Shown: positions 1-64,000 of the stretch, piece after piece | Layout: each line of letters opens with the position of its first letter | How positions within the stretch are numbered: the stretch's first letter is position 1 | From: Candidatus Multivoradales bacterium | GTDB lineage: Bacteria > Acidobacteriota > Thermoanaerobaculia > Multivoradales > Multivoraceae | DNA: 64,000 nt | Direction: 5' to 3' | Assembly (NCBI GenBank): GCA_965223325.1 | Contig: CBDCWI010000002.1 | Span: 4,160,001-4,224,000, forward strand | Made by a program: the position numbers and the translations under genes | The notes under the pieces: model-generated | What the model was told of the DNA's origin: nothing | The model's input: the letters and a program-made list of their open reading frames with translations, nothing else | Databases searched by the model: none

Positions 1-1
1 G

Positions 2-178
2 ATCTTCGAATCGAGGCCGGGCAGATCCACAGAGTTTGTGAAGATCGACACACACTCTGCTGAGCTACGCGCCGTCGGGTTCTCGTCGACGGGACGGTCC
101 CTAGTCGTTGGAACCAACTCCGATGTGACCATATACAGCCGTGTGACGCCGCCGAACAACCGGATGGAGCCGACATGA
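2..178 (+). CDS. 3' end of a cassette ORF (partial; possible WD40/beta-propeller end)
   Basis: Open frame from the window edge, ...ELRAVGFSSTGRSLVVGTNSDVTIY..., with the stop codon inside attC1. Confidence 0.5.
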   Translation: MFESRPGRSTEFVKIDTHSAELRAVGFSSTGRSLVVGTNSDVTIYSRVTPPNNRMEPT

Positions 179-230
179 ACAGCTCGGCTTCGCCTTCGCT
201 GCTCAAGCGGCTCATCCTTGTCCGTTCGGC
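151..230 (+). repeat. attC site 1
   Basis: gccgaac(151)...gttcggc(230), internal inverted repeats. Confidence 0.9.
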
Positions 231-608
231 GGCGAAGTCGCTATCCTGGCGCCTCAGCTGGGTCGCTCGATCCATCAGAGCGTAGCTCCGGCTTCCTTGT
301 TTAGGGGGCGCGCGTTTCCGCGGAAACGTCGTCCGTGCCTGGCGCCTGGCGATGGCTCCTCCGAATGCGAAGGTCGTCAGGCAAGTCAGCTCCGGGTCCG
401 GTTCTCCGCTCGGTTGTCGTAGAGCGACCCACAAGCTATATGTGTCGCTCCTGTCTACTCCGGTGTGCTGTCACCTTCATGGCAGAATGCCAGTGGGCAC
501 CGGTTCGAAACCGGCAAGGCTCTTGAGCACCAGGCCAGCGCTCTTCAGAAAGGAAACGTCTCAGTGATCGAAACGAGGGGCGTCGTAGATATCGGAGCGC
601 CGCCGAAC
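224..608. other. ORF-less (non-coding) gene cassette A
   Basis: Bounded by gttcggcggcg/cgccgccgaac; no credible ORF; palindrome cgtttccgcggaaacg at 313-328 and hairpins at ~422-450 and 500-514. Confidence 0.65.
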
Positions 609-688
609 AATGTGAATGCAGGGGGCATCGACCCTTCGTTCGCTTCGCTCCGTCGGGCCGCTGCCCCTGATCCACAGGGCCGTTCGGC
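602..688 (+). repeat. attC site 2
   Basis: gccgaac...gttcggc with a cgcttcgctc central motif. Confidence 0.9.
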
Positions 689-718
689 GGCCAACGAACC
701 TCATCAAAACGGGAGGCA

Positions 719-964
719 ATGATGCGTTCTGGATGGATTGGATTTCTGGCACTCTCAGGTTTTGTCATTCTCCTCGCAGTTGTAAACGTTGGCGCTACGC
801 AGCTCTCCGAGACACCGGAGAACTCCTGCTCTATTCAATGCCCGCAAAACACGGCCTATCCGGGTCTGGGAGGCAGTGTCACGTGCCGGGTCGGCTCAGC
901 ACCCGTCTGTCAATGCGTCAACCCTGAGGAGATGATGGCCTATTGCGAGAAGCTCGAAGAGTGA
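719..964 (+). CDS. Small secreted cysteine-rich protein (cassette)
   Basis: GGAGG RBS, N-terminal hydrophobic signal, 6 Cys in the mature part. Confidence 0.7.
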   Translation: MMRSGWIGFLALSGFVILLAVVNVGATQLSETPENSCSIQCPQNTAYPGLGGSVTCRVGSAPVCQCVNPEEMMAYCEKLEE

Positions 965-989
965 GCTGCGCCGAGGGCGTTAGTCACTG

Positions 990-1337
990 ATGGCGTCGAA
1001 ATGGATCATGATCGCGGGCCCTTACTCAAGCGGAGGCGCTTCAGCCTCGCGGCGCCGTGCGAATCTTCGCGCTATGAACGAGGTTGCGTTCGCGATCTAT
1101 CGCAAGGGTCACATACCGATAGTGGGGGTGAACCTTGCCCTTCCGCTCATCGAAATTGCGGGCGACGATTCGTACGAAGAGATCACGATGCCCTTGTCGC
1201 TCGCCGCAGCATCACGGTGCGATGCGGTTCTTCGAATCGGTGGCCCGAGTTCTGGCGCTGATGAAGAAGTCGAACGAATTCGCAAAGCAGGTGGGGCCGT
1301 TTACAGCTCCCTTTCCGAAGTACCGGAGGTCGCATGA
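990..1337 (+). CDS. DUF4406 / nucleoside 2-deoxyribosyltransferase-like protein (cassette)
   Basis: IMIAGPY..., RCDAVLRIGGPSSGADEEV motif typical of this family. Confidence 0.75.
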   Translation: MASKWIMIAGPYSSGGASASRRRANLRAMNEVAFAIYRKGHIPIVGVNLALPLIEIAGDDSYEEITMPLSLAAASRCDAVLRIGGPSSGADEEVERIRKAGGAVYSSLSEVPEVA

Positions 1338-1344
1338 ACGGGCC

Positions 1345-1431
1345 GCCGAACAATCGAAATGCACGAGGACTCGTACCCGTGCTCGCTTCGCTCGCTCGGG
1401 TACTCGCCTGTGATTTCGGGGGCGGTTGTGC
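1345..1431 (+). repeat. attC site 3
   Basis: gccgaac...gttgtgc. Confidence 0.88.
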
Positions 1432-1768
1432 GGCGGGGGAACCGTAGAGCTAGCGGCTCAAGGCGACCGCCGCGAATGATGCTCGGTGGGCCCGGGTGGA
1501 TGTGCGAGACGTCCTGGTGTGAAGGCAAGGGCCCTGCGCTGGGCCCGCCTGGTGCCGGCTGCCTATCAGCTCTATGGCCACTCGCTGAAGCGACTGCGTC
1601 TTCGAGGTTTCTTCACCACTACCGCGAGCGCCGCCCCGGCACGGCGCGGTGGTCTAGGTGATGCCTCGCGAGCCACGGCGCTCCCCAAGTACCCGTCCGG
1701 AACCCCGGACTTGCTGGCCTCCGCGAGTTGGAGTTATACTAGTTTGTCAATAATATGGAGTATCGGCC

Positions 1769-2266
1769 ATGGCTAGCATCTTCACACCTCTACTCGGCTC
1801 AGCTCTGCTCGGCCGGAGCCAGCCGATTCTCTTGGCCTTCGCCCTGGGAGTCTCCTCGCCCTTGGTGGCACGCGCCCAGGACTCCAAGCCGACGACAGCG
1901 CCAGTATTCGTCGCGAGCCAGTGCTCCGACGACTCCGTCGGGGAACGGGTTGCCTACTACGTTCGCGAAGGCATCAACAGATCCACCACCATGCGTACCG
2001 TGGATCGGTACGTCGATTCGGTTATTCGACTTAGCTTGGTTTGCAGTCCGCCGGTCCCTAGAGAGCGAGGCGGTCGGAGTGCGTATAGCTACCAGATCAC
2101 GCTCTACAACTTCGATGGGTACTACGACTTCGCTCTTACGCACGGAGTAGGGGTTTGCGGCAGTGACCGCGTTAAGAGTTGCGCAGACGGGCTTGTTGCA
2201 ACCACGTCTACCGAGTTGTCAGCGTTGCGTGCTCGCCTGGCGGATGAGAAATTCGAGTGGCCATGA
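1769..2266 (+). CDS. Secreted hypothetical protein (cassette)
   Basis: GGAG RBS, signal-like N-terminus ending ARA-Q, 4 Cys; AT-rich promoter-like stretch at ~1732-1757. Confidence 0.7.
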   Translation: MASIFTPLLGSALLGRSQPILLAFALGVSSPLVARAQDSKPTTAPVFVASQCSDDSVGERVAYYVREGINRSTTMRTVDRYVDSVIRLSLVCSPPVPRERGGRSAYSYQITLYNFDGYYDFALTHGVGVCGSDRVKSCADGLVATTSTELSALRARLADEKFEWP

Positions 2267-2381
2267 TCAGAACAAGTACATCGAGCCTAGGCGGGGGTAC
2301 CTCGATTGCGCTTGCGGTGTGCAAGACATGAGAACCGCCCAGCGGCCAGACTCGTCACCGGCAACGGACCAGAGGGCCGCC

Positions 2382-2465
2382 GCACAACAACCGCATTCAG
2401 CGCGACTCGTACCCGCGCTCGCTGCGCTCGCTCGGGCACGAGCGGCTGATGCTCGTCCGTTGGAC
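2382..2465 (+). repeat. attC site 4
   Basis: gcacaac...gttggac. Confidence 0.9.
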
Positions 2466-2483
2466 AGCCTTGAGGCAACCACC

Positions 2484-3170
2484 TTGAATAGGTCAAGAGA
2501 TCGTGTGCTTGTGACATGTTGGAGCGTGGCTATGTCGCTCACTCTCGTGTCCTGTGCCGAGGAGTCAGAAGCTATGAAGCTCTTCAGAAGGTCCGTTTCC
2601 GTAGAGACTCAGTTGGCGGAACTCCGATCCTGCGGCATTGAGCTGAACGAGGGAGTCGAGATCGGCGATCTGACGACTTTCGACGACCGCGCTGCGCTGG
2701 AGAAGCGGCCCTACCAGGGCCTCGTTGAGGTTTTGGGTATCGACGTCGAGCGTGAACCGTTCACCCCTATCTGCGACTCGCTGTGGATGTGCGACTACGA
2801 GAGGGTCGAAGATCACGGGGCGTACGCTGAGGTCCTCGAGCGCCTTGAGCTCATGACAGGCTCAGCCTTGGGGTTATCCGACATAGAAGATCACGTTGAC
2901 GTCTTCGACGAAGGCGTTGCTTGGGTCTCGTTTACGTTCGGCGGCCAGCCGCACAGGTGGGATTTCGAGGTGCAAGATGACTGGCTCGATCCCACCGTTT
3001 TCGTGAAATACGATCAGATGCTGAAGGCCGCTGAGTCTGAAGTGAGGATCTACTCGAACCATACCGACTACGGACAAGTGGCATTTCTCGCGGCCTTCAG
3101 CGCGTCACAGCACCGGTGCTTTGAGAAGCTGTCCCCGGTGAAGTTGATGCAGATCGAGTACCAGGCATGA
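2484..3170 (+). CDS. Hypothetical acidic (lipo)protein, cassette copy 1
   Basis: Fills the cassette between attC4 and attC5; probable TTG start after a GAGG RBS; LVSC lipobox-like motif; start uncertain. Confidence 0.75.
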   Translation: MNRSRDRVLVTCWSVAMSLTLVSCAEESEAMKLFRRSVSVETQLAELRSCGIELNEGVEIGDLTTFDDRAALEKRPYQGLVEVLGIDVEREPFTPICDSLWMCDYERVEDHGAYAEVLERLELMTGSALGLSDIEDHVDVFDEGVAWVSFTFGGQPHRWDFEVQDDWLDPTVFVKYDQMLKAAESEVRIYSNHTDYGQVAFLAAFSASQHRCFEKLSPVKLMQIEYQA

Positions 3171-3188
3171 GAGTTCCCCAGTGCGGCT

Positions 3189-3273
3189 GTCCAACAACCA
3201 CGTGCACTGGACGCGTACCCCGCACTCGCTTCGCTCGCGCGGGCTCCGCGCCAGTGACGTTCGTCCGTTGGAC
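3189..3273 (+). repeat. attC site 5
   Basis: gtccaac...gttggac. Confidence 0.9.
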
Positions 3274-3287
3274 GGCTGAACGGGGAA

Positions 3288-3902
3288 TTGACCGTGGGTA
3301 GGGCGACCATCGCCAAGAAGACGTTCGACGTGAACATCGAGCGAGCCAGCTACTTCCTCGACATTCACGAGCAGACACAACCCGGCGTCGGCGCGCCAAC
3401 ACTTGCCCGCCGAGAGCTCCCGAGAGGTGCGATTGTGTTCGGTGTCGGAGCGCTCGATGCCTACCTGTCCGAAATCTCGGCGGAGGTCATCGTTACTCGC
3501 CTCAGGGAAAGTGAAGCTTCTTCGCGCGAACGAGAAATCTTGAGGAAGGTCCAGAACGAGCTACCCACGCTAAGTCTCGAAGTGGCGCTCCTGGGATCTC
3601 AGGCCGCGAGGATCCAGCACATCCGAGATGCAGTGACGGACCACTTCTTCAACCATGTAAGCCATCATGGATCCAAGGCGGTGGGAGCAGTTCTGCAGCG
3701 AATGGACCTCCGGTCCGCCGACTTTTGGAACCATCTCTCCTCTAAAGGCCACAACGACGCAGCAGAGCGCTTGGATCACTGGACCAACGTTCGTCATGAG
3801 ATCGTCCATCATGGAAAGAAACCTCAGGTCCGCCGGCCACAGGCCCGGAAGTTCATCGAACTGGCCAAGGCTCTCGCCAGCCGATTGGACCATCATGCGT
3901 AG
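3288..3902 (+). CDS. HEPN-domain putative RNase (RiboL-PSP-HEPN-like), cassette
   Basis: C-terminal R-x4-H motif (VRHEIVH) and N-terminal AIVFGVGALDAYLSE helix typical of HEPN. Confidence 0.75.
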   Translation: MTVGRATIAKKTFDVNIERASYFLDIHEQTQPGVGAPTLARRELPRGAIVFGVGALDAYLSEISAEVIVTRLRESEASSREREILRKVQNELPTLSLEVALLGSQAARIQHIRDAVTDHFFNHVSHHGSKAVGAVLQRMDLRSADFWNHLSSKGHNDAAERLDHWTNVRHEIVHHGKKPQVRRPQARKFIELAKALASRLDHHA

Positions 3903-3909
3903 CCACGCC

Positions 3910-3995
3910 GTCCAACAACCGCATGCACGTGGACGCAGACCCCGGGCTCGCTGCGCTCGCTCGGGGTTCACGCCAGTGATGCTCGTCCGTTCGGC
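3910..3995 (+). repeat. attC site 6
   Basis: gtccaac...gttcggc. Confidence 0.9.
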
Positions 3996-4024
3996 GGCTG
4001 GCGCGCCGCGATACAATCAGGACC

Positions 4025-4267
4025 ATGACTGACGACGCCGCTGCCGTTCTCGAGCAAGCCCTGGTCCTGGACGAGTCATCCCGGGCTGACGTGGCTGCCG
4101 CCCTCATTCGAAGTCTTGAGCCTCCTGAGGAGGCAGACGTCGAAGAGGCCTGGCGCGAAGAGGTTCGCCGGCGCCTCGACGACTACAAGGCAGGCGAGAC
4201 CTCGACGGTCCCTTGGTCAGAAGTGCGCGATCAGCTCTTCTCGAGGTTGCGTGCCGCTAGAGGTTGA
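4025..4267 (+). CDS. Addiction module antitoxin (TIGR02574-like)
   Basis: EEAWREEVRRRLDDYKAG..VPWSEV motif; overlaps the downstream toxin. Confidence 0.88.
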   Translation: MTDDAAAVLEQALVLDESSRADVAAALIRSLEPPEEADVEEAWREEVRRRLDDYKAGETSTVPWSEVRDQLFSRLRAARG

Positions 4268-4541
4268 ACTTACACGCCGCGCCCGCCTCGACATCGACGC
4301 CGGGTTCGAGTGGTACCTCGAGCGAAGCCCCAACGCTGCCGAGTCGTTCCTGCGCGAAGTCGATCGCGGAGTCGCCCTGGTCGTCGAGGCACCCGGCGTG
4401 TGGCCCACATTCGAGGGCGCCCAACGCTACGTACTCAACCGTTTTCCCTATTCGCTCATCTACACCGTCGAGGGTCATGTCGTGGTCGTACACGCCGTCG
4501 CGCATCAGAGCCGGCGCCCCGGGTACTGGAAGGACACGTGA
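4251..4541 (+). CDS. RelE/ParE family toxin
   Basis: GTG start at 4251; RYVLNRFPYSLIY...AVAHQSRRPGYW is a classic ParE C-terminus. Confidence 0.9.
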   Translation: MPLEVELTRRARLDIDAGFEWYLERSPNAAESFLREVDRGVALVVEAPGVWPTFEGAQRYVLNRFPYSLIYTVEGHVVVVHAVAHQSRRPGYWKDT

Positions 4542-4549
4542 GCGGCGCC

Positions 4550-4632
4550 GCCGAACACACAGGTCGAGCTGACGTGAACCCGCGCTCGCTTCGCTCGCTC
4601 GGGCCCACGCAGCTCACCTTCGTCCGTTGGGC
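4550..4632 (+). repeat. attC site 7
   Basis: gccgaac...gttgggc. Confidence 0.9.
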
Positions 4633-4673
4633 TGCTCGGGAACCGCATGCGGTGAGCGCAGGTCGAACGATTC

Positions 4674-5204
4674 ATGGCTTCGAGGCGAATCCTCCGCACC
4701 CGGCCGGCCCTGCTGCTGTTGTTGCTGGTCGCCGCCTCCGCTCCACTCGGGTGCGTCGGCCGGCATCATCGCGAACTTCCTCCGCTCGTCAGCACGGAAC
4801 TCACACTCACTGGCGCGTCTTCGGCCCTTCTCGAGGGCCGTTGGCGGGATGTCGATTGGGTCGTGCTCGCAGAAGTCCAGCCGCGTCGACTCTCCGTTCG
4901 GGTACCAGACGGATTCTGGATCAGTGATGCGCGCGTGGTCGACCGCGAGGTTCGCTTCTTGCTTCACGGAGGCGGCGGAGAAGGCGAGATGGCGCTTCGT
5001 TTGCTGGATGCGGAGACAGTCGTGCTTCTTCCCGCCGGAAGCGAGCCGTCCTTCTGCGGAACCTGTACCCCCTACATGTCTCGTCTATCGACGCTCATCC
5101 GTCACCGTGCGCCGCGAGCTGTTCCTGACGGTCTCGCGTGGTTCTCAGACAGGGTCGAGGAACGGTACGAGGCCGGGATGGACTGGCTCGCATCCGTTCT
5201 TTGA
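4674..5204 (+). CDS. Putative lipoprotein (cassette)
   Basis: Basic N-terminus, hydrophobic stretch, PLGC lipobox-like motif; CGTC motif. Confidence 0.7.
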   Translation: MASRRILRTRPALLLLLLVAASAPLGCVGRHHRELPPLVSTELTLTGASSALLEGRWRDVDWVVLAEVQPRRLSVRVPDGFWISDARVVDREVRFLLHGGGGEGEMALRLLDAETVVLLPAGSEPSFCGTCTPYMSRLSTLIRHRAPRAVPDGLAWFSDRVEERYEAGMDWLASVL

Positions 5205-5211
5205 GCGCGCA

Positions 5212-5294
5212 GCCCAACAACTCACTCCACGCGACGCAAACCCGCTTCCGCTTCGCTCCAGCGGGCCTGCGCGCGTGAGCCTTGTCCGTTGGAC
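5212..5294 (+). repeat. attC site 8
   Basis: gcccaac...gttggac. Confidence 0.88.
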
Positions 5295-6095
5295 AGCCTT
5301 GAGGCAACCACCTTGAATAGGTCAAGAGATCGTGTGCTTGTGACATGTTGGAGCGTGGCTATGTCGCTCACTCTCGTGTCCTGTGCCGAGGAGTCAGAAG
5401 CTATGAAGCTCTTCAGAAGGTCCGTTTCCGTAGAGACTCAGTTGGCGGAACTCCGATCCTGCGGCATTGAGCTGAACGAGGGAGTCGAGATCGGCGATCT
5501 GACGACTTTCGACGACCGCGCTGCGCTGGAGAAGCGGCCCTACCAGGGCCTCGTTGAGGTTTTGGGTATCGACGTCGAGCGTGAACCGTTCACCCCTATC
5601 TGCGACTCGCTGTGGATGTGCGACTACGAGAGGGTCGAAGATCACGGGGCGTACGCTGAGGTCCTCGAGCGCCTTGAGCTCATGACAGGCTCAGCCTTGG
5701 GGTTATCCGACATAGAAGATCACGTTGACGTCTTCGACGAAGGCGTTGCTTGGGTCTCGTTTACGTTCGGCGGCCAGCCGCACAGGTGGGATTTCGAGGT
5801 GCAAGATGACTGGCTCGATCCCACCGTTTTCGTGAAATACGATCAGATGCTGAAGGCCGCTGAGTCTGAAGTGAGGATCTACTCGAACCATACCGACTAC
5901 GGACAAGTGGCATTTCTCGCGGCCTTCAGCGCGTCACAGCACCGGTGCTTTGAGAAGCTGTCCCCGGTGAAGTTGATGCAGATCGAGTACCAGGCATGAG
6001 AGTTCCCCAGTGCGGCTGTCCAACAACCACGTGCACTGGACGCGTACCCCGCACTCGCTTCGCTCGCGCGGGCTCCGCGCCAGTGACGTTCGTCC
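5288..6095 (+). repeat. Exact duplicate of cassette 2459-3266
   Basis: Identical by eye at offset 2829; ends at the attC crossover points. Confidence 0.95.
5313..5999 (+). CDS. Hypothetical acidic (lipo)protein, cassette copy 2
   Basis: Identical to 2484-3170. Confidence 0.75.
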   Translation: MNRSRDRVLVTCWSVAMSLTLVSCAEESEAMKLFRRSVSVETQLAELRSCGIELNEGVEIGDLTTFDDRAALEKRPYQGLVEVLGIDVEREPFTPICDSLWMCDYERVEDHGAYAEVLERLELMTGSALGLSDIEDHVDVFDEGVAWVSFTFGGQPHRWDFEVQDDWLDPTVFVKYDQMLKAAESEVRIYSNHTDYGQVAFLAAFSASQHRCFEKLSPVKLMQIEYQA

Positions 6096-6102
6096 GCCGT
6101 AC
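6018..6102 (+). repeat. attC site 9 (core mutated GTT>GCC)
   Basis: Same as attC5, but the R' box reads gccgtac instead of gttgtac. Confidence 0.85.
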
Positions 6103-6484
6103 TGCGCAGGGCACAGTCTAGGTAGCGGCCGGGGCATCGCGAGCTCAGCACGTTGCGCTATCGTCGCGGCCGATTCCGCCGAGCCGTTCGCGGGTGCCGA
6201 CCGTCACGTTCCCGCGGAAACGTTCCGGCGCCACCGCCGGCCCGCGGTGCCGCTCGGCCGGCAAGCTGTACCAGTCGGCCAAGGCCGGGCGGGCACTGGT
6301 TCCTTCTCGTAGCTGTTCAGCGGTGCAAGAATGTGCCTGTACCTGCGCCGTGCAGCCCTCGTCTCTCACCCGGCCGGCGCTACGGAGACCGGGCCGGTTC
6401 GTGGCTCGTGCCTTCTCGTCGAAGAACGCTGCGAGGATCTGAAGCGAACGTCAGCCATGGCAGCCGAAGAGAGCGCAGTACAAC
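6096..6484. other. ORF-less gene cassette B
   Basis: Homologous to 9379-9767; no conserved ORF; near-palindrome at 6207-6222. Confidence 0.7.
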
Positions 6485-6560
6485 AACCCGGTCAACTCGA
6501 CATGAACACGCGTCCGCTTCGCTCCCGCGCGTTCATGCGAGTTACCGTCGTCCGTTGGGA
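6478..6560 (+). repeat. attC site 10
   Basis: gtacaac...gttggga. Confidence 0.88.
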
Positions 6561-6565
6561 GGCCT

Positions 6566-6574
6566 TGGTAGAAT
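6566..6574 (+). promoter_or_regulatory. Extended -10 promoter (TGgTAGAAT) for a leaderless TA transcript
   Basis: TGn-TAGAAT 6 nt before ATG 6581; no RBS. Confidence 0.55.
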
Positions 6575-6580
6575 CTCGTC

Positions 6581-6802
6581 ATGGCTGACGTTTCTATGTC
6601 CGAAGTTCTTGAGCTGCCGGTGGAAGAACGCCTCCGCCTAGCCGAAGCGATCTGGGACAGCATCGCTGAATTCCCCGAGTCTGTTCCTCTTGCGGACGAG
6701 CACAGAGAAGAGCTCGACCGCCGCCTTGACGCCTACTACCGTGATCCAGCGTCCTCGAGCCCCTGGCCCGATGTGAAGAAGAGGCTGCTGAGCGGGAAGT
6801 GA
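6581..6802 (+). CDS. Addiction module antitoxin (TIGR02574-like)
   Basis: LPVEERLRLAEAIWDSI...EELDRRL...SPWPDVKKRL. Confidence 0.92.
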   Translation: MADVSMSEVLELPVEERLRLAEAIWDSIAEFPESVPLADEHREELDRRLDAYYRDPASSSPWPDVKKRLLSGK

Positions 6803-7098
6803 CACTTGCATCGATCGTCACGCCCGAAGCCGAAGCCGACCTGTCCAACGCGTACTCTTGGTACGAACGCAGGGTCGATGGTCTCGGGCTCGACTTCATC
6901 GAGGAGTTTGAGGCGTTGCTGCAGAGGATCGGTGAACGCCCGGATTTGTACCAAGTCGTGCACCGCGATATCCGTCGAGCACTACTCCGCCGGTTTCCGT
7001 ACGCCGCGTTCTACGTTCAAGAGCTCGGGGCCGCCGTCATCATCGCTGTCTTACACCAAGCACAACACCCGCGGCGCGCCCTGTCCCGTCGGCGCTAG
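6799..7098 (+). CDS. RelE/ParE family toxin
   Basis: PEAEADL..AYSWYE...IRRALLRRFPYAAFY...AVLHQ; GTGA overlap with the antitoxin. Confidence 0.92.
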   Translation: MTLASIVTPEAEADLSNAYSWYERRVDGLGLDFIEEFEALLQRIGERPDLYQVVHRDIRRALLRRFPYAAFYVQELGAAVIIAVLHQAQHPRRALSRRR

Positions 7099-7109
7099 TG
7101 AGCACGGCC

Positions 7110-7194
7110 TCCCAACAACGCGTTCCAGCAGACGCGAACCCCGGGCTCGTTGCGCTCGCTCGAGCTTCGCGCTGCTGAACTCAGTCCGTTGTGC
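7110..7194 (+). repeat. attC site 11
   Basis: tcccaac...gttgtgc. Confidence 0.9.
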
Positions 7195-7661
7195 GGCCTA
7201 AACTCGAGATTGCTGGCGCGCTGCTAGCCGGCGCGTTTCTCATAGCCTCGCCTCTCTCGGCGGGCGTAGGTCTGTGTGCGACCGTGGACGACGTTCAGGT
7301 TCTTGAGGAAGCGAACGGCTCGGCCACGGCAGTGAGAGTCTCCGGAGTGCATGACATCGGCGGACCTATCGACGTCATCGTGGTGTCGCTCGAAGTGCCC
7401 GGTCGGATTGCTGCCGAAGTGCACGTCTGCGGCGGCCCCAACATCCCGACCTCGTTCGACGAGACGCTTCCTCTGCCTGTTCTGCCGAAGGGCAGCTACC
7501 AACTGGAGACCATAGTCGTAGCTTGCAACTCGGAAGACAACCGCGAGTTGTGTAGCGTTACGCCCTTCGAGATCACCGTGAGTCCTATCCCGACCATGGG
7601 TAGGGCCGGGCTTGCGGCCTTGGCGATCCTCCTTCTCTGGTCAGCCAGGAGACGGCTGTGA
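7191..7661 (+). CDS. Secreted protein with IPTL-CTERM sorting tail (cassette)
   Basis: Signal peptide; C-terminal SPIPTMGRAGLAALAILLLWSARRRL (IPT-motif, TM helix, basic cluster). Confidence 0.8.
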   Translation: MRPKLEIAGALLAGAFLIASPLSAGVGLCATVDDVQVLEEANGSATAVRVSGVHDIGGPIDVIVVSLEVPGRIAAEVHVCGGPNIPTSFDETLPLPVLPKGSYQLETIVVACNSEDNRELCSVTPFEITVSPIPTMGRAGLAALAILLLWSARRRL

Positions 7662-7706
7662 CGGTCAGGGCAGGCACGAGAGAACACGCCAAGCGGCCGC
7701 CCAACA

Positions 7707-8181
7707 CCTATGAGGTCCCCTGACGTCAAGCGGCAAACGTCTCCTAGCGGACGCGGTCCGTAACGGTTTTCGGTCAGGTTTCGAATTCTGACTTTGGTTT
7801 CAGAGTGGGTGCGAGGCGAAGCCTCTGCACCAAACACCTATTGGGCCTCTGCCCTCGCCGAAGCGACGACTGCTGGCAGAGCCAGCGGACCAGAAACACA
7901 TCGGTGCCCTCGTACCGTCCGATTCAAACCGTGCTGGTCACGCCGGTGGCGTGCCGGAGTTGGTTGCCTGGTTCGGGTGAGGGGCAGAGGTCGAGATCGA
8001 CCGAATGCTGGCAGGTGAGTGGGAAGCCTCGTCCATTCAACCGGTCTGGCTGCCGGCTCTTGTGTCTCAGGCGCGTTGGGTGTCGATGCACCTGGAGCGG
8101 GTACTCCAATGAAGCGCCAAGGATGAGATCGGGCCGTGTGGCTCCAGTTAGGCGGAGGGCTCGAGGCTTCCAACTCGGAGA
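7707..8181 (-). ncRNA. Putative bridge RNA / seekRNA region of the IS1111-type element (copy 1)
   Basis: ~475-nt hairpin-rich non-coding end downstream of tnp, where IS1111-family guide RNAs are encoded; conserved in copy 2. Confidence 0.7.
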
Positions 8182-9225
8182 TCAAGCGTTCATGAAGGTC
8201 GGGGGGTGGAAGGCTTCGTTGTTCTTGAGCATGAAGTAGACGGCGCGGCCCAGCTTGTGGCGGAGCACGGCGTAGGCCTTGGTCTTGCCGTGCTTGCGCT
8301 TGAGGCGCTCGAGCATCTTCTTGCCGTGAGCCTGGCGCTGAGCGAAGAGCACGGCGGCCTCAGAGAAAGCCCACTTGAGGTGGTGGTTGCCGATCTTGTG
8401 GCGACCGCTGCCGGTTCGCTTGCCTGCAGACTCATGCTGCGGTCGGATCAGCCTGGCGTAGGAGGCAAACTGCTGCACGGTGGGAAACCTCGAGATGTCT
8501 TCGATCTCGTAGAGCATCGTCATGCCGAGGATAGGACCGACGCCGGGAATCGAAGTGAGGCGCGACAGTACGCTTGGATCGTGATCCTTGGCCAGAGCGA
8601 AGAGATGCCTCTCGACATCGGAGATCACCTCGTCGAAGGCCGCGATGAGTCGCTAGTTGGCGTCGATACTTTTCTTCGCTGACGGATCATCGAAGTGATG
8701 GAGGAGATCCGTGCGGTCCGACGGCCTGGCGATCCTGCCGAGCGACGTGTCGCAGTTGTACTGAGTGTTCGAGGTGCGGATGTGGACGAAGAGCTCGGCG
8801 CGCTTGCGTGTGAAGTACTGGCGCCTGCGCAGGAGATCTCTCGCGGCTCTCATCTTCTTGGGATAGGTGTAGGCCATTGGAAAGGTCCCGCCTCGTAGGA
8901 GGGCGGCGAGCTTGTAGGAATCGACCTTGTCGTTCTTGGCCTTGGCGCCGTGGATCGCGCTCATATAGAGGGCGTGGCCAAGCACGAATTCGATTCCCTC
9001 CTCGGCGCAGAGGTCGGCGAGCCAGTACCAGGAGAACATGCACTCGACACCCACGACCAGATCGTCTCGGAAGGGTTCGATGGCCTCGAGGAAGGCATCA
9101 GGCCGAGCGGGGATGTTTCGGTGGTAGATCTTCTCGCCGTCCTCGTCGAGGACGCAGAGGTACATCTTGCGAGCATGCAGATCGACACCGCAGGTGTGGC
9201 GATGACGGCGGTTGTAGAATCGCAT
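8182..9225 (-). pseudogene. IS110-family DEDD recombinase/transposase with one in-frame stop (TAG at 8653-8655)
   Basis: GVDLH / VEC / KNDKVDS RuvC-like DEDD motifs and C-terminal SIPGVG...HESAGK; the two ORFs are in the same frame (347 codons if read through). Confidence 0.92.
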
Positions 9226-9378
9226 CGAGGTCTCCTTGAAAAGAGTTTCTGTTTTACCGCTCGCAAGCTACCGCGTGGGTAGCTCGCCAGGGGACCTCAA
9301 TGATCTTCAATCGGATGGAGCCGACGAGAACCTGCGCTCGCTTCGCTCGCGGCAGTTCCCGCGGCTCTTCCTCGTTCC

Positions 9379-9767
9379 GTTGTACTGCGCAGGCACCGCC
9401 TGGGTAGCGGGCAGGGCGTCGCGAGCTCAGAACGTCGCGAGATCGTGGCGGCCGGTTCTGCCGGGCCGTTCGCTTGTGCCGGTCGCGACGTTCCCGCGGG
9501 AACGTCGCAGCGTCGCCCACCGCCCTGCGGTGCAGCTCGGCCGCTTCGGTGTGCTCGTCGGTCAGGGCCAGGCGGGCGCCGTGTTCTTCTCGCAGTCGCT
9601 CGGCGGTGCAAGAATGGGCCGGTACCTGCGCCGTGCAGCTCTCGTCTCTCACCCGGTCGGCGCTACGAAGGCCGGGTCGTTTCGTGGCTCGAGCTTTCTC
9701 GTTGAAGAACGCCGCGAGGATCGGAAGCGAACGTCAGCCAGGGCATCCGAAGAGAGCGCAGTACAAC
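9379..9767. other. ORF-less cassette C (homolog of B), fused to the downstream ORF
   Basis: Roughly 80% identical to 6096-6484 by eye; 24-bp perfect palindrome at 9485-9508. Confidence 0.7.
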
Positions 9768-9770
9768 GAC

Positions 9771-10274
9771 GTGGCTGAGATCCGCTGCACGAAGAAGCTG
9801 CTCGGTCGGTTCCAGCAGGAGCGTGGAGTGCAAGTCAGCGGCGGCGCCGCTCTAGGCAACTGGGTCGCGAACATCGTTCCCGTCTTCGGGGGTGAGGTTG
9901 TACTTGCGCTGAACGAGCTTTACTTGCTCACGCTCGTCCTGCCCTCCGATCGGCTCGAGAGACTTCCGGAGACGGTCGGTGCCGAGGCGTCCAAGGTGCT
10001 TCTTACGGCCGGCGCTCCACCGGCCTTTGCCGGCGCGGTCCAAGCTGAGGCTGCCAGCGCCTTGATCGCGCAGAACAGAAGTCGGCACTTCGTTGGTTTG
10101 CTGAACCAGGTCTCGGCGGCCGTGCAAGAGTGGGCAGAGCTTCCGTCACCCTTCCTTATTCGCAACCAGGCTGAGATGGAGAACCGGCTCCTGGGTTGGC
10201 TCTACGGGCCACATCCGAACTACCGCCACCCCAAGGACGAGATCGCCAGAGCAATCGAGCGCTTCCGTGAGTAG
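9771..10274 (+). CDS. DUF6933-like protein
   Basis: GTG start; IRCTKKLL...LGNWVAN...LALNE..LLTLVLP...NRSRHFVGLLNQ pattern. Confidence 0.7.
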   Translation: MAEIRCTKKLLGRFQQERGVQVSGGAALGNWVANIVPVFGGEVVLALNELYLLTLVLPSDRLERLPETVGAEASKVLLTAGAPPAFAGAVQAEAASALIAQNRSRHFVGLLNQVSAAVQEWAELPSPFLIRNQAEMENRLLGWLYGPHPNYRHPKDEIARAIERFRE

Positions 10275-10277
10275 GCA

Positions 10278-10360
10278 GGACAACCACCCGGTCAACTCGA
10301 CATGAACCCGCGTCCGCTTCGCTCCCGCGTGTCCATGCGAGTTACAATTGCCCGTTAGCC
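10278..10360 (+). repeat. attC site 13 (near-identical to attC10)
   Basis: ggacaac-cacccggtcaactcgacatgaac...gttagcc. Confidence 0.85.
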
Positions 10361-10378
10361 AGTGCAGGCGACGCGATA

Positions 10379-10443
10379 CAGCCACGAACCCCGGCTCGCT
10401 GCGCTCGCTCGGGCTTCGTGCTGCTGAGCCTTGTCCGCTGGGC
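10379..10443 (+). repeat. Degenerate attC remnant (no AAC box; core GCT)
   Basis: Central arms resemble attC6 and attC11; ends ttgtcc-gctgggc. Confidence 0.7.
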
Positions 10444-10453
10444 CGCACCTGGT

Positions 10454-10478
10454 GGTAGCATGGTATCCGTGCTATCAT
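10454..10478 (+). promoter_or_regulatory. higBA operator inverted repeat overlapping an extended -10 (TGcTATCAT)
   Basis: tagcatgg-tat-ccgtgcta; TATCAT 6 nt before GTG 10485. Confidence 0.6.
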
Positions 10479-10484
10479 GTTTGC

Positions 10485-10781
10485 GTGATTCGGTCGTTCG
10501 CAGACGCCGGTACTGAGGACATCTTCAACGGTCGGAACACTCGGGCCGCAAGGAAGTCGTGCCCGCGCAACCTTTGGAACGTGGCCGCGCGCAAGCTGGA
10601 ACAGATCGACGCCGCTGAGGAGTTCGACGATCTGCGAGTCCCACCGGGAAACAGGCTAGAGGCGCTGTCAAGAGACCGAAAGGGACAGTTCAGTATCCGA
10701 GTCAACTCTCAGTACCGCATCTGTTTCGTCTGGACTCCGTCCGGCCCGGACGAAGTGGAGATCGTCGACTACCACCGCTAG
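10485..10781 (+). CDS. higB: HigB (RelE-like) toxin
   Basis: IRSFAD...DLRVPPGNRLEALSRDRKGQFSIRVNSQYRICFVW...EVEIVDYH. Confidence 0.95.
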   Translation: MIRSFADAGTEDIFNGRNTRAARKSCPRNLWNVAARKLEQIDAAEEFDDLRVPPGNRLEALSRDRKGQFSIRVNSQYRICFVWTPSGPDEVEIVDYHR

Positions 10782-10789
10782 AGGTCGCC

Positions 10790-11104
10790 ATGGTTCGCAT
10801 TCCCACTCACCGCACCCCAACTCATCCCGGCGTTATGCTGCTCGAGGACTTCCTCGAACCGATGGGCATCTCGCAGCGCGAACTGGCCGATGGGATTCGC
10901 GTTCCGTACCAGCGGGTCAACGAGCTGGTGAACGGGAAGCGTGGCGTCACGCCTGCCACCGCCCTGCGCCTGGGGAAGTTCTTCGGCATGAGTGCGGGGT
11001 TCTGGATGAACCTTCAACTTCGGTGGGACCTCTTTCACGCCCAGCGATCCGAGGGTGAGGCTCTCAGGAAGATCCGCCAGGTAAAGGTAACCGTGGAGGC
11101 CTGA
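10790..11104 (+). CDS. higA: HigA HTH antitoxin
   Basis: PTHPGVMLLEDFL...KRGVTPATALRLGKFFG..AGFWMNLQ. Confidence 0.95.
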   Translation: MVRIPTHRTPTHPGVMLLEDFLEPMGISQRELADGIRVPYQRVNELVNGKRGVTPATALRLGKFFGMSAGFWMNLQLRWDLFHAQRSEGEALRKIRQVKVTVEA

Positions 11105-11122
11105 GGTGGGCACGGCCCAACA

Positions 11123-11598
11123 CCGATGAGGTCCCCTGACGTCAAGCGGCAAACGTTTCCTAGCGGACGAGGTCCGTAACGGTTTTCGATCAGATTTCGA
11201 TATCTGGCTTTGGTTTCAGAGCGGGTGCGAGGCGAAGCCTCTGCACCAAACACCTATTGGGCCTCTGCCCTCGCTTTCGCGACGACTGCTGGCCTGGGCC
11301 AGCGGACCAGAAACACATCGGTGCCCTCGTACCGTCCGATTCAAACCGTGCTGGTCACGCCGGTGGCGTGCCGGAGTTGGTTGCCTGGTTCGGGTGAGGG
11401 GCAGATGTCGAGATCGACCGAATGCTGGCAGGTGAGTGGGAAGCCTCGTCCATTCAACCGGTCTGGCTGCCGGCTCAGATGTCTCAGGGCGCGTTGGGTG
11501 TCGATGCACCAGGAGCGGGTACTCCGATGAAGCGCGATGGATGAGGTCGGGCCGTGTGGCTCCAATTAGGCGGAGGGCTCGAGGCTTCCGACTCGGAG
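11123..11598 (-). ncRNA. Orphan copy of the IS1111 right end plus putative bridge RNA (no recombinase)
   Basis: Follows gcccaaCA (11115-11122) exactly as copy 1 does; IR at 11127-11138; >90% identical by eye to 7707-8180; homology ends at the position of the tnp stop codon. Confidence 0.75.
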
Positions 11599-11692
11599 TT
11601 CCACCCATCGCGGTGCTTGCTACGATGAAATCCGTGCGCTTCACGGCTTCTGACAAGACGCTTCACACGACCCGGCCGAGGCGTTAGGCCCC

Positions 11693-12124
11693 GTGCAGGA
11701 CCATGGCATCCGGCTGGCCGTTAAGAAGGACCTGGCGGCGCTAGTCGATGTCGACCCCATGGCTCGCGACGATGGTGGCCGAGGAGAGCTGGTCCGTGGC
11801 GCGATCGAAGCGCAACGGGCCTGGATTCTCGAGGTCTCGCTCTGCCCCGTTGGGTACGGAATCATCTCCCACGACTTCTTTGGCCGATCGTTCCTGGACC
11901 TGATCTTGATTGCGGAATCTCAACGCTCAAAGGGATACGGGCCGCGCTTGATTGCTTTCCTCGAAGGCCTCTCCCGATCCAACGACCTGTTCACCTCGAC
12001 CAACCAGTCCAATTCACACATGCGGCACGTTCTCGAGAAACTCGGCTACGAGCGATCGGGGATCATTCACAATCTTGACCCTGACGACCCGGAGATCGTG
12101 TACGTCAAACGTGTTGAGTGTTGA
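11693..12124 (+). CDS. GNAT family N-acetyltransferase (terminal cassette, attC lost)
   Basis: QRSKGYG motif A, FTSTNQSN..M; preceded by a GTTAGGC core at 11683-11689. Confidence 0.85.
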   Translation: MQDHGIRLAVKKDLAALVDVDPMARDDGGRGELVRGAIEAQRAWILEVSLCPVGYGIISHDFFGRSFLDLILIAESQRSKGYGPRLIAFLEGLSRSNDLFTSTNQSNSHMRHVLEKLGYERSGIIHNLDPDDPEIVYVKRVEC

Positions 12125-12279
12125 GCATGCCCGGTAAGGCGGCCCGCGTGCGCCCTGTGACGCCGTAGGGCCCCGGACGTCTGTGTGACCTCCGGTGCCG
12201 CGGCGCCCTCCTGCTACGCGGAGTAGCATGACGAACACGGCGTGACTCGTTCGACCACGCCCAAACGAAGGACCTCGAG

Positions 12280-14085
12280 ATGAACCGACGATGCTGCGTT
12301 GTAGCGGCGGCGCTCTGCACCGCGGTCGCCATGGCGGCCTCCGGCCAGGAGGCGAGTGAGCGACAGGCGTTCTTTGGCGACCTGCACATCCACACCAACT
12401 ACTCGTTCGACGCCTTCACCGGCAATGTGCGTACGACCCCGGACGATGCCTACCTGTACGCCAAGGGGCAGCCCATTGCACACCCTTCGGGCGACGCGAT
12501 TCGCATCACCGGCCGACCGCTCGACTTCTTGATGGTTGCTGACCACGCGGAGTACCTTGGCATTCACGCCGCCCTGCTTGACCCGACCAGCCCGACCTAC
12601 GGTCATCCGGAGACCGACTCGGTGCTTCCCAGGCCGGGAACGACATTCATGGCAACTGCTCGCCGGCTGAACGAACTGATCACCTCCGGTCACGAGATCG
12701 TCAGAGATGAGGTGATCGCTGACGCCTGGACCAAGACCATCGAAGCCGCTGAGCGGCACAACGACCCCGGAACGTTCACCACCTTTGTCGGCTTCGAGTA
12801 CACGCCAACCCCCGACGCGCGTCATTTGCACCGCAATGTCGTCTTTCGCAGCTCGGATGTGCCTGAGATGCCGTTCTCGGCGCGCGACTCAGGCAATCCA
12901 GAAGATCTTTGGACGTGGCTCGACGCGCGCCGCGCCGAAGGTATCGAAGCCTTGGCCATTCCGCACAATATGAACCAGAGCGACGGGCTCGCTTTCCAGC
13001 AACAGACCTTCGGCGGCAAGCCGATCGATCGCGACTGGGCGGAGAAGCGGATGCGCAATGAGCCCGTCGCCGAGATCAGTCAGCAGAAGGGCACTTCGGA
13101 AACGCACCCGTCGCTATCGCCGAACGACGAGTGGGCTGACTTCCAGATCGTCCAGTACTATCGGAATCGCGCCGAGAACAAGGATCCGATCTCGGTCTTC
13201 AAGGGTGGCTACTACCGCGACGCGCTCCGTGTGGGTCTCGAGTTCGAGGAGAAGCTCGGTGCCAACCCGTACCAACTCGGCGTCGTTGCCGCCAGCGACA
13301 GCCACACGTCGGCTGCCGCCTACGAGGAAGACAACTACTTCAGCAATCCCAACTCGCCCGCGGCGCGCGGTTCCTCCTACCGGGGAGAGGACGGAAGCTG
13401 GGACGGCTTCTTCACGCCTCGCCAGGCGACGCATGGCACAGGCGGTCTCACTGGGGTCTGGGCCGAAGAGAACAGCCGCGCCGCGATTTACGACGCCATG
13501 CGCCGGAAGGAGTCCTTCGGCACTTCGGGGCCGCGTATCCGCGTGCGGATGTTCGGCGGCTTCGGTCTGGACCGGGCGCTCCGCGGCTCAGCCGATCCGG
13601 TCGCCGAGGCCTACCAGGGCGGTGTTCCCATGGGCGGCGTGCTGCCGGCGAATGGGTCTGGCGCGCCGAGCTTCCTAGTCTGGGCCATGCGCGATCCCGA
13701 GACCGGCTGGTTACAGCGCGCGCAAGTGATCAAGGGGTGGGTGGACGAGGGCGAATCGCACGAGCGGGTCTATGACGTCGCGTGCAGCGACGGCCTCGAG
13801 CCGGACCCCAGGACGCACCGCTGCCCTGACAATGGCGCCCGCGTGAATCTGGCGGACTGCTCGGTGAGCCGTGACAAGGGCGCCGTGGAGTTGCGGACGG
13901 TGTGGACCGACCCCGACTTCGATGCTTCGGAGCGCGCCTTCTATTACGTTCGTGTGCTCGAGAACCCGAGTTGCCGCTGGTCGATGTGGGACGCTCTGCG
14001 CTCCGGCATCGAGCCCAACCCCGATCTCCCCACCACGCATCAGGAACGTGCCTGGAGCTCGCCGATCTGGTACCAGCCCGAGTAG
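12280..14085 (+). CDS. DUF3604 domain protein (PHP-like metallohydrolase), secreted
   Basis: FFGDLHIHTNYSFDA, DHAE, HLHRNVVFR, AIPHN, QERAWSSPIWY. Confidence 0.92.
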   Translation: MNRRCCVVAAALCTAVAMAASGQEASERQAFFGDLHIHTNYSFDAFTGNVRTTPDDAYLYAKGQPIAHPSGDAIRITGRPLDFLMVADHAEYLGIHAALLDPTSPTYGHPETDSVLPRPGTTFMATARRLNELITSGHEIVRDEVIADAWTKTIEAAERHNDPGTFTTFVGFEYTPTPDARHLHRNVVFRSSDVPEMPFSARDSGNPEDLWTWLDARRAEGIEALAIPHNMNQSDGLAFQQQTFGGKPIDRDWAEKRMRNEPVAEISQQKGTSETHPSLSPNDEWADFQIVQYYRNRAENKDPISVFKGGYYRDALRVGLEFEEKLGANPYQLGVVAASDSHTSAAAYEEDNYFSNPNSPAARGSSYRGEDGSWDGFFTPRQATHGTGGLTGVWAEENSRAAIYDAMRRKESFGTSGPRIRVRMFGGFGLDRALRGSADPVAEAYQGGVPMGGVLPANGSGAPSFLVWAMRDPETGWLQRAQVIKGWVDEGESHERVYDVACSDGLEPDPRTHRCPDNGARVNLADCSVSRDKGAVELRTVWTDPDFDASERAFYYVRVLENPSCRWSMWDALRSGIEPNPDLPTTHQERAWSSPIWYQPE

Positions 14086-14212
14086 TTAGTGTGAGGAGCG
14101 CCGCACTACGAAGCGCGTCAACACGGACGGGCCATCGATCAACCGCCCGCTTGGCTTGGGCGTCGTGACCTCCGGCAAGAGCATCAGCGCCGCTCTCGAG
14201 GCGCTCAAGGCC

Positions 14213-14545
14213 ATGGCCGTGCCGATAGGAGGCGAGTGTTCGTGTGGGCAAGCCCGCTACGTCTCTTCGCGTCCCGTCTGGAGCTGCAATCGCCATTGCC
14301 GAGCCTGCCAGCTCGCCAGCGGCGCCCCGTTCGTGAGCGCGTTCAGCGTGTCGTCATCTTCCTTCAAACTCGTCTCCGGAACCTTGGGCGTGCATCGGCG
14401 CCGTTGGTCCGGTTGGATCCCGCCCTACTCGTTTTCAGCAAGATGCCAGAGCTTTCCCAGACTGAGACGAGGCCCACACAATGAGAAGGCAGCCCAACAG
14501 GCAAGAGCTCAGCCCGGTCGCTCGAGCGAGGTGCGGACGCTGTGA
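14213..14545 (+). pseudogene. Degraded GFA (glutathione-dependent formaldehyde-activating) family gene
   Basis: GGECSCGQARY...HCRACQLASGAPF N-terminal Zn motif, then the similarity collapses. Confidence 0.55.
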
Positions 14546-15108
14546 CGACTGAAAAAGCCTGCGAGCTCATGCGATCTGCATGGGCGATGCGGCGCGCGTC
14601 ATTCGACGTCTCGCCGGCAAAGAGAAGGGCAGCGTTGACGAAGGCGAGGGAGGAGTTGACAACTGCCGTTTCGCTATGTCGTGACTACGGCTCACAGGTC
14701 TCCTACGCGCAAGCCGTGCACCTACTCGCCAACGTCGAGCTCGACTTAGGACGCGAGTGCGAGGCCCTATTGCTATGGAAGGAAGCGGTCAGCGTCCTTC
14801 GAAGGAGCGACGATGTTCTTCAGCTCGCGCACAAAGTGCGGCATCTCGGAGACTTGCACCGGCAGTGCGGTCGCCTCGACGAGGCCGAGTCTTGTTACTC
14901 CGAAGTGCTGGCACTTTACCGTGAGCACGACAGTCCTGGAAGTTTGGACTTCGCAAATGCGGTCCGCCGCATGGCAGACCTGAAAGAGCGAGGCGGAGAC
15001 AGTTCAGAGGCGCTCGCCCTGTGGCGAGAGACTCGCGAGCTCTATGCCGCCGTCGGCGTGGTGCCCGGGGTTGAAGAGGCTGAACGCCACATAGAGCGCT
15101 TGACTTGA
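14542..15108 (+). CDS. Tetratricopeptide repeat protein
   Basis: Repeats such as LAHKVRHLGDLHRQCGRLDEAESCYSEVLALY. Confidence 0.8.
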   Translation: MTTEKACELMRSAWAMRRASFDVSPAKRRAALTKAREELTTAVSLCRDYGSQVSYAQAVHLLANVELDLGRECEALLLWKEAVSVLRRSDDVLQLAHKVRHLGDLHRQCGRLDEAESCYSEVLALYREHDSPGSLDFANAVRRMADLKERGGDSSEALALWRETRELYAAVGVVPGVEEAERHIERLT

Positions 15109-15112
15109 TGAA

Positions 15113-16087
15113 CTACCTCTTGCGGGCCAGCAGTCGGAAGACGTTTCGATCGATCCATCGCTCGGCGCGTTCATGATCGGGGAAGCGTCGTTCGAGGGCG
15201 CGGAAGGCTGGTGGGTGCACGCAGCGGCGACCTCCCTGTTTCTGGGTAGGTATGACGACATGGAGAAGCTCGTGCCATACCACCGCCGCGACGACGTATT
15301 CAGGAACCGCTGGTTGATCGAGAATGGGATGAATACGGATAACGCCGTCACTCGGAATGAAGGCTCCGAGTTGCACGCTGCGGATGCGGCGCGAGCGGCG
15401 CGTTCTCCCACGTCCCCAGCCGATGGGGATTTCGGCTAGCCGTTCCCGGAGCTCTCTGTCAGCGTTGGTCTGGGAGTCCTCGGAACCGGCACCGGGCCGA
15501 GACCGATCGCGGGAGACCTCGTGCGACAGAAGGTCGAGCAGGTTGGCGCGAATCTCGTCGAGGTGGTGGGTCCGGCCTCGTGCCTCCAGCACAACGGTGC
15601 GGGCCCTGCTCACCAGGCCTTCTGCGGCGATGCGCTCTTCGTCCGTTACTGCCTTTTCGAAGAACTGCTGCACAGAGATGTGGTCCCGCTTGCTGGCTCC
15701 TCCCGTCACGATCGCAACCAGCGCCGCCAGGGTGTCGTCTTCGCATTCGGCAAAGAGTCGTTGGGCGCGCACGTCGATCGTGCGGCGCAGTCTCCGAATC
15801 CTGGACTGCCCGGGCGTGTAGCGGGCCGAAATCAGAGTCGACCGGTTGCGGGTCAGGGTCAGCCTGCCGAGACGTCCACCGAGGGCCTGACGGAGGCGTG
15901 CCTCGAAGTCGCGCTCGATCTGGCGCCGGTTGCGTGCCCGTTCGATGCGCGCTACTGGATCGTCCTCAGATCGTATGGCGGGCACCTCCACCCACAGATC
16001 GAGTTCGAGCTGCTCTCCGGCCGCAGAACTCCCGGTCTCGCGCCAGCGATCGGTGTCTTCTGCCGTTCCTTCCTGCGAATTCGGCAT
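15113..16087 (-). CDS. M48/SprT-like (YgjP-like) zinc metallopeptidase
   Basis: IRIHPILD...VVWHELLH...HPPAFRALERRFP. Confidence 0.8.
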   Translation of the reverse strand: MPNSQEGTAEDTDRWRETGSSAAGEQLELDLWVEVPAIRSEDDPVARIERARNRRQIERDFEARLRQALGGRLGRLTLTRNRSTLISARYTPGQSRIRRLRRTIDVRAQRLFAECEDDTLAALVAIVTGGASKRDHISVQQFFEKAVTDEERIAAEGLVSRARTVVLEARGRTHHLDEIRANLLDLLSHEVSRDRSRPGAGSEDSQTNADRELRERLAEIPIGWGRGRTRRSRRIRSVQLGAFIPSDGVIRIHPILDQPAVPEYVVAAVVWHELLHVVIPTQKQGGRRCVHPPAFRALERRFPDHERAERWIDRNVFRLLARKR

Positions 16088-16208
16088 TCGTCGAGCGATC
16101 TCCAGCGGAAGTAGAGGGTGGACGGTCTTTGGAGGCGCCTCCGATCCTACAGGGCCGTTGGCTTCGAGAACACGAGGGATAGAAGGCGCTTCGGCAGCCG
16201 AAACAGGG

Positions 16209-16793
16209 GTGCTAACCTTCGCTCCGATCTTGCGACTAACACACTTTCTCTTTGCAATCCTGCTGGTGCTTTGCGCAGTGGTGATCTGGATGTCCGCCGT
16301 GCCGGTGCCCGATGGTCCGACCGGTTGGGAACATCCCGACTATCCGGGCATGCGCCTCGGCGGAGAGGGCGAGGCGCGCTTTGAAACGATTGCGGCGCCG
16401 GCCTTTGCCTACGGCGTCTTGACGATCGTCTTCTTCGTCAGTCTGCTCGGCCTGGCGCTTCGTCCCAACCGTCGTCGTGCAGCCTTCCCTTGGTTGGCCG
16501 GGGGCGGGGCGCTTTGTGTGGCGGTGTTCATCGCTTTGATGACCTCCTACCGCAACTTTGCCGCCGACCGGGGAATGGGTGACTTTGTGCTGGGCTTTCC
16601 ACAGCCCAGCGCCATCATGCTCTATCTGCTGTGGCCGGTACCGCTGGTCTTCATGGCGCTCTACCTCTACTACTTCGACCGCTGGATCTGGTCGGCGGAG
16701 GACGAAGAGAAGTTCGCTGAACTCGCGGTGCGCGGGCGCGAACTCCGGATGGCCAGCCTGACCGGAACCCGAAACCCTGAGGACGACGCGTAG
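16209..16793 (+). CDS. Membrane protein, probably partnered with the symporter
   Basis: 4 TM segments; abuts the SSS gene; start uncertain. Confidence 0.7.
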   Translation: MLTFAPILRLTHFLFAILLVLCAVVIWMSAVPVPDGPTGWEHPDYPGMRLGGEGEARFETIAAPAFAYGVLTIVFFVSLLGLALRPNRRRAAFPWLAGGGALCVAVFIALMTSYRNFAADRGMGDFVLGFPQPSAIMLYLLWPVPLVFMALYLYYFDRWIWSAEDEEKFAELAVRGRELRMASLTGTRNPEDDA

Positions 16794-18275
16794 ATGGATC
16801 TCTTCGCGTTGCGCTCTGAAGTGGTGCTGTTTTGTGTCGGCGTCTACTTTGCGGTTTGCATCGGGGTGGGCATCTGGGCGCTGCGCCGCACCAAGTCGAC
16901 GCACGACTTCTTCATGGCCGGCCGAGACCTCGGCATCATGGTCACGGCGCTGGCGATCTTCTCGAGCACGCTGTCGGGCTTTGGCTTCGTCGGTGGACCG
17001 GGGTTGGTCTACTCGTTGGGCATGAGCTCGCTGTGGATGGTCGTGTGTGCGAGCTTTGGATACGTCATCGCCTTCTACCTGTTGGCCAAGCGCTTGCGCG
17101 TGTTTGCCGAGGTGCGCGAGTCGATTTCTCTTCCCGATGCGGTCGCGGCGCGCTACTCGAGTGAAGGTGCGCGGTTCTTCACTGCGCTTGCCATTCTGCT
17201 CGGGGTCATGGGCTATCTGGCGACGCAGATTCTCGCCATGGCGACGGTCCTGCAAGACATCCTGCAGCGCATCATCGGGCCGTTGTCGATTGAACTCTGC
17301 GTGGCGGCTTCGGTTGCAGTCCTGGTGTTCTACTGTGTTACTGGTGGCATCATCGCCTCGGTCTACACCGATCTGATTCAAGGCATCGTGATGATGTTCG
17401 CCGCGGTTCTGGTGCTGTTCGCGGCTGTCGCTGCCGTCGAGGGCGGCTTCGGTGGGATGAGTGAAGTCATTCGCTCTGATGATCCGGAAGCCATTGGGCC
17501 GTGGGGTACGGCGGGGGTCGTGGGCGCACTGTCGTGGTACTTCGTCTTCGGTCTCGGACTCGCCGGCCAGCCGCACATCGTCACCAAGATGATGATGAGC
17601 CGGCGAGTGAGTGACGCGCGCTACGTACTGCCGATTTCGATCGCCGCCTACAGTGTCTCGGCGCTCTTGTGGATCAGTGTTGGCCTGGCAATGCGCAGCC
17701 TCGTGCTCGGTGGCCAGCACGCGGCTCTCGACAAGGCCGATGCCGCCGCGCCGGCTTTCCTCCAGGCCTATGCCCATCCGATTCTCGCCGGCGTAGTGTT
17801 CGCGGGCCTTCTGGCAGCGATCATGTCGACGGCCGACGGTTTCCTCAATATCGGTGCCGCGGCAGTGGTGCACGACATTCCAATGGCATTCGGGCGCTCG
17901 ATTCGTAACGAGCTGCTGGCTGCCCGTTCGGCAACGGTGGTGATTGCTGTGGTGGCGGCGCTGTTCGCGCTCTATGCCGATGACATGGTGGCGCTGCTCG
18001 GTGCTTTCGGGTGGGGCACCTTTGCGGCGGCGCTGGTGCCGGTGGTGGCGATTGGTTTCAACTGGAAACGGGCAACAGCTAATGCGGCGATCGCCGCCAT
18101 CGTCGCCAGCCTGGTGGTCAACTTCGCCATTCGGCAGTACTCGATCCCGGTGCCGTTCGGTATTGACGGCGGGGCGGTAGCGCTCTTGATCTCGTTGACG
18201 CTGTTCTTCGGGATCTCACTGCTCTCGAAACCGCCGGAGTTGCCGGCGGACGTCGAGGCGGTGCTGGACCTCTAG
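16794..18275 (+). CDS. Sodium:solute symporter (PutP/PanF-like)
   Basis: DFFMAGR, SGFGFVGGPG, GG..ASVYTDLIQG, AAIMSTAD. Confidence 0.92.
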   Translation: MDLFALRSEVVLFCVGVYFAVCIGVGIWALRRTKSTHDFFMAGRDLGIMVTALAIFSSTLSGFGFVGGPGLVYSLGMSSLWMVVCASFGYVIAFYLLAKRLRVFAEVRESISLPDAVAARYSSEGARFFTALAILLGVMGYLATQILAMATVLQDILQRIIGPLSIELCVAASVAVLVFYCVTGGIIASVYTDLIQGIVMMFAAVLVLFAAVAAVEGGFGGMSEVIRSDDPEAIGPWGTAGVVGALSWYFVFGLGLAGQPHIVTKMMMSRRVSDARYVLPISIAAYSVSALLWISVGLAMRSLVLGGQHAALDKADAAAPAFLQAYAHPILAGVVFAGLLAAIMSTADGFLNIGAAAVVHDIPMAFGRSIRNELLAARSATVVIAVVAALFALYADDMVALLGAFGWGTFAAALVPVVAIGFNWKRATANAAIAAIVASLVVNFAIRQYSIPVPFGIDGGAVALLISLTLFFGISLLSKPPELPADVEAVLDL

Positions 18276-18311
18276 GTCCGCGTTCTTACAATCGACAGAT
18301 AGGAGATCAGG

Positions 18312-19163
18312 ATGGGCCTACTCGACGGCAAGGTGGCGATCATCACGGGTGGCGGAAACGGAATCGGCCGGGAGCACTGCCTTCTCATGGCAGCGCAAGG
18401 GGCCCACATCGTGGTCAATGACCCGGGTGGCGCGCGTGACGGCACGGGCAGTGACGACGTCGCCGACGCGGTGGTCAAAGAGATCGAAGCGCTCGGTCAG
18501 AAGGCGGTTGCCAACAAAGATGCGGTGGGCACCTTCGAGAGCGCCGAGGCGATCATCAAAACAGCGGTCGATGCGTTCGGGCGCGTTGACATTCTGGTCA
18601 ACAACGCAGGGATTCTGCGCGATCGCACCATTCTCAAGATGAGTCCCGACGAGTGGAACGCCGTCGTCGACGTCCACCTTTTGGGCACCTTCTCCTGCCT
18701 GCAGGCAGCTGCCCGCCAGATGGTCGAGCAGGGTGGCGGTGGTCGCATCATCAACACCAGCTCGAGCTCGGGCCTGCTCGGCAACTTCGGCCAGTCGAAC
18801 TATGGTGCGGCGAAGGCCGGGATTCACGCCTTGACCCGCATTGCCGCCTGGGAGTTCGCCAAGCATCGAATCACCGTCAATGCTCTTGCGCCCAACGCCT
18901 TGACCCGCATGACCGAGGACCTGCCGGGAATCCAGGCGGGTGGCTATACCGAGGAGAACATGGGGCCGCAGTACATGGCGCCGATCGTTTGCTGGCTGGC
19001 CTCCGACGAGGCTGCCGCGGTAACCGGGCAGACCTTCGGCGCCGACGGCAACCATCTCTTCACCTACAAGATGATGACCAGCCACGGCGTCACCAAGCGT
19101 TCCGGAGGGCCTTGGGATCCGACGACCCTCGGGCCAATGATGGACCGCATCGTTTCCTGGTAG
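18312..19163 (+). CDS. SDR family oxidoreductase
   Basis: TGGGNGIG, NNAG, YGAAK. Confidence 0.93.
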   Translation: MGLLDGKVAIITGGGNGIGREHCLLMAAQGAHIVVNDPGGARDGTGSDDVADAVVKEIEALGQKAVANKDAVGTFESAEAIIKTAVDAFGRVDILVNNAGILRDRTILKMSPDEWNAVVDVHLLGTFSCLQAAARQMVEQGGGGRIINTSSSSGLLGNFGQSNYGAAKAGIHALTRIAAWEFAKHRITVNALAPNALTRMTEDLPGIQAGGYTEENMGPQYMAPIVCWLASDEAAAVTGQTFGADGNHLFTYKMMTSHGVTKRSGGPWDPTTLGPMMDRIVSW

Positions 19164-19229
19164 CCCCCCGGTGAAACGCGGGAGTTGAGCGACCCGGCCA
19201 CCGACGGCTCGGAGGCCGGCTCTCAATGC

Positions 19230-19577
19230 CTACTTGATGAGCCGCATCGTGTAGGGGTAGCGGTAGGTGACACCTTCGTTGGCCTTTACTCCGCCGATGA
19301 TAGTGAAGATCAGGGCACCGATCGCCAGGATCGGGAGCAGAATGAAGCCAACCAGAACGATCATCAACAGGGCTGCGACGAGAATCGCCAGGCTGGCGGT
19401 GATCTGAAAGTTCAGCGACTCGCGCCCCTGGTCGTCTACGAACGGCATCTCGTCCTTCTTGAGCAGCCAGATCACCAACGGGCCAATGATGTTTCCGAAC
19501 GGAATAACGAATCCAGAGAGCGCCGCGAGATGGGCGAACATCGCCCATTGGCGTTGGTCGGCAGCGACTTCATTCAT
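19230..19577 (-). CDS. DUF4870 membrane protein
   Basis: WAMFAHL...GPLVIWLLKKD...QGRESLNFQIT...YRYP. Confidence 0.9.
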   Translation of the reverse strand: MNEVAADQRQWAMFAHLAALSGFVIPFGNIIGPLVIWLLKKDEMPFVDDQGRESLNFQITASLAILVAALLMIVLVGFILLPILAIGALIFTIIGGVKANEGVTYRYPYTMRLIK

Positions 19578-19810
19578 GTCGACTCCTTTTGACTTCGAGG
19601 TGTAGGCGCTCGGTGGCGGTCTGGTGCCCGAAAGAGCAGCGCTACCGCGCATGGGCCCCGGCCGGCTGATCCTATCCTGCTGCCTCTCTGCTACCCTGAC
19701 TTTTCGCCACTTCCGACCGAACACCCACCGAGACACCCACCCTTCTCGCCCGCCGGCCTCTCCTGGCTGAGCTTCGGATTCGGCAGGCCTGAAGGAGGAG
19801 GAACAGCACC

Positions 19811-22108
19811 ATGGCACCCTCATTCCTGGTCACACGAACACAGAGACCCGCGCGGCGAACCCTCACGGCTCTAGGGGCTATCTGCGGCGCGCTGTTGCTT
19901 GCCGGTTGCGACCAAGAGGCCTTGCATGTTGCAGGCAAGGCACCCGCACCTGCCGTTGACTCGGCCGAGGAGCTGGCAGCCGCGGTCACGATCTATCGCG
20001 ACGAGTGGGGTGTCCCGCACGTCTACGGCCCGACCGACGCGAGTGTCGTTTTCGGGTTCGTCTACGCACAGGCGGAAGACAACTACTGGCAGATCGAAGA
20101 CTCGATGATCCAGGCCCTCGGTCGGTCGGCCGAGGTCTACGGCGAAGCCACCCTTGGCGCCGATCTGCTCAACCGGTCGCTCGAGATCGTGGCACTTTCG
20201 AAAGCGGAGTGGGAGCGCTCCCCGGCCCACATGCAGGACCTGGCTCGCGCCGGTGCAACCGCGCTCAACCACTACCTGGCGACCAGCGGCACGGATTCGC
20301 GCCTGATCGAAACCTGGGAACCGTGGCACTTTGCCGCCTGGTCCCGCTTTGCGGTCTACCAGTTGTTCGTCTTCAACCGTGCTCGCCTGAAGCAGGAAGA
20401 GATGCAAGCGGCGGTTCATCCGCTCGAGAAGGTCGCGCAGGCAATGCCCGAAGAGGCGCCGGTCGGTTGGAGCGCCCACCGCGGCCCCCTGCTGGCCGAA
20501 GCAGCGGCGGTCACCGGCTCGAACATGTGGGCGGTGACTCCAGAGCGCAGCGAGACAGGCAACGCCCTCTTGTTCATCAACCCGCACCAGCCCTACTTTG
20601 GCCCCGGCCAGTGGACCGAGGGCCATGTGCACTCCGACGAAGGCCTGCACTTTTCGGGTGCTGGGTTCTTTGGAAGTCTCCTGCCGACCATCGGCCACAA
20701 CGAGCACCTGGGCTGGTCGCACACGGTGAACGCACCCGACATCGTCGACGTCTTTGAACTCGTCTTCGACGATCCAGAGCGTCCCGACCACTACCGCTTC
20801 GGCGACGAGTACCGCCCGGTCACCACCTGGACCGATACGGTCTCGGTCCTCACGGACAACGGTCTCGAAGCGCGCGAGTTCGAATTCCGCAGAACCCACC
20901 ACGGTCCGATCGTTGGCGTTCGCGACGGCAAGCCGCTGGCGGTGCGGATGGCGAAGTTCGAAGACGGTGGGCGCACCGAGCAGTACTACCGAATGGCCAG
21001 GGCGCGCAACCTCGACGAGTGGAAGAGCGCGATGTCGATGACTTCGCAGCCAATGTTCAACACCGTCTATGCCGATACCGGCGGCAACATTTTCTACGTC
21101 TACAACGGCGCCGTGCCGGTGCGTGATCCGTCGCATGACTGGTCGAAGCCGGTCGATGGTAGCGACCCTACGACGGATTGGCAGGGCTACCACTCCTTCG
21201 ATGAGCTGCCGCAGATCACGAACCCGTCGTCGGGCTACCTACAGAACTGTAATGCGACTCCGTTCCTGGCGTCAGCCGAGGGTGACAATCCAGACCCAGA
21301 TGACTTCCCTGCGTACATGGTCTCGGAAGACGACAACAACCGTTCGCGCATGTCGCGGCGCATTCTCGAGAGCGAGGAACAGTTTTCCTGGGAGGAATGG
21401 CAGCGCTACACCTTCGACACCCATGTGATCGAGGCCGAGACGACGATCCCTGAGCTGCGCGCAGCGATCGACAGCCGCCCGATCGAGGCCGGCAAACGCA
21501 AGCGGCTGGTCGAAGCGCTCGAACATCTCGAGGCGTGGGATCGGGTGAGCACGATCGACTCAACCGAGATGACGCTCTACTACGTCTGGCGCAACAACCA
21601 GCAGCGTGGCGGGATCAAAGACCCGGTCGATGCGCTTGCCGCCGCACTCCCCATGCTCGAAGCCGGCGGTTCCGGTTGGAAGGTCCCCTGGGGCGAGCTC
21701 AACCGCCTGCAGCGTCGCCATACCAGTGGTACCGAGCCGTTCGACGACGCAGTCGAAAGCCTGCCGGTTGCCGGTGGGCCGGGCAACCCGTTCGGCATCA
21801 TCTTCAACTTCTATTCACGCCCCGAAGAGGGGCAGAAGCGCCAGTACGGAGTCGCCGGGCACTCCTACGTTTCCGTCGTTGACATGTCGAAAGACGACCT
21901 GCGTGCCAAGTCGATCCTGGTTTTTGGCCAGAACTCCGACCCCGGTTCGCCCAATTGGTTCGATCAGAGCCGCCTGTTCGCCGAGCAGCAGTACAAGCCT
22001 GCCTGGTTCAATCGCGACGAGGTCGAGGCCAACACCGTGCGCTCGTACCACCCTGGTGAGGCACCCGAGGCGCATGGAATCGGCGACCCCGCGACCGGCG
22101 GTCCATGA
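19811..22108 (+). CDS. Penicillin acylase family (Ntn hydrolase) lipoprotein
   Basis: RDEWGVPHVY, GSNMWAV (beta-chain Ser), NPHQP; LAGC lipobox. Confidence 0.93.
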   Translation: MAPSFLVTRTQRPARRTLTALGAICGALLLAGCDQEALHVAGKAPAPAVDSAEELAAAVTIYRDEWGVPHVYGPTDASVVFGFVYAQAEDNYWQIEDSMIQALGRSAEVYGEATLGADLLNRSLEIVALSKAEWERSPAHMQDLARAGATALNHYLATSGTDSRLIETWEPWHFAAWSRFAVYQLFVFNRARLKQEEMQAAVHPLEKVAQAMPEEAPVGWSAHRGPLLAEAAAVTGSNMWAVTPERSETGNALLFINPHQPYFGPGQWTEGHVHSDEGLHFSGAGFFGSLLPTIGHNEHLGWSHTVNAPDIVDVFELVFDDPERPDHYRFGDEYRPVTTWTDTVSVLTDNGLEAREFEFRRTHHGPIVGVRDGKPLAVRMAKFEDGGRTEQYYRMARARNLDEWKSAMSMTSQPMFNTVYADTGGNIFYVYNGAVPVRDPSHDWSKPVDGSDPTTDWQGYHSFDELPQITNPSSGYLQNCNATPFLASAEGDNPDPDDFPAYMVSEDDNNRSRMSRRILESEEQFSWEEWQRYTFDTHVIEAETTIPELRAAIDSRPIEAGKRKRLVEALEHLEAWDRVSTIDSTEMTLYYVWRNNQQRGGIKDPVDALAAALPMLEAGGSGWKVPWGELNRLQRRHTSGTEPFDDAVESLPVAGGPGNPFGIIFNFYSRPEEGQKRQYGVAGHSYVSVVDMSKDDLRAKSILVFGQNSDPGSPNWFDQSRLFAEQQYKPAWFNRDEVEANTVRSYHPGEAPEAHGIGDPATGGP

Positions 22109-23535
22109 CTCGTTGCCTGCTGGCGGCACTCGTTCCAGGCGTGCTGCTTGCGGTGAGTGTCGGATCGTCTGGTTGTCAGTCACCGGAGCATGAACCCACC
22201 ACCGCTCCGACAGCGGCAACCACTGCCGCATCGAACACCTCAGAGTTCATGCTCGGCGGCATTCAGATCAACGAGCCAGATGTCGAGGTCTGGCTCGATG
22301 GTCTCGAACGGGCAGGGCTGAACACCGTGTCGATGACGGTCTACGCGCGGCACGGCAAATGGAACTCTGCAGAACTCGAATGGGACCGCGACCCGAGTTG
22401 GTTGATTCCCGAGATCCGTGCGGCCAAAGCGCGCGGCATGTACGTTGTCCTCATCCCGCGCGTAGCCCTCGAGCACGCCCTGACCGAGAACCAGTTTCTC
22501 TGGCACGGGATGATCATGCCGGAGACTGACCGGGAGCTGGGGGAGTGGTTCGAGAGCTACGGCCAGTTCGTCGGCCTGTGGGCCGAAGTGGCGGAGCGTG
22601 AGGGAGTCGATCTCTTTGGCGTCGGCAGTGAGCTCAATGCCCTCGCCTCGAGCGTTCAGGTCGACGAGTTGCCGGCACTCGAGCAGTACTACCTCGATTC
22701 CGAGAAGCAGGCACGCGAGCGTGCACGCGCCGAAGCCGCTGCGAGTGAACTCGGTGCCGATTCGCTGGCCGGCAGGCTCAAGTCTGGCTGGGGGTCGACC
22801 TACGATGACCTGGGCGAGTTTCTCGACGGCCAGGGCGAGGCGCAGTTTCGCTGGGCAGAGGAGGTGACGTACGGCGGGGACCTCGGACGTTACAACCAGC
22901 GACGCTTGCTGCTCGACCGCTCCTGGCGGGAGCTGATAGCCGAGCTCCGCGAGGTCTACTCGGGCGATCTCACCTATGCCGCCAACTTTGACCAGTACTT
23001 TGCGGTCTCGTTCTGGGGTGAGCTCGATGTCATGGGGGTGAACGCCTACTTCCCGCTACGGCGTTCACTTTCGGTGCGCGACTCCGACGCCCTCTACGAA
23101 GTGTTTGTCGGCGCCTGGCGGAATGTCTTCGATGAGCTGGAGCGCTTCCGTACCGGTCTAGGTGCAGCTGAGATGCCGGTGGTGTTTACCGAACTCGGCT
23201 ATACGAGGCGGCGTGGCATGAGCATCGCGCCCTGGGCGGGAGCGGGATTCAATCTCGCCAATCTCGACGAGGGGTCTGATGGCTGGGAGAAACCCGCGGA
23301 GATGGTCGTGTGGCACAACGAACCCGAAGATGGTGCGGAACGGGTGCTTGCGGTTCGTGCGCTGTCGCATGCCGTTCGTGATCGCCCGGGTCTCCTGACG
23401 GGGCTCTTGTGGTGGAAGCTCTCGACCCTACCGGAGCAACAGGCAATCGAGGAGTTCTCACTCATTCTCGGAACCAAAGACCCACTCGAAGCCGAACTGC
23501 GCAGCTTCCGTTCGCCGGTGCCGCAGGCGCCATGA
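22105..23535 (+). CDS. Glycoside hydrolase family 113-like TIM-barrel protein
   Basis: VGSEL, LTYAANFD, GVNAYFPL, VFTELGY. Confidence 0.75.
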   Translation: MTRCLLAALVPGVLLAVSVGSSGCQSPEHEPTTAPTAATTAASNTSEFMLGGIQINEPDVEVWLDGLERAGLNTVSMTVYARHGKWNSAELEWDRDPSWLIPEIRAAKARGMYVVLIPRVALEHALTENQFLWHGMIMPETDRELGEWFESYGQFVGLWAEVAEREGVDLFGVGSELNALASSVQVDELPALEQYYLDSEKQARERARAEAAASELGADSLAGRLKSGWGSTYDDLGEFLDGQGEAQFRWAEEVTYGGDLGRYNQRRLLLDRSWRELIAELREVYSGDLTYAANFDQYFAVSFWGELDVMGVNAYFPLRRSLSVRDSDALYEVFVGAWRNVFDELERFRTGLGAAEMPVVFTELGYTRRRGMSIAPWAGAGFNLANLDEGSDGWEKPAEMVVWHNEPEDGAERVLAVRALSHAVRDRPGLLTGLLWWKLSTLPEQQAIEEFSLILGTKDPLEAELRSFRSPVPQAP

Positions 23536-24182
23536 ACGACTCCGAAGCAGCCACTGCACAGCGTGAGCTCCACGATGCGTACTGGGACCATGGTCCTCTG
23601 GTGCGTCTGGAACGGCACCTCCTCCTCGCCGGCCACCTCGCAGAGGACGTGCGCGCCGTTGGGCTGCGACTGAGCGCCCGCCTGGGGTTGCCGTTCTCGG
23701 ACACGGTCCGGTTCTCAGAGCACAAAAGTGGAATGTCGTTTGCGCGCCTTCTCAATCGCGTCGGAGAAGGGGAGCGCCGGGACGTTGAGGCACGCGCCCT
23801 GCGTTTTGCACTCACCGGTCGACCATTTGGAATCGTCGCCGTTTCGCCGCAGGCGCTTCTTGGGCGCAGCGATCGGGAGCTGGTTCGGCGGCGCGCCCAG
23901 CTGGTCGTTCTCGACCTCGACTTCGAGAGCTACCGCCGGCGGCTGGCTGTTCTCAAAGATCGTCGGCAGGTTGCCGAAGACGCGGCGCGCGCCGCGCACC
24001 TGGGTGGTGAAGTCGATCGCACGCCGCCCGCCGTGCAGGCCATCGAAACGCTCCACCGAGCGTTCCGTGAGCGCGTGCAGGCTTTCGACCAGGCGAGCTT
24101 ACGGTTCGAAGTGCGCGGTCTCGCTCCCGAGATCGTCGCCAGACGGTTGATGGAGGAGCTGCCGGCCCTTCGGTCGGCCTAG
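23532..24182 (+). CDS. Shikimate kinase-like protein (degenerate P-loop)
   Basis: LSARLGLPFSD...GMSFARL...GEGERRDVEARAL fold pattern; ATGA overlap with the upstream gene. Confidence 0.6.
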   Translation: MNDSEAATAQRELHDAYWDHGPLVRLERHLLLAGHLAEDVRAVGLRLSARLGLPFSDTVRFSEHKSGMSFARLLNRVGEGERRDVEARALRFALTGRPFGIVAVSPQALLGRSDRELVRRRAQLVVLDLDFESYRRRLAVLKDRRQVAEDAARAAHLGGEVDRTPPAVQAIETLHRAFRERVQAFDQASLRFEVRGLAPEIVARRLMEELPALRSA

Positions 24183-24195
24183 TTGTTGCCGTCCG

Positions 24196-25842
24196 TCAGT
24201 TCGCCGGCCTCCACTCACCGCGCGAGCAGAGCGCGGTTTCGAAGCGACCGAGGCCGTAGAACCAGACGCTTTGACAGCTTGCGCCGTCCGGGTTGCATTG
24301 ATTGGTGACGTATTCGAGGTGCTCGTTGTACATGTGGCCATCGTCGAAGACGCCGTTGGGGCAGGCCGTTGGTGCGGGTGGAGGCGGTGGTGGTGGCGGC
24401 TCGGTCGAACCGAGAAGGTGGTCGGCTTCCCAGAAGCCATCGCGACACAGTGCGGTGTCAAAACCCTCGAAGGAGGTGAACCATGTGTTGTTGCACGCTT
24501 GTTCGGCGACGGTGCAAGACACCAGGCCATCGACTGAGTCTGGGCAGGGCGCCGGCCGTGGAGTGGTTCCGGCCGGGTCACCACAGCTTTCGTCGATGAG
24601 ACCGCGGATCTCCTGAAGGTTGAGAAAACTCAGGTGACTGTCCGCGAGCTGTTCGGCTTGCCAGAGGTAGTCAGGTGCAACATCGCCAAGCGAACTGCCG
24701 TAGAGCTCGCCACCAACGACCAGGCCGTCGGCGTTGAGCTCGAGAATGTAGGTCAGCCGGTCAATGCGCTCAAACGAAGAAGCGGGCGTTGGGCTGACCG
24801 ACGGCTGCGATTCAGTCATCCAGATCAGATCCATCTCGACGTCCAGAAACGAGACCGCGTCGCCGTTGAAGATGTAGGCGCCGTTGGTCACGCCGAGCCG
24901 CGCCGCGGCTTGGGCAGCCGATACGGAGTCTTGACGGTTGATGCGGTAGCCCACCAGGGGTTGGTTCCAGATTTCTTCGCTTCGGATACGGTCGTAGATC
25001 AACGGACGGTCCTTGAGACCGAGAAAAGTCGTTACGACGACGTGAAAGGCACCGATGTTGGTGTCGAAACACTCCGAGTCGACGGGGCGGCCGAAGTCGT
25101 CGCGTTCGATGCCGCCGGCGCTGGCGCGACACGCGGCGCCTAGCCACATGCCACGGCGCCACGCTTCGTCGTAGGCCTGGATGAGGAGCGCTTCGAGGTC
25201 GCCGGTAAAGAATGTCACGCCGTTGCGTTCCACCGAGCCGCAGGGAGCACGTTCGAACAGTGCCGCCGGTGCCCAGGCGTGGCACAGGCCCCACCACGAC
25301 TCCATCGGCCATCCGGTCCATTCGGTTCCGTTGTCGATGAAGTCGCGAATACGATCGCGGTCGAGCTTGTTGCCGCGCAGGTTCGTCACCCAGTTGCCGA
25401 GAGGTCCGAGCACTTCGTGATAGCGCGTATCCCAGTCGGCCCAGTTCGAGCGCGTAAACGGCCGCAGGGAGGCGAAGTCTGTTGGCGGCGTCCAGCCGTT
25501 GAAGATCAGGTCATACTTCTCGGCCGGGGAGTACTCGGCGGTGCTGAGGCCCGGCTGACCGTCTGAGAACCAGCGCACATTGATCGTGTCCTGATAGAGC
25601 GGAAAGTACGAAGACGTCCACACCTCTTGCGACACGTGGGCGGTCCGCGGCACCCGGGTGGGGTCGCGCTCGAGACTGTGATTGAACCAATAGGGATTGC
25701 TGGTGCCATCCCAGGCGATGGCCTCGTGCTGGCGCTCGAGGGCGACGTCTTCACCGAAGGTCGAGCCAGCCGTCAGCAGGGCGAGGCAGACAATGGTGAT
25801 GGACGTTCGGCGGACGACGGCGGTCGCGGAGTTGTTCTTCAC
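24196..25842 (-). CDS. Secreted transglutaminase-elicitor (GP42-like) family protein
   Basis: WTSSYFP..DTINVRW, SPAEKYD, WWGLCHAWAPAA (catalytic Cys), FHV, EIWNQP; probable GTG start at 25842. Confidence 0.85.
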   Translation of the reverse strand: MKNNSATAVVRRTSITIVCLALLTAGSTFGEDVALERQHEAIAWDGTSNPYWFNHSLERDPTRVPRTAHVSQEVWTSSYFPLYQDTINVRWFSDGQPGLSTAEYSPAEKYDLIFNGWTPPTDFASLRPFTRSNWADWDTRYHEVLGPLGNWVTNLRGNKLDRDRIRDFIDNGTEWTGWPMESWWGLCHAWAPAALFERAPCGSVERNGVTFFTGDLEALLIQAYDEAWRRGMWLGAACRASAGGIERDDFGRPVDSECFDTNIGAFHVVVTTFLGLKDRPLIYDRIRSEEIWNQPLVGYRINRQDSVSAAQAAARLGVTNGAYIFNGDAVSFLDVEMDLIWMTESQPSVSPTPASSFERIDRLTYILELNADGLVVGGELYGSSLGDVAPDYLWQAEQLADSHLSFLNLQEIRGLIDESCGDPAGTTPRPAPCPDSVDGLVSCTVAEQACNNTWFTSFEGFDTALCRDGFWEADHLLGSTEPPPPPPPPAPTACPNGVFDDGHMYNEHLEYVTNQCNPDGASCQSVWFYGLGRFETALCSRGEWRPAN

Positions 25843-26166
25843 AGGTGGGGCTCTCCTAAGCACCTCGCGGCCTATCTCATCGTGAGTCGGATCGCCCGGA
25901 AGGGCGAAACCGTCGTCGAGGCGGCTGGTTGGCCCTAAGTCGACGCCGACTGGATTACGCGAGGAGAAGCAATGGGGACTGGAAGCTCCGATTGTAGACC
26001 TTCGGTCGAGGACTCGCGCGTCGATGAGCAAGAATGACAACTGAGCGACAGGGTCGCCCTCCGGAAAGCGGTGCTGGAGGTAGAATGATCTCCTGACCAG
26101 ATTGGCCGAAGAGTTTCGTCGTCTGCTGTCTCTTGTGATGTTCGTTGTCGTTCCGAGGGTTCCTCC

Positions 26167-28065
26167 ATGTCTCGCTCGCTCCCCCGCCTCATCGGACAGA
26201 ACGCGGGTGGTCGCGTCGCGATTGCGGCCAGCACCATCGCCCTTCTGATTCTCATCGGAGCGGCGCAGCTGCTCGACTCGGCTCCCGCTCGCGCAACGGA
26301 GGGCGAGACCGACGCCAGGAGCCTGACGGATCACGGGTCCGCGCTCCTAGACATCCTTTCACTTCAGCGCGGGGCTTTTACCCCAGGCGGTACGCAGCCG
26401 GGGCTTTCGCACGCCATGGCGAACCCGGGAAGCTGCGCCAGCTGCCATCAAGATGCGAGCCATCAGCCCTATCCGTCCTGGGCAGGAACGATGATGGCGA
26501 ACGCGACGCGCGACCCGATCTTCTGGGCGGCTCTCGACGTGGCCAACAACGACGTTCCAGGTGTGGGCGAGTTCTGCCTGCGTTGTCACACACCATCGGC
26601 CTGGTTGGCGGGGCGTGCCGACGCCGGAGGCGGTGGAGATCCGGTCGGTGACGCCGATGGTTGTGGCCTTCTGGGAACGCTCGACGGCGTAGACAACGAC
26701 TTCGAAGGTGTGAGCTGCCCTCTTTGCCATCGCATGATCGTGAACGACAACCCGCCGATGGGGGAGCCCAGTGCCTACACCGAGAACGCCCAGTTCTGGA
26801 TCGACGACGAGGTCTGTGCCGGTGCCGGCGAGCCCTGTCGACAGGGTCCCTACGACTATCCGATGGGCGGATCCGACGTGCCGCCGCCCCATGCTTGGGA
26901 GCACTCGGGCTACCTGACGGATTCGGCCCTCTGTGCGACATGCCACAACGTCAGCAATCCGTTCCAGATGCTGCGCGATACTGACGGCACGAACACGATG
27001 ATTCCGTTTCCGGCGGAACGCACCCACATGGAGTGGGAGCAAAGCGACTTCGCGGCCGGCCCGAACCCGACGCACTGCCAGGACTGCCACATGCCGCAGG
27101 CGACGGCCGACCCCGCCTATGCCTGCCTCCAGGCCCAGAACGATCGCGCCGGCGATCTCGCACAGCACCTGATGGTCGGCGGAAACACTTTCGTGCCGGC
27201 CATCCTCGCCGGGGAGTACCCGGGTCTCGGGCGCGGAGCCGCGTTTCAAGCCACGATCGACGCTGCTGAAAACTTGCTTGCCTCGGCAGCAACCGTGTCG
27301 GTGACCTCGTCCAATACCTCGCACGCTGGCGGTGTGCAGCGGGTCGATCTGCGAGTGAGCAACCTGTCGGGCCACAAGCTGCCGACCGGCTACGCCGAAG
27401 GCCGGCGCATGTGGCTGCATGTTGTGGCGCGCGACGCCTCAGATCAGGTGATCTGGGAAAGTGGGGCCTGGAACGCGACGAATGGTGCACTCGCCACGGA
27501 TCCTCAGCTGCAGGTCTGGGAACGTCGTCAGGGCATATGGGATAGCGGCACGAGTTCTTGCAAGATCACCGATGACTTCGGCGACGCCGTGTTTCACTTC
27601 GCGCTCGACAATTGCATTGCCCTCGACAACCGCATTCCGCCTCAAGGCTTTACGGGAGGATCAGATCTCGAGACCAGGCCGGTCGGTGCGACCTTCCCGG
27701 AGACCTCGCCCGGTTCTGGCGAGTTGGTGCACTGGGATGACGTGCACTACGACATTACGATCCCAGCTGGAACCACCGGCCCGGTCGAAATCGAGGCGAC
27801 GCTCCTCTTTCAAGCGGTGAGTCGTGAGTACATCGAGTTCCTCCGCGACGAGGCGGTGGATGAGGGCTTTGCCGATGACTGCACGCCGCGCTCGGATGGA
27901 CTGCCAGGAATGACGCGCGGCGAGCTCCTCTATGGTTTGTGGGAGGAGTATGGTCGGTCGGCACCGGTCTCGATGGCGGTGACTTCGATTGCCAAGCCGT
28001 TGGCCCTGTTTGCCGACGATTTCGAGTCTGGCGATGAGTCGGCATGGAGCAACAGCAAGCCCTGA
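26167..28065 (+). CDS. Secreted multiheme (5x CxxCH) c-type cytochrome
   Basis: CASCH, CLRCH, CPLCH, CATCH, CQDCH; GHKLPTG..EGRRMWL; C-terminal LFADDFESGD. Confidence 0.9.
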   Translation: MSRSLPRLIGQNAGGRVAIAASTIALLILIGAAQLLDSAPARATEGETDARSLTDHGSALLDILSLQRGAFTPGGTQPGLSHAMANPGSCASCHQDASHQPYPSWAGTMMANATRDPIFWAALDVANNDVPGVGEFCLRCHTPSAWLAGRADAGGGGDPVGDADGCGLLGTLDGVDNDFEGVSCPLCHRMIVNDNPPMGEPSAYTENAQFWIDDEVCAGAGEPCRQGPYDYPMGGSDVPPPHAWEHSGYLTDSALCATCHNVSNPFQMLRDTDGTNTMIPFPAERTHMEWEQSDFAAGPNPTHCQDCHMPQATADPAYACLQAQNDRAGDLAQHLMVGGNTFVPAILAGEYPGLGRGAAFQATIDAAENLLASAATVSVTSSNTSHAGGVQRVDLRVSNLSGHKLPTGYAEGRRMWLHVVARDASDQVIWESGAWNATNGALATDPQLQVWERRQGIWDSGTSSCKITDDFGDAVFHFALDNCIALDNRIPPQGFTGGSDLETRPVGATFPETSPGSGELVHWDDVHYDITIPAGTTGPVEIEATLLFQAVSREYIEFLRDEAVDEGFADDCTPRSDGLPGMTRGELLYGLWEEYGRSAPVSMAVTSIAKPLALFADDFESGDESAWSNSKP

Positions 28066-28083
28066 CGGTGGTGGGCCGGCGCG

Positions 28084-28785
28084 TTAGTTGGTCGTCGCGG
28101 CGCGATCAGGTGCCGGCCGCGCCAGCCATGTGCCCTCGCCACTAGCCGCGGCCCAGCAGCCGCCCGCCTCGCGACGCTCGGACTTGTAGTTCCAGGTGCC
28201 TTCGAGCTGGTCGAAGGCGGTGAAGCGACCCTCGAGAATCAGCTGCGCGCGTTGACCGATGGCCGAGTCTTCGAGGCCGGTCACAGCGAGCGAGCCGTTG
28301 ACGTCGGCGGGGCGTTCGTCTTCGGTCTTGCCCGCCGGCCCGGGGGGAACGTAGCGCCAACTGCCGGTGGTCGTAGGGTCCTGCGGCCAGAACATGACCC
28401 AGGAAGATTGCTCTTCGAGGGCGCGCAGTTGCGCACGGTCGATGTTGCCGAGCAGCTGCACGGAGCTCGCCTCTTCACCCGGTGCTCTCGACTCGCCCTC
28501 GAAGGCGAGCACAAAATGCAGTCGACCGTCTCCCTCGAGCTCGAGCCAGGTCGGCGGCTTGGGATCAGCGAAGAGAGGCATCGGTTGACGTTCGGTATGG
28601 CCCCTGGTGCAGATGACCGGCGTCGAGCCGCCCGAGCGCGAGGTGATGGCTCCAGTGATCTGTTCGAACTGCCAGCGTCCCAGCGGAGGCTCGGGCGGCG
28701 GGCCTGGTAGAGGCTCGCTTTGCGGAGTGCAGCCCGCCGCGGCCAGGAATACGACGCCCGCCAGGCGCAGCTCACTCCAGTTCAC
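28084..28785 (-). CDS. Putative lipoprotein
   Basis: AAGC lipobox; overlaps the nudC stop codon. Confidence 0.7.
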   Translation of the reverse strand: MNWSELRLAGVVFLAAAGCTPQSEPLPGPPPEPPLGRWQFEQITGAITSRSGGSTPVICTRGHTERQPMPLFADPKPPTWLELEGDGRLHFVLAFEGESRAPGEEASSVQLLGNIDRAQLRALEEQSSWVMFWPQDPTTTGSWRYVPPGPAGKTEDERPADVNGSLAVTGLEDSAIGQRAQLILEGRFTAFDQLEGTWNYKSERREAGGCWAAASGEGTWLARPAPDRAATTN

Positions 28786-29723
28786 TCGCTATCCAACCAG
28801 GCATCGACCAGTCGACGGGCGATCGACAGTGGCGGTGGCAAACGGATCTCACGCATTCTGAGTGCAGTGCGCAGCTCACGGCGATCGAACCAGCGGGCGT
28901 CCTCGAGCTCATCTTCGCCGACGTCCGGCTCGCCGCCCGGAGAGCGGGCCATGAACCCCAGCATCAGAGACTGTGGAAAGGGCCATGGCTGCGAAGAGTG
29001 GTACGTCGCGTCGGTGACGACGATGCGCGTTTCCTCGTAGACCTCACGCGCGACCGAAGACTCGAGGCTCTCACCAGCCTCACAGAAGCCGGCGAGCGCC
29101 GAGTAGAAGCCCGGTGGCCAACTGGGCTGGCGACCGAGCAGGGCGCGCTGGTTGTCGATCGTGGTCACCAGCATGATCACTGCCGGGTCGGTGCGCGGAA
29201 AGACCTGGGTGTCGCAGTCGGAGTCTGTGCAGACCCGCTGATGGCCGGCGAGTTCGATCCTGGTTGGCTCGCCGCAGCGCCCGCAATGCCTGGCCTGTGC
29301 GTGCCAGTGGCAGAGAGCGCGCGAATAGGCGAGGAGCGACCCGTCGCGAGCGGAGAGCATCGCCCCGACCTGACGAAGGTCGTTGATCACCGCGTTGCGA
29401 TCGAGTCCGGCGACTGTTTCTTCTTCCAGATGAGAGAGATCCATACAGAAGAAGGACTGTTCGCCGTGGCGACCAAGAAAGAGGGGCGGCGAATCGCTCT
29501 GCCATGCCGAGACCGCGGAGAGCGGTAGGAGAACAGCGAACGGCGGATCGTCAGGCACAACCAAGCATCGCGAACTCCAAACCGGAACGATCAACGTCGA
29601 GGCCTCTTCGAGGCGCCGTGCGATCCAACCCGAGTCTTCGCGACGGTAAGAAACACGATCCAATGTGCGATCGTCAAAGAAGTTGCTGCGCGGCAAAACG
29701 GTCCGGTTCTCCCCTTGGCCCAT
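28782..29723 (-). CDS. nudC: NAD(+) diphosphatase / NADH pyrophosphatase
   Basis: Zn finger CGRCG..C..C, FPRTDPAVI, Nudix box AGFCEAGESLE..VAREVYEE, SQPWPFPQSLM. Confidence 0.95.
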   Translation of the reverse strand: MGQGENRTVLPRSNFFDDRTLDRVSYRREDSGWIARRLEEASTLIVPVWSSRCLVVPDDPPFAVLLPLSAVSAWQSDSPPLFLGRHGEQSFFCMDLSHLEEETVAGLDRNAVINDLRQVGAMLSARDGSLLAYSRALCHWHAQARHCGRCGEPTRIELAGHQRVCTDSDCDTQVFPRTDPAVIMLVTTIDNQRALLGRQPSWPPGFYSALAGFCEAGESLESSVAREVYEETRIVVTDATYHSSQPWPFPQSLMLGFMARSPGGEPDVGEDELEDARWFDRRELRTALRMREIRLPPPLSIARRLVDAWLDSE

Positions 29724-29806
29724 AGGCTTGGCTACGAGGTCGCAACGTTACCAAGAACGAAGAAGCGCTCTGGCGCTCGGATACCCAGGAGTGGAATGCT
29801 TGGCTC

Positions 29807-31099
29807 ATGAACCACCAAGAGAGCAAACGCGACGTCGACCGCGCGATCGAGGATCACAGCAAGGCACTCTGGGATCTACTCTCGCCGGTCGCGAGACGAG
29901 CAGAGTATCCACGCGACGTGCCGTTTCAGGCGGCCGAGGCCCGTGGCACGCGTTACAACGCCACCATCGGGCAGCTCACCGACGGTCACGGCAGGGTGTT
30001 GGGTCTGCCGACGGTTGAGGAGACGCTCTCGTCGCTGTCATCAAATGAGCGCAACCGCGCGCTCTTGTACTCCCCGATTGGCGGGTTTCCAGCTTTGCGC
30101 GAAGCGTGGCGAGCGCGCGAGCTCGGTGGGCGAGACCTCGAGTCGAGCCTGCCGATCGTGACGGTCGGTCTCACGCACGCGTTGGCGCTCGCCGCCGACC
30201 TCTTCGGTGGCCCGGGGCGACCGGTTCTGGTTCCCGACCCGTGCTGGGGAAACTACGAGCAGGTCTTCGGACTGCGAACGGGCGCCGAGTTGATCTCCGT
30301 GCCGGCCTTTGCCGAGCGCCGGTTCCAGCCGGAGTCGTTTGCCATAGCGCTCGACGCCTTGCCGGACAGACAGCCGGCGGTGGTCATTCTCAACTTTCCT
30401 GCCAATCCGGTGGGTTATATGCCAACGCGAGAAGAGCGTGGCCAGCTCGCCAGCGCGCTGGCCGACGCAGCGACCAGGCGTCCGGTGGTGGTTGTTTGTG
30501 ATGACGCGTATCAGGGGCTGGTGTTCGACGCCGACGTACCGCGCGAGTCTCTTTACCTGGAGCTGCTCGGCCGCCACCCGAGCCTCTTTCCGGTGCGCGT
30601 ATCGGGTGCGACCAAGGAGCTGGTGTTCTTCGGCGGCCGCGTAGGGTTCTTGAGTCTTCCGTTCTCTCCCACCTCGGAGGTCTGGAGGGCCCTCGAGAAC
30701 AAGTTGCTCTGTCTCCTGCGAGCCGGTGTTGGGTCGCCGTCGGCGCTTTCACAGGTGGTGATGCTGCGGGCACTCGGAGCAGAGTCGCTGGACCGAGAGA
30801 TCGAGTCCGTGCGCAGCACCCTCGAAGCTCGACACAAGAAACTCGTTCTGGCACTCGCAGAGGTCGACGACGACGTCTTGCGCCTGATGCCGTCGAACGC
30901 CGGAGCCTTCGCTCTCATCGAGGTGCCGCCGGGGATCGATCCCGATCGCCTCCGCCACCATCTCATCGAGCACCAAGACACCGGTGTTGTGTCGGTTGCG
31001 CCGTGCTACCTTCGCCTGGCGTTCTGTTCCGTCGACCTGGACGACATCGGTGCCCTCGTTGCACGGCTCGAGGTCGGAGTGCGCGCCGTCGCTCCGTAG
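29807..31099 (+). CDS. Class I/II PLP-dependent aminotransferase
   Basis: YNATIG, NFPANP.G, DDAY, GATKE..FFGGRVG. Confidence 0.9.
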   Translation: MNHQESKRDVDRAIEDHSKALWDLLSPVARRAEYPRDVPFQAAEARGTRYNATIGQLTDGHGRVLGLPTVEETLSSLSSNERNRALLYSPIGGFPALREAWRARELGGRDLESSLPIVTVGLTHALALAADLFGGPGRPVLVPDPCWGNYEQVFGLRTGAELISVPAFAERRFQPESFAIALDALPDRQPAVVILNFPANPVGYMPTREERGQLASALADAATRRPVVVVCDDAYQGLVFDADVPRESLYLELLGRHPSLFPVRVSGATKELVFFGGRVGFLSLPFSPTSEVWRALENKLLCLLRAGVGSPSALSQVVMLRALGAESLDREIESVRSTLEARHKKLVLALAEVDDDVLRLMPSNAGAFALIEVPPGIDPDRLRHHLIEHQDTGVVSVAPCYLRLAFCSVDLDDIGALVARLEVGVRAVAP

Positions 31100-31110
31100 C
31101 AACGCGCGGT

Positions 31111-31932
31111 TTACAGCACCGCCAACGACAGCGATGCGCCCTGGGGGATTCCTCGGAGCCATTCCGGGTAGGGGGTCAGGGCGTGCTGAAGCAAGAGGTG
31201 ACAGCGCCCGCGCTCTGCGATCTGGTCTGGGCAGGTGAGCTCTTCGTGGTGTTTGAGGTAGTAGGCGCGATAGCCGACCTGGTTGCACCACGCCAGGACC
31301 CGGCTCGCGTTCTCCGCCATGGAGAGCTCGGGGGAGGAATGCATCTCGACCAGGAAGCGAGGTCGGTGCTCTGTGGCCAGTTGCCTCGCTCCAGAGAGCA
31401 CCAGCGCTTCGGCGCCTTCGACGTCGATCTTGATCAGGTCGGGTACCCTGGCGCCCGAGGAAACGATGGCATCCAGAGTCACCGTTTGGACGCGGCGCGG
31501 CGGGAGTTTTCCACCCGAGACGGCGTGCGAGGCGAACATGCTGCCAGCTGCACCAGCCCCTTCGGTGAAGAAGTCGATCTCGTCGTCGTTGCGGTCAGCG
31601 GCGAAGGACGACAGCACGTCGATCCTGGAGTCGAGGCCGTTGGCTTCGAGGTTCTCGATCGCCAGAGCCAAGGCCTCGCGGTTGGGTTCGAAGAGAGTGG
31701 CGTGCTCGATCGAGCCGTACAGAAGTGCCAGGAGAGAGTCGTAGCCAACGTTCGCTCCGACATCGAAGAGCACCGTGGCATGTCGACAGCAGGCCAGGAA
31801 CCAGGCGTCATCGTAGTCGGCCTCCTTGCGAAAGGTTCCGAGCCTCGTCTTCACCCGCTGGCCGAGAACATCATGGTGCTGCCAGTGGACCCCAAGAGCC
31901 ACTTTCGTTCGATGGATGATGCTCGAGATCAC
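31111..31932 (-). CDS. FkbM family methyltransferase
   Basis: FDVGANVG, FEPN, IKIDVEGAE. Confidence 0.9.
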   Translation of the reverse strand: MISSIIHRTKVALGVHWQHHDVLGQRVKTRLGTFRKEADYDDAWFLACCRHATVLFDVGANVGYDSLLALLYGSIEHATLFEPNREALALAIENLEANGLDSRIDVLSSFAADRNDDEIDFFTEGAGAAGSMFASHAVSGGKLPPRRVQTVTLDAIVSSGARVPDLIKIDVEGAEALVLSGARQLATEHRPRFLVEMHSSPELSMAENASRVLAWCNQVGYRAYYLKHHEELTCPDQIAERGRCHLLLQHALTPYPEWLRGIPQGASLSLAVL

Positions 31933-32129
31933 GGTTCCGCCTTTCGGTGAATAGAGGCAACGGTGCCGGCGCCGGGAAGAATAGAATAACTTGAAATACT
32001 CGAAAACATCAATCCGGGTCGGGGGGGGAAGCGATCCTCATGGTCATGGCCGCCCGAATCGGGTGGACTGCCTGGTACGGTCGCCAGATCCCACCAACTC
32101 ATCGCCTGGGCGAGAAGGAATGAGGCTCG

Positions 32130-33008
32130 ATGAGCGAGTTCAAGGACAAGGTCGTGGTGATCACTGGTGCCGGCGGAGGTCTCGGCAGGGCGCACGCCCT
32201 CGAGTTTGCACGCCGCGGAGCGAAGGTCTTAGTCAACGACCTCGGCGGCAGTGGCGATGGAACCGGTGCGAGTGACATGGCCGATGACGTCGTCGACGAG
32301 ATCAAGCAAGCGGGAGGCGTTGCAATCGCCAACAAGGCGTCGGTCGCGGATCGTGCCGGGGCGAAGTCGATCATCGACGATGCGGTGGCGGAGTTCGGGA
32401 CAGTCGACATCCTGGTCAACAACGCCGGCATTCTGCGCGACAAGACCTTCAAGAAGCTCGATCTCGACGACTGGGATCTGCTCATCAACGTGCACCTGAA
32501 CGGCACCGCCTACGTGACCCATGCCGCGTGGCCGATCATGTACGAGAAGCGCTACGGCCGCATCGTGATGACCAGTTCGACTTCGGGGATCTACGGCAAC
32601 TTCGGTCAGGCGAACTACGGCGCGGCCAAGATGGGCATGCTCGGGCTGATCAACGTTCTGGCCATCGAAGGAGCCGGCAAGAACGTTTGCGTCAACGGTC
32701 TCGCTCCGGCGGCCGCGACGCGCCTGATCGCGACGATTCCGGGTCGCGAAGACCTCGACCATTCGAATCCTCCACCCGAAGTGCATCCGAAGCTCGTTAC
32801 GCCGGCGGTCCTCCTCCTGTGTGGCGACGATGCGCCAACCGGCACGACGATCCAGGCCGGTGGGGGGCGCTTCTCGACCTGCGCGGTGTTCAACAACGAC
32901 GACGTTGACCTGGGGGTCGACGCGACCTACGAGGGGCTGCTGGCGAAGCGCGAACAGCTGCTCGACATGAGCGGTGCCCAACAAGGGTGGAACCGCACGC
33001 GCAACTGA
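32130..33008 (+). CDS. SDR (3-hydroxyacyl-CoA dehydrogenase, MFE-2-like)
   Basis: TGAGGGLG, VNDLGG, GNFGQANYGAAK. Confidence 0.93.
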   Translation: MSEFKDKVVVITGAGGGLGRAHALEFARRGAKVLVNDLGGSGDGTGASDMADDVVDEIKQAGGVAIANKASVADRAGAKSIIDDAVAEFGTVDILVNNAGILRDKTFKKLDLDDWDLLINVHLNGTAYVTHAAWPIMYEKRYGRIVMTSSTSGIYGNFGQANYGAAKMGMLGLINVLAIEGAGKNVCVNGLAPAAATRLIATIPGREDLDHSNPPPEVHPKLVTPAVLLLCGDDAPTGTTIQAGGGRFSTCAVFNNDDVDLGVDATYEGLLAKREQLLDMSGAQQGWNRTRN

Positions 33009-33083
33009 ACAGGCCGAGAACATTCTGAGGGCCGCGGTGAACGACACAATGAGAGAACGCCTCACCCCTCGTACGGGGTCGCT

Positions 33084-33548
33084 TTGATGGTCGAAGAGAA
33101 GTCCATCGCCCATCGGCGGTTTCTCGAGCTGGCCGTGGCCGAGGCGCGGCAGGGGCTCGAAGAAGGCGGCGTGCCGATCGGCTCGATTCTGGTGATCGAC
33201 GGGGAGGTCAAGGGACGGGGCCACAACCGCCGAGTTCAGCGTGGAAGCGTCGTGCTGCACGCCGAGATGGACTGCCTCGAGAACGCCGGTCGCCTGCCGG
33301 CCGCCGCCTACCAGCGTTCGACGCTCTACACGACGCTCTCGCCGTGCGACATGTGCAGTGGGGCGGCTCTGCTCTATGGCATCCCACATATCGTGATTGG
33401 TGAGAACACGACGTTTCGAGGTGCCGAAGATCACCTGCGAGCGCGCGGCGTCGAACTGACTGTGATGCATGACGAGCAGTGCATCGAGTTGATGCGCTCA
33501 TTCATTGAGCGTCAGTCAGAACTCTGGAACGAGGACATCGGCGTCTAG
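33084..33548 (+). CDS. Cytosine/nucleoside deaminase (yeast Fcy1-like)
   Basis: HAE, SPCDMC, WNEDIG. Confidence 0.9.
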   Translation: MMVEEKSIAHRRFLELAVAEARQGLEEGGVPIGSILVIDGEVKGRGHNRRVQRGSVVLHAEMDCLENAGRLPAAAYQRSTLYTTLSPCDMCSGAALLYGIPHIVIGENTTFRGAEDHLRARGVELTVMHDEQCIELMRSFIERQSELWNEDIGV

Positions 33549-33798
33549 TTGCCGCTCAGGCGTTCCGCCTGACCCCGGGCCGGCTCTCGACTTGGCCTCC
33601 GGATGGTCTCGACCGCCGGAGAATCGGCGAAAGACTGTCGTGACCTGAACCACCCACGGGCCGGTAAACCTCCGATTGCGGAGATAGCCTGCCGTCGTAC
33701 GAGGGCACAGGCCTTGCACCGTCCTTACGATCTGACCCTTGTACCCTGCGGTTCCCACAGCCGGGCCCAGAGGCTCTGAGCATCACCGAGGTTTCTTC

Positions 33799-36700
33799 AT
33801 GTCCTGCCAGCCCTTGTTCCCCCATTCACCCCTCGTGCAGACGCGCCGCGTGCCCCGGCGCATTGTCCGGTTCGTTGTCCTGGCAGCTGGGCTCCTCGGC
33901 GCTGGCCTCCTCTCCCCTGGCCTTCTGTGGGCCCAGGTCGATCCTCCCGCGTTCAGCGTTCCGGGTGGGCACTACGACCAACCCTTCGATCTCTCGATCA
34001 CCGGCAGCGGCGTTGTGCGTTTCACCACCAACGCCTCGACCCCAACGGCTTCGAACGGGTCCGACTTCGCCACCGACCTCGAGATCTCGGAGACGACGGT
34101 AGTGCGCGCGGTGGCCGTCGGCAACGGCGAGGAGAGCATCGTGGTCACCCACACCTATATCTTCCCCGCTGCGGTGGTTTCACAGCCCGATGTCATTCCG
34201 AGCGGCTACCCGGCCTTGTGGGCCGGCTACACCGCCGACTACGGCATGGACCCGGAGGTGACAGCGGTTGATACAGAGCGCGTCGAAGCGGCCCTTCGCG
34301 CTCTTCCCAGCGTGTCGTTGGTGACCGATATCGAGCACCTCTTCGACGACGAGACTGGCATCTATACCAACAGCACCCAGAGCGGGGTGCTCTGGGAGCG
34401 GCCGGTGTCGCTCGAACTTCTGTTTCAGGATGGAACCCGGCATTTCCAGAACGCTGGAGTTCGCATGCAGGGTGGCGGGAGTCGCCGGCCTGATCGCTCT
34501 CCGAAGCACAACTTCCGCCTGCTCTTCAAGGGGGAGTACGGGCCGGCCAAACTGGAGTACCCACTGTTCAACTCAACAGCGGCAGGCGCCAAGGTCACCG
34601 AGAAGTTCGACACCCTCGTTCTGCGTGCGGGTTACAACAACAGTTGGCTGCACTTCAATTTCGCCTCTCAACACTGGGGAAGTGAAGACCAGCGCCTGCA
34701 AGCGCAGTATCTGCGCGACGAAGTCGTGCGGCGACTGCAGCGCGACATGGGCTATCAGAGCGCCCACGGCCGCTACGTCCACCTCTATCTCAACGGTATG
34801 TACTGGGGGCTCTACAACATCGTCGAGCGACCGAGTGCGCCCTTTGCGGCCGATTACTTCGGCGGCGACAAGGAAGACTGGGATGCGCTCAACTCGGGCG
34901 AGGTGATCGATGGCGACCCGGCGGCCTGGGAGGCGACGAAGGCAGCGGCCGACGCTGGCCTGGCCGACACAACGAACTACGCGGCGCTTCAGGAATGGAT
35001 CGACATCGAGAGCTTCAGCGACTACATCATCCTCAATCAGTGGATCGGCAACCACGACTGGTGGTGGCAGAACTGGTACGCCGCGCGGAGGCGCGTGCCG
35101 GGTGCCAAGTGGCGCTTTTTCAATTGGGACAGTGAGCACACACTCGAGGATCCGAACGAGGAGCGTTCGGTGACCTACAGGTACTGGCCGGCGCCGACCG
35201 GGATCTTCGAGAGGTTGCGCGAGAACCCCGAGTTCCTGATGACCTTTGCCGACCGCATCTACCGCCACTTGTGGAATGAGGGAACCCTCGAGAGTGCCGC
35301 CGCGAGCGCGGTCTACTCTGAGATCGCCAGCCGCATCGACCTGGCCATTGTCGCCGAGTCGGCGCGCTGGGGCGACTACCGTCGCGACCTGCACCCGGGC
35401 GAGAAGTCGCAGTTGCTCTACACCCGAGATGAACACTGGGTCGTCGAGCGCGATCGCATCCTGGCCGAGTTCTTTCCCCATCGCACCACCGCCTTGATGG
35501 CGATCTATCGAGAGCAGGGCCTCTATCCGAGTCTCGACGGCCCGGTGATTGAACCCTGGGGCGGAGTCGTCGCTGCCGAGCAGGCGGTGTCGCTTGCCCA
35601 CGAGAACGGGGGCGGCACGCTCTACTACACCCTCGACGGGAGCGATCCGCGTCTCGCCGGCGGCGCGCTTGCACCAGGCGCACTCGAGTACCAGGGCGCC
35701 TTCACCGTCGGTGCCGGGGGCCGAACGGTCAAGGCGCGAGTGCTCCAAGGCGGCGAGTGGAGTGCACTTGCAGCGGCCGGCTTCCTGCCGATCGCTGCGA
35801 CCTCTGTGGTCATCAACGAGATCAACTACAACGGCAGCGAACTCAACGATCCTGGCGACTGGGTAGAACTCCACAACCCGGGTGATCAGGCCGTCGATCT
35901 CTCGGGCTGGTCGTTCAACGATACGAGCGGCACCTTCATCCTGCCAGCGGGCACCGTGCTTTCAGCCGGCGGTTATCTGGTGCTTGCCGAGTCGAGTGCC
36001 GAGTTTGCCTCGGTCCATCCCGGGGTGCCTCACCTGGGAAATCTCCTCTTCGGCTTCTCGGGCGCGGGTGAACGCCTCCAGTTGCGCAACGGTGAGGGTA
36101 CGGTGGTCGATTCGGTGACCTACAGCGACGATGTCCCCTGGCCGACCCTTCCCGACGGCAACGGCCCGACGCTCGAACTGCTCGATGCCGCGAGCGACAA
36201 CGGAGTCGCCGAGAGTTGGTTCGCGTCACTCGACCCCTTCGGCACGCCGGCGGCCGAGAACTCTGTCACTCGTTTCGATCCCTGCGAGGAGCCTCCCCCT
36301 CAACTGATCATCACCGAGATCCACTACAACTCCGCTCTGGCCTTCGAAGTCGGCGACTGGGTCGAGATTGCCAACCCCACGGCTTCGGTCGTCGACCTTT
36401 CCGGTTGGCGCTTCGAGGACGAGGACCACGTCTTTGAGATGGCCGCCGGGGTGAGCCTTGCTCCCGGTGAACTCCTGCTTCTGGTCGAGGACAACGCTGC
36501 CTTCGAAGCGGGCTATGGCGTCCTCGAGCAAGTGGGCGGTGTGTTCGGTTTCGGCCTCAGTGGCGGCGGTGAGCGCATCGCCCTGTCATCGCCGACCGGT
36601 TGCCTGGTCGACGCGGTCGAGTACGACGATGCGCTCCCCTGGCCGCTCGCAGCGGACGGCGGCGGCGCATCGCTCGAGCTGCTCGACTGGTATCTGCCAA

Positions 36701-36843
36701 ATGAGAACCCCTCTTCGTGGCGTGCTTCAACGGTCATGGGCGGCACTCCTGGCGAGGTGAACTCGGTCTTCCAGACGCTCAGCTCGGATGGGTTCGAAAC
36801 CGGTGACCTGAGGCACTGGACCTCGGCCTTCAACGAGCGCTAG
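33799..36843 (+). CDS. Secreted CotH kinase-family protein with FN3-associated and two lamin-tail domains
   Basis: YVHLYLNGMYWGLYNIVER, WRFFNWDSE, VINEINYN/IITEIHYN LTD repeats; C-terminal SDGFETGD. Confidence 0.88.
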   Translation: MSCQPLFPHSPLVQTRRVPRRIVRFVVLAAGLLGAGLLSPGLLWAQVDPPAFSVPGGHYDQPFDLSITGSGVVRFTTNASTPTASNGSDFATDLEISETTVVRAVAVGNGEESIVVTHTYIFPAAVVSQPDVIPSGYPALWAGYTADYGMDPEVTAVDTERVEAALRALPSVSLVTDIEHLFDDETGIYTNSTQSGVLWERPVSLELLFQDGTRHFQNAGVRMQGGGSRRPDRSPKHNFRLLFKGEYGPAKLEYPLFNSTAAGAKVTEKFDTLVLRAGYNNSWLHFNFASQHWGSEDQRLQAQYLRDEVVRRLQRDMGYQSAHGRYVHLYLNGMYWGLYNIVERPSAPFAADYFGGDKEDWDALNSGEVIDGDPAAWEATKAAADAGLADTTNYAALQEWIDIESFSDYIILNQWIGNHDWWWQNWYAARRRVPGAKWRFFNWDSEHTLEDPNEERSVTYRYWPAPTGIFERLRENPEFLMTFADRIYRHLWNEGTLESAAASAVYSEIASRIDLAIVAESARWGDYRRDLHPGEKSQLLYTRDEHWVVERDRILAEFFPHRTTALMAIYREQGLYPSLDGPVIEPWGGVVAAEQAVSLAHENGGGTLYYTLDGSDPRLAGGALAPGALEYQGAFTVGAGGRTVKARVLQGGEWSALAAAGFLPIAATSVVINEINYNGSELNDPGDWVELHNPGDQAVDLSGWSFNDTSGTFILPAGTVLSAGGYLVLAESSAEFASVHPGVPHLGNLLFGFSGAGERLQLRNGEGTVVDSVTYSDDVPWPTLPDGNGPTLELLDAASDNGVAESWFASLDPFGTPAAENSVTRFDPCEEPPPQLIITEIHYNSALAFEVGDWVEIANPTASVVDLSGWRFEDEDHVFEMAAGVSLAPGELLLLVEDNAAFEAGYGVLEQVGGVFGFGLSGGGERIALSSPTGCLVDAVEYDDALPWPLAADGGGASLELLDWYLPNENPSSWRASTVMGGTPGEVNSVFQTLSSDGFETGDLRHWTSAFNER

Positions 36844-36870
36844 TCGAGGAAGGCCCGCCTGGGCTCTAGC

Positions 36871-37992
36871 TCAGCCAGGAGTCAGGTCGTCGACGATCTT
36901 CTGCAAGGCCTGTTCGCGGCTCGACTCACCGTCGAGGTAGGCCGTCCAATGTTTCCGCACGACGGCTGCGGCCTCGCCCTCCCGTTCGTAGAGCGGAGCG
37001 ATGTCGCCACGGGTCGTATCGCCGTAGGCCTGGTGGTCAGGGTCATAGATGCGGCGCATCGTGTTCTCGGCCTGCACGAACATCACCAGATGCGGAACGT
37101 CATGCAGCCTGCGGTCGTTCTTCTCGACGCCGGCCTCTTCGAGCATCTGGCGGAGTTGGGTGAAGGCGTCTGCGTCGCCGTCCGAGGCGAGGTCGATTAC
37201 GTGGCAGACCTCGTGGAGCACGGTCTCTTCGAGGTCGGAGAACGCGTCGTTCTCGAGTAGCGCGGCGATCGACATCACGACCACCGGGCCGTCTCTGGTG
37301 CGGTAGGTGGTGGCGCCGGGCGGTTGGGTGTCAACGACCAGAGTCAGTGGGATCCTGACGCCTGGGTCTTCGATGCCCAGGGAGTCCAACATGTAGGCCA
37401 GCGCCGTGCGATGTTTTGGCATGAACTCCCGCTCCAGGCGGTCCCGCACTGCTTCGATGCGCGCCTTGCGTTCCGGCCAGTTGTTCTCGAGGACCTCAGG
37501 CCAGACTGCCTCCATGGCCGCAGCCATCGCCTTTCCCGGGCCCCTGATCGGAATCGTGCCGCCGGCGCGACTGGGAATCGATTCGGCCCGCTCGTTGAAC
37601 CAGAGCCCGAACTCTTGCGGTGTCAGAGAGAGCAATCCGGCAAGGTCGAACCGCCAGAAGCCTCCGAAGGTGCCAATTTCCTCCTGTACTGGCATCCAGG
37701 CGTCGACGATGGGGGCCAGTGCCGGATTGGGTTCCGCGATTCCGGCCGCCTGAGCACGAACCCGGAAGTAGAAGTCCGAAAAGGGCTCGACCCTGAGGTC
37801 GACGCGCGAGAGACTCTCTTCGAAGCCGTTCGGTGAGGTTGAGATCGTCGGGCTGGTCTCTTCGGGAGCGCTAGCCAGGCTCCCGCAGCCAGCGGAAAGC
37901 CCGCCGAGAGCGAGACTCGCGAGGAAGAGGGCGCTGGCGACATAGAGACTCGGTGCCGGTTTTCTGCAAGGAGGGGAACTGTCGCTTCGCAT
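36871..37992 (-). CDS. Hypothetical lipoprotein with HExxH motif
   Basis: SAGC lipobox-like motif; VLHEVCH. Confidence 0.65.
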   Translation of the reverse strand: MRSDSSPPCRKPAPSLYVASALFLASLALGGLSAGCGSLASAPEETSPTISTSPNGFEESLSRVDLRVEPFSDFYFRVRAQAAGIAEPNPALAPIVDAWMPVQEEIGTFGGFWRFDLAGLLSLTPQEFGLWFNERAESIPSRAGGTIPIRGPGKAMAAAMEAVWPEVLENNWPERKARIEAVRDRLEREFMPKHRTALAYMLDSLGIEDPGVRIPLTLVVDTQPPGATTYRTRDGPVVVMSIAALLENDAFSDLEETVLHEVCHVIDLASDGDADAFTQLRQMLEEAGVEKNDRRLHDVPHLVMFVQAENTMRRIYDPDHQAYGDTTRGDIAPLYEREGEAAAVVRKHWTAYLDGESSREQALQKIVDDLTPG

Positions 37993-38117
37993 GGAACTTC
38001 CATTGATCGATCGGTTCTGGGGTCGGTCCGAGAGCCTACCCTTTCGACTGGCGGCGGGCTCCGGTACATTCAGGCGACCCCGCCCCAAACCGTTCAACCG
38101 CCTGCGAGAGCCCAGCC

Positions 38118-39677
38118 ATGACGGATCAGGAGACCCCCGACTACCTCGAGGCCTTTGCTGCGAGCCAACCAGACAAGCCAGCGCTCATCGATGATCGGCC
38201 CGACGGCACGCTTCACCAGTGGACCTACGCGGAGCTCAACCGGCGGGTCAATGTCCTGGCCCATGCCATGCGGCGCGCGGGGATCGAGGCCGGTTCAACG
38301 ATCCTCTGGTGCGGTCAGAACTCACCTGAGGTGGTGCGTATGGTCCAGGCGGCAAGAAAGAGCGGTGTCACCGCCGTGCCGGTCAACTATCGGTTGTCGC
38401 CAGAAGAAGCGGCCTACGTCGTCGACAACTCCGATGCCACCTTTGCCTGGATCGATGCCGAGTTCGTCTCGCTCTTCGAGAGCATCAGGAGCGCGACGCC
38501 CAAGCTCGAGCGCACGGTGGTCTTCGATGGCGAGCCCGGCGTTGGAATGGAAGGAGCCGAGGACTTTCTCGCCGCTTCGAGTGACGAGAACCCCGCGAAG
38601 GTCGACGTCGAGCCGCGAACGATGATCTACACCTCGGGAACGACCGGGCAACCCAAGGGCGCGGTGCGCACGGGTCAAGGCAACCCCGAACAGCTGGGCG
38701 CGATGATCGCGCTCCTCGGCTACCGGCCCGATGAGGTCTACCTGACCACTGGCCCGCTTTATCACTCGGGTCCGGGGGGGTTCATGGGCATCTCCTACCT
38801 GCAAGGCCATACGATCGTCCTGCAGCGTAAGTTCGACCCCGAGGACTGGCTGCGGTTGGTCGATAAGTACAAGGTGACCTGCACCTTCTCGGCTCCGACG
38901 CCAATTCGCATGATCTGCAACGTCGACGAGGCGACGAAGAAGCGCTACGACACTAGCTCCATGCACATCATGGTGGCCAACGCGGCCCCCTGGTCGTTCG
39001 CCCTCAAAGAGGCCTACCTCGCCGATTTCCCAAGCGACTCGCTGTTCGAGGTCTACGGCTCGACCGAAATGGGCGTCAACATGATCCTCGAGCCGAAAGA
39101 CCAGCTGCGCAAGCCTGGTTCGTGCGGCAAACCGGCGCCGCTGCTCGAGGTCAAGCTGATCGACGAGCACGGCAACGAGGTGACCGAGCCGAAAGTACCC
39201 GGCGAGGTGTTCGTCAAGAGCCGCAGCATGTTCGACACGTACCACAAGGCCGAGGACAAGTACGAAGCCGAGCGTCGCGGCGACTTCCATACGGTCGGCG
39301 ACATTGCCTACATCGACGAAGAGGGCTACTACTTCATCTGCGATCGCAAGAAGGACATGATCATCTCGGGCGGCATGAACGTCTACCCAGCCGAGATCGA
39401 AGCCGCCCTCGAACAGCATCCGAAGATCTACGAGGCGGCGGTGTTCGGTATTCCCAGCGAAGAGTGGGGTGAGACCGTACACACGACCGTTGTCGCCAGA
39501 CCCGGTGAAGTCATGAGTGAGGACGAAGTGAAAGCCTTCTCGCGCGAGCACCTGGCGAGCTACAAGGTGCCGCGCTCGATCGCCTTCCTCGATGAGCTTC
39601 CCAAGACCGGCTCGGGCAAGGTCCTGAAGCGCGCCCTGCGCGAGCCTTACTGGGCCGGGCAGGATCGCAACGTCTAG
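38118..39677 (+). CDS. Acyl-CoA synthetase (AMP-binding)
   Basis: YTSGTTGQPKG, YGSTE, GDIAY, LPKTGSGK. Confidence 0.93.
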   Translation: MTDQETPDYLEAFAASQPDKPALIDDRPDGTLHQWTYAELNRRVNVLAHAMRRAGIEAGSTILWCGQNSPEVVRMVQAARKSGVTAVPVNYRLSPEEAAYVVDNSDATFAWIDAEFVSLFESIRSATPKLERTVVFDGEPGVGMEGAEDFLAASSDENPAKVDVEPRTMIYTSGTTGQPKGAVRTGQGNPEQLGAMIALLGYRPDEVYLTTGPLYHSGPGGFMGISYLQGHTIVLQRKFDPEDWLRLVDKYKVTCTFSAPTPIRMICNVDEATKKRYDTSSMHIMVANAAPWSFALKEAYLADFPSDSLFEVYGSTEMGVNMILEPKDQLRKPGSCGKPAPLLEVKLIDEHGNEVTEPKVPGEVFVKSRSMFDTYHKAEDKYEAERRGDFHTVGDIAYIDEEGYYFICDRKKDMIISGGMNVYPAEIEAALEQHPKIYEAAVFGIPSEEWGETVHTTVVARPGEVMSEDEVKAFSREHLASYKVPRSIAFLDELPKTGSGKVLKRALREPYWAGQDRNV

Positions 39678-39857
39678 TACCCCGTACCATTGAAACGCAC
39701 AGCGTCTGCGCGGTCCTCGCGCTCGATCTCTGTGTTGTCACTCCTCGACAGATCACCAATATGCCTCTGTCGTGACGCCTTGATCTCGAGCACGATCATC
39801 CGCTCAGCCACTATCCGTTTCAATGGTACGGGGTACTAGCCAGTGCCTTAGCGCGCC

Positions 39858-41375
39858 TTACGAAAAACGCTCGCGCAGCTCGCGCTTCAAGATCTTGCCA
39901 ATGCCACTCTTGGGCAGGTCGTCAACGAACTCGACCCGCGACGGGATCTTGAACTTGGTGACTGCCGCCGCCGCAGCCTCCTTGATGTCGTCGGGCTCGG
40001 CGCTCTTGCCGGGCTTGAGTGAAACGACGGCGCAGAGGTCCTCGCCGTAGGTGTCGTGGGGCAGCCCGATGATCGCGCACTCGGCGACGGCGGGATGTTG
40101 GTAGATCGCCTCTTCGATTTCGCGCGGTGAGATGTTCTCACCGCCCTTGATCACCAGGTCCTTTTTGCGATCGGTGATGAAGACGAAGCCATCTTGGTCC
40201 ATATAGCCGATGTCGCCGCTCCTCAGCCAACCCTCGACCAGGGCGGCGGCCGTCGCTTCGGGCTTGTTCCAGTAGCCCTTCATGACATTCGGGCCCTTGA
40301 TGCAGATCTCCCCCCACTCGCCGCGCTGGAGCTCACGGCTCGCGTCGTCGAGGATCGCGACGTCGACTCCCGGGATGGCGCGACCGACTGATCCTGGTCG
40401 GTAGTCTTCGTCGGGTGCGTAGCCGGTGGCCGAAGGAGCACACTCCGACATGCCGTATCCCTCGCGGACTTCGCAATCGAACTCGCGCTCGAACTCGAGG
40501 CGCAACTCGTTGGGGAGCGCGGCGCCCCCAGAGGCAATCTTCTTGAGTGGGCCGGTGTTGTACTTCGCTCTTTCAGGAAAAGTCAGCATGTAGGTCAGCA
40601 TCGTCGGGACCACGGACATGCGCTGGATTTCGTACTTGTCGAGGTGAGAGAAGACGGCTTCCATGTCGAACTTTGGCAACAGAGCCGACACCGAACCCAT
40701 CTTGTAGCCCAGGTTCATCATCAGCACGCCGAACGAATGGCTGAGCGGCAAGACGTGCAGGTTGCGCTCGAAGGGTTCGACGTCGGGGTTCATTCCGGCG
40801 ACCGACAGGGCGTTGCTGAGCATGTTGCCGTGGCTCAGCATGACGCCCTTGGGCTGGCCGGTCGTTCCCGAAGTGTAGAGAAGGAGCGCCAGATCGTCAG
40901 CTGCCCGATCTTCGAGGTGATCGATCGGTAGCGCACCGGCGGCGGCCTCGACCAGTGGCGAGATGTCGGTCGTACCACTTCCCTCGGCGGGTCCAAAGGT
41001 CAACACGCTGAGTCCCTCGATGCCTTCGGCCGCCGCTTTGATGACCGGAGCGAGCACCGGATGGGTGATGACGGTGCGAGCTCCCGAGTCGGCCAGGAGG
41101 TAGGCAACTTCCTTCGGGCCGAGCTGAGGAGTGACCGGGATGATGGTGGCGCCGAGCTTCCAGATCGCCTGAAAGGCGCCCGTGACTTCGGGAGTATTGG
41201 GCATCATCACGACGACCATGTCGCCGATGCCGATTCCGCGGTCGCGAAGGACGGCGGCCAGGGCGGCAGACCACTCGGCCCGCTGGGTATTGGTGAACTC
41301 CTGGCCGGCGAAGTAGAGGGCGGTGTACTCGCCGTACTTCTCCAGGTTGTCGAGCGACAGGCGTCCTACGTTCAT
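39858..41375 (-). CDS. Long-chain fatty acid-CoA ligase
   Basis: YTSGTTGQPKG, GYGMSE, SGDIG, LPKSGIGK. Confidence 0.93.
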   Translation of the reverse strand: MNVGRLSLDNLEKYGEYTALYFAGQEFTNTQRAEWSAALAAVLRDRGIGIGDMVVVMMPNTPEVTGAFQAIWKLGATIIPVTPQLGPKEVAYLLADSGARTVITHPVLAPVIKAAAEGIEGLSVLTFGPAEGSGTTDISPLVEAAAGALPIDHLEDRAADDLALLLYTSGTTGQPKGVMLSHGNMLSNALSVAGMNPDVEPFERNLHVLPLSHSFGVLMMNLGYKMGSVSALLPKFDMEAVFSHLDKYEIQRMSVVPTMLTYMLTFPERAKYNTGPLKKIASGGAALPNELRLEFEREFDCEVREGYGMSECAPSATGYAPDEDYRPGSVGRAIPGVDVAILDDASRELQRGEWGEICIKGPNVMKGYWNKPEATAAALVEGWLRSGDIGYMDQDGFVFITDRKKDLVIKGGENISPREIEEAIYQHPAVAECAIIGLPHDTYGEDLCAVVSLKPGKSAEPDDIKEAAAAAVTKFKIPSRVEFVDDLPKSGIGKILKRELRERFS

Positions 41376-41450
41376 GCTGACTCCGCTGGTGATGAGGCTG
41401 AAAGGGCGCTCCACGATACCGCGACTTCGAGAGTGGTCGGTGGCGGGGAA

Positions 41451-42935
41451 TCAGCCGCTTGGCTCTGCGCCCCCGGCCTTCTCGAGATCTGCCGCCCTCG
41501 GGCGCCTCGGTGCCATCGTGCGGGCGCGGTTGGCGAGTTCGGCCACCAGGTCTTCGATCTCGAGCCGGCGTTCGAGCAAGTAACCCTTGAGGTCGCGCTT
41601 CTTGCGAAACAGAAAGAAGGCACGGACATCGCGCTCGATCTCGCGCCGACGGTCCTTGAGCGCCAGAGCGATCAGCCCGGTCAAGGGCAGCAGGATCGCC
41701 AGCCCCAGTGCCGCCCAGCTTCCCCAGAAGGTATAGGCGAGGGCGATCTGAGCGCCCCAGAAGAGGCCGAAAAGCACGGTGCCAAGAGCGATCTTGGTGG
41801 TGTCGATCTGGTCGGGGCCGCCGGCAAAGCGCGGTGCGAGCGCTCCTGAAAGTCGCCAGGGTGGGTACGATAGGACGATTCCCACCAGCGCAACTGGCAG
41901 AAGAAGTGCCACCGCCGTCAGGTGACGGGCGATGAACCACATGATGCGCTTCGGCGAGTACTCACGACGCAGGTGGTAGTCGGTGATGCCATAGAGCCTG
42001 CGCAGCCGCGCGAACCAGGTGAGCTCGTGTTTGAGCTTGGCGATCTCCTCGGGTGAGGTCTCACGCAGCTCGCGATAGGTGCGCAAGAGGCGCTTGAAGG
42101 TGCGGAAGCGACTCGCCAGGGGAGTCTCGCGTGGGTGGCGGCCGCGCCGGAAGTGGAAGAAGCGCTCGAGCTCCCGGACCAGTCCGATGTCTTCCCAGGT
42201 ATCAGCGTTGAGGGTGAGATCGCGAATCGCCGCTTCGATGCGCGCGGTGAGTTCGCGCACCGGACCCGGAGGCGGAGAAGCGGCGGCTCGGACCTTGTCA
42301 AAACCGTCACCGTCGCTCTCTGACGCAGCTGCGATGGCGTCGTCGGCGATGTCACTCCACGAGACCGGCGGCCCGATCTGGAGCAGCACCCGACTGCGAA
42401 AGCGGCCACGCTCAACGAACGTCATGCCAACCGGGACGATCGCTGCCAGGTCACCGTCACCGAAGTGGTGTCCGAGGGCGATTCGCGCCGCGCCGGTCTT
42501 GACCTCCTGAAGTTCGGGCTCGGAGTGCGAGATGCCCTCCGGGAAGATGAGGAGGGCGTGCCCCTCTTCGAGGAGCTCGAAACAACGATCGAAGGAACCG
42601 CGGTTCTGGGCGGTGTCCGTACCGGGGTCGTGAGCTCGGTACACTGGAACCGCTTGCAGGAAACGCAGCAGATGGCGGAGTAGTGGCTTCTCGAACAGGC
42701 CGCTACGCGCCAGCGGATGGAGGATACGACTCGATGCGTACTGCACCAGCACGACATCGGCGAGCGAGTTGTAGTGGTTCGAGCACACGAGCGCGGCGCC
42801 GGTCGCGGGGAGGTTCTCCTCGCCTACGATTTCGACCTGGCGGTAGAAGGCGCGCACCGCGACCCGGCAGTAGAGGCGCCACAGGCGCACCAGGACCCCA
42901 GATTCGGAGGCTGGTGATCGGCTGTCGGTTGGCAT
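41451..42935 (-). CDS. Phospholipid/glycerol acyltransferase (PlsC family)
   Basis: NHYNSLAD (H-x4-D), FPEG; C-terminal TM segments. Confidence 0.88.
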   Translation of the reverse strand: MPTDSRSPASESGVLVRLWRLYCRVAVRAFYRQVEIVGEENLPATGAALVCSNHYNSLADVVLVQYASSRILHPLARSGLFEKPLLRHLLRFLQAVPVYRAHDPGTDTAQNRGSFDRCFELLEEGHALLIFPEGISHSEPELQEVKTGAARIALGHHFGDGDLAAIVPVGMTFVERGRFRSRVLLQIGPPVSWSDIADDAIAAASESDGDGFDKVRAAASPPPGPVRELTARIEAAIRDLTLNADTWEDIGLVRELERFFHFRRGRHPRETPLASRFRTFKRLLRTYRELRETSPEEIAKLKHELTWFARLRRLYGITDYHLRREYSPKRIMWFIARHLTAVALLLPVALVGIVLSYPPWRLSGALAPRFAGGPDQIDTTKIALGTVLFGLFWGAQIALAYTFWGSWAALGLAILLPLTGLIALALKDRRREIERDVRAFFLFRKKRDLKGYLLERRLEIEDLVAELANRARTMAPRRPRAADLEKAGGAEPSG

Positions 42936-42950
42936 CTCGTTCAGTCGGCG

Positions 42951-43934
42951 CTAAGACCGCCTCCGCCCCAGGGCCAGTGCGAAGAGGTCCTGGTCGTCGG
43001 ACCACCATCCCGCGCTCTCGAAACCGGCAGCATCGAGGAGGGCAAGCGTGCCTTCTTGATCGTACTTGCAGCTGATCTCAGTGAGAAGCGCCTCACCCTC
43101 TGCGAGGTAAAGAACCGTCTCGGCGACTGGCAGGTGAACGGTTTGCACGCGTTCTGACAACAGCCACATTTCAATCCGCTCGGCCCCTGCGTTCCAGACC
43201 GCCTTGTGGCGGTAGAGGTCAGGCTCGAAATTGGTGCCGAAGAGCTGGTTGGTGACCCGCAGGATGTTGCGGTTGAACTCGGCCGTTACGCCTCGCTGGT
43301 CGTCATAGGCACGCAACAAGACGGCGGGGTCTTTGACCAGATCGACTCCGAGGAGAAAGTAGTCCCCTGGATCCATGCCGTCTGCCAGGCGTTCGAGAAA
43401 CCTGAGCGCTTCCGTTCTGCGTTCGAGGTTGCCGATGGTGCCACCGAGAAACACGACGAGTCGCCGTCCGCCCTCTGGGATGGCTCCCAGGTGGTGAAGG
43501 AAATCACCCACGACTCCATGAACGTGCAAGCCGGGGTAGCGAGCGGTGAGTTCCCTGGCTGTGCGTTCGAGGATTCCCGCGCTGACATCGAACGGTACGT
43601 AGAGCCGTAGCGTCATTGCCCGGGCCATCGCGTCGAGCAGAACGCGCGTCTTGTTTGCGGCACCGGAACCGAGCTCGACGAGCTCCTCGGCCTCTGTGTG
43701 TTCGATGAGCTCGCTGGCGACACGTGCCAGCAGACTGCGCTCGGTACGTGTCTGGTAGTACTCGTCTAGGGTGGTGATCTCTTCAAAGAGACGCGAGCCG
43801 TGGTCGTCGTAGAAGTACTTCGCTGAAAGACGTCGCGGTGAACTACAAAGCCCGCGCCGAAGCGACTCGAGCTCTTCTTCAGGGTCTATTTCAGCCAGCC
43901 GTCGATCGATCTGGATGTTGGCCGTGGGAACCAT
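42951..43934 (-). CDS. egtD: L-histidine N-alpha-methyltransferase
   Basis: KYFYDD.GS.LFE.IT.L.EYY, ELGSG, FLG.TIGN, TEISCKY. Confidence 0.93.
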   Translation of the reverse strand: MVPTANIQIDRRLAEIDPEEELESLRRGLCSSPRRLSAKYFYDDHGSRLFEEITTLDEYYQTRTERSLLARVASELIEHTEAEELVELGSGAANKTRVLLDAMARAMTLRLYVPFDVSAGILERTARELTARYPGLHVHGVVGDFLHHLGAIPEGGRRLVVFLGGTIGNLERRTEALRFLERLADGMDPGDYFLLGVDLVKDPAVLLRAYDDQRGVTAEFNRNILRVTNQLFGTNFEPDLYRHKAVWNAGAERIEMWLLSERVQTVHLPVAETVLYLAEGEALLTEISCKYDQEGTLALLDAAGFESAGWWSDDQDLFALALGRRRS

Positions 43935-44105
43935 TGCCGGGCAGACTATCTGGCCAACAGAGCTTCGCGGGACCTGTTTCGCGGGCTGCTAGCATCGGCC
44001 TTCTTCCCATTCAGTTTGTTCGCAGTGCACCGAATCATCGTAGGCGGTGCGCCGCCGCGGAGCGACAGCCATGGCCAGAGTCTCGTTTGTGACCGGAGTT
44101 TCTTC

Positions 44106-45566
44106 GTGAGCGCCTCTACTGCCCAGTTCTCGAGCCGCTGGGGATTGATGGTCGCGATGCTCGGCATGGCAGTTGGGACCGGCAACATCTGGCGTTTTCC
44201 ACGCATCGCGGCGTCGAACGGTGGGGGAGAGTTCCTGGTCGCCTGGGTCGTTTTCCTGCTGCTGTGGTCGGTGCCGCTCATTCTGGTCGAGTTCGCGCTC
44301 GGCAAGCGCTACCGTCGCAGCTGTGTAGGGACCTTTGCCGAGGTACTTGGCCCGCGCTTCGCGTGGATGGGTGCCTGGATCGCGCTCATCGCGGCGGCGA
44401 TCGGCTTCTACTACGCGGTCGTCATGGGCTGGACCCTGCGCTATCTGTTCGCCGCCGTCACGGGGACGCTCGCCGGCAACTCGGAGCAGCTGTGGCAGGA
44501 GTTCTCGTTCACTCCGGCGTCGGTTGGGTTTCAGTTTCTCGCGGTAGGCCTCGCCGTTCTGGTCGTGGCGGGCGGGGTGCGCGGGATCGAGCGTGCTACC
44601 AGCATCTTGATGCCGGGACTCATTGTGCTGGTGATCGTGCTGGCGATTCGAGCCGTCACCCTGCCAGGAGCCGAGCTGGGACTCAACTTCCTGTTCACGC
44701 CCGACTGGGGTGAGCTCCTCAACTACAAGATCTGGCTCGAAGCGCTCACTCAGAACGCCTGGGACACCGGCGCTGGCTGGGGACTGGTCACTGCCTACGC
44801 GGTTTACTCGCGTTCTCGGGAAGACACCAACCTCAACGGTTTCCTGCTCGCGTTCGGCAACAACTCGATTTCACTACTTGCCGGCATCATGGTGTTCTGC
44901 ACCGTGTTCTCAGTGCAACCCAACGCCGAGACACTTCTCACCTCACAGAGCAACGAGGGCTTGACCTTCATCTGGATTCCGCGCCTGCTAGAGCAGATCC
45001 CCGGCGGCGCCGGGTTCATGGTCCTGTTCTTTCTGGCGCTCGTCTTTGCCGCCTGGACGAGCATGGTGGCGATGATCGAACTGATGTTGCGGGCTCTCGA
45101 AGAGGTTGGCGTGGGACGGCGCAAGGCGCTCATGTTTCTGGCCCCGATGGTATTCCTGTTGGGCGTACCGTCGGCTCTTCATCAAGCGATCTTTTCCAAC
45201 CAGGATGCGGTGTGGAGTATCGCGCTGATGCTCTCGGGGTTCTTCTTCTCGGTTCTGGTGTTCAAGATCGGTCCGCACCGCTTTCGCCAGGAGTACTTGA
45301 ACGTCGCTGATCAGGACATGAAGATCGGCGTGTGGTGGGAGTGGGTGATCCGCCTGGTTCCGGTTCAAGCGCTCATTCTCTTTGCCTGGTTCCTGTGGCA
45401 GGCGCGCGGTGAGATGTCGACCTTCTTCGACATGGTTGGGCCCAGTGGCTGGCCGGGGATTGGCAACATGCTTCTGCAGTGGGGCGTCGTTGCGTTGGTG
45501 TTCTTCTTCGCCAACGGCTTCATTGTGCGCGGGCTCGAGCGCTACGGTCAGAAGGCTGGCGACTGA
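44106..45566 (+). CDS. Sodium-dependent transporter (NSS/SNF family)
   Basis: FSSRWG...AVGTGNIWRFP...NGGG.F. Confidence 0.92.
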   Translation: MSASTAQFSSRWGLMVAMLGMAVGTGNIWRFPRIAASNGGGEFLVAWVVFLLLWSVPLILVEFALGKRYRRSCVGTFAEVLGPRFAWMGAWIALIAAAIGFYYAVVMGWTLRYLFAAVTGTLAGNSEQLWQEFSFTPASVGFQFLAVGLAVLVVAGGVRGIERATSILMPGLIVLVIVLAIRAVTLPGAELGLNFLFTPDWGELLNYKIWLEALTQNAWDTGAGWGLVTAYAVYSRSREDTNLNGFLLAFGNNSISLLAGIMVFCTVFSVQPNAETLLTSQSNEGLTFIWIPRLLEQIPGGAGFMVLFFLALVFAAWTSMVAMIELMLRALEEVGVGRRKALMFLAPMVFLLGVPSALHQAIFSNQDAVWSIALMLSGFFFSVLVFKIGPHRFRQEYLNVADQDMKIGVWWEWVIRLVPVQALILFAWFLWQARGEMSTFFDMVGPSGWPGIGNMLLQWGVVALVFFFANGFIVRGLERYGQKAGD

Positions 45567-45583
45567 CCGGCCGGAACGCGAAC

Positions 45584-46078
45584 GTGTCGGCAGTCGAGAT
45601 TCTGCACGGTTATCACCCGGGAGCCGTGGGGCGTGCCATCGAGTTGCATGGCACCTGGTACAGCAAACACTGGCAGTTCGACGAGACGTTTGAGATCGGG
45701 ATCGCGCGCGGCATCGGAGAGTTCATGGCGCGTTACGACCCTCTACGCGATCGCTTCTGGGCGCCGCGCAAGCGAGGGCGTTTTGAGGGTACTCTCGCCA
45801 TCGATGGGATCGACGCGCGGACCGCCGGTGCGCGCCTGCGCTGGGTGCTCCTTTCTGAAGAAGTCCAGGGCGCCGGCATTGGTCGTCAGATGATGGATCT
45901 AGCGATGCAGTGGAGCCGCGACTGTGGCTACAGCCGGGTTTACCTGCATACGGTCGATGGGCTTCGTGCGGCGCGGCGGCTGTATGACGACGCCGGGTTC
46001 GAGCTCGAGATCGAAGAGCCGCGTGTGATGTGGGGGCGCGAGGTGATCTTCCAGCAGATGGCAGTCGCGCTCGAGTGA
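45584..46078 (+). CDS. GNAT N-acetyltransferase
   Basis: LRW.LL...QGAGIGR, AARRLY..AGF. Confidence 0.85.
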   Translation: MSAVEILHGYHPGAVGRAIELHGTWYSKHWQFDETFEIGIARGIGEFMARYDPLRDRFWAPRKRGRFEGTLAIDGIDARTAGARLRWVLLSEEVQGAGIGRQMMDLAMQWSRDCGYSRVYLHTVDGLRAARRLYDDAGFELEIEEPRVMWGREVIFQQMAVALE

Positions 46079-46126
46079 GCGCGGTTGTCACATGGAGAAT
46101 CACTAGCGCCTGGACCCACCGGCGCT

Positions 46127-46630
46127 CTACTCTTGGAGCTCGGGCTGCCCGCGACCTTCCGGCAGGTGAGCGCGTTTGTAGACCAGAATGGTGCGCCTGA
46201 ACGTGATCACGGGTTTCCCGTCCTGGTTGAGGCCGGTGGTCTTGAACTTGACGATGCCCTGGTGCGGGCGCGACTTCGATTCGCGCGTTTCGAGAATCTC
46301 TGAGCGCGCGTAGAGTGTGTCGCCGTCGAAGACCGGGTTGGGGAGTCGCACTTCGTCCCAGCCCAGGTTGATCGCATTTCGTGACATATCGCCCACCGAG
46401 AGCGCGGTGACCAGAGAGATCGTAAAGCAGCTGTTGACCAGCGGCTTTCCCCACTCGGTGTCGCGGGCGTACTCGAAGTCGAAGTGGATCGGGTTGGGGT
46501 TCATCGTCATCATCGTCACCCACAGGTTGTCCTGATGGGTGACGGTGCGCGAGTCGGGGTGTTCATAGACCTGGCCGACTTCGAAGTCTTCGAAGACGTG
46601 CCCTTTCCAACCTCTGATGACCTGGCTCAT
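46127..46630 (-). CDS. MaoC-family dehydratase
   Basis: FEDFEVGQ, NPNPIHFD, NLGWDEVRLPNPVFDGDTL. Confidence 0.9.
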   Translation of the reverse strand: MSQVIRGWKGHVFEDFEVGQVYEHPDSRTVTHQDNLWVTMMTMNPNPIHFDFEYARDTEWGKPLVNSCFTISLVTALSVGDMSRNAINLGWDEVRLPNPVFDGDTLYARSEILETRESKSRPHQGIVKFKTTGLNQDGKPVITFRRTILVYKRAHLPEGRGQPELQE

Positions 46631-47781
46631 GTGACGATCGCTCCTTCTTTTTCGAGTGCTGCGATCTCATCGGTCGCGAAGCCGGCTTCCTCGAGAATCG
46701 CTCGACTGTCTTGCCCCATGCGTGCAGGCTCGGCTGCCCGTATCGAGCCCGGAGTGCGCGACAAGCGCGGCGCCGGGGCGACGTGGAGGGCGCCATCGGG
46801 GCCGGTGAGAAAGGCGTCGCGCGCTTTGGCATGTGGATGTTCCGGAGCCTCGTCGAGCTCGAGGACCGGCGCGACGCAAGCGTCGAAGCCGCCCTGGTCC
46901 GGATCGAAGACCAGCGTCCAGGCATCGCGTGTTTTCTCGGCAAAGCGGGCGGCGAAAGCCTCGATTTGTAGCGGCCAACTCGCGGTGTCGTGCTGTTTGT
47001 CCTTGAGCTCTGAAAGCCCCGTTCCTTCACACAGCGCGGCGAAAAACTGTGGCTCCATCGCTCCCACCGACACGTAGCCTCCGCAGCTGGCGCGGTAGCA
47101 GCGATAGAAGGGCGACCCGCCGCCGAGCACGCCGACGCCGGGTTCAGAGCGCAGCCCGCTGTTGGCGAAGTGGGTCGCCATCAGCGAGGCAGCACCGTCG
47201 ATCATCGCCGCGTCGATGTACTGCCCTTGGCCGGAACTCTGACGCTCCAACAACGCACACACGATGCCGAAGGCAGCCAGGAGCCCGCCGCCGCCGAAGT
47301 CGGCGACCAGATTGAGAGGCGGCACTGGTGGGTTTATTCCGTCGCCGATCTGGCCGAGCACACCGGCCAGAGCGATGTAATTGATGTCGTGGCCGGCATG
47401 TTGTGCCATTGGGCCCTGCTGCCCAAAGCCGGTCAAGGAGCAGTAGACGATCCGCGGGTTGACTCCGGAGATGGTCTGGTAGTCGCAGCCCAGACGTTTG
47501 GTGACTCCCGGTCGATTGCCTTCGAGAAACACATCGGCATCTTCGACCAGGCGATAGAGCACGCGGCGCCCTCCATCCTTCTTGAGGTCGAGTGCAATGG
47601 CGCGCTTGTTGCGTGAAACCATGTCGCCCCGGCGCACCTCACCGCGCGGATGATCGACGCGAATCACGTCGGCCCCCATGTCACCCAGCATCATCGAGCC
47701 GTACGGTCCAGGCGCCAGTCGCGACAGGTCGACGACCCGCACGCCAGCCAGAGGTCCATTGTTTTCGGAGCGGCTTGGCAT
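46627..47781 (-). CDS. CaiB/BaiF CoA-transferase (alpha-methylacyl-CoA racemase-like)
   Basis: LAPGP, GHDINYIA, NLVADFGGG. Confidence 0.92.
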   Translation of the reverse strand: MPSRSENNGPLAGVRVVDLSRLAPGPYGSMMLGDMGADVIRVDHPRGEVRRGDMVSRNKRAIALDLKKDGGRRVLYRLVEDADVFLEGNRPGVTKRLGCDYQTISGVNPRIVYCSLTGFGQQGPMAQHAGHDINYIALAGVLGQIGDGINPPVPPLNLVADFGGGGLLAAFGIVCALLERQSSGQGQYIDAAMIDGAASLMATHFANSGLRSEPGVGVLGGGSPFYRCYRASCGGYVSVGAMEPQFFAALCEGTGLSELKDKQHDTASWPLQIEAFAARFAEKTRDAWTLVFDPDQGGFDACVAPVLELDEAPEHPHAKARDAFLTGPDGALHVAPAPRLSRTPGSIRAAEPARMGQDSRAILEEAGFATDEIAALEKEGAIVT

Positions 47782-47798
47782 GACGGTGGCACCCCCGC

Positions 47799-48902
47799 TC
47801 AGACCAGCTCGGCGAGCTGGGCGCGGTCGTAGGGTCTTGCTTCGAGAGCCTTTCCTTCACGCACCAGTTGTGGCCAATCAGGGTTGGCGATCAATGCTCG
47901 ACCAACCGCGGCCAGATCGAACTCCCCACGCTCCAGGCGCTCGAGCAAGTCGTCGATTGTGACTGCGTTCGAAGCCTCGTCGCTGGCGTAGGTGGCGATG
48001 AACTCCTGGTCGAGCCCGATCGACCCGACCGTGATGGTGGGTTTACCGGACAGCTTCTTGGTCCAACCTGCGAGGTTGAGTAGAGAGCCTTCGAACTCGG
48101 GCTCCCAGTAGCGTCGTTGTGAGCAGTGGAAGCAGTCGACGCCGGCTTCGGTCAGGGGTGCGAGAAAGTGCTCGAGTTCTTCTGGTGTGTTGGCGAGCTT
48201 GGCCGCAAAGTCCTGCTGTTTCCACTGGCTGTACCGCAGAACGATGGGGTATTCCGGTCCAACCGCAGAGCGGACGGCGGCGATGACCTCGGCAGCGAAT
48301 CGGGTGCGCGCTACCCGGTCGCCCCCGTAGCGATCGCTGCGCTGGTTGGTGACGTCCCAGAAAAACTGGTCGATGAGATAGCCATGAGCACCATGAATCT
48401 CGATCCCGTCGAAGCCGACGCTCACAGCGTTGGCGGCGGCCTCGCCGTAGTCGGCAACCGTATCCGCGATCTCTTCTTCGGTCATCGCGCGCCCGCGTTT
48501 CTTTCCAGCAAGCAGAATGCCCGACGGGCTCAACGTCTCGCGTTCTGGTGCCCCGGTGTCTTCTGCTTTGCGGAGCACGCCGACGTGCCAGAGCTGCGGA
48601 AAGATAAGACCACCCGCGTCGTGGACTTCGTCTACGACCTTCTTCCAGCCCGCAAGTGACGCCTGACCGGTCATCTTCGGGACCTTGTGATCGGAGGTCG
48701 ACGCCTGATCCCGGAGGGTCGTGCCCTCGGTGATGATGAGGCCAACCCCGCCCTCAGCGCGCTTCCGGTAGTAGGTCGCGACGTTCTGGGTGGGAACCTG
48801 TTCGGGGCTGAACGAACGCGTCATCGGTGCCATGACGATGCGGTTCGGGATGGAGAGGTTGCGAAGGTGAAACGGAGCGAACAAGGGCTCGAGATTGCTC
48901 AT
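47799..48902 (-). CDS. NADH:flavin oxidoreductase (old yellow enzyme family)
   Basis: NRIVMAPMTR, EIHGAHGYLIDQF, VGRALIANP. Confidence 0.93.
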   Translation of the reverse strand: MSNLEPLFAPFHLRNLSIPNRIVMAPMTRSFSPEQVPTQNVATYYRKRAEGGVGLIITEGTTLRDQASTSDHKVPKMTGQASLAGWKKVVDEVHDAGGLIFPQLWHVGVLRKAEDTGAPERETLSPSGILLAGKKRGRAMTEEEIADTVADYGEAAANAVSVGFDGIEIHGAHGYLIDQFFWDVTNQRSDRYGGDRVARTRFAAEVIAAVRSAVGPEYPIVLRYSQWKQQDFAAKLANTPEELEHFLAPLTEAGVDCFHCSQRRYWEPEFEGSLLNLAGWTKKLSGKPTITVGSIGLDQEFIATYASDEASNAVTIDDLLERLERGEFDLAAVGRALIANPDWPQLVREGKALEARPYDRAQLAELV

Positions 48903-48949
48903 TCGCGCAGTGTCTCACGAACCCCGCAACCGTGGGCGTCCGCGCCGAA

Positions 48950-50113
48950 CTAGAAGATGTTGCTTTCGGGCTTGTTCTGGCCAGTGGGGCGGGAGAAGCG
49001 ATTGTGTCGAAAGGCGTCGGTAGAGAGGCTCCTGGCTTCGCCGAGGTCGACGATTTCGGCGACCAGCAGGCCGGTGGTAGGAGAGTGCATCAAGCCGTGA
49101 CCCGAGAAGCCGGCCGCGTCGACCCAATTCGGCGCCTCAGGATGCCGCCCGATGATGGCGTTGTGATCCGGCGTCATTTCGTAGTAGCCCCACCAGCTGC
49201 CGCGAAAGTCGATGCCAACGTCTTCGAGCCATGGGAAGCGCTGACAGCCGACAGTGAGAACGGTTTCGAGCCAGCTCCAATCGATGCCTCCTCCGAACCC
49301 TGTTGGCTCGTCCTCCGGAGTCAGGCCGAGAATCAGTCGCTCGCCTTCTGAGCGCAGCCAGAACCCGCTGCCGGTGTCGATGGACATCGGGTGGCGGCCG
49401 TTTCCTTCTAGGGACTCGGTCAGAAAAACCATGCAGCAGAGAGGCTCGATCGGGACTTCGAGACCGGCGAGTGCCGCCACTTCTCCCGCCCAGGCGCCCG
49501 TGGCATTGACGATGACGGGAGCCTCGATGAGTTCCTCAGGTGTTTGAACCAGCCAGCCATCGCCAGCGGGCTCGATGGTGCGCGCAGGGCTGTTGAAATG
49601 GAACCTTGCGCCGAGTTCGCGTGCTAGACGAAACCAGGCCGAAGTGAGCCAGTGCGGGTCGACGACTCCGTCACGTGGTCCGTAGGTTGCGCCGGCGAGT
49701 CCGGCCGGCTCGAACGGTGTGTGCTCCTGCGCTTCGTCGAGCGACAGCACCTGGACCGATGCACCGAGGCGTTGTTGCAAGGAAACGGTTGCAAGATGGC
49801 TTTCCCAGTCTGGTTCCGGCACCAGCAAGAGATAGCCGATCTGGCGGTAGCCAACGTCGCCGGCAAGACTCGAGAGCTCGTCGATCAAGTCGAGCGCTCG
49901 AAGCGACATCTGGATGTTGGCTTCGCTGCTGTACTGCAAGCGTACGCCGGCCGCGCTGCGACCGGTCGATCCGGTGGCAATCGTCTCGGCTTTCTCGAGC
50001 ACCAGGACGTCGAGCCCACGTTTCGCGAGTTGCCAGGCCGATGAGCATCCCACTGCTCCTGCCCCCAGGACGAGTACGTCGCATGAGGTGCGAGCGCGAT
50101 CCTTCGAGGTCAA
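48950..50113 (-). CDS. FAD-dependent oxidoreductase (sarcosine oxidase beta/DAO family)
   Basis: GAGAVG, GSTGRSAAG, TPDH..IIG, GFSGHGLM; start uncertain. Confidence 0.9.
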   Translation of the reverse strand: MTSKDRARTSCDVLVLGAGAVGCSSAWQLAKRGLDVLVLEKAETIATGSTGRSAAGVRLQYSSEANIQMSLRALDLIDELSSLAGDVGYRQIGYLLLVPEPDWESHLATVSLQQRLGASVQVLSLDEAQEHTPFEPAGLAGATYGPRDGVVDPHWLTSAWFRLARELGARFHFNSPARTIEPAGDGWLVQTPEELIEAPVIVNATGAWAGEVAALAGLEVPIEPLCCMVFLTESLEGNGRHPMSIDTGSGFWLRSEGERLILGLTPEDEPTGFGGGIDWSWLETVLTVGCQRFPWLEDVGIDFRGSWWGYYEMTPDHNAIIGRHPEAPNWVDAAGFSGHGLMHSPTTGLLVAEIVDLGEARSLSTDAFRHNRFSRPTGQNKPESNIF

Positions 50114-50130
50114 TGTCAGCGTTTCGGCCG

Positions 50131-50478
50131 TCAGGCGACGGGGAGCAGAAGGCGCGCGGTGATCGCAAACGCGCCGAGCAACAGCAGGCACGCCAGGATC
50201 ACGAGAATCGTCCTGGTGGTGCCTTCGACTCCCGCACGCTCGAGATAGTTGGCGACGAAGCGCGCCAGGACTGGCAGCGATGCGGCCCACAGCACCATGA
50301 TCGCGAGAACGGCGAGCGTGCGACCGGAGCGACCCTGGTACCAGGCGGTTGCAAAGATGGCGGCCAGAAGAGCGATACGCATACCCCAACGCAAAGCGCT
50401 GGTCGGTCGCGCGGCTCCGCCGGCCCCCCATAGACTGCGGGGCGCCGGTTTCCGCTCCAGGCGGAAGTCTGCACACAT
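50131..50478 (-). CDS. Small membrane protein
   Basis: 3 hydrophobic segments; start uncertain. Confidence 0.5.
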   Translation of the reverse strand: MCADFRLERKPAPRSLWGAGGAARPTSALRWGMRIALLAAIFATAWYQGRSGRTLAVLAIMVLWAASLPVLARFVANYLERAGVEGTTRTILVILACLLLLGAFAITARLLLPVA

Positions 50479-50570
50479 GATCGATGTAGTGTAGCGCCCT
50501 CTGATGGTCAGAGGCCCCTTCGGCCGAGGCAAGGCACCTCGAGAGAGGCTTTGGAAGGAATCGAGAGCAC

Positions 50571-50831
50571 ATGAAGTTGGATGAAGCCGGCCAGGAGCGA
50601 CTGCTGACTGGTCGCGTCGTCTGGACCGCCGTCGTCGGCGACACCAGCGGTGAGCCACCCGAGGGCTGGGTCACCCGCTTCGAGGACCACCTTTGCGAGC
50701 TCCAGTCGATCGGAGGAAGCGGCGACGGTGGGCTGGTTCTGATGCTCTCCATCGACGGCGAACCGATGGGCGAACTGCATGAGTGGCCGCCCAACTGGCA
50801 AGTCGGTCAGGGCTCCGATGGCCTGGCGTAG
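50571..50831 (+). CDS. Hypothetical protein
   Basis: 86 aa, normal codon usage, directly upstream of pcnB. Confidence 0.5.
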   Translation: MKLDEAGQERLLTGRVVWTAVVGDTSGEPPEGWVTRFEDHLCELQSIGGSGDGGLVLMLSIDGEPMGELHEWPPNWQVGQGSDGLA

Positions 50832-50840
50832 AATCCCGAC

Positions 50841-52331
50841 GTGACCGACAGCTCGATCGAAAACAGTGGGGACCAGGACGCTTCGGCTCCAAGTGGTGCC
50901 GACGGGGGGCGCTCGCGCTCACGTCGGCCGCGTCGCAGACGGCGAGAGCGCGGCAGCCGGAGTGAGGGCGACTCGACTAGGAGGGCGCGCAGTGGTCGCG
51001 GCGGCCGTTCGAACGAGGCCGGTTCGCCGCTCAGGGTCCTCGCCCGCTCAGAGCATCCGATTTCGCGCAGCAATATCGATTCGTCGGCAACCAAGGTCCT
51101 GTATCGGCTGGATCGCAAGGGTCACAAGGCCTATCTCGTAGGCGGCAGCGTGCGTGACCTGATGCTCGGCGGCGAACCCAAGGACTTCGATGTCGCCACC
51201 GATGCCGAGCCCATCGAGGTTCGGCGCCTGTTCCGCAACTCACGCATCATCGGCCGACGCTTCCGTCTCGTTCATGTGATGTTCTCGGATGGCATCGTCG
51301 AGGTGGCTACGTTTCGGGCCAAGCCCGCACCTGGTGAGCAGAAGCGCAAAGACGGTGAGCTGTTGATCACCAGCGACAACACCTTCGGTACGCCGCGCGA
51401 AGACGCCTACCGTCGCGACTTCACGATCAACGCGCTCTTCTACGACGTCTCAGACTTTTCGGTGATCGACTACGTCGGCGGCATCGATGATCTCGAGAAG
51501 AGGGTCGTGCGCGTTATCGGCGATCCTGATGTTCGCTTCAAAGAAGATCCAGTGCGCATGCTTCGTGCCTGCGAGTTTGCGGGGCGGCTGGATTTCACCA
51601 TCGACGAAGAGACCCAGGCCGGCATTCGTCGCCAACGTCGCGAGATCGAGAAGGCGTCACCGGCTCGTTTGATCGAAGAGTTGCTTCAGCTTCTGCGCTC
51701 GGGGGCGGCGGCCCCGGCGGTGCAGTGGATGATCGACCTCGACCTGCTGCAGCTCCTCTTGCCGTTCCTCTACGTCTCAATTGTCGAGTTCACCGAGTCG
51801 GGGGACTTCTCCCGCATCTTGCCGGCAATCGACCGCGCGATCTCAGATGGCGCTGGCTACTCCGATGCAACCCTGCTCGCGGCACTCTTGGTTCCCGCCA
51901 TTGTCGAGGAGCGCTTCAAGCTCGAGAGCAAGAGCGGACACGGCGTGCCACGAAAGAGGTTGAACAAGCTGAATGAGCGCGCCATCGCGTCGTTGGGCAA
52001 ACGCTTTGCGCTCTCGAATGTCAAGACGCAACAGACGCTCAATACTCTCGACACGTTTCAGCGCATGTGCGAGCCGATAGAAGAAGAGCGCGACGCGCTT
52101 CATCTCGCCGGTCGATCATCGTTCTCGAGTGCTCTTGATCTCTTCGGGATTCTCGCCGAAGCGACCGGCGAGGGTCAGGATGCCTACGCCGAGTGGAAGA
52201 CACTCCGCGGCCGCGGAAAGCGCGGCGGTCCGCCGGAGCGCGAGGTGCGGCGCCGAAGTCGTGGCGGTCGCAACCGTGGTGGGCGCGGCAAAGGCGGGCG
52301 GGGTCGCCGGAAGTCCCGGACACGCAACTAG
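50841..52331 (+). CDS. pcnB: Poly(A) polymerase I
   Basis: LVGGSVRD..KDFDVAT, PAP signature IIGRRFRLVHV, RRDFTINAL, EDPVRMLRA. Confidence 0.93.
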   Translation: MTDSSIENSGDQDASAPSGADGGRSRSRRPRRRRRERGSRSEGDSTRRARSGRGGRSNEAGSPLRVLARSEHPISRSNIDSSATKVLYRLDRKGHKAYLVGGSVRDLMLGGEPKDFDVATDAEPIEVRRLFRNSRIIGRRFRLVHVMFSDGIVEVATFRAKPAPGEQKRKDGELLITSDNTFGTPREDAYRRDFTINALFYDVSDFSVIDYVGGIDDLEKRVVRVIGDPDVRFKEDPVRMLRACEFAGRLDFTIDEETQAGIRRQRREIEKASPARLIEELLQLLRSGAAAPAVQWMIDLDLLQLLLPFLYVSIVEFTESGDFSRILPAIDRAISDGAGYSDATLLAALLVPAIVEERFKLESKSGHGVPRKRLNKLNERAIASLGKRFALSNVKTQQTLNTLDTFQRMCEPIEEERDALHLAGRSSFSSALDLFGILAEATGEGQDAYAEWKTLRGRGKRGGPPEREVRRRSRGGRNRGGRGKGGRGRRKSRTRN

Positions 52332-52345
52332 CCTTCCGCCCAACG

Positions 52346-53875
52346 TCAGAAAATCCGGAACCACCAGTCGAAGATCTGGGTGACGAGTGGGCTCAGTTTT
52401 GTTCGTCGCCACTTGCCGGCGGCCTTTTTGAAGACCTCGCCTTGCGTTGGGTAGGGGAAGATCGTATTGGCGAACTTGCCCAGGCCAATGCCGTTGGTGA
52501 TCGCCAGGCAGGCTGGGCCGATCATGTCGCCGGCATGTTCGGCGACCAGGGTGGTGCCGAGAATTCTGTCGGTTCCCTTGGCCAGAACGACGCGCAGGAA
52601 GCCCTCGGTCTGGCCGTCGAGAAGGGCACGGTCGACGTCGTGCATGGGCACATCGATGACATCGACGGCGATCCCCTTCTTGTCGGCTTCATGTCGATAC
52701 ATGCCGACGTGGGCGATCTCTGGGCTGGTGTAGGTGCACCACGGCACGACCAGGTCGGGATGCTTCTTGCGACCGAAGAAGAGCGCGTTCTGGATGACGA
52801 TTGCGGCATGAGCGTCGGCCAGGTGAGTGAACTTCAACGACTGGACGACATCACCTGCGGCGTAGATGCGCGGGTTCGTTGTTCGCAGGCGATCGTCGGT
52901 TTTGACACCGGCGCGGTCGCTTTCTACGCCCACGACTTCGAGGCCGAGACCCTCGATGTTGGGCTTGCGGCCCACTGCGACCAGCAGTTCGCTGCCTAGT
53001 GCTTCGCCCCCGGTGCCGCCGGTGGGCCCAGAGCCGTTGCGCTCGAAGAGAACCGCCTTCTTGCCGCCTTCGCGGGCTTCAACGCCAGTGACTTTGACGC
53101 CGAGATCGAGGGTGACCCCGTCGGCGATCAGCGCTTCCTGGACGATATGGGCGGCATCGGCGTCTTCGCGCACCAGGACGTGGTCGGCCATGTCGAGCAG
53201 GGTGACGCGGGTGCCGAGGCGGGCAAAAGCCTGCGCCATTTCGCACCCGATCGGGCCGGCGCCGATGATCGCCAGACTGTCGGGCTTCTCGGTGAGGCTG
53301 AATAGGGTCTCATTGGTCAGGTACTCGACCGAGTCGAGGCCGGGAATCGGTGGCGCGGCGGCGCGCGCGCCGGTAGCGATGACGGCCTTCTTGAAACGCA
53401 GGGTCAATCCGTCGACTTCGACCGTGTCGCGGCCGGTGAACTTGCCATCACCCAGGAAGACATCGACACCCTCATCCTGGAAACGCTGTGCTCCGTCGAT
53501 GTGGCTGATGTCGGCGCGCAGTCGCCGCATACGCTCCATGGCCTTGCCGAAGTCACCGTCTCCCGACTGTTCGGGCGCGCCAAACTCGCGTTTTGTTCGA
53601 TCCTCCCAGGCACGCGCTGCGCTGATGATGCCCTTAGAAGGTACGCAACCGACGTTCAGGCAGTCGCCGCCCATCCAGTGGCGCTCGATGAGCGCTACCT
53701 TGGCGCCCAGGCCGGCCGCCACGATGGCGGTGACCAGGCCGGCGGTTCCAGCGCCGATGACGACCAGGTGGTAGCGCTCCTCTGGGGTCGGGTTCTGCCA
53801 GTCGAGCGGATGGACGTGGGCGACCAGCCGCTGGTTGTGCTCGTCGAAAGGCTGCATCTCGAGATGGGCGTTCAT
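52346..53875 (-). CDS. Pyridine nucleotide-disulfide oxidoreductase (LpdA/mercuric-reductase-like)
   Basis: GGDCLNVGCVPSK, GAGPIG.E, YPTQGE. Confidence 0.9.
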   Translation of the reverse strand: MNAHLEMQPFDEHNQRLVAHVHPLDWQNPTPEERYHLVVIGAGTAGLVTAIVAAGLGAKVALIERHWMGGDCLNVGCVPSKGIISAARAWEDRTKREFGAPEQSGDGDFGKAMERMRRLRADISHIDGAQRFQDEGVDVFLGDGKFTGRDTVEVDGLTLRFKKAVIATGARAAAPPIPGLDSVEYLTNETLFSLTEKPDSLAIIGAGPIGCEMAQAFARLGTRVTLLDMADHVLVREDADAAHIVQEALIADGVTLDLGVKVTGVEAREGGKKAVLFERNGSGPTGGTGGEALGSELLVAVGRKPNIEGLGLEVVGVESDRAGVKTDDRLRTTNPRIYAAGDVVQSLKFTHLADAHAAIVIQNALFFGRKKHPDLVVPWCTYTSPEIAHVGMYRHEADKKGIAVDVIDVPMHDVDRALLDGQTEGFLRVVLAKGTDRILGTTLVAEHAGDMIGPACLAITNGIGLGKFANTIFPYPTQGEVFKKAAGKWRRTKLSPLVTQIFDWWFRIF

Positions 53876-54603
53876 GCGCTTGGCTCCAGGGCAGATTCGA
53901 CATCGCTGGCTTCGGCGAGAGCGCGTCGTGCGATGCGGGTGACGACGATCGTGACAATGAGCGTCGCGAGGAGACCAGCGCCGAGAAACGCCCACTCTGC
54001 CGGGCTTCGCCCGCCGCCGTCGCTGTCTCCAACTGCGCCGGCGACAGTCGAGGCGGCACTGCCGAGGTAGACGTAGAGCAGGGTGCCGGGCAGCATGCCG
54101 AGGCACGCGACGACGTAGTGCCAGAGCTTGACTCGCGTCAAGCCCAGCCCGTAGTTGAGCCACACGAAGGGGAAGACCGGCGAGAGGCGCAGCAGGGTGA
54201 CGATCTTCAGGCCTTCGCGGCCGACGGCGTCATCGATGGCGGCGAACTTCTCGTTGTTCCCAAGACGATTCTCGATGGCGTCGCGCGCCAGGTAGCGCCC
54301 GATCAGAAACGCAGCCGTTGCTCCCAGGGACGCGCCGACGAAGACGGTCGCCGTTCCTTTCGCGACCCCGAAGAGAGCGCCGCCGGCAAGCGTCAGAATC
54401 GTGCCGGGCACCAGGGCCACCGCGGCTGCCGCATAGGCCAGCGCAAAGACCACCGGGCCCCAGAACCCGAGGTCGTCGACCCACTGGGTGAAGTCGCTGA
54501 GGTAGCTGGCCAGGTCGAAGTACCAGGCAGATACGGCTAGAGCGATGATCGCGACCGCAAAGATCGCCAGCTTGATCGAAGAGTTGCCTTGGTTGTCCTT
54601 CAT
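53872..54603 (-). CDS. TVP38/TMEM64 (DedA/SNARE-associated) membrane protein
   Basis: LLRLSPVFPF..LNYGLGLT, GMLPGT..YVY.G. Confidence 0.92.
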   Translation of the reverse strand: MKDNQGNSSIKLAIFAVAIIALAVSAWYFDLASYLSDFTQWVDDLGFWGPVVFALAYAAAAVALVPGTILTLAGGALFGVAKGTATVFVGASLGATAAFLIGRYLARDAIENRLGNNEKFAAIDDAVGREGLKIVTLLRLSPVFPFVWLNYGLGLTRVKLWHYVVACLGMLPGTLLYVYLGSAASTVAGAVGDSDGGGRSPAEWAFLGAGLLATLIVTIVVTRIARRALAEASDVESALEPSA

Positions 54604-54700
54604 GTCGATGGTCTCGAGGGTGGGGGCCCTGTCTGTTTCATCTGGCCTTACGTAGCGGTGTGGGCAGCCGGTTCAATCGGCCGAAGGCCCGCATCCGGTT

Positions 54701-56206
54701 CTAGGAACCTTGATGCTTTTCGCCGAGCAGGTCGAAGACCGACTTGACCGGCGCGAAGACGTTGCCCGGGATCTCGACGAAGACTGTGTTCCAACCTCCC
54801 ATTGCGCCATTCCAGAGCCCCGGGCGTTCGAGCGCCCGCAGCCGGCGGCCGTTGCGGCTCTTGCGCGCCACGAACCATGCGTTCGGGTCGACGAACGCTT
54901 CGAGGTCCCAGGCTGCGCCGTAGCGGTCACGAAGGGCGCAAGCCATCTCGACCGGATTGAAGTGGGTGGACGCATCGAGGGCTCGTCGCGAGGTTGGATC
55001 GTGCGTGTCGATCTGTGCACCTTCGACGATCTGAAGCGACTCGCCCAGGGAGTCGTCGCGCACCCAGAAGGGGCCGCCGCCGACGTCGCCCGAAGCGGGC
55101 ACCATGCCACAGATGCGCAGCGGACGCTCGAGCACCGTGACGAGAGCCAGGCGGCAGAGTTCATCGTTCTCCTGTAAGAGGGCCGAAGCGCCGGCTCGTT
55201 GTAGCTCCCGCTCGGCGAAGTGCGCGATGCGGCCGAGGTCTCCGGAGCTGATCGCCGGATCGTCAAGCTGTGCCAGGCGCTCGTGGACGCGGACCTCGAG
55301 AGACGCCAGCATGCCGAGCAGGTGGCGCTCGACAAGAACCGATTGCTCTTGCTGATCTTCGGGCAGGATGTTGTCGATGTTGCGGACGGTGACCAGGTCT
55401 GCACCGCGTTTGGCGAAGCGGCTGAGGTTGCCGATCAAGGCGCCATGGCCGCCGGGGCGGAGTAGGAGTGTGCCGTCTTCTTCTCGGAAGGGCTGGTTGC
55501 CCGGCGCCAGGGCGAGCGTGTCGGTCGCTCTGCTCTGGTTGGAAAAGTCGACTTCGAGACGCACGTCATGGCGTTCTTCGACGGCCCGCCTCACCAGGCA
55601 CAGCTGCCTCTCGAACGCCGGCTGGTGCTCTGCTGAAACCGTGAAGTGCACGTGACAGCGGGACACGCCGGCCGACGACTGAACGACCTGGGCCGCTTCG
55701 CGGAGATGGTCCTCGAAGGCGGTGTGCGCATCTGCGCCTGCACTGCGATGGAAGGGCACCAGACCCTTGGGCAGCCCGGCAAGGCCCAGGCCATCTTCTG
55801 AGAGGGCGTGGCGGAGGAGGGCAGCTGGGTCGGTTTCGACCACCCCATCAGGGTCGCTGAACGGAAAAGCTGCCCATTCCTCATGGAAGCGAATCGCATC
55901 GGGATGCCGGGCGGGATCGTCCTGCCCCAGGGCTTCGAGCAAACCCGCGAACATGCGCGTCGCCGCGCCCGAGGCGGGCACAAAACGCGCGATGCGTCCG
56001 GCCGCGGCAGCCGCTTCGAAGGCCGCCAACACCTCGTTGTCGTCAGCAACCAGGTGGCGGATTCCGTCGCCACGCGTCGCCGGCCGAACCAGGGGGGCGG
56101 CTTCGGGAGGTCGCACGAGAAGCTCCATCTGCCGTGCCGCTTCCGTGGCGCTGATTCCTCGCTCCTCCAACCACGCGAGGTCCGCTTCGGAGAGCAGCGA
56201 CGTCAT
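54701..56206 (-). CDS. DUF4301 family protein (nucleotidyltransferase-like)
   Basis: FVPASGAATRMF, RPGGHGALI.NL, THFNPV, ERPGLWNGAM. Confidence 0.9.
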   Translation of the reverse strand: MTSLLSEADLAWLEERGISATEAARQMELLVRPPEAAPLVRPATRGDGIRHLVADDNEVLAAFEAAAAAGRIARFVPASGAATRMFAGLLEALGQDDPARHPDAIRFHEEWAAFPFSDPDGVVETDPAALLRHALSEDGLGLAGLPKGLVPFHRSAGADAHTAFEDHLREAAQVVQSSAGVSRCHVHFTVSAEHQPAFERQLCLVRRAVEERHDVRLEVDFSNQSRATDTLALAPGNQPFREEDGTLLLRPGGHGALIGNLSRFAKRGADLVTVRNIDNILPEDQQEQSVLVERHLLGMLASLEVRVHERLAQLDDPAISSGDLGRIAHFAERELQRAGASALLQENDELCRLALVTVLERPLRICGMVPASGDVGGGPFWVRDDSLGESLQIVEGAQIDTHDPTSRRALDASTHFNPVEMACALRDRYGAAWDLEAFVDPNAWFVARKSRNGRRLRALERPGLWNGAMGGWNTVFVEIPGNVFAPVKSVFDLLGEKHQGS

Positions 56207-56754
56207 GCGAACACGGGCAGCCGGTCACTGAGTTCGGTGACTCTTGGCGCGCTGCGATCGCGATCGGAAAGCTGGGGGTCGGCGAGGGGCCACTCGATGC
56301 CGATATCGGGATCGTTCCAGGCGAGGGTGATTTCATCTTCGGGAACGTAGATGTCGGTGCACTTGTATTCGACCTGCGCTCTTTTGCTGAGCACACAGAA
56401 GCCGTGTGCATGCCCGGGTGGAATCCACAGCTGATGGTGGTTCTCGGCCGAGAGCTCGACTCCAAACCACTGGAGGAAGGTCGGGGAGCCACGTCTGATG
56501 TCGACCGCGACGTCGAACACCGTGCCTTCGATGCAACGCACCAGCTTGCCCTGCGCTCTCTCCACCTGCGTGTGGAGGCCGCGCAGGATTCCGGCCTCTG
56601 ACAGCGAGTGGTTGTCCTGGACGAACGGTCCGCCGATGCCGGCTTCCGCGTAGCGCTCCTGATGCCAGGTCTCGATGAAGAAGCCGCGTGAGTCGCCATG
56701 CACGCGCGGTTTGATGAGACGAACGCCGGGCAGGCTTGTCGCTTCGGTTTCCAT
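56203..56754 (-). CDS. rfbC: dTDP-4-dehydrorhamnose 3,5-epimerase
   Basis: DSRGFF.E, QDNHS.S..G.LRGLH, DVAVDIRRGSPTF. Confidence 0.96.
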   Translation of the reverse strand: METEATSLPGVRLIKPRVHGDSRGFFIETWHQERYAEAGIGGPFVQDNHSLSEAGILRGLHTQVERAQGKLVRCIEGTVFDVAVDIRRGSPTFLQWFGVELSAENHHQLWIPPGHAHGFCVLSKRAQVEYKCTDIYVPEDEITLAWNDPDIGIEWPLADPQLSDRDRSAPRVTELSDRLPVFA

Positions 56755-56760
56755 GGCTGG

Positions 56761-57663
56761 TTAGACGACGTCTTCCGACGTCAGTTCGGCGAGCGTTCGG
56801 AGGATGTACTGACCGTAGTCGTTGTTCTTCATCGCGCGCGCCAGCTTCTCGGTCTGTTCGGCGGTCAGAAAGCCCTGGCGGAATGCGATCTCCTCGAGAC
56901 AGGCCACTTTGATGCCCTGACGCTCTTCGATGGCGGCGATGAAGTTCGAAGCCTGAAGCAACGACTCGTGGGTGCCGGTGTCGAGCCAGGCGATGCCGCG
57001 ACCCAGCAGCTCGACAGCCAGCGCATCCTTCTCCAGGTAGGCGCGGTTCAAGTCGGTGATCTCGAGCTCGCCGCGCGCCGAAGGCTCGAGTGCCGCCGCC
57101 ATCTCGACCACCTGGCCGTCATAGAAGTAGAGCCCGGGCACGGCGTAGGGCGACTCCGGTGTCTTGGGCTTCTCGACCAGCGAGACGGCCTTTTTGTTGC
57201 GGTCAAAAGACACCACCCCGTAGCGCTCGGGGTCCTTGACCCGGTAGCCGAAGATCGTGCCGCCTTCGGTGCGTTGGGTGGCGCGCTCGAGGATCCCCGA
57301 CAGACCGTGACCGTGGAAAATGTTGTCGCCGAGTGCCAGGACGACCGGTTCACCGTTCAGGAAACCGACGTCGCGGCCGATCAGAAACGCCTGGGCAATA
57401 CCCTCCGGGCGCGGCTGGACCGCCCAGGTGATCGCCAGGCCGAGCTCTCCGCCGTCGCCGAGCAATCGCTGGAAGGCGGGCTGGTCTTCGGCGGTGGTGA
57501 TGATCAAGATCTCGTGCACGCCGGCCATCATCAGAATCGACAGCGGGTAGAAGACCATCGGCTTGTCGTAGACCGGAACCAGCTGCTTGGACACCGCGCG
57601 GGTGACCGGGTGGAGCCGGGTGCCGGAGCCACCGGCGAGAAGAATGCCTTTGCGCTCGTTCAT
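56761..57663 (-). CDS. rfbA: Glucose-1-phosphate thymidylyltransferase
   Basis: [36 protein letters not shown]. Confidence 0.97.
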
Positions 57664-57666
57664 CCC

Positions 57667-58821
57667 TTAGCTCGCTACAGTGTTTCGCTGCGTTTTCTCG
57701 GTGGCACTACCGAGACCGAGGCGGACGCGCTCGTTTCCGCTCTGCACTGCGTTGCACCATTCGCGGTTTTCGAGGTACCAGACGACTGTCGCCTCGATCC
57801 CTTCTTCGAACGAACGCTGGGGCTGCCAGCCGAGTTCGGTCTCGATGCGGGTCGGATCGATGGCGTAGCGACGATCGTGGCCCGGCCGGTCCTTGACGAA
57901 CCTCTTGAGCTCGTCGTAGCTGGTCATGCCGCGCGCCTCGAGATGCTCGTTCTCGGCTGCCGGCGCGTGCTTTTCGAGTGCCGCACAGATCGCTGCGATG
58001 ACTTCGAGGTTGTTGCGTTCGCCGTGTCCGCCAATGTTGTAGCTACGCAGCGCCTCGCCTTTCTCGAGAACGCTCAAGATGCCCAGGCAGTGATCTTCGA
58101 CGTGCAGCCAGTCGCGCACGTTCAGGCCGTCGCCGTAGATCGGCAGGTCGCGACCCTCGAGGGCGTTGAGGATCATCACCGGAATGAGCTTCTCAGGGTA
58201 TTGATAGGGCCCGTAGTTGTTCGAGCAGTTGGTCAACAGCACCGGTAGGTCGTAGGTGTGACCGTAGGCGCTCACCAGGTGGTCGGCTGCGGCCTTCGAC
58301 GCCGAGTAGGGCGAGCGCGGATCGTAGGGTGTGGTCTCGCTGAAGGCGCCTTCCGCCCCCAGGCTCCCGAAGACCTCGTCGGTCGAGATGTGTAGGAAGC
58401 ACACCCCGGGGGAGTCCGACGAACGTCGCTCTTCGGTGGCGCGGCGGGTGGCCTCGAGCAGTTCGAAAGTGCCGACGACGTTGGTGCGGACGAAGGCACC
58501 CGGGTCATCGATCGAACGGTCGACGTGGCTCTCGGCGGCGAAGTTGATCACCGCATCGGGAGTGTGCGATTCGAAGACCGCCTGCACCGCTTCACGATCG
58601 GCGATGTCACCCTCGACGAAGGTGAAGCGTTCGTCGTCCCGGCAGGACTCGAGATTCTCGAGATGCCCGGCGTAGGTGAGCTTGTCGAGGACCACCAGGC
58701 GCTCGAGGCCCGCTACTGGAGCTTGGTCGGCAAGCGCCAGACGCACGAAGTTGGAGCCGATGAAACCGGCCCCGCCGGTCACCAGCCAGGTGCCCGGAGT
58801 GCGTGATGCGCCTTTTGACAT
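57667..58821 (-). CDS. rfbB: dTDP-glucose 4,6-dehydratase
   Basis: TGGAGFIGSNF, AAESHVDRSI, STDEV, YSASK, DRPGHDRRYA. Confidence 0.96.
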   Translation of the reverse strand: MSKGASRTPGTWLVTGGAGFIGSNFVRLALADQAPVAGLERLVVLDKLTYAGHLENLESCRDDERFTFVEGDIADREAVQAVFESHTPDAVINFAAESHVDRSIDDPGAFVRTNVVGTFELLEATRRATEERRSSDSPGVCFLHISTDEVFGSLGAEGAFSETTPYDPRSPYSASKAAADHLVSAYGHTYDLPVLLTNCSNNYGPYQYPEKLIPVMILNALEGRDLPIYGDGLNVRDWLHVEDHCLGILSVLEKGEALRSYNIGGHGERNNLEVIAAICAALEKHAPAAENEHLEARGMTSYDELKRFVKDRPGHDRRYAIDPTRIETELGWQPQRSFEEGIEATVVWYLENREWCNAVQSGNERVRLGLGSATEKTQRNTVAS

Positions 58822-58850
58822 GGCTGGGACCCTACAACAGCCGGGGGTGC

Positions 58851-59213
58851 CTACCGCAGGGCTTGCCAGGCAAAGAGGGCGAACGCCACTATCATTGCGG
58901 CGCCACCGATCGGGGTGATTGCGCCGAGCCAGCGCGGCCCACCCAGCGCAAGGCCGAAGACCGTGGCTGCAAAGAGCGCCGACCCCGTAGCCAGGACGAT
59001 CGGCGCCACACCAACGGGGCGGTTCTGGGCCAAAGGTGCAACCGTGAGGAGGAGCACACCGAGACCGCCGTACATGAGGTAGCGCGCCGCCGTTTCCCAC
59101 TGCTGGAGCTCATGAGGGATGAGCCGATCGCGCAGACCATGGGCACCAAAGGCGCCAGCGGCCACGGACAGCGCGCACAGCAGCGCGCCGGCAGCGAGCA
59201 GGCGAGCGGTCAT
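58851..59213 (-). CDS. DUF423 membrane protein
   Basis: GAFGAHGL, LGAITPIGG. Confidence 0.92.
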   Translation of the reverse strand: MTARLLAAGALLCALSVAAGAFGAHGLRDRLIPHELQQWETAARYLMYGGLGVLLLTVAPLAQNRPVGVAPIVLATGSALFAATVFGLALGGPRWLGAITPIGGAAMIVAFALFAWQALR

Positions 59214-60214
59214 CAGGCTAGGACCTGTTGCACGGCGCCCAGAACCTTATCGTGCAGGAGGCCGTTGGTGGCGATGACGCCGCGGTTGCGATCGAGAGTG
59301 CGCCCGATCGAAAAGTCGAGTGATTCGCCACGAACGTCGGTGACGCGCCCGCCCGCCTCCTCGACGACCACGACGCCGGCGGCGTGGTCCCAGATCTTTT
59401 CGCGGTAGGTGTCGGACTTGGGGAGGCGCAGGTAGATCGACGCCTGCCCGCGTGCTACGGCGGCGTACTTGCACTGGCTGTCCATGCGCACGGGAGTCGC
59501 TTCGACGCCGAGAACTGTCGCGATCTTCGAGTGGTCGTCGTGAGCCGAGTGAGCAGCCTCGACCGATTCACAAAACGATGCCTGACGCGGATCGTCGATC
59601 TGCGAAGCGCGGATGGTGTTGCCTTCGGATTGCGGCGTCCAGCCGGCAATGTTGACCTGCCTGGCGCCCTGGCCCCGCGATGCCGAGAACATGACCCCCC
59701 GTAGAGCGGCGGCGATGTCGCCCTCGGCGTCAGGTCGCACCGGCATCCACGGGCAGCCGAGAACGCCGAGGGAGGGAACACCGTCATCGAGCAGCGCTAG
59801 CGCGACGGCGTATTGCTCCCCGCGAAGAAACCCTTTGGTGCCGTCGATCGGGTCGAGCACCCAGCGTTGGCCAGTTGCGCCGCCCGGGTCGCTGCCAGCG
59901 TCGATCGCGTCGAGCACCGTGTCGGTGGAGATGTCCTCGCCGAGAATTCCGCGTACCTGCGCAACGACTTTGTTGCACAGCTCCCTGCCGTTTTCAGCCC
60001 GGAGCATGGCGGCATCTTCTTCGCCGACCATCGGTAGGTCTGAACCACCCTCGGCGAGGGTGAGAGACACCACGGCCTGGGCGCCGAAGTCGGCCACCGT
60101 GACGGGCGAACGGTCATCTTTGGTTGCCGAGGTCACCAGGTCGCGGCGAACTGCCTGGCAGAGCCGACTAGCGCGCTGGGCGGCCAGGGTGGCGAGGGAG
60201 AGTAGGTCGTTCAA
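59213..60214 (-). CDS. 3'(2'),5'-bisphosphate nucleotidase (HAL2-type)
   Basis: KDDRSPVTVADFGAQA, DPIDGTKGFLRG.QYA, DSQCKY, EKIWDHAAG. Confidence 0.93.
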   Translation of the reverse strand: MNDLLSLATLAAQRASRLCQAVRRDLVTSATKDDRSPVTVADFGAQAVVSLTLAEGGSDLPMVGEEDAAMLRAENGRELCNKVVAQVRGILGEDISTDTVLDAIDAGSDPGGATGQRWVLDPIDGTKGFLRGEQYAVALALLDDGVPSLGVLGCPWMPVRPDAEGDIAAALRGVMFSASRGQGARQVNIAGWTPQSEGNTIRASQIDDPRQASFCESVEAAHSAHDDHSKIATVLGVEATPVRMDSQCKYAAVARGQASIYLRLPKSDTYREKIWDHAAGVVVVEEAGGRVTDVRGESLDFSIGRTLDRNRGVIATNGLLHDKVLGAVQQVLA

Positions 60215-60371
60215 GGTTGCGGCGCTCCTGGAGAACTGGTCCTGCGGTAGGGGACGGTCGTGTTCGAGGGAGCGTATCCGCCGCGGAAGTGGTTGCGGGG
60301 GTTTCTGCGGCCATTCTGAAAAGATCGCTGGGACTGTCTCGCCTCCTTCAGCATCGTCCTTCGAGGTCCGA

Positions 60372-61133
60372 ATGATTCACGGCCAACGGCTGGTTGTCGT
60401 CATGCCCGCCTACAACGCGGAGCGTACCCTCGAGAAGACCTTTCGAGAGATTCCCCTCGACCTCGTCGATCAGGTCATTCTCACCGACGATGCCAGCGCC
60501 GATGACACGGTGGCGCTGGCGCTGAGCCTCGGGATCGAGACCCATGTCCACACCGCCAACCAGGGGTACGGTGCTAATCAGAAGACCTGCTACCAGGCGG
60601 CACTGGATGTGGGTGGAGACATCGTCGTCATGCTGCACCCCGACTACCAGTACACGCCGCGCCTGTTGACCGCGATGGCCAGCCTGATTGCGCTCGATGT
60701 CTACGACGTCGTGATCGGCTCGCGCATTCTCGGGCGCGGCGCGGCCGAGGGCGGTATGCCGCGCTACAAGTACGTCGCCAATCGACTGCTCACGCTGGTC
60801 CAGAACCTGCTGGTAGGGCAGAAGCTCTCTGAGTTTCACACCGGCTATCGCGCCTTTTCGCGCCAGGTGCTCGCTGCGCTGCCCCTGCTCGAGAACTCTG
60901 ACGACTTCGTCTTTGACAATCAGATGTTGTGTCAGGTGATCTACCAGGGCTTTCGCATCGGAGAGGTTTCTTGTCCGACCCACTACAGCGACGACTCTTC
61001 ATCCATTGGGTTGCGACGCGCCTGTGCCTATGGAGTCGGGGTGCTCATGACGTCCCTCCGTTTCCGCTTGGCGCGCTGGGGACTCTTGCGGTCGAAAGTC
61101 TTCGGGGAGGGGCGCACCCTCGAGTCCGACTGA
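60372..61133 (+). CDS. Family 2 glycosyltransferase
   Basis: VVMPAYNAE, DDAS.D, GYGANQKTCY, HPDYQY. Confidence 0.92.
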   Translation: MIHGQRLVVVMPAYNAERTLEKTFREIPLDLVDQVILTDDASADDTVALALSLGIETHVHTANQGYGANQKTCYQAALDVGGDIVVMLHPDYQYTPRLLTAMASLIALDVYDVVIGSRILGRGAAEGGMPRYKYVANRLLTLVQNLLVGQKLSEFHTGYRAFSRQVLAALPLLENSDDFVFDNQMLCQVIYQGFRIGEVSCPTHYSDDSSSIGLRRACAYGVGVLMTSLRFRLARWGLLRSKVFGEGRTLESD

Positions 61134-61272
61134 GCGGCCGTACGGAGCCGCCAGAACCCGCGGAAACTAGAGAAACATTGAAATAGAGTAATATTAGTAA
61201 TAGAATGGTGCGGCTCTCTGCCGGTCGATGGTTCGGCTGGTCTCCTGTGTTCAGGTCCCCTAAGGGGTTGCG

Positions 61273-64000
61273 ATGTCCTTTGCTTTCCGCCCGTTCTCGC
61301 TCGCTTTTCTCATCGTCTTGCTTTCGGTGCCGGCCGCTCTTGCCTCGGTTCCCGCAGCTCCGGTGGTCCATCAGCTGACCCAGCCCGACGGGTCAACGAT
61401 CTCGGTTCAGCAGGAAGGGTCGCGCCAACGGCACTGGTTTCGAACGGTCGATGGCTACGCCGTCGTCCAGGAGTCCGATGGCTGGTGGCACTACGCCGAC
61501 CGGTCGGCGGGAGGAAGTCTGGTGGCCTCGGGCCTGCGGGTTGGCGTTGACGACCTCACCGCCCGTCGCCAGATGGCGACGGGGCTCGCACCGCTCGCCG
61601 ACAACGGCGCACCGGCAGACCGCTACGTTCCCCGTCGAGTTTTGCCGCCTGGTCGCGCTGCTTCGGTCAACCAGCCGGTGCTGGTGATCGTCGCTTCGTT
61701 CAACGACATATCGACGACTTATAGCGATGCGTCCTTTGCCAGTCTGATCTTCGGTGCAACCGACAGTGTCAAGGACTACTACGACGAGGCCTCCTACGGC
61801 GACTTTGCCATCGTTCCGGCCGACGAAACCGAGGGAGTGGCAAACGATGGCGTCATCGCGGTGAGCCTGGGCATGGACCACCCCAATCCTGCCGGTGGCG
61901 ACTCCTCGGCGATTGTCGTTGCGGCCCTGGCAGCGGCGGACCCTTCGATCGACTACTCCGCCTACGACTCGAACGCCGACGGTGACATCTCGGTCGAAGA
62001 GCTGAGCATCATCATTATCACCGCCGGCTATGAAGCCTCCTACTCGGGCGCCAGCCCTAGCGTCTGGGGCCACAAGTCGGGTGTCAGCCCCCAGACTCTC
62101 GACGGAGTTGATTTGAGCCCCTACTGCATGTTCGGCGAGCGTCATGGTGGGCACCAGGCAACCATCGGGATCATGGTCCACGAACTCGGTCATTTGATGC
62201 TCGGACTACCCGACCTCTACGACATCTCGGCCGCCAACGGTGACTCAGAAGGGGTTGGTAATTGGGGTGTGATGGGCGGAGGCAGCTGGCTCGGCGACAG
62301 CGAGAGTGGTGACACGCCGAGTCACTTTCTTGGGTGGTCGAAGATCATGGTCGGGTTCGCCGAGGCGACCGATGTGGTCACGGGCGAGGACCTTGTGGTG
62401 GAGCCAAGCCATAGCACTGCATCGCTCAAGCGCATCTGGACCGACCCCTACAAGCTCTCGACCTACTTTCTTCTCGAAGCGCGCGATACGTTGGGCTTCG
62501 ACAGTGAGCTGCCGGGTAGCGGCCTCCTGATTACTCACATTGACAACGGTCAGACCGGCAACCAGGACGAGACCCACAAGCTGGTCGACATCGAAGCGGC
62601 GGACGGGCTGAACCACCTGGACGACGAAGTCAACCGAGGCGATGCGGGAGACCCCTTCCCCGGTACATCGAGCAACACGGTGTTCGACAATGCCAGCAGT
62701 CCGGACAGCAAGCGCTACGACGGGAGTGCCTCGGGAGTGACGGTCGACGACATCACGACCCTCGCCGCCGGAGTGATGAGCGTCGACGTCGCTTCCTCGG
62801 CGCTCGCCGGCGACCACATTCGCTACGACCAGGCCTACAGCGGCGCGGGTCGCGGCTGGGCCAGCAACGAATTATGGACCGCGGAGCGCTTCACCAACGA
62901 CACCGAAATGAACACCCTGGACGGGGTCGAAGTGCTCTTCTACGACTACAACGAAACCGGCTACACCATTGACCTCTACATCTATGAGTCGATCCCCGGG
63001 GGTTTGCCAACCAACCTGCTCTACAGCGAGGCCAACTTCACGATTGGAAGCGGAATCAGCCGCCTGATGCTCGCTACTCCGCAGGCCTTCCCGGCAGACA
63101 GCGATCTGGTCGTCGTACTCTCGGTCGAGGGTGATAACCCAGCGATCAACACCTGGGCGCGTCATGATGCGACGGGCGCCTCGTCCTCGGGACGGTCGTA
63201 CCACGATTCAAATGGCATCGGGACCTTCTCGAGCCTGGCGGCCCACGGAGATCTGCACCAGCGTGCACTGCTCAGTTCGACTGCCGAGGACGTTTTGACC
63301 GTCACCCTGGCCGGCAATGGCAGCGGCACCGTCACCAGTGACCCGGCCGGCATTGACTGCGGTGCGGACTGCAGCGAAGCCTACGATGCGCTCGAGAACG
63401 TCACCCTGACAGCGGTGGCAGGTGTCGGCTCCGCGTTTGCCGGCTGGACCGGCGATGCGCAGTGCGTGAGTGCGAACGCTGAGACGACGGTCAGCGTTGA
63501 CGGCTTCGTCGATTGCACCGCGACCTTCGTCCTCCAGCAGCGCACCCTTACGGTTGCAACATCTGGCGCCGGGAGCGGCTCCGTTACAAGCGACGCTCCA
63601 GGTATCGACTGTCCGGGAGACTGCAGCGAAGACTACGACTACAACACCGCTGTGACTCTCACGGCTGTCGCAGAGAGTGGCTCGATCGTGAGTGGTTGGA
63701 GCGGCGACTGTAGCGGCACCAACGCCGAAGTCCAGGTCACTCTCGATGAGGCCCGGTCCTGTTCAGTCGAGTTCGGAATCGCACCTGAGATGGCTTCGCT
63801 GTCGATCAATTTCAAGGGCGACGGCGGCGGCGAGGTCTTCAGTCTCGATGCCAACATCGACTGCGGGAACGCGTGCGTCGATGCGGCCGTGGTCAGTGGA
63901 TCAGAAGCCACCCTGGTTGCAAGTCCAGACCCGGGCTCGGTGTTCGTGGGGTGGTCCGGCGACTGTTCCGGAGCCGCGGCCGAAATCACGGTCACTGTCG
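61273..64000 (+). CDS. Secreted M6-family (immune inhibitor A-like) metalloprotease with C-terminal InlB B-repeat-like domains (3'-truncated)
   Basis: Absent from the ORF track because it has no stop in the window. ATG at 61273, signal peptide, QPDG N-motif, HELGH..LGLPDLYD at ~62179, GSG.VTS..AGIDC repeats. Confidence 0.88.
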   Translation, partial: MSFAFRPFSLAFLIVLLSVPAALASVPAAPVVHQLTQPDGSTISVQQEGSRQRHWFRTVDGYAVVQESDGWWHYADRSAGGSLVASGLRVGVDDLTARRQMATGLAPLADNGAPADRYVPRRVLPPGRAASVNQPVLVIVASFNDISTTYSDASFASLIFGATDSVKDYYDEASYGDFAIVPADETEGVANDGVIAVSLGMDHPNPAGGDSSAIVVAALAAADPSIDYSAYDSNADGDISVEELSIIIITAGYEASYSGASPSVWGHKSGVSPQTLDGVDLSPYCMFGERHGGHQATIGIMVHELGHLMLGLPDLYDISAANGDSEGVGNWGVMGGGSWLGDSESGDTPSHFLGWSKIMVGFAEATDVVTGEDLVVEPSHSTASLKRIWTDPYKLSTYFLLEARDTLGFDSELPGSGLLITHIDNGQTGNQDETHKLVDIEAADGLNHLDDEVNRGDAGDPFPGTSSNTVFDNASSPDSKRYDGSASGVTVDDITTLAAGVMSVDVASSALAGDHIRYDQAYSGAGRGWASNELWTAERFTNDTEMNTLDGVEVLFYDYNETGYTIDLYIYESIPGGLPTNLLYSEANFTIGSGISRLMLATPQAFPADSDLVVVLSVEGDNPAINTWARHDATGASSSGRSYHDSNGIGTFSSLAAHGDLHQRALLSSTAEDVLTVTLAGNGSGTVTSDPAGIDCGADCSEAYDALENVTLTAVAGVGSAFAGWTGDAQCVSANAETTVSVDGFVDCTATFVLQQRTLTVATSGAGSGSVTSDAPGIDCPGDCSEDYDYNTAVTLTAVAESGSIVSGWSGDCSGTNAEVQVTLDEARSCSVEFGIAPEMASLSINFKGDGGGEVFSLDANIDCGNACVDAAVVSGSEATLVASPDPGSVFVGWSGDCSGAAAEITVTV

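What the first reader, a model, noticed from the sequence alone, without database searches (positions are those of the whole stretch)
7699..9385. RNA-guided IS1111-type recombinase element inserted site-specifically in an integron attC site
Seen: the element splits attC12 immediately after its AAC box, in the opposite orientation to the cassettes. A CA dinucleotide flanks both ends, 12-bp subterminal IRs lie 4 and 8 nt from it, and a ~475-nt hairpin-rich non-coding end lies downstream of the DEDD recombinase. A second insertion sits at the same gcccaaCA position of another attC (11115-11122). Known: IS1111-attC elements are described in Proteobacteria, and IS110/IS1111 recombinases use bridge/seekRNAs. 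Inference: this is an attC-programmed bridge-recombinase lineage in an Acidobacteriota-like host, and its non-coding end is unusually long. Candidate guide segments, present in both copies: aacacctat (7833-7841) is identical to the end/core junction at 7703-7711; ttgggc (7841-7846) and gttggg (8075-8080) are complementary to the attC AAC box; tccgatt (7918-7924), in an internal loop closed by gaccag/ctggtc, is complementary to the target flank aatcgga. A TTGACG -35 just inside the right IR could form a circle-junction promoter.
Basis: partly seen in the sequence, partly recalled or inferred. Interest (0 to 1): 0.85.

Follow-up and report, generated by a model that had tools for sequence, protein, structure and literature searches.

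The report
Decayed attC-targeting IS1111-type insertion sequence
This is a dead copy of a mobile element that inserts only into integron gene-cassette recombination sites, apparently steered by its own non-coding RNA; the kind is already known, and this copy belongs to a large, little-described branch of it.

Summary
A 1,603-bp IS110/IS1111-type element (7707-9309, tnp on the minus strand) splits the 12th attC of the window just after its GCCCAAC box, antisense to the cassettes. It has 12-bp subterminal inverted repeats, a shared CA dinucleotide at both ends and a 475-nt non-coding region (NCR) 3' of tnp. A second, truncated copy (11123-11599, NCR only) sits at the same attC position.

All 7 copies in the genome lie at this attC position, and all 3 full-length tnp genes are broken.

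The element belongs to a very large 347-aa family found under many phylum labels. Across the family the NCR forms two covarying, paralogous stem/internal-loop modules plus an internal copy of the right-end junction.
- One strand of loop 1 (GCCUAAC, window 8147-8155) is complementary to the attC core.
- Its other strand matches the variable left flank plus the core (permutation p=1e-4).
- The internal junction copy matches the right-end tip in 32 of 36 loci.

This fits the published seekRNA/bridge-RNA mechanism, already demonstrated for the attC-targeting ISKpn4 and ISPst6. No RNA or activity data exist.

Verdict: real, well read, a new member of a known kind.

The parts
7697..7706 (+). Left (5', R'') end of the interrupted attC; the GCCCAAC box is at 7699-7705
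   Evidence: the attC profile hit at 9308-9389 begins at profile position 10, and the missing start lies here
7705..7706 (.). CA (TG on the tnp strand), the dinucleotide shared by target and element; the second copy is at 9308-9309
   Evidence: In 27 distinct family insertions the two junction dinucleotides are TG/TG in 21, differ in 5, and are GG/GG in 1, so this is not a strict target duplication
7707..9309 (-). The insertion sequence, counting one copy of the shared dinucleotide (1,603 bp)
7707..7722 (-). Right end: 4-nt tip (TAGG on the tnp strand) plus the 12-bp subterminal inverted repeat at 7711-7722
7724..7729 (-). TTGACG, the -35 half of a promoter that would form only at the circle junction
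   Evidence: TTGAC sits at a fixed distance from the tip in the right-end profile hits. In 24 modelled junctions, 23 have an 18-nt spacer; the -10 is GATACT or GATAAT in most, but only GAAGAT (3 of 6) here
7707..8181 (-). 3' non-coding region (475 nt), the proposed seek/bridge RNA precursor
   Evidence: Fold: -195.9 kcal/mol against -178.2 +/- 6.5 for shuffles, z = -2.7. Conserved blocks across the family. No Rfam family matches, even at E <= 1
7830..7842 (-). Internal copy of the right-end junction (RNA AAUAGG-UG-UUUGG): a proposed guide for the bottom strand of right-end tip + core + first flank bases
   Evidence: Its pentamer equals the right-end tip pentamer in 32 of 36 loci, across 5 pentamer types
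7809..7829 (-). Hairpin directly 3' of the junction copy (GUGCAGAGG-CUUCG-CCUCGCAC)
   Evidence: compensatory changes are visible in the family rows (read by eye, not counted)
7886..7993 (-). Module 2: basal helices (7979-7983 with 7907-7911; 7969-7976 with 7915-7921), an internal loop with AACCAACU and UUUGAAU, and an apical hairpin; a paralogue of module 1 of uncertain role
   Evidence: 94.3% of cells paired, 45 cells changed on both sides, 0 of 500 shuffles as high
8014..8178 (-). Module 1: closing stem P1 (8163-8172 with 8022-8031), inner stem P2, and internal loop IL1, the proposed target-binding loop
   Evidence: 81.6% of cells paired, 18 of 23 pairs changed on both sides, 0 of 500 shuffles as high
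8147..8155 (-). IL1 5' strand, RNA CCGCCUAAC: complementary to the attC core plus right flank G-TTGGGCGG on the tnp-sense top strand (8 Watson-Crick pairs and 1 G.U at this site)
   Evidence: predicted against actual right flank averages 5.4 of 8 over 24 sites; permutation p = 0.006
8036..8044 (-). IL1 3' strand, RNA CCGGU-UG-AA: the same sense as left flank + core + first 2 nt of the left end (CCGAT-TG-AA here, 8 of 9)
   Evidence: 21 sites, 71 of 126 matches against 49.7 +/- 4.7 when permuted, p = 1e-4; L012 matches 10 of 10
8182..9225 (-). tnp, a DEDD/Ser recombinase pseudogene (347 codons, TAG at 8653-8655)
9226..9307 (-). Left end: inverted repeat at 9288-9299 and an 8-nt tip (AAGATCAT on the tnp strand) at 9300-9307
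9308..9389 (+). Remainder of the interrupted attC (to the R' box GTTGTAC)
   Evidence: profile positions 10-90, E = 2.9e-8
11115..11599 (-). Second copy: the attC box GCCCAAC (11115-11121) followed by a remnant holding only the non-coding end (11123 to about 11599)

Best explanation
**What it is.** The element is a decayed insertion sequence of the IS110/IS1111 superfamily. Its family inserts at one position of integron attC sites: between the RYYYAAC (R'') box and the following A, antisense to the cassettes.

**Proposed mechanism (inferred by analogy with ISEc11/ISKpn4 seekRNA and IS621 bridge RNA).**
1. The element excises as a circle.
2. Joining the ends creates a promoter: TTGAC in the right end, and GATACT-like in the left end.
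3. That promoter drives tnp and, co-transcribed, the 3' non-coding region.
4. The RNA folds into two stem/internal-loop modules.

**How the RNA would read the DNA.**
- Loop 1, 5' strand (GCCUAAC): pairs with the top strand of the attC core, G-TTRRRY.
- Loop 1, 3' strand (NNNNU-UG): pairs with the bottom strand of the variable left flank plus the TG core.
- The two bases after that: match the first bases of the left end, in a handshake-like way.
- A third segment (AUAGG-UG-UU): repeats right-end tip + core + first flank bases, and would hold the donor or right junction.
- The DEDD/Ser recombinase then exchanges strands at the TG dinucleotide.

**What is shown here.**
- The anatomy of the element.
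- Its attC specificity within this genome.
- Family-wide conservation of the RNA helices with compensatory changes.
- Guide/flank and guide/end covariation.

**What is inferred.**
- That the RNA is made and bound by the recombinase.
- The roles assigned to each strand.
- The role of loop 2.

**State of this genome's copies.** The element is extinct here. All three full-length tnp genes are broken, and four copies are remnants.
For: **Protein.**
- Pfam PF01548 (E = 1.5e-14) and PF02371 (E = 3.6e-20).
- IS621 structure 8wt6 matches at E = 3e-8. The Ser of IS621's YES motif aligns with HES (S266), and its DTVD motif with DKVD (D99, D102).

**Site.**
- All 7 of 7 genome copies follow an RYYYAAC box inside or beside attC clusters.
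- The genome has one integron integrase (TIGR02249, 422.7 bits).

**Family.**
- 8,000 of 8,000 scored candidates were significant (the scoring cap). The best 120 are mostly 346-350 aa (nearly all 347) and 57-74% identical, apart from the genome's own fragment.
- 103 relatives were found in genome contigs, and 80 loci were kept.
- Left ends read N-T-TG-ATACT... in 53 profile rows.
- Right ends read TTGAC...IR...ATAxx-[T/G]G-TT... in 58 rows.
- The right flank fits TTRRRY at 5 or more of 6 positions in 26 of 32 distinct flanks.
- An attC covariance model built from this genome gives 28 hits at E <= 1 in 57 loci. Of these, 26 lie on the strand opposite tnp, including a partial attC abutting the left end in L012.

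**RNA.**
- Helices of module 1. Helices of module 2.
- Left-flank guide: p = 1e-4.
- Right-flank guide: p = 0.006 over 8 nt.
- Right-end junction copy: 32 of 36 loci.
- L041 reads GG instead of TG in the loop-1 guide, in the junction copy and at both junctions.
- The order 'top-strand complement 5' of bottom-strand match' is the one reported for IS1111 seekRNAs (PMC11187229, section 9).
Against: - There are no expression or activity data of any kind.
- All full-length tnp genes in this genome are broken.
- No sigma-70-like promoter was found in the integrated element, and the junction -10 is poor in this lineage (3 of 6).
- Left-flank matching is partial: 3.4 of 6 on average. The right-flank test is only p = 0.053 over 6 nt, because guide and target are both conserved.
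- Shared ancestry and host-specific attC consensus inflate such permutation tests.
- Loop 2 shows no clear match to flank or ends: p = 0.05, with some mis-captured rows.
- No segment complementary to the left-end top strand was found as an exact 7-mer or longer.
- The internal junction copy could be a fossil of a duplicated right end. Tandem right-end modules exist in L013, L032, L035 and L050.
- A strict search for the partner R' box left of the element was negative: 1 of 26 sites against 2 in the control window.
- The attC model hit only 15 of 57 loci at E <= 1. That model is narrow, being built from one genome.
- The classical IS1111-attC elements could not be fetched for comparison.
Confidence: 0.82

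Rival explanations
1. The attC specificity is set by the protein, or by recognition of DNA structure (folded attC or the subterminal repeats), not by RNA. On this view the sequence matches in the non-coding end are fossils of duplicated ends and of captured target sequence.
For: - The internal junction copy resembles a degenerate right end, including part of the inverted repeat.
- Some relatives carry 2-3 tandem right-end modules.
- attC sites are structured targets also used by integrases and by group IIC-attC introns (PMC3001079, passage read).
- Left-flank matches are only partial.
Against: - The loop-1 strands sit in a covarying internal loop and track flank differences between lineages. 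L012 matches 10 of 10 and L016 8 of 8; the permutation test gives p = 1e-4.
- The 9-nt junction copy stays identical to the right-end tip while the adjacent repeat relic decays.
- RNA dependence has been shown experimentally for the attC-targeting ISKpn4 and ISPst6, and for ISEc11 (PMC11187229).
Confidence: 0.08
2. The short copies (11123-11599 and the 295- and 190-nt ones elsewhere) are independently mobile RNA modules that hitch-hike on the recombinase, like ssr9 of ISPpu9. On this view they are not deletion remnants.
For: - All 4 partial copies keep the right end exactly at the attC junction.
- Copy B ends at about the tnp stop codon.
- ISPpu9 forms circles of tnp alone, tnp+ssr9 or ssr9 alone (PMC12288879, abstract and section 13).
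Against: - The inner boundaries differ (positions 190, 295 and 485, plus an internal deletion in L004) and show no repeated end box.
- None of the partial copies equals the roughly 129-nt terminal module bounded by the internal junction copy.
- The attC remainder is missing after copy B.
- From memory only (not seen here): Tetu & Holmes 2008 described degenerate IS1111-attC 'footprints' at array ends. That fits copy B and L007, which lie at the ends of their arrays.
Confidence: 0.07
3. The element is not of the IS1111 group proper. It would be a separate IS110-superfamily lineage that arrived at attC targeting and a 3' RNA independently of ISPa21, ISPst6 and ISKpn4.
For: - The terminal tips are 8 and 4 nt outside the shared dinucleotide, not the 7 and 3 (or 6 and 3) given as the IS1111 rule (PMC11187229 introduction).
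- tblastn against 72,556 plasmids shows this family at 45-53% identity, then a gap down to 34% or less.
- Hits annotated as ISEc11-family, and the abundant Klebsiella and E. coli hits, are only 21-24% identical.
Against: - Subterminal repeats of 9-13 bp, a 3' non-coding region, the same attC end and the same antisense orientation as ISPa21 and ISPst6 (PMC3001079).
- ISPst6 is of similar size, about 1.5 kb, judged from the coordinates in PMC11187229.
- The reference sequences themselves were never compared.
Confidence: 0.3

Closest known systems
IS1111-attC group (ISPa21, ISPst6, ISKpn4, ISPa25)
   Same: - They insert near the 5' end of attC sites, antisense to the cassettes (PMC3001079).
- They have a DEDD recombinase, subterminal inverted repeats and a 3' non-coding region.
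- An 82-86-nt seekRNA from that region co-purifies with the recombinase. Its top-strand complement lies 5' of its bottom-strand match (PMC11187229).
   Different: - No sequence comparison was possible. The elements are not in the collections on hand, and the supplementary figures that show their RNAs are closed.
- The tips here are 8 and 4 nt rather than 7 and 3.
- The hosts here carry many phylum labels, not only Pseudomonas and enterobacteria.
ISEc11 (the IS1111 paradigm for seekRNA)
   Same: A junction promoter, a requirement for the 3' non-coding region, and programmable two-strand target matches that overlap at the insertion point (PMC11187229).
   Different: - ISEc11 has a linear, non-attC target.
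- Its 82-nt (long form 154-nt) RNA comes from a region deleted as bp 1170-1374 of 1,443. Here the conserved region is 409-613 nt, with two paralogous loops.
- Plasmid hits annotated as ISEc11 family are about 23% identical.
IS621 bridge RNA (IS110 group)
   Same: - Two internal loops of like architecture.
- Each guide strand reads a different DNA strand around a core dinucleotide.
- Handshake bases match the partner DNA.
- A Ser nucleophile works together with DEDD residues (PMC11208158; alignment).
   Different: - In IS621 the RNA lies 5' of the gene and the guide order is reversed.
- The core is CT, not TG.
- IS621 has no long subterminal repeats.
- Here the second loop does not visibly match the donor; a separate copy of the right-end junction does.
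ISPpu9 with its ssr9 module
   Same: Repeated end boxes downstream of tnp, and solo downstream modules elsewhere in the genome (PMC12288879).
   Different: In ISPpu9, ssr9 is not needed for transposition and the target is a REP sequence. Here the partial copies look like deletion remnants.
Group IIC-attC introns
   Same: Another class of mobile element that is specific for the 5' part of attC and inserts antisense (PMC3001079).
   Different: They are retroelements with a reverse transcriptase and are mechanistically unrelated.

Membership tests
IS110 superfamily (DEDD/Ser recombinases) | N-terminal DEDD (RuvC-like) domain and C-terminal Tnp domain | tested here: met
   PF01548 scores 54.5 bits (cut-off 29) and PF02371 scores 72.6 bits (cut-off 21.3)
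IS110 superfamily (DEDD/Ser recombinases) | Catalytic residues D, E, D, D and the Ser nucleophile | tested here: met
   - DKVD (D99, D102) aligns with IS621 DTVD.
- The HES Ser (S266) aligns with the Ser of IS621's YES.
- D15 and E61 are assigned only by motif position inside the Pfam match; this is inference.
- The gene itself is broken by a TAG at codon 191.
IS1111 group | Subterminal inverted repeats of about 7-17 bp | tested here: met
   12 bp here, and 9-13 bp in relatives
IS1111 group | The longer non-coding region lies downstream of tnp | tested here: met
   475 nt lie 3' of tnp against 84 nt 5' of it; the same holds in relatives
IS1111 group | Terminal extensions of 7 bp (or 6) on the left and 3 bp on the right beyond the repeats | tested here: not met
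   The extensions are 8 and 4 nt outside the shared dinucleotide. If one copy of the dinucleotide is counted in the element, they are 10/4 or 8/6. The rule is as stated in PMC11187229.
IS1111 group | Recombinase related over its full length to that of IS1111 | tested here: inconclusive
   Plasmid hits annotated as ISEc11 family, and the abundant enterobacterial hits, cover 80-96% of the query at 21-24% identity. IS1111 itself was not compared.
IS1111-attC subgroup | Inserted at one position near the 5' (R'') end of attC, antisense to the cassettes | tested here: met
   - 7 of 7 copies in this genome.
- In relatives, 26 of 28 attC-model hits lie opposite tnp.
- 26 of 32 right flanks fit TTRRRY.
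IS1111-attC subgroup | Monophyly with ISPa21 and ISPst6 | not testable with these tools
   The reference sequences are not in the collections. Tetu & Holmes 2008 is not held.
seekRNA / bridge RNA systems | Two RNA segments that match opposite strands of the target and overlap at the insertion point, and that covary with the target | tested here: met
   The loop-1 strands lie at 8147-8155 and 8036-8044. Permutation tests give p = 0.006 and p = 1e-4. L041 shows a covarying core.
seekRNA / bridge RNA systems | RNA transcribed from the non-coding region, bound by the recombinase and required for movement | not testable with these tools
   No RNA run was listed (reported as a blank only).
seekRNA / bridge RNA systems | A promoter assembled at the circle junction | tested here: inconclusive
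   In modelled junctions, the -35 matches at 5-6 of 6 positions, the spacer is 18 nt in 23 of 24, and the -10 matches at 4-5 of 6 in 21 of 24. The window lineage matches at only 3 of 6. This is a sequence match only.
Integron attC site | An imperfect palindrome of about 90 bp running RYYYAAC ... GTTRRRY, repeated between cassettes, with an integron integrase in the genome | tested here: met
   - 14 sites in the window and 52 in the genome.
- The consensus fold has 21 pairs.
- An intI match to TIGR02249 scores 422.7 bits at C2:3807261-3808190, about 352 kb from the window. The window's array is therefore an integrase-less cluster.

The most novel reading that the evidence does not exclude
The 347-aa family would be a distinct, pan-bacterial clade of integron-specific bridge recombinases, separate from the Pseudomonas and enterobacterial IS1111-attC group.

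Its roughly 0.5-kb RNA would be a three-part guide:
- a target loop that reads both the conserved attC core and the host-specific left flank;
- a second, paralogous loop of still unknown partner;
- a right-junction mimic that also makes the element a target for itself, which would explain the tandem right-end modules.

Such RNAs would adapt to each host's attC dialect. That would make them natural, re-programmable parasites of cassette arrays across phyla.
Probability: 0.3. Interest if true: 0.6.

Novelty: new member of a known kind. Interest (0 to 1): 0.4.

Why it matters
attC-specific IS1111 elements are known to invade integron cassette arrays. A commentary in print suggests that such insertions may disrupt attC sites and recombination, and notes that little has been tested (PMC11616780, discussion passage read). 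Their RNA guidance was shown only in 2024, for a few clinical or Pseudomonas elements.

- **Spread.** The same life-style appears in a very large environmental family whose members carry labels of many phyla. Those labels come from metagenome bins, some on short contigs.
- **A testable map.** The comparative evidence shows which RNA strands would read which part of attC: 8147-8155 the core, 8036-8044 the left flank, and 7830-7842 the right end.
- **Use in annotation.** The map is useful for annotating integrons, where these remnants mark interrupted attC sites and, in two cases here, array ends. It may also help in choosing natural bridge recombinases with a defined, structured target.

It does not change the known picture of how such elements work.

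Tried and rejected
**Expression and mobility.**
- The look-up of sequencing runs listed no RNA holder.
- Contigs of four DNA runs were laid on 7300-9800. They broke at the repeat and showed no joint across an empty attC site. Neither result says anything either way.

**Known RNA families.** Rfam gave no match, at gathering thresholds over the whole window or at E <= 1 over 7650-8250.

**First fold of module 1.** RNAalifold on a raw MAFFT alignment that included L056 gave no structure. It worked after L056, L075, L073 and one own-genome copy were dropped, and on alignment A2.

**A guide for the left end.** An exact-match search (7-mers or longer) for a segment complementary to the left-end top strand found nothing consistent.

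**Loop 2.** It was tested as a flank guide. The result was weak (p = 0.05), and several rows were mis-captured by my pattern: win, G2, G3, L089 and L045.

**The R' partner box.** A strict search 35-150 nt left of the element was negative: 1 of 26 sites, against 2 in the control window. The test was too strict for imperfect attC palindromes. The covariance model replaced it.

**Comparison with ISPa21, ISPst6 and ISKpn4.**
- Tetu & Holmes 2008 is not held.
- Post & Hall 2009 was not seen.
- Two plasmid tblastn listings name no such element.
- A literature search for ISKpn4 mostly returned ISKpn40 papers. The search for ISPa21 gave no usable accession.
- The supplementary figures of PMC11187229 that show the ISKpn4, ISPst6 and ISPa25 RNAs are closed. 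They may bear directly on whether the architecture here is the same.

**Host phylum.** It was not tested. The closest relative (74% identity) comes from a bin labelled Acidobacteriota.

**What is in print.**
- 'IS1111-attC' returned 10 papers.
- attC + IS110 + bridge RNA returned 1 paper.
- integron + Acidobacteria + attC + insertion sequence returned 7 papers, of which 5 were listed. I saw the listing only, apart from the one also held as PMC12444791, whose IS1111 passages I read (reference list only).
- None describes this family, as far as those listings show.


Full report
**Anatomy**

On the + strand the window reads gcccaac (7699-7705), with CA at 7705-7706. Four nt further in lies the repeat tgaggtcccctg (7711-7722). 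At the other end caggggacctca (9288-9299) is followed by eight nt, then CA (9308-9309) and atcgga....

Between the repeats, on the minus strand, lies a 347-codon frame (9225-8182) with an in-frame TAG at 8653-8655. Read through, it matches PF01548 and PF02371. It also matches the solved IS621 recombinase (8wt6, E = 3e-8):
- the Ser of IS621's YES motif aligns with S266 here;
- IS621's DTVD aligns with DKVD (D99, D102).

The 475 nt between the stop codon and the right end (7707-8181) hold no long frame worth noting. As RNA of the tnp sense they fold to -195.9 kcal/mol, against -178.2 +/- 6.5 for 100 shuffles.

**The target is an attC**

The first 10.5 kb of the window carry a repeat of about 90 bp, of the form GCCGNCCAAC-AAC...GTCCGTTGGRCGGC.
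- A profile of it finds 14 sites in the window, all on the + strand.
- The 12th (9308-9389) starts at profile position 10. The missing start is the piece left of the element.
- Genome-wide there are 52 hits in 8 clusters.
- The largest cluster (27 hits) follows the only integron integrase: TIGR02249, 422.7 bits, C2:3807261-3808190.
- The window's cluster lies about 352 kb away, so it is an integrase-less array.

**Copies in this genome**

A DNA search finds three full-length copies (the window's, L002 and L003; the two others are 93-94% identical to it). It also finds one copy with an internal deletion (L004) and three remnants that keep only element positions 1-485 (window 11123-11599), 1-295 (L006) and 1-190 (L007).
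- All seven follow an RYYYAAC box, while the other flank differs between copies (ATCGGA, ACCAGC, AACAGC, ACCGGG).
- All seven lie in or next to attC clusters.
- All three full-length genes are broken: a stop codon here and frameshifts in L002 and L003.
- The window remnant and L007 lie at the ends of their arrays.

**The family**

The protein search was saturated: 8,000 of 8,000 scored candidates were significant. The best 120 are mostly 346-350 aa (nearly all 347) and 57-74% identical, apart from the genome's own fragment at 96%.

In genome contigs, 103 relatives were found and 80 loci kept. Their record titles name Acidobacteriota (74% identity), Desulfobacterota, Gammaproteobacteria, Planctomycetota and others. 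Bin labels on short contigs are weak evidence of host.

Plasmids show the family at 45-53% identity, followed by a gap to 34% or less. A Vibrio campbellii plasmid copy (L093) carries every block described below. The abundant enterobacterial IS1111-type hits are 21-24% identical.

Ends are conserved across the family:
- left end N-T-TG-ATACTCAT-repeat (53 profile rows);
- right end TTGAC-...-repeat-ATAxx-[T/G]G-TT... (58 rows).

Flanks and context:
- The right flank fits TTRRRY at 5 or more of 6 positions in 26 of 32 distinct flanks.
- A covariance model built from 18 attC sites of this genome gave 28 hits at E <= 1 in 57 loci of relatives.
- Of those hits, 26 lie on the strand opposite tnp. 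L012 has five full sites and one partial site abutting the left end.
- The model is narrow, and only 15 of the 57 loci had any hit.

The two junction dinucleotides are TG/TG in 21 of 27 distinct insertions and differ in 5. They therefore behave as a recombination core rather than as a target duplication.

**The non-coding region**

Across relatives it is 409-613 nt long in the 16 loci with clean ends. It shares ordered blocks.

Module 1 (window 8014-8178)
- It has a long closing stem and an inner stem. On 15 sequences, 81.6% of cells pair and 18 of 23 pairs show changes on both sides.
- 0 of 500 shuffles reach this, and slid registers give 36-51% pairing.
- The stems enclose an internal loop.

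Loop 1, 5' strand
- It is family-invariant ...CUAACUG..., and reads CCGCCUAAC in the window (8147-8155).
- Its reverse complement predicts the right flank: TTAGGCGG against the actual TTGGGCGG here.
- Over 24 sites the mean match is 5.4 of 8. Permutation gives p = 0.006 over 8 nt and 0.053 over 6 nt.

Loop 1, 3' strand
- It reads N6-UG-A(A/U). In the window it is CCGGU-UG-AA (8036-8044), against left flank + core + left end CCGAT-TG-AA.
- L012 matches 10 of 10 and L016 8 of 8.
- Over 21 distinct sites, 71 of 126 positions match, against 49.7 +/- 4.7 when guides are permuted (p = 1e-4).
- The two bases after the core are AA where the left end starts AAGATC (window lineage, L012) and AU where it starts ATACT. 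That is a two-state character, so weak evidence.

Module 2 (7886-7993)
- It repeats the design (..CUAACU.. and ..UUUGAAU..). Its basal helices are 94.3% paired on 32 sequences, with 45 cells changed on both sides and 0 of 500 shuffles as high.
- Its strands do not track the flank (p = 0.05), and I could not assign a partner.

The junction copy
- AAUAGG-UG-UUUGG (7830-7842) repeats right-end tip + core + TT.
- Its pentamer equals the right-end tip pentamer in 32 of 36 loci, across five types: ATAGG, ATAAG, ATAGA, ATATG and ACATG.
- The four exceptions (L086, L016-L018) differ at one base.

One element (L041) has GG instead of TG in the loop-1 guide, in the junction copy and at both junctions.

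**Mechanism**

These features map onto published schemes.
- In IS1111-type elements, an RNA of 70-100 nt (long form 145-170 nt) from the 3' region co-purifies with the recombinase and is required for circle formation and insertion.
- That RNA carries a top-strand complement 5' of a bottom-strand match, overlapping at the insertion point. This was shown for ISEc11, ISPa11 and the attC-targeting ISKpn4 and ISPst6 (PMC11187229; abstract, passages and sections 8-10, 13 and 14 read).
- In IS621, two like loops each read both strands around a core, and handshake bases pair with the partner DNA after exchange (PMC11208158, passages).

Loop 1 therefore looks like a target-binding loop, and the junction copy like the guide for the right end.

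The junction promoter is plausible family-wide. The -35 is TTGACN, the spacer is 18 nt in 23 of 24 modelled junctions, and the -10 is GATACT or GATAAT in most. It is weak here (GAAGAT). The integrated element shows no promoter match. All of this is inference from sequence.

Only aacacctat survives.
- ttgggc (7841-7846) is the decayed tail of an inverted-repeat relic and is not conserved.
- gttggg (8075-8080) lies in the variable apical arm.
- tccgatt (7918-7924) overlaps helix positions 7919-7921. It is unchanged in sister copies that sit beside other flanks.

**Comparison and novelty**

ISPa21 and ISPst6 are described as inserting near the 5' end of attC, antisense to the cassettes, and as forming a monophyletic IS1111-attC subgroup (PMC3001079, discussion passage). 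Behaviour and layout here are the same.

One defining detail of IS1111 is not met: tips of 7 and 3 bp. I could not compare sequences with the classical group. Whether this family includes it or stands beside it stays open.

Either way the kind is known, and this is a new, decayed member, with a useful comparative map of its RNA.

Noticed in passing
L013 (right ends at 1651-1691, 1800-1840, 4021-4066, 4171-4216); L050 (3944, 4072, 4200); L032 (4058, 4135, 4265); L035 (2229, 2371): Some relatives carry 2-3 tandem copies of the terminal right-end module (roughly 75-150 nt apart). Each copy ends in the same ATAxx-TG and is followed by TTTGG-like sequence. This suggests recombination between the true right junction and the internal junction copy.
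   Followed up: partly
G000 C2:3807261-3808190, and attC hits at C2:3808968-3828920: The genome's only integron integrase is followed by an array of at least 27 attC sites that holds three of the IS copies (L002, L004, L007). The window's array, one at C2:4398808-4401560 and one at C1:2123311-2123872 are integrase-less clusters.
   Followed up: partly
window 2394-2693 with 5223-5522; 6234-6487 with 9517-9770; 6110-6243 with 9392-9525: Duplicated cassette sequence within the array, at 93%, 84% and 78% identity. The cassette just right of the interrupted attC is a diverged copy of the one at about 6110-6490.
   Followed up: no
L008/L010 (G000 C2:980961-981234): Short fragments 76-83% identical to tnp and to the left end of the element lie near attC hits at C2:982441-982742. 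This is an older, more decayed relative.
   Followed up: no
L092 (P. aeruginosa plasmid NZ_CP093017.1, 355872-361852): A 34%-identical IS110-family gene has the same layout: 9-bp subterminal repeats, TTGAC near the right end, a 3' region of about 400 nt and a GCCAACUGG motif just after the stop codon. Its ends and flanks are different, so it is a more distant lineage, probably with another target.
   Followed up: partly
window 10431-11104: Two small adjacent frames (10431-10781 and 10790-11104, + strand) form the cassette directly left of the second copy's attC box. They were not analysed.
   Followed up: no
L023 (left ends at 2401 and 5135); L013 (two elements): Some loci of relatives hold two copies of the element within a few kb, as the window does.
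   Followed up: no

Follow-up and report, generated by a model that had tools for sequence, protein, structure and literature searches.

The window, the 64,000-nt stretch of contig CBDCWI010000002.1 analysed here, carries a row of attC sites on the plus strand between positions 143 and 10446. An attC profile trained on ten sites of the window (nhmmer) detected 13 of them, and one more was recognised by eye (596-690); across the whole genome the profile found 51 sites. No integron integrase is present in or beside this array. The sole integrase of the genome (C2:3807261-3808190, without stop codons; TIGR02249 score 422.7 bits, cut-off 265) lies approximately 350 kb upstream of the window and heads an array of 27 attC sites, with which the window array has cassettes in common. 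Because this only integrase is so distant, we regard the window array as an integrase-less satellite cluster, or CALIN, a term reportedly defined by Cury et al. 2016 for attC sites that are clustered but have no integron integrase.

Anatomy of cassette C

Two cassettes of the window, B and C, share a non-coding body of 388 nt (hereafter the element). Cassette C also contains a gene. The features around them are as follows.

6011-6096, plus strand: attC upstream of cassette B; its R' reads GCC as against GTT, and a near-identical twin lies at 3182-3276.
6097-6554, plus strand: cassette B, 458 nt with no ORF, consisting of the element (6097-6484, opening with CC, not TT), which ends in its R'' box (6475-6484), and an attC body (6485-6554).
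7706-9308, minus strand: insertion sequence (IS) of the IS110/IS1111 type (Pfam DEDD_Tnp_IS110 and Transposase_20), located directly after the R'' AAC of an attC.
9309-9379, plus strand: 3' part of the IS-split attC upstream of cassette C (nhmmer match 9308-9389), ending at the G of R' (GTT 9379-9381).
9380-9767, plus strand: element of cassette C, 388 nt, non-coding, beginning TTGTACTGCGC and ending GCGCAGTACAAC.
9758-9767, plus strand: R'' box 1, GCAGTACAAC, fully complementary to the start of the cassette and the only attC remnant at that place.
9768-9770, plus strand: GAC between box 1 and the start codon, in the place taken by the spacer AAC, AAT or AAA in attC sites of this genome.
9771-10274, plus strand: DUF6933 gene of 167 codons, from GTG 9771 to TAG 10272-10274.
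10275-10284, plus strand: R'' box 2, GCAGGACAAC, heading the functional-looking attC of cassette C.
10285-10354, plus strand: attC body of cassette C, extending as far as the G of R' (GTTAGCC); nhmmer E = 1.1e-19 (10271-10363).
10355-10446, plus strand: truncated neighbouring cassette, made up of approximately 24 nt of a cassette 5' end and an inner attC without R''; its R' is GCT.

Cassette C occupies 9380-10354 (975 nt) between two G↓TT sites at 9379 and 10354, and is longer than the IS-free units, which typically measure 412-862 nt. Its element ends in GCAGTACAAC and is followed by GAC, the DUF6933 gene, GCAGGACAAC and an attC body of 70 nt. The bottom strand of this attC folds as a hairpin (z = -2.7), and the cassette start TTGTACTGC (9380) is complementary to GCAGGACAAC at nine of ten positions and to the internal box at all ten. 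The window contains four matches to the pattern GCAGKACAAC, where 0.15 would be expected; the fourth is the inverted copy that forms the start of cassette C (9379-9388). Between the element and the DUF6933 ORF, R'' is kept at 10 of 10 positions, and we found no GTT-type site, no L'', L' or R' and no hairpin: the 91 nt starting from box 1 have a folding z of +1.4, compared with -2.7 and -3.4 for real attC sites.

In cassette B, GCAGTACAAC (6475-6484) runs directly into AACCCGGTCAACTCGACATGAAC of the attC. Cassette B and a third copy, D, measure 458 nt each, and cassette C measures 458 + 517 nt; the surplus over B consists of exactly GAC, the 504-nt ORF and one 10-nt box. An earlier, sequence-only reading of this DNA had described the two boxes in B and C, and its anatomy was borne out at every coordinate, as was its statement that the two attC bodies are near-identical (62 of 70 positions). 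It had also remarked that the extra DNA runs almost from start to stop. This is accurate as a description; as a special sign it loses its force, given that stop codons in this genome abut R'' (79-85 nt before the cassette end in several units) and that leaders of 0-18 nt are usual for single-gene cassettes.

The sequence-only reading had raised mis-assembly as a possible source of the join. Independently assembled contigs from four public runs, which belong to one study with at most three samples, possibly of the source culture, match the window without a single difference over 9665-10315 or 9694-10315. As these contigs bridge both junctions, the join is not an assembly artefact, and mis-assembly is ruled out. 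The contig comparison also produced two irregular joints. One that 'skips 517' was ruled out as a polymorphism, as it corresponds to the paralogue B, and one that 'goes back 450' is likewise explained by paralogues (B and D).

The ORF matches Pfam PF22016 (E = 4.2e-16; residues 4-156 on profile positions 2-156 of 157). Its only close homologue among 5.8 billion proteins is a metagenomic protein of 169 residues (P0002; 56% identity) encoded on a contig of 1246 nt. Because this homologue begins with MAEIRCTKKLL, we fix the start at GTG 9771, three bases past the box; the genome's own annotation places it 29 codons further up, within the element. DUF6933 is single copy in this genome. A family search detected it in 12 of 401 genomes of the phylum and in 1 of 57 genomes of the family (own genome included), with one match in each of the other 11 phylum genomes, and a search with the protein itself was positive in 2 of the 401. 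One weak match was obtained on plasmids, and the protein atlas returned DUF6933 clusters only. Inspection by eye of the flanks of six distant homologues revealed no obvious attC, and none of the 102 matches from a protein-pattern scan of metagenomes was real.

A model computed from seven DUF6933 sequences (pLDDT 77, pTM 0.73) is predicted to adopt an RNase H / integrase-core-like fold. With VIA-align, the 25 best rows were all integrase or transposase entries, headed by a match with Z = 8.6 (rmsd 3.1 Å over 117 residues), a value to be read against the tool's own caution that unrelated models commonly reach a best Z of 7-8. The best Foldseek match was weak (E = 1.1e-2), and searching the sequences of solved structures with the DUF6933 profile brought no meaningful match. 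We regard the resemblance of the model to the cores of retroviral integrases and DDE transposases as a lead rather than as an assignment of function.

The same resemblance would be the main argument for viewing the 517-nt insert as mobile in its own right, with DUF6933 acting as a transposase and the 10-nt repeat representing a target-site duplication. However, the only invariant residues across the seven family members are M1, W31, L77 and G109, none of which is acidic, and the D-D-E positions cannot be placed. With 167 residues, the protein is too small to accommodate a DNA-binding domain, the insert has no terminal inverted repeats, and the gene is present once here and once in each of the 11 other genomes. 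A Z of the size seen here can, moreover, arise by chance. We find a self-mobile insert hardly credible.

Immediately upstream of cassette C, the IS has entered an attC site. Its transposase (PF01548, E = 1.1e-14; PF02371, E = 7.8e-21) is antisense to the cassettes and has an in-frame TAG where another copy has Q. The genome contains three full-length and several partial copies of this IS. All seven left junctions lie directly after the R'' AAC (...AAC↓ACC(T/G)ATGAGG, and in one copy ...AAC↓CCCTATGAGG), and each of the four right junctions, ...GATCTTC↓AAN, precedes the AAN spacer. The bond into which the IS inserts is the bond at which cassette C ceases to match B and D.

The window array is decaying by deletion and point mutation. 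A truncated IS copy lies at 11115-11601, and a copy outside the window, at C2:3827365, carries an internal microhomology deletion between GATCTTC repeats. In the truncated cassette that follows C, nhmmer covers model positions 25-96 only, and what is left of the 5' end shares homology with the start of a cassette at C2:4398808 (minus strand). Point mutations have altered R' to GCT in this cassette and to GCC in the attC upstream of B, which has thereby lost its crossover triplet. Group II introns are absent from both the window array and the integron array: the 14 identical copies in the genome are all located elsewhere, and one of the intron reverse transcriptase copies, when tested, proved to belong to a group II intron (RF02005, 180.6 bits). 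A search of the genome for the GIIM domain found none.

The 388-nt element and its copies

The third copy of the element, cassette D (C2:3809673-3810130), is the third unit of the true integron and lacks the gene. Both B and D possess a full attC headed by the R'' box. The elements of C and D are 95.9% identical (16 differences in 388 positions), whereas C and B share 82.4% (319 of 387) and D and B 81.7%. A further cassette, E (C2:4487908, minus strand), has only the first 63 nt of the element in common and continues with a reversed Y1-transposase-like gene. The sequence-only reading had considered a simple deletion, with all homologues except one carrying the ORF; instead, two of the three copies are without it.

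We detected the whole element in one of 41 genomes and in one of 57 (the latter being those of the family), in both cases the genome under study; three other genomes in the 41-genome search matched just 25-38 nt. The survey of the element with and without different ORFs that the sequence-only reading had proposed yielded two gene-less copies, B and D, in this genome, and no further genome among the 57. Exact-pattern scans gave no match to GTGCAGCNCTCGTCTCTCACCC in public genome contigs, three matches to GAAGAGAGCGCAGTACAAC in public contigs, with similarity confined to the 19-mer, and 15 matches to ACCTGCGCCGTGCAGCNCTCG in metagenomes, with similarity confined to the pattern. Such scans do not demonstrate absence, as exact patterns overlook diverged copies. 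With no relatives of the element found outside, the direction of change is read from three paralogues in one genome.

The element itself offered few clues to a role. Conservation between B and C is higher in the 3' half (87%) than in the 5' half (78%). No reading frame is open and conserved across the copies in B, C and D, an Rfam search returned no family, and no promoter-like site was found within 9200-10500. Covariation was unconvincing, with a compensatory change in 2 of 140 predicted pairs. A palindrome within the element, ACGTTYCCGCGGRAACGT, was considered as an operator; it occurs at approximately ten sites in the genome, and at three of the four loci inspected it falls within a long candidate ORF.

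With B as the outgroup, 15 of the C-D differences can be polarised, six of them derived in C and nine in D. All 16 differences are evenly spread, eight in each half, with no gradient and no edge of a conversion tract. Judged by these alignments, C and D look like true sisters, giving the tree ((C,D),B). Building such a tree to distinguish gain from loss had been suggested in the sequence-only reading, and the outcome favours the gene-less state as the older one.

The closeness of C and D could be secondary, if gene conversion had acted on the element across the integron and satellite arrays. The join would then be older than it appears, and polarity would be unreadable from three copies. Some features agree with such a history: mosaic attC sites and cassette ends are seen in this genome, the attC of D being B-like outside and different inside; cassette E retains only the start of the element; and a whole cassette has been duplicated inside the window (2394-2693 and 5223-5522, 93%). 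Against it, the differences are evenly distributed and fall on both the C and the D branch, without the edge of a conversion tract. We consider this scenario quite improbable.

The two boxes of cassette C also invite the opposite reading, in which a C-like unit is ancestral and B and D each dropped the gene by slippage between the 10-nt direct repeats. Direct repeats are a classic substrate for deletion, these lie 517 nt apart, and the microhomology deletion in the IS copy at C2:3827365 provides a nearby example. However, on the tree ((C,D),B), this history requires two independent and identical deletions. In addition, the spacer after R'' is AAC in B and D, the commonest state in the genome, as against GAC and CAC at the two boxes of C, and the inner part of the D attC is unrelated to that of C. 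The internal box of the ancestor would still lack an explanation. Loss of the gene is very improbable on this evidence. Since it would require two identical deletions together with parallel spacer changes, we read the gene-less 458-nt cassette as the older form and C as derived. Precise excision between the R'' boxes is consequently the weaker half of the capture-or-excision pair put forward in the sequence-only reading, given that the gene-less state, as far as the three copies indicate, looks ancestral.

Origin of cassette C

If the gene was gained, the attC at the end of cassette C bears on how it arrived. The body of this attC is most similar to that at C2:3811188, in an unrelated cassette (64 of 70 positions), followed by that of B (62 of 70); it matches D at under 51 of 70. 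C and B share a 20-nt word of the attC body that occurs twice in the window against 0.01 expected, and belong to an attC type with four members among the 51 sites. D has outer parts like those of B and a different inner part, throughout which it differs from C. As the elements of C and D are 95.9% alike, insertion of an ORF into a D-like cassette predicts an attC in C that is almost identical to that of D. At the 29 R'' and spacer positions where B and D agree, C deviates at five, compared with 0.5 expected at the rate of the element (Poisson P = 1.5e-4, or 0.017 at three times that rate, for positions picked after seeing the data). The G at the fifth position of GCAGGACAAC is found in 1 of 43 attC sites in the genome. 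Taken together, the mismatch to D, the five changes in 29 positions and the unique G indicate that the attC of C most likely arrived with the gene from a separate DUF6933 cassette.

Capture proper would mean that an empty B- or D-like cassette received a complete ORF ahead of its existing attC, with the 10-nt R'' duplicated in the manner of a target-site duplication. Much of the anatomy suits this view. Two of three copies have no ORF, and the closest pair, C and D, differs in precisely this respect; the length of C resolves exactly into 458 + 517 nt, with boxes identical at nine of ten positions bounding the extra DNA; and the attC of C is of the type of B, at a divergence (62 of 70) close to that of the element itself. 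Mobile DNA is known to enter at the bond that follows R'': the IS does so in this genome, and the IS1111-attC group and group IIC-attC introns do so according to PMC3001079 and PMC7923331.

Several observations stand against capture. The attC of C is far from that of D, with five derived changes at 29 conserved positions, and the spacers after the two boxes of C (GAC and CAC) both depart from the ancestral AAC. The insert has no terminal inverted repeats, and neither array contains a group II intron. To our knowledge, no mechanism exists that inserts a bare ORF with a 10-nt duplication. We also considered an integrase-made product, working through bottom-strand, top-strand and secondary-site crossovers by reasoning on paper rather than by computation, and rejected it. 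Under the established model of attC x attC recombination, each of these crossovers would bring an attC body along with the gene, and for this reason none would yield an R'' directly abutting the ORF. We judge capture to be unlikely, and the suggestion of the sequence-only reading that an ORF was captured at the R'' of an empty cassette is not the best account of an attC that departs from that of D at 5 of 29 positions against 0.5 expected. Nor are the similar boxes as telling as they had seemed, given that 3 of 40 unrelated attC sites have an R'' within one mismatch of that of the element and that 19% of all pairs are this close.

We propose instead, with a probability of approximately 0.6, that C is a fused cassette, in which a D-like cassette lost its attC beyond R'' and was thereby joined to the next cassette. 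In the starting state, a non-coding 458-nt cassette of the B/D kind would have adjoined an ordinary DUF6933 cassette. A deletion beginning at the bond just after R'' would then have removed the first attC, R' included, as well as the DUF6933 cassette's short leader, leaving the element, its R'', GAC, the gene and the gene's own attC. The integrase could no longer cut between the two parts, which would behave as one unit of 975 nt. The loss was perhaps an IS-associated deletion, which is possible because its left end coincides with the exact insertion bond of the attC-targeting IS; the position of this end is what suggests a role for the IS. A deletion of this sort, starting at that bond, would also leave R'' intact, as it is in C.

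Fusion accounts for several features at once. The element can stand alone as a cassette, as B and D show with their 458 nt and full attC, and the 975 nt of C fits two units. R'' alone survives of the first attC, and the nearest relative of the remaining attC is in an unrelated cassette. The tight fit of the gene, with its stop codon abutting R'' and a short leader, is ordinary in this genome, and the decay of the array by deletion also agrees with fusion. On the other side, neither an unfused [element-attC][DUF6933-attC] pair nor a stand-alone DUF6933 cassette was found in the 57 genomes of the family or in scans of public contigs. Fusion also calls for two coincidences: the R'' of the gene's attC would have to be within one mismatch of that of the element (as in 3 of 40 unrelated sites), and this attC would have to belong to the four-member type of B (4 of 51). 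These two coincidences are what keep the capture reading alive. The deletion would have been tidy for a random one, keeping the whole R'' and ending 3 nt ahead of the start codon. The attC sites of B and C differ at 9 of 80 positions, a figure that would likewise be compatible with orthology as old as the divergence of B from the C-D pair. At the join itself we detected no IS remnant to link the IS to the event.

Weighing these points, the gene in C is most likely a gain, made through fusion rather than capture. Of the capture-or-excision alternatives offered by the sequence-only reading, the gain in C stands, and a third reading, cassette fusion, fits better than either. How integron cassettes acquire their genes is unsolved, so that any before-and-after pair is valuable. 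If capture were true after all, D would be the 'before' and C the 'after' in one genome, the first natural pair of this kind for cassette assembly, and mediation by mobile elements that target that very bond would be possible. The evidence favours the ordinary alternative, in which decay of a satellite array welded two cassettes together. The locus remains useful in that case, offering a non-coding cassette family in three contexts of one genome and a fusion that retains R'' only. Given that the break coincides with the IS insertion point, attC-targeting IS elements may help to create fused, operon-like cassettes.

Comparison with known systems

As a CALIN beside a sedentary chromosomal integron, in the sense in which PMC7923331 uses the former term, the window array fits its class and shows nothing unusual for it. 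It is markedly decayed: R' triplets have been lost, IS elements have inserted and cassettes have been truncated.

According to PMC3001079, PMC7923331 and PMC11187229, attC sites are entered close to their 5' end by IS1111-family elements as well as by group IIC-attC introns. In the IS1111-attC group (ISPa21, ISPst6 and ISKpn4), target choice is described as guided by a seekRNA (PMC11187229). The IS of the window resembles this group in its DEDD-type transposase, in always inserting at the same point close to the 5' end of attC, in its antisense orientation relative to the cassettes and in its presence in several attC sites of one genome. The likeness is known from domains and junctions, the copies checked here being broken.

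For the joining of genes to attC sites, Leon and Roy 2009 proposed group IIC-attC introns as the agents, as related in PMC3001079 and PMC7923331. Cassette C agrees with their model in that the gene joins attC at the R'' end. It departs from it in having no intron in or beside either array; moreover, the model explains the joint between gene and attC, not the R'' before the gene.

The closest parallels are fused cassettes. Fusion with loss of the first attC beyond R'' is already described in the literature: unusual cassettes with an attC truncated to a recognisable R'' only form type (i) of Partridge et al. 2009, as summarised in PMC12901181, and blaGES-1/aacA4 is an example of a fused cassette (PMC4670013). 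Unlike the fused cassettes of clinical class 1 integrons, cassette C resides in a chromosomal, integrase-less array of an environmental bacterium. It also differs from known examples in that its first partner is non-coding, its break falls exactly on the bond between R'' and the spacer, and its unfused state was not seen. In common with the fused cassettes of PMC12901181 and PMC4670013, it has two cargo units within one attC-bounded cassette; by the same analogy, with the R'' as the short 5' remnant of its first attC, the pair would be expected to move only as a block.

Decayed attC sites and a duplicated cassette

At window 10355-10446, we observed an 'orphan' attC (cassette recombination site) that lacks R'', in which an inner attC segment is joined to approximately 24 nt from the 5' end of a cassette. 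These 24 nt are homologous to the cassette start at C2:4398808 (minus strand), and the R' of the attC carries GCT rather than the usual GTT crossover triplet. The attC preceding cassette B, one of the two window cassettes that carry the 388-nt non-coding element, likewise has an altered triplet, GCC instead of GTT (window 6094-6099); B is therefore locked to the preceding cassette. GTT is kept in a near-identical twin of this attC (window 3182-3276). The array contains one cassette duplicated together with its attC (window 2394-3277 and 5223-6098), with 93% identity over 300 aligned nt and 95-nt attC stretches that agree as far as the crossover triplet.

Insertion sequences, intron copies and a shared palindrome

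attC sites of this genome are targeted by an IS110/IS1111-type IS at a single fixed bond, immediately 3' of the R'' AAC, with the IS oriented antisense to the cassettes:

Window 7706-9308 and 11115-11601, IS copies in the window
C2:3820231-3821846, 3825905-3827357 and 4398887-4400502, further copies on the same contig
C1:2124988-2125287, copy on contig C1

Among the two full copies translated, the one in the window is broken by an in-frame TAG and the one in the integron by a frameshift; further copies in the genome are truncated. A reverse-transcriptase ORF occurs on C1 and C2 in 14 copies of identical score (for example, C1:64188-64880), all 14 outside the cassette arrays; a test of one of them identified a group II intron (RF02005, 180.6 bits).

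An 18-nt palindrome, ACGTTYCCGCGGRAACGT, is common to all three element copies (B and C in the window, D in the integron on C2). Further occurrences lie in a cassette that seems to lack an ORF (window 227-684) and at a number of unrelated loci, some of these sites falling within long ORFs. At least four copies are also present in G007, a related genome. In the genome studied here the palindrome lies at:

Window 9488-9505, 6206-6223 and 312-329, palindrome
C2:2317630, C2:2405572, C2:2406656 and C1:1777174, further palindrome sites

Cassette cargo and the integrase

The DUF6933 protein of cassette C (window 9771-10274) is predicted to adopt an RNase H-like fold, the nearest folds to the model being the catalytic cores of retroviral integrases and DDE transposases (best Z 8.6). 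No invariant acidic residue was found among seven DUF6933 family members. In cassette E, the first 63 nt are the same as in the element and are followed by a 323-aa gene in reverse orientation, which encodes a Y1 (IS200-like) transposase domain (E 6.3e-6). Two further cassettes carry toxin-antitoxin genes. The positions of these three cassettes are:

C2:4486603-4487571 (L009:258-1226) and C2:4487846-4487988, cassette E
Window 6581-7098, addiction-module antitoxin and ParE-like toxin
Window 10431-11104, HigB-like toxin and HTH antitoxin

The integron integrase (C2:3807261-3808190) is located upstream of its cassettes, whose array starts at 3808965, on the same strand. In the textbook integron layout the integrase is divergent from the cassettes, whereas here the two are co-directional.

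Follow-up and report, generated by a model that had tools for sequence, protein, structure and literature searches.

The window analysed here is a stretch of 64,000 nucleotides from the genome of Candidatus Multivoradales bacterium (Acidobacteriota; assembly GCA_965223325.1, contig CBDCWI010000002.1, positions 4,160,001 to 4,224,000), and part of it is occupied by an integron cassette array. The higBA cassette of this array starts after the GTTAGCC of the previous attC (10354-10360, by sequence reading) and carries the higB and higA genes on the plus strand (10431-10781 and 10790-11104; Pfam HigB-like_toxin, E=2e-17, and HTH_3, E=5.8e-9). The inverse core of its attC (R'', GCCCAAC) lies at 11115-11121 on the plus strand and is the target DNA at the right end of a partial insertion element, hereafter copy 2. 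An 88-nt tail on the plus strand (11602-11689) follows copy 2 and ends in GTTAGGC (11683-11689); it is unique, and no second copy was detected in the genome or in the fetched loci. A GNAT acetyltransferase ORF (11693-12124, plus strand; Pfam Acetyltransf_1, E=7.3e-7) comes next, followed by a gene for a 601-aa DUF3604 protein (E=1.6e-215). Since no attC was found behind the GNAT ORF and the DUF3604 gene is its neighbour, the cassette array ends there, and the higBA attC is the last recognisable attC of the array. Uninterrupted attCs of the same array are located at 3189-3273 and 10283-10360. The core sites here depart from GTTRRRY, for which reason a strict attC pattern scan recovered only one attC in the window; a looser attC tail motif formed clusters at C2:3.80-3.84 Mb and 4.16-4.18 Mb. 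The only integron integrase gene in the genome is intact and located at C2:3807261-3808190 (422.7 bits), approximately 350 kb away from the array.

A full-length copy of the element (copy 1, approximately 1605 bp) was identified at 7706-9310 on the minus strand, where the recombinase, both ends and the downstream non-coding region (NCR) were read. It comprises the right end and NCR (7706-8181), the recombinase gene (9225-8185, with the stop codon at 8184-8182) and the left end (9226-9310). The recombinase of 347 aa matched DEDD_Tnp_IS110 (PF01548, E=1.1e-14) and Transposase_20 (PF02371, E=7.8e-21), and its gene is interrupted by an in-frame TAG at residue 191. The inverted repeats are 11 bp long and subterminal, with GAGGTCCCCTG at 7712-7722 and its complement at 9288-9298, that is, 6 and 12 nt from the ends, and the NCR of 475 nt separates the stop codon (8182-8184) from the right end (7706). 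The IS1111 family is characterised by a DEDD N-terminal and a PF02371 C-terminal domain, a length of 330-350 aa, subterminal repeats and a long downstream NCR (PMC11187229). The present element is of the IS1111 type within the IS110 superfamily, as its domains, length, subterminal repeats and long NCR all agree with this description. Its closest plasmid-borne relatives in a plasmid search were unnamed proteins annotated as 'IS110 family transposase', with less than 60% protein identity. A variable, RYYYAAC-like insertion word precedes the constant right end in all seven genome copies, and a single long hairpin resembling that of an attC is predicted for copies 1, A and C when R'' is joined to the sequence outside the left end (-29.6 to -42.5 kcal/mol). 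Judged from these flanks, the element targets attC in a site- and orientation-specific manner at one end. A shared AA core and a simple break after AAC are equally compatible with the flanks, which leaves the element ends uncertain by approximately 2 nt. Hand reading for a -10 box at the predicted circle junction revealed none that was convincing, and a conserved TTGAC was seen near the right end.

Copy 2 consists of the right end and the complete NCR of this IS1111-type element (11122-11598, minus strand, identified by its identity to 7706-8180), with a breakpoint at 11598-11601. The first-pass annotation of the window had described a second copy, more than 90% identical, of the right end and the whole non-coding region, whose homology stopped at ctcggag (11598) within 1 nt of the stop codon position of copy 1, with neither a tnp gene nor a left inverted repeat behind it. 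These observations were confirmed. In the whole-genome search, 11115-11601 was 94% identical to 7699-8183 over 485 nt, and the repeat finder returned three collinear blocks, 7699-7877/11115-11293 (93%), 7881-8071/11298-11488 (98%) and 8070-8183/11488-11601 (93%). In the MAFFT alignment of the two copies, homology ran unbroken from GCCCAAC through CTCGGAG, the sequences beyond it were unrelated at either end, and there were 28 differences, namely, 26 substitutions and two one-base indels. The last base of CTCGGAG is 8180 in copy 1 and 11598 in copy 2, and the recombinase stop codon (TGA, minus strand) occupies 8182-8184, in agreement with the earlier 'within 1 nt'; two of the three bases past CTCGGAG also match, so the breakpoint is ambiguous by approximately 3 nt. 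Recombinase homology and the left inverted repeat were both looked for beyond the breakpoint by homology search, and neither was found. The three hairpin comparisons quoted in the first-pass annotation are all present in the sequence. The right subterminal inverted repeat GAGGTCCCCTG is read at 11128-11138, and its left partner is missing. The alignment revealed a private change of copy 2 in the right-end terminus (11125, minus strand), and the terminus differs from the internal mimic at 11246-11258.

Two parts of the earlier description were revised. The span 11115-11689 had been presented as an element lying in the higBA attC; its anatomy holds, but 11115-11121 is the inverse core of the target attC. 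The placement of copy 2 within the higBA attC stands on the inverse-core side, which is recognisable, but not on the other side. No attC hairpin was obtained from the tail at 11602-11689 together with the inverse core, in contrast to the corresponding flanks of copies 1, A and C, which do fold into one. Rather than a canonical attC body, the tail is a degenerate terminal attC or else unrelated DNA that a deletion brought in.

None of the four recombinase genes of the element in the 6.7-Mb genome is intact, and each is broken differently. Apart from the in-frame TAG of copy 1, the defects are a 4-nt deletion plus a 1-nt insertion in copy A, a 162-bp deletion in copy B, by which the left repeat and the gene start are gone, and a 1-nt insertion in copy C. 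A search for further IS110-type recombinases with the PF01548 profile matched only these four places in the genome, which is 98.2% complete in two contigs, and a recombinase on an unassembled replicon is conceivable. The reported lack of an intact recombinase in the array was therefore borne out and extends to the whole genome, and the intact cognate tnp gene that was to be sought genome-wide did not emerge in it. Right-end-anchored pieces without a recombinase gene measured 485 nt (copy 2), 295 nt (C1:2124988-2125287) and 190 nt (C2:3829790-3829986), and scraps of the left end and the recombinase were detected at C2:980961-981240 and C2:3824959-3825018. In view of the two shorter right-end fragments, copy 2 is the longest of a decay series.

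Homologues of the NCR were found in 54 of the 80 loci searched, namely, in 52 of 78 recombinase-seeded foreign loci and in L017 and L019, which represent a single same-genus locus retrieved twice. RNAalifold on 21 sequences predicted 13 helices, in which one to nine pairs per helix were changed on both sides. On the minus strand of copy 2, domain 1 (11438-11589) has a 12-bp closing helix (11589-11576/11450-11438), with both-sided changes in 9 of 12 pairs, and a large internal loop that the model makes a candidate target-binding loop. Domain 2 (11322-11403) comprises nested helices around a conserved YAACU...UUUGAAU internal loop, and these helices are 73-94% paired with one to six pairs each changed on both sides. 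Domain 3 (11213-11314, closing helix 11314-11310/11217-11213) holds the terminus mimic, and its helices are 84-98% paired with one to five such pairs each. Compensatory substitutions, which had been suggested as a check, were thus present in all three domains of the 21 sequences. In a structure built without the genome's own copies, these copies formed 50-53 of 65-66 pairs.

Two words within the NCR correspond to the target and to the element end. An attC inverse-core-like word at 11565-11571 (minus strand) reads GCCUAAC in the other copies and GCCUAAU in copy 2; GCCUAAC is the consensus sequence of the attC inverse core and hardly varies among 25 sequences. The right-end terminus recurs inside the NCR as AAUAGGUGUUUGG (RNA strand; 11246-11258, minus strand), and this internal copy is a candidate donor-end guide. 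In the foreign loci where both words were captured, the internal AUAGGUGUU word and the right-end terminus shared five variant classes, with six identical and the rest one base apart. These words would assign separate loops of the NCR to target binding and donor binding. On the strength of the covariation and of the words matching end and target, the NCR on the minus strand is a putative seekRNA/bridge RNA region. This region of approximately 475 nt, with three covariation-supported domains, is conserved among IS1111-like elements that target attC and represent at least five phyla. The NCR is not covered by any described RNA family; the Rfam search (Rfam 15) gave no match at gathering level over the whole window, and a permissive search of two own loci returned one chance match (E=0.29). 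A small protein encoded in the NCR was also considered, given the minus-strand ORFs at 7838-8185 (115 aa) and 11216-11656 (146 aa); the two 1-nt indels between the copies lie inside these ORFs, which makes a conserved reading frame unlikely. In addition, tandem duplications in the loci L020, L046 and L057 start exactly at the internal terminus mimic, which suggests that guide-encoding DNA can itself be recombined.

With a probability of roughly 80%, copy 2 is a neutral remnant left by a deletion, situated in the attC that is the last one recognisable in the cassette array. An IS1111-family element would have inserted beside R'' of the higBA attC. A later deletion would have taken the entire recombinase gene together with the left end and, at a minimum, the attC arm next to it, thereby joining the first base or so past the recombinase stop to unrelated DNA and leaving behind the right end and the 475-nt NCR. 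A tail that is not an attC body and an array end just beyond it fit a deletion running out of the element. In active relatives, the NCR would form the 3' part of the recombinase transcript and be processed into the guide (seekRNA/bridge RNA). Copy 2 has no partner recombinase, no left end to form a circle junction and promoter, and a mutated terminus, so it would neither move nor guide in the cell, and it is probably not expressed. Given that it splits the higBA attC, the cassette would be fixed in place. The NCR would still be well formed because copy 2 arose recently compared with the time over which the element family diverged, and not because selection has kept it.

The position of the breakpoint bears on an alternative that we regard as unlikely, in which the recombinase made a separable module by joining the left junction to a pseudo-site beside the stop codon; this would have either excised the left end and recombinase gene as a circle or produced an NCR-only circle that later inserted into the attC. 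The clean stop-codon boundary would then be a recombination site and not chance. The breakpoint lies 1-4 nt from the stop codon; the chance of this is approximately 0.5% over approximately 1600 nt, or approximately 1.5% if three fragments are allowed, and the position could mark a preferred site. The stop of copy 1 lies within TTGA, the first four bases of the left end (TTGAAG...), several relatives end the gene in TTGA, TTGAA or TTGAAG, and the junction of copy 2 can be read as a diverged left-end tip (TTCCA vs TTCAA, 4/5); however, matches of 4-5 nt are within chance, and copies A, B and C and the same-genus locus L019 read CTGA there, which means that most of the lineage lacks the TT core. 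The internal deletion of copy B keeps the last 10 nt of the left end, and the duplications at the terminus mimic (L020, L046 and L057) make it seem that internal sites recombine. A precedent is offered by ISPpu9, for which circles that contain only the recombinase gene, only the small-RNA gene or the two together are described, as well as stand-alone copies of ssr9 (PMC12288879). The DNA past the junction of copy 2, however, is not an attC arm, which argues against circle insertion into attC, and no sequence resembling the left subterminal repeat flanks the NCR, where at most 5 nt resemble the left tip.

The breakpoint of copy 2 was not found elsewhere in its own genome, in 60 relatives or in 400 genomes of the phylum, and no second stop-codon break occurred among 198 foreign loci (78 recombinase-seeded and 120 metagenome loci). 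The RNA-only copies with the same breakpoint whose search the first-pass annotation had proposed were thus absent from the genome, the relatives, the phylum genomes and the metagenome loci; a breakpoint unique to this genome had been named there as a mark of a neutral deletion remnant, and the breakpoint is indeed unique among the sequences searched. The one same-genus genome in the collection contained only a recombinase-linked copy (L019), whose recombinase is intact, and the locus of copy 2 was found neither in this genome nor in any other genome searched. Shorter fragments without a recombinase gene made up 12 of the 121 motif matches in the NCR-seeded metagenome sample. Five distinct loci among them, confirmed against full copies that were 88.6-100% identical, broke at profile positions 181, 234, 240, 277 and 277, and five of the 12 (L167, L168, L188, L197 and L208) had no near-identical full copy and may reflect alignment limits. 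The class of 26 metagenome matches whose tnp is cut by the contig end is a loose one, which includes L100 and L122 with 660-720 nt upstream that lack recombinase homology. A complete NCR without a recombinase gene was present in L020, with the break 46 nt inside the gene. In the orphan-like locus L131, the 154 nt of upstream sequence encode a recombinase-like C-terminus. The locus L124, whose homology to L148 begins 8 nt past the stop, was considered as a stop-codon orphan and rejected. [quoted passage not shown] With L020 broken inside the gene and L124/L217 attributed to an intron, no second boundary of the module type was available.

A functional stand-alone RNA, which would guide or titrate an incoming recombinase (immunity or decoy) or pair with attC and modulate recombination, is very unlikely to explain copy 2. 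Its NCR is complete, and of the 66 conserved pairs it forms 52, as many as in copy 1. The earlier statement that the differences between the copies fall mostly in loops is statistically real, as 0 of 26 substitutions lie in helices of the 21-sequence structure and 2 of 26 in paired columns of the structure from 16 foreign sequences (P=0.013), and on these numbers copy 2 may be conserved. However, the dead recombinase-linked copies avoid helices alike (2/22 differences in paired columns for copy 1 and A, 5/40 for copy 1 and C, and 3/28 for A and C), and the recombinase differences are mostly synonymous (e.g., 36 vs 8 for copy 1 and A); the pattern thus reflects selection on active ancestors, from which it was inherited, and not on the orphan. 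Substitutions random with respect to structure had been expected of a neutral remnant; they are not random, yet the recombinase-linked pairs show the same bias. Nine changes are private to copy 2, with private bases at 11565, 11536-11538 and 11275-11278, and two of the nine fall in columns that are at least 80% conserved vs 28% expected, a comparison with little power; the distribution gave no sign of selection on the orphan. One private change alters a guide-word position at which the other 24 aligned sequences are all alike, and another breaks the match between terminus and mimic.

Further evidence on the stand-alone RNA concerns its partners and its expression. One word of the region is identical to the consensus of the attC inverse core, and the genome has an intact integron integrase, but the array is approximately 350 kb from this sole integrase gene and no usable recombinase is present. 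In section 9 of PMC11187229, the seekRNAs of elements with 46% identical transposases are described as having their fold and target matches in common, so a close match between guide and protein is not required. No sigma-70-like promoter was detected at copy 2 on either strand of 10900-12300, where host promoters may differ from the consensus. For ISEc11, section 8 of PMC11187229 reports that inspection of the IS sequence shows no promoter besides the circle-junction one, and such a promoter would be unable to form in copy 2 because the left end is missing. The roles proposed in the first-pass annotation, that is, a stand-alone guide, a decoy or immunity RNA or a regulator of attC recombination, were not upheld, given the missing partner recombinase, the unique breakpoint and its absence from the same-genus genome, the private changes in guide word and terminus, and the lost left end. 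It is likewise highly doubtful that recombinase-less guide regions serve as a standing stock of attC guides for an incoming, even distant, IS1111-type recombinase or as a protective decoy, and the accompanying notion that the stop-codon boundary marks a recombinase-made RNA module deserves equally little credence; if this reading were true, the trans or decoy use of bridge-type RNAs in nature would be directly testable.

An assembly artefact, namely, a repeat-induced misjoin that skipped the recombinase gene, can hardly be credited: the element is a multi-copy repeat inside which short-read contigs break (summed depth 34-107 vs approximately 8-11 beside it), but contigs of run X1 (records 1 and 7; the run may come from the assembly's own sample, and runs were compared as contigs only) span the two junctions of copy 2 with no mismatch, one of 788 nt on 11487-12124, which extends more than 100 nt to either side of the junction, and another spanning 10431-11155, and the private substitutions of copy 2 show that it is not a collapsed copy 1.

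As it stands, the neutral remnant is ordinary, a copy of an insertion sequence of known type that has decayed within an integron array, and such elements are little studied in the host phylum. In IS1111-type elements, the guide-RNA region occupies the interval from the recombinase gene to the right end, so any deletion from the left side leaves a sequence that looks like an orphan guide. Copy 2 therefore provides a negative example, in which an intact fold and loop-confined changes reflect ancestral inheritance and are no proof of present function. The conservation of the NCR, its co-varying terminus mimic and the duplications at the mimic may outweigh the orphan itself in worth.

Solo or truncated IS remnants share with copy 2 the retention of one end, the loss of the transposase and the presence of other dead copies in the genome. 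Tetu and Holmes reportedly described in 2008 degenerate footprints of such elements at the ends of Pseudomonas cassette arrays, together with a cycle of infection, expansion and extinction. Copy 2, located at an array end, matches this picture. It keeps the whole NCR because in IS1111-type elements this region lies between the gene and the right end. The literature on orphan guide RNAs yielded only ISPpu9, whose MITEPpu9/ssr9 is likewise a small-RNA segment downstream of an IS110-family recombinase that also occurs alone (Pares-Guillen et al. 2025, PMC12288879). In that account, ssr9 differs in being flanked by both element ends (A' and B' boxes) and forming its own circles, and it is described as dispensable for transposition and not as a guide RNA (PMC12288879). 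Copy 2 has the right end only, without a left-end box or an active recombinase in the genome; a MITE-like architecture requires both ends, and neither the left subterminal repeat nor the left-end box was found in copy 2. The IS1111-attC group (ISPst6, ISKpn4, ISPa25 and relatives) has in common with the present element a DEDD recombinase of approximately 340 aa, subterminal repeats, a long downstream NCR, insertion in fixed orientation at one attC end, and a downstream region that gives a seekRNA with short target matches (PMC11187229). It differs in host, which is here an acidobacterium, and the likeness to ISPst6 and ISKpn4 lies in these features. As in the seekRNA/bridge RNA systems (Siddiquee et al. 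2024, PMC11187229), the putative RNA is encoded just past the recombinase stop, is predicted to be structured with covariation-supported helices around large internal loops, and contains a word equal to the target and an element-end word that varies with the end across relatives; the conserved region here measures approximately 475 nt, in contrast to the peaks of 82-96 nt and the long form of 154 nt given for those systems (PMC11187229).

A stretch of about 485 nt is present twice in the window, namely, at 7699-8183 within a full-length insertion sequence (copy 1) and at 11115-11601 in the attC of the higBA cassette (copy 2). Copy 2, which retains the right end and the complete non-coding region (NCR), is most probably a neutral deletion remnant (probability of about 0.8). 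The first-pass annotation had described it as a second copy, more than 90% identical, and this description was confirmed by the repeat finder, which returned three collinear blocks of 93%, 98% and 93% identity, and by MAFFT alignment, in which homology was unbroken from GCCCAAC to CTCGGAG with unrelated flanks on both sides. At exact coordinates, the copies differ by 26 substitutions and two indels of 1 nt. The last base of CTCGGAG is 8180 in copy 1, whose recombinase stop codon occupies 8184-8182, and 11598 in copy 2; thus, homology indeed ends 1 nt from the stop codon, with the breakpoint ambiguous by approximately 3 nt because two of the next three bases match. No resemblance to a recombinase gene or left inverted repeat was seen after copy 2, as had been reported. 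The first 7 nt of the annotated interval (11115-11689) are target DNA and do not belong to the element. Both copy 2 junctions were crossed without mismatch by short-read contigs of sequencing run X1, which may be the genome's own sample. A contig of run X6, from a different organism and study, was identical to 11071-11361 over 291 nt, from the end of higA through the attC core into the right end of the element, and diverged upstream of 11071.

The recombinase gene of copy 1 (9225-8185, minus strand) has 347 codons and encodes a protein with matches to DEDD_Tnp_IS110 and Transposase_20. When 7600-9500 was compared with the whole genome by BLAST, the element limits fell at approximately 7696-9310, with 11-bp subterminal inverted repeats at 7712-7722 and 9288-9298 and an NCR of approximately 475 nt from the stop codon to the right end. 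Siddiquee et al. (PMC11187229) give a transposase of 330-350 aa, subterminal inverted repeats and a long downstream NCR, from which the seekRNA derives, as marks of the IS1111 family. A variable RYYYAAC-like word (GCCCAAC, GCCGAAC, ACACAAC, GCCTAAC or GCACAAC) precedes the right end in all seven genome copies, and in all three full-length copies this word, when joined to the sequence past the left end, forms a single long attC-type hairpin. Given these features, uninterrupted attCs nearby (3189-3273 and 10283-10360) and an integron integrase in the genome (contig C2:3807261-3808190, 422.7 bits against a cut-off of 265), the element is an attC-targeting, IS1111-type element. This integrase is the only one and lies approximately 350 kb from the array, so the attC cluster that makes up roughly the first 12 kb of the window has no integrase of its own. 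Motifs of the attC tail cluster at C2:3.80-3.84 Mb and 4.16-4.18 Mb, and the direct repeat pairs 2394-2693/5223-5522 (93%) and 6234-6487/9517-9770 (84%) are apparently paralogous cassette segments.

The recombinase gene is present in four of the seven right-end copies, and in each of these it is broken in a different way. Copy 1 has an in-frame TAG at residue 191 (8653-8655, minus strand), between the two Pfam domains; copy A has a 4-nt deletion and a 1-nt insertion; copy B (C2:3825905-3827375) has a 162-bp deletion that took away the left repeat and about 28 codons from the gene start and spared the final 10 nt of the left end; and copy C has a 1-nt insertion. In copy 1, a GTG-started ORF (8628-8185) spans the C-terminal domain. 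PF01548 matched only these four genes; hence, the statement that no intact recombinase is present in the array extends to the whole 98.2%-complete genome. Copy B shows that internal deletions occur in this element family. The three gene-less copies, namely, copy 2 (485 nt), C1:2124988-2125287 (295 nt) and C2:3829790-3829986 (190 nt), share their start at the right end and have different inner stops, and copy 2 is the longest of this series of truncated copies. Scraps of gene and left end were also located at C2:980961-981240 and C2:3824959-3825018.

The first-pass annotation had proposed a search of the genome and its relatives for RNA-only copies with the same breakpoint, and none was found: the copy 2 junction occurs once in the genome, and 60 relatives yielded no further copy. 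A single recombinase-linked copy (73% identity, gene intact) is present in one same-genus genome. The phylum sample of 400 genomes yielded one weak partial match. Among 78 foreign loci seeded with the recombinase, L020:1609-2337 is a second, recombinase-less NCR with right end, 98% identical to a full copy at a distance of 2.4 kb; its breakpoint is internal to the gene, of which the last 46 nt are kept. The DNA just upstream has a 9-nt word in common with the left end of the element. When metagenomes were scanned with a conserved NCR motif as seed, 121 motif hits came from 120 loci; among these hits, the gene was complete or nearly so (62), ran to the contig end (26, a loose class) or was 5'-truncated (3), the upstream DNA was too short to judge (16), shorter NCR fragments were gene-less (12), no profile hit was obtained (1) or a complete NCR was gene-less (1, L217). 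L217 (homologue L124:1-115) was rejected as a stop-codon orphan, as its order is gene, group II intron, NCR. The intron (oriented positions 101-795, approximately 690 nt, ORF-less) is inserted 8 nt past the recombinase stop codon, starts with GTGCG and matches Rfam Intron_gpII at its 3' end (56.7 bits, gathering score 40); because it separates gene from NCR, the NCR looked orphaned on the shorter contig, L124. For five distinct loci among the 12 fragments, comparison with a near-identical full copy confirmed the break, which fell at profile positions 181, 234, 240, 277 and 277, indicating that right-end-anchored fragments are common in the clade and their breakpoints scattered. Across the genome, 60 relatives, 400 phylum genomes and 78 + 120 foreign loci, a break at the stop codon was found only in copy 2.

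Of all features, only this closeness to the stop codon is poorly explained by chance, and it would suit a separable module made by the recombinase, for which ISPpu9/MITEPpu9 (PMC12288879) offers a precedent. Such an origin is nevertheless unlikely, because the required TT core is absent from most copies of the lineage and the DNA past the junction is no attC arm. The 88 nt from the remnant to GTTAGGC (11683-11689) have no other occurrence in the genome or in the loci retrieved, and fold with the inverse core into three small hairpins and no attC stem. If copy 2 is a deletion remnant, the deletion seems also to have taken the adjoining attC arm. No attC follows the next ORF (GNAT acetyltransferase), after which comes a 601-aa DUF3604 gene; thus, no attC of the array is recognisable beyond the one that holds the remnant. 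Degenerate footprints left by such elements where arrays end were reportedly described by Tetu and Holmes in 2008.

The NCR also occurs outside this genome. Recombinase relatives of 46-74% identity were drawn from many phyla, and the NCR profile matched 54 of the 80 loci searched (52 of 78 foreign loci, L019-L098, plus L017 and L019, which are the same single same-genus locus fetched twice), in most cases with the match starting immediately past the gene. Folding of 21 sequences with RNAalifold gave 13 helices in three domains, and in each helix 1 to 9 pairs had changes on both sides. The word GCCUAAC, equal to the attC inverse-core consensus, shows almost no variation among 25 aligned sequences, and the right terminus of the element recurs as the internal word AAUAGGUGUUUGG. 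In foreign loci with both captured, internal word and terminus have five variant classes in common; the two agree fully in 6 loci and differ by one base in the others. Both words fit a guide RNA, with putative roles as target and donor loops; no Rfam family matched the NCR. Tandem duplications with one to two extra units (L020:2024-2354 and 4399-4721, L046:2264-2418, L057:4477-4749) involve the terminal 140-165 nt of the element and in every case begin exactly at the internal terminus copy (...ATAAGTGTT/TGG...), which suggests that the very DNA encoding the terminus-matching guide can serve as a site of recombination. The NCRs of related elements carry insertions of 1.3-1.65 kb at L035:1318-2970 (profile positions ~321-352) and L091:2596-3940 (~163-202).

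Differences between copies 1 and 2 had been said to fall mostly in loops, which was borne out: none of the 26 substitutions lies in paired columns of the 21-sequence structure (32% of columns), and 2/26 do so in a structure from 16 foreign sequences only (27.6% expected, P = 0.013). As a sign of orphan function this fails, since pairs of copies with dead genes show the same depletion in the latter structure (2/22 for copies 1 and A, 5/40 for 1 and C, 3/28 for A and C). Recombinase gene differences are mostly synonymous (copies 1 and A: 36 synonymous against 8 non-synonymous single-change codons). Together, these patterns indicate that the 5-9% inter-copy divergence arose in active lineages selected to transpose, and that the inactivating lesions probably came later. 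The intact fold of copy 2 is as expected of an inherited, recently stranded copy. Its nine private changes, two of them in columns conserved in at least 80% (28% expected), give no apparent sign of constraint, at low power (n = 9). Of these two, the change at 11565 turns the invariant GCCUAAC into GCCUAAU, and the change at 11125 leaves the right terminus no longer equal to its internal mimic.

For ISEc11, PMC11187229 reports that the IS sequence showed no promoter besides the one at the circle junction. A conserved TTGAC near the right end fits the -35 box of such a circle-junction promoter, which needs both element ends; without the left end, copy 2 can form neither circle nor promoter. On neither strand of 10900-12300 did a crude consensus scan detect a sigma-70-like site. 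The proposal of a stand-alone functional guide RNA, acting in trans, as a decoy or immunity RNA or as a regulator, thus gained no evidence in its favour in a genome lacking an intact recombinase, and a present-day function for the copy 2 RNA, with no line of evidence for it, is very improbable. Copy 2 is best regarded as the neutral remnant of an element of the same kind as ISKpn4 and ISPst6, which are attC-targeting IS1111 elements according to the portion of PMC11187229 that cites Post & Hall 2009 and Tetu & Holmes 2008.
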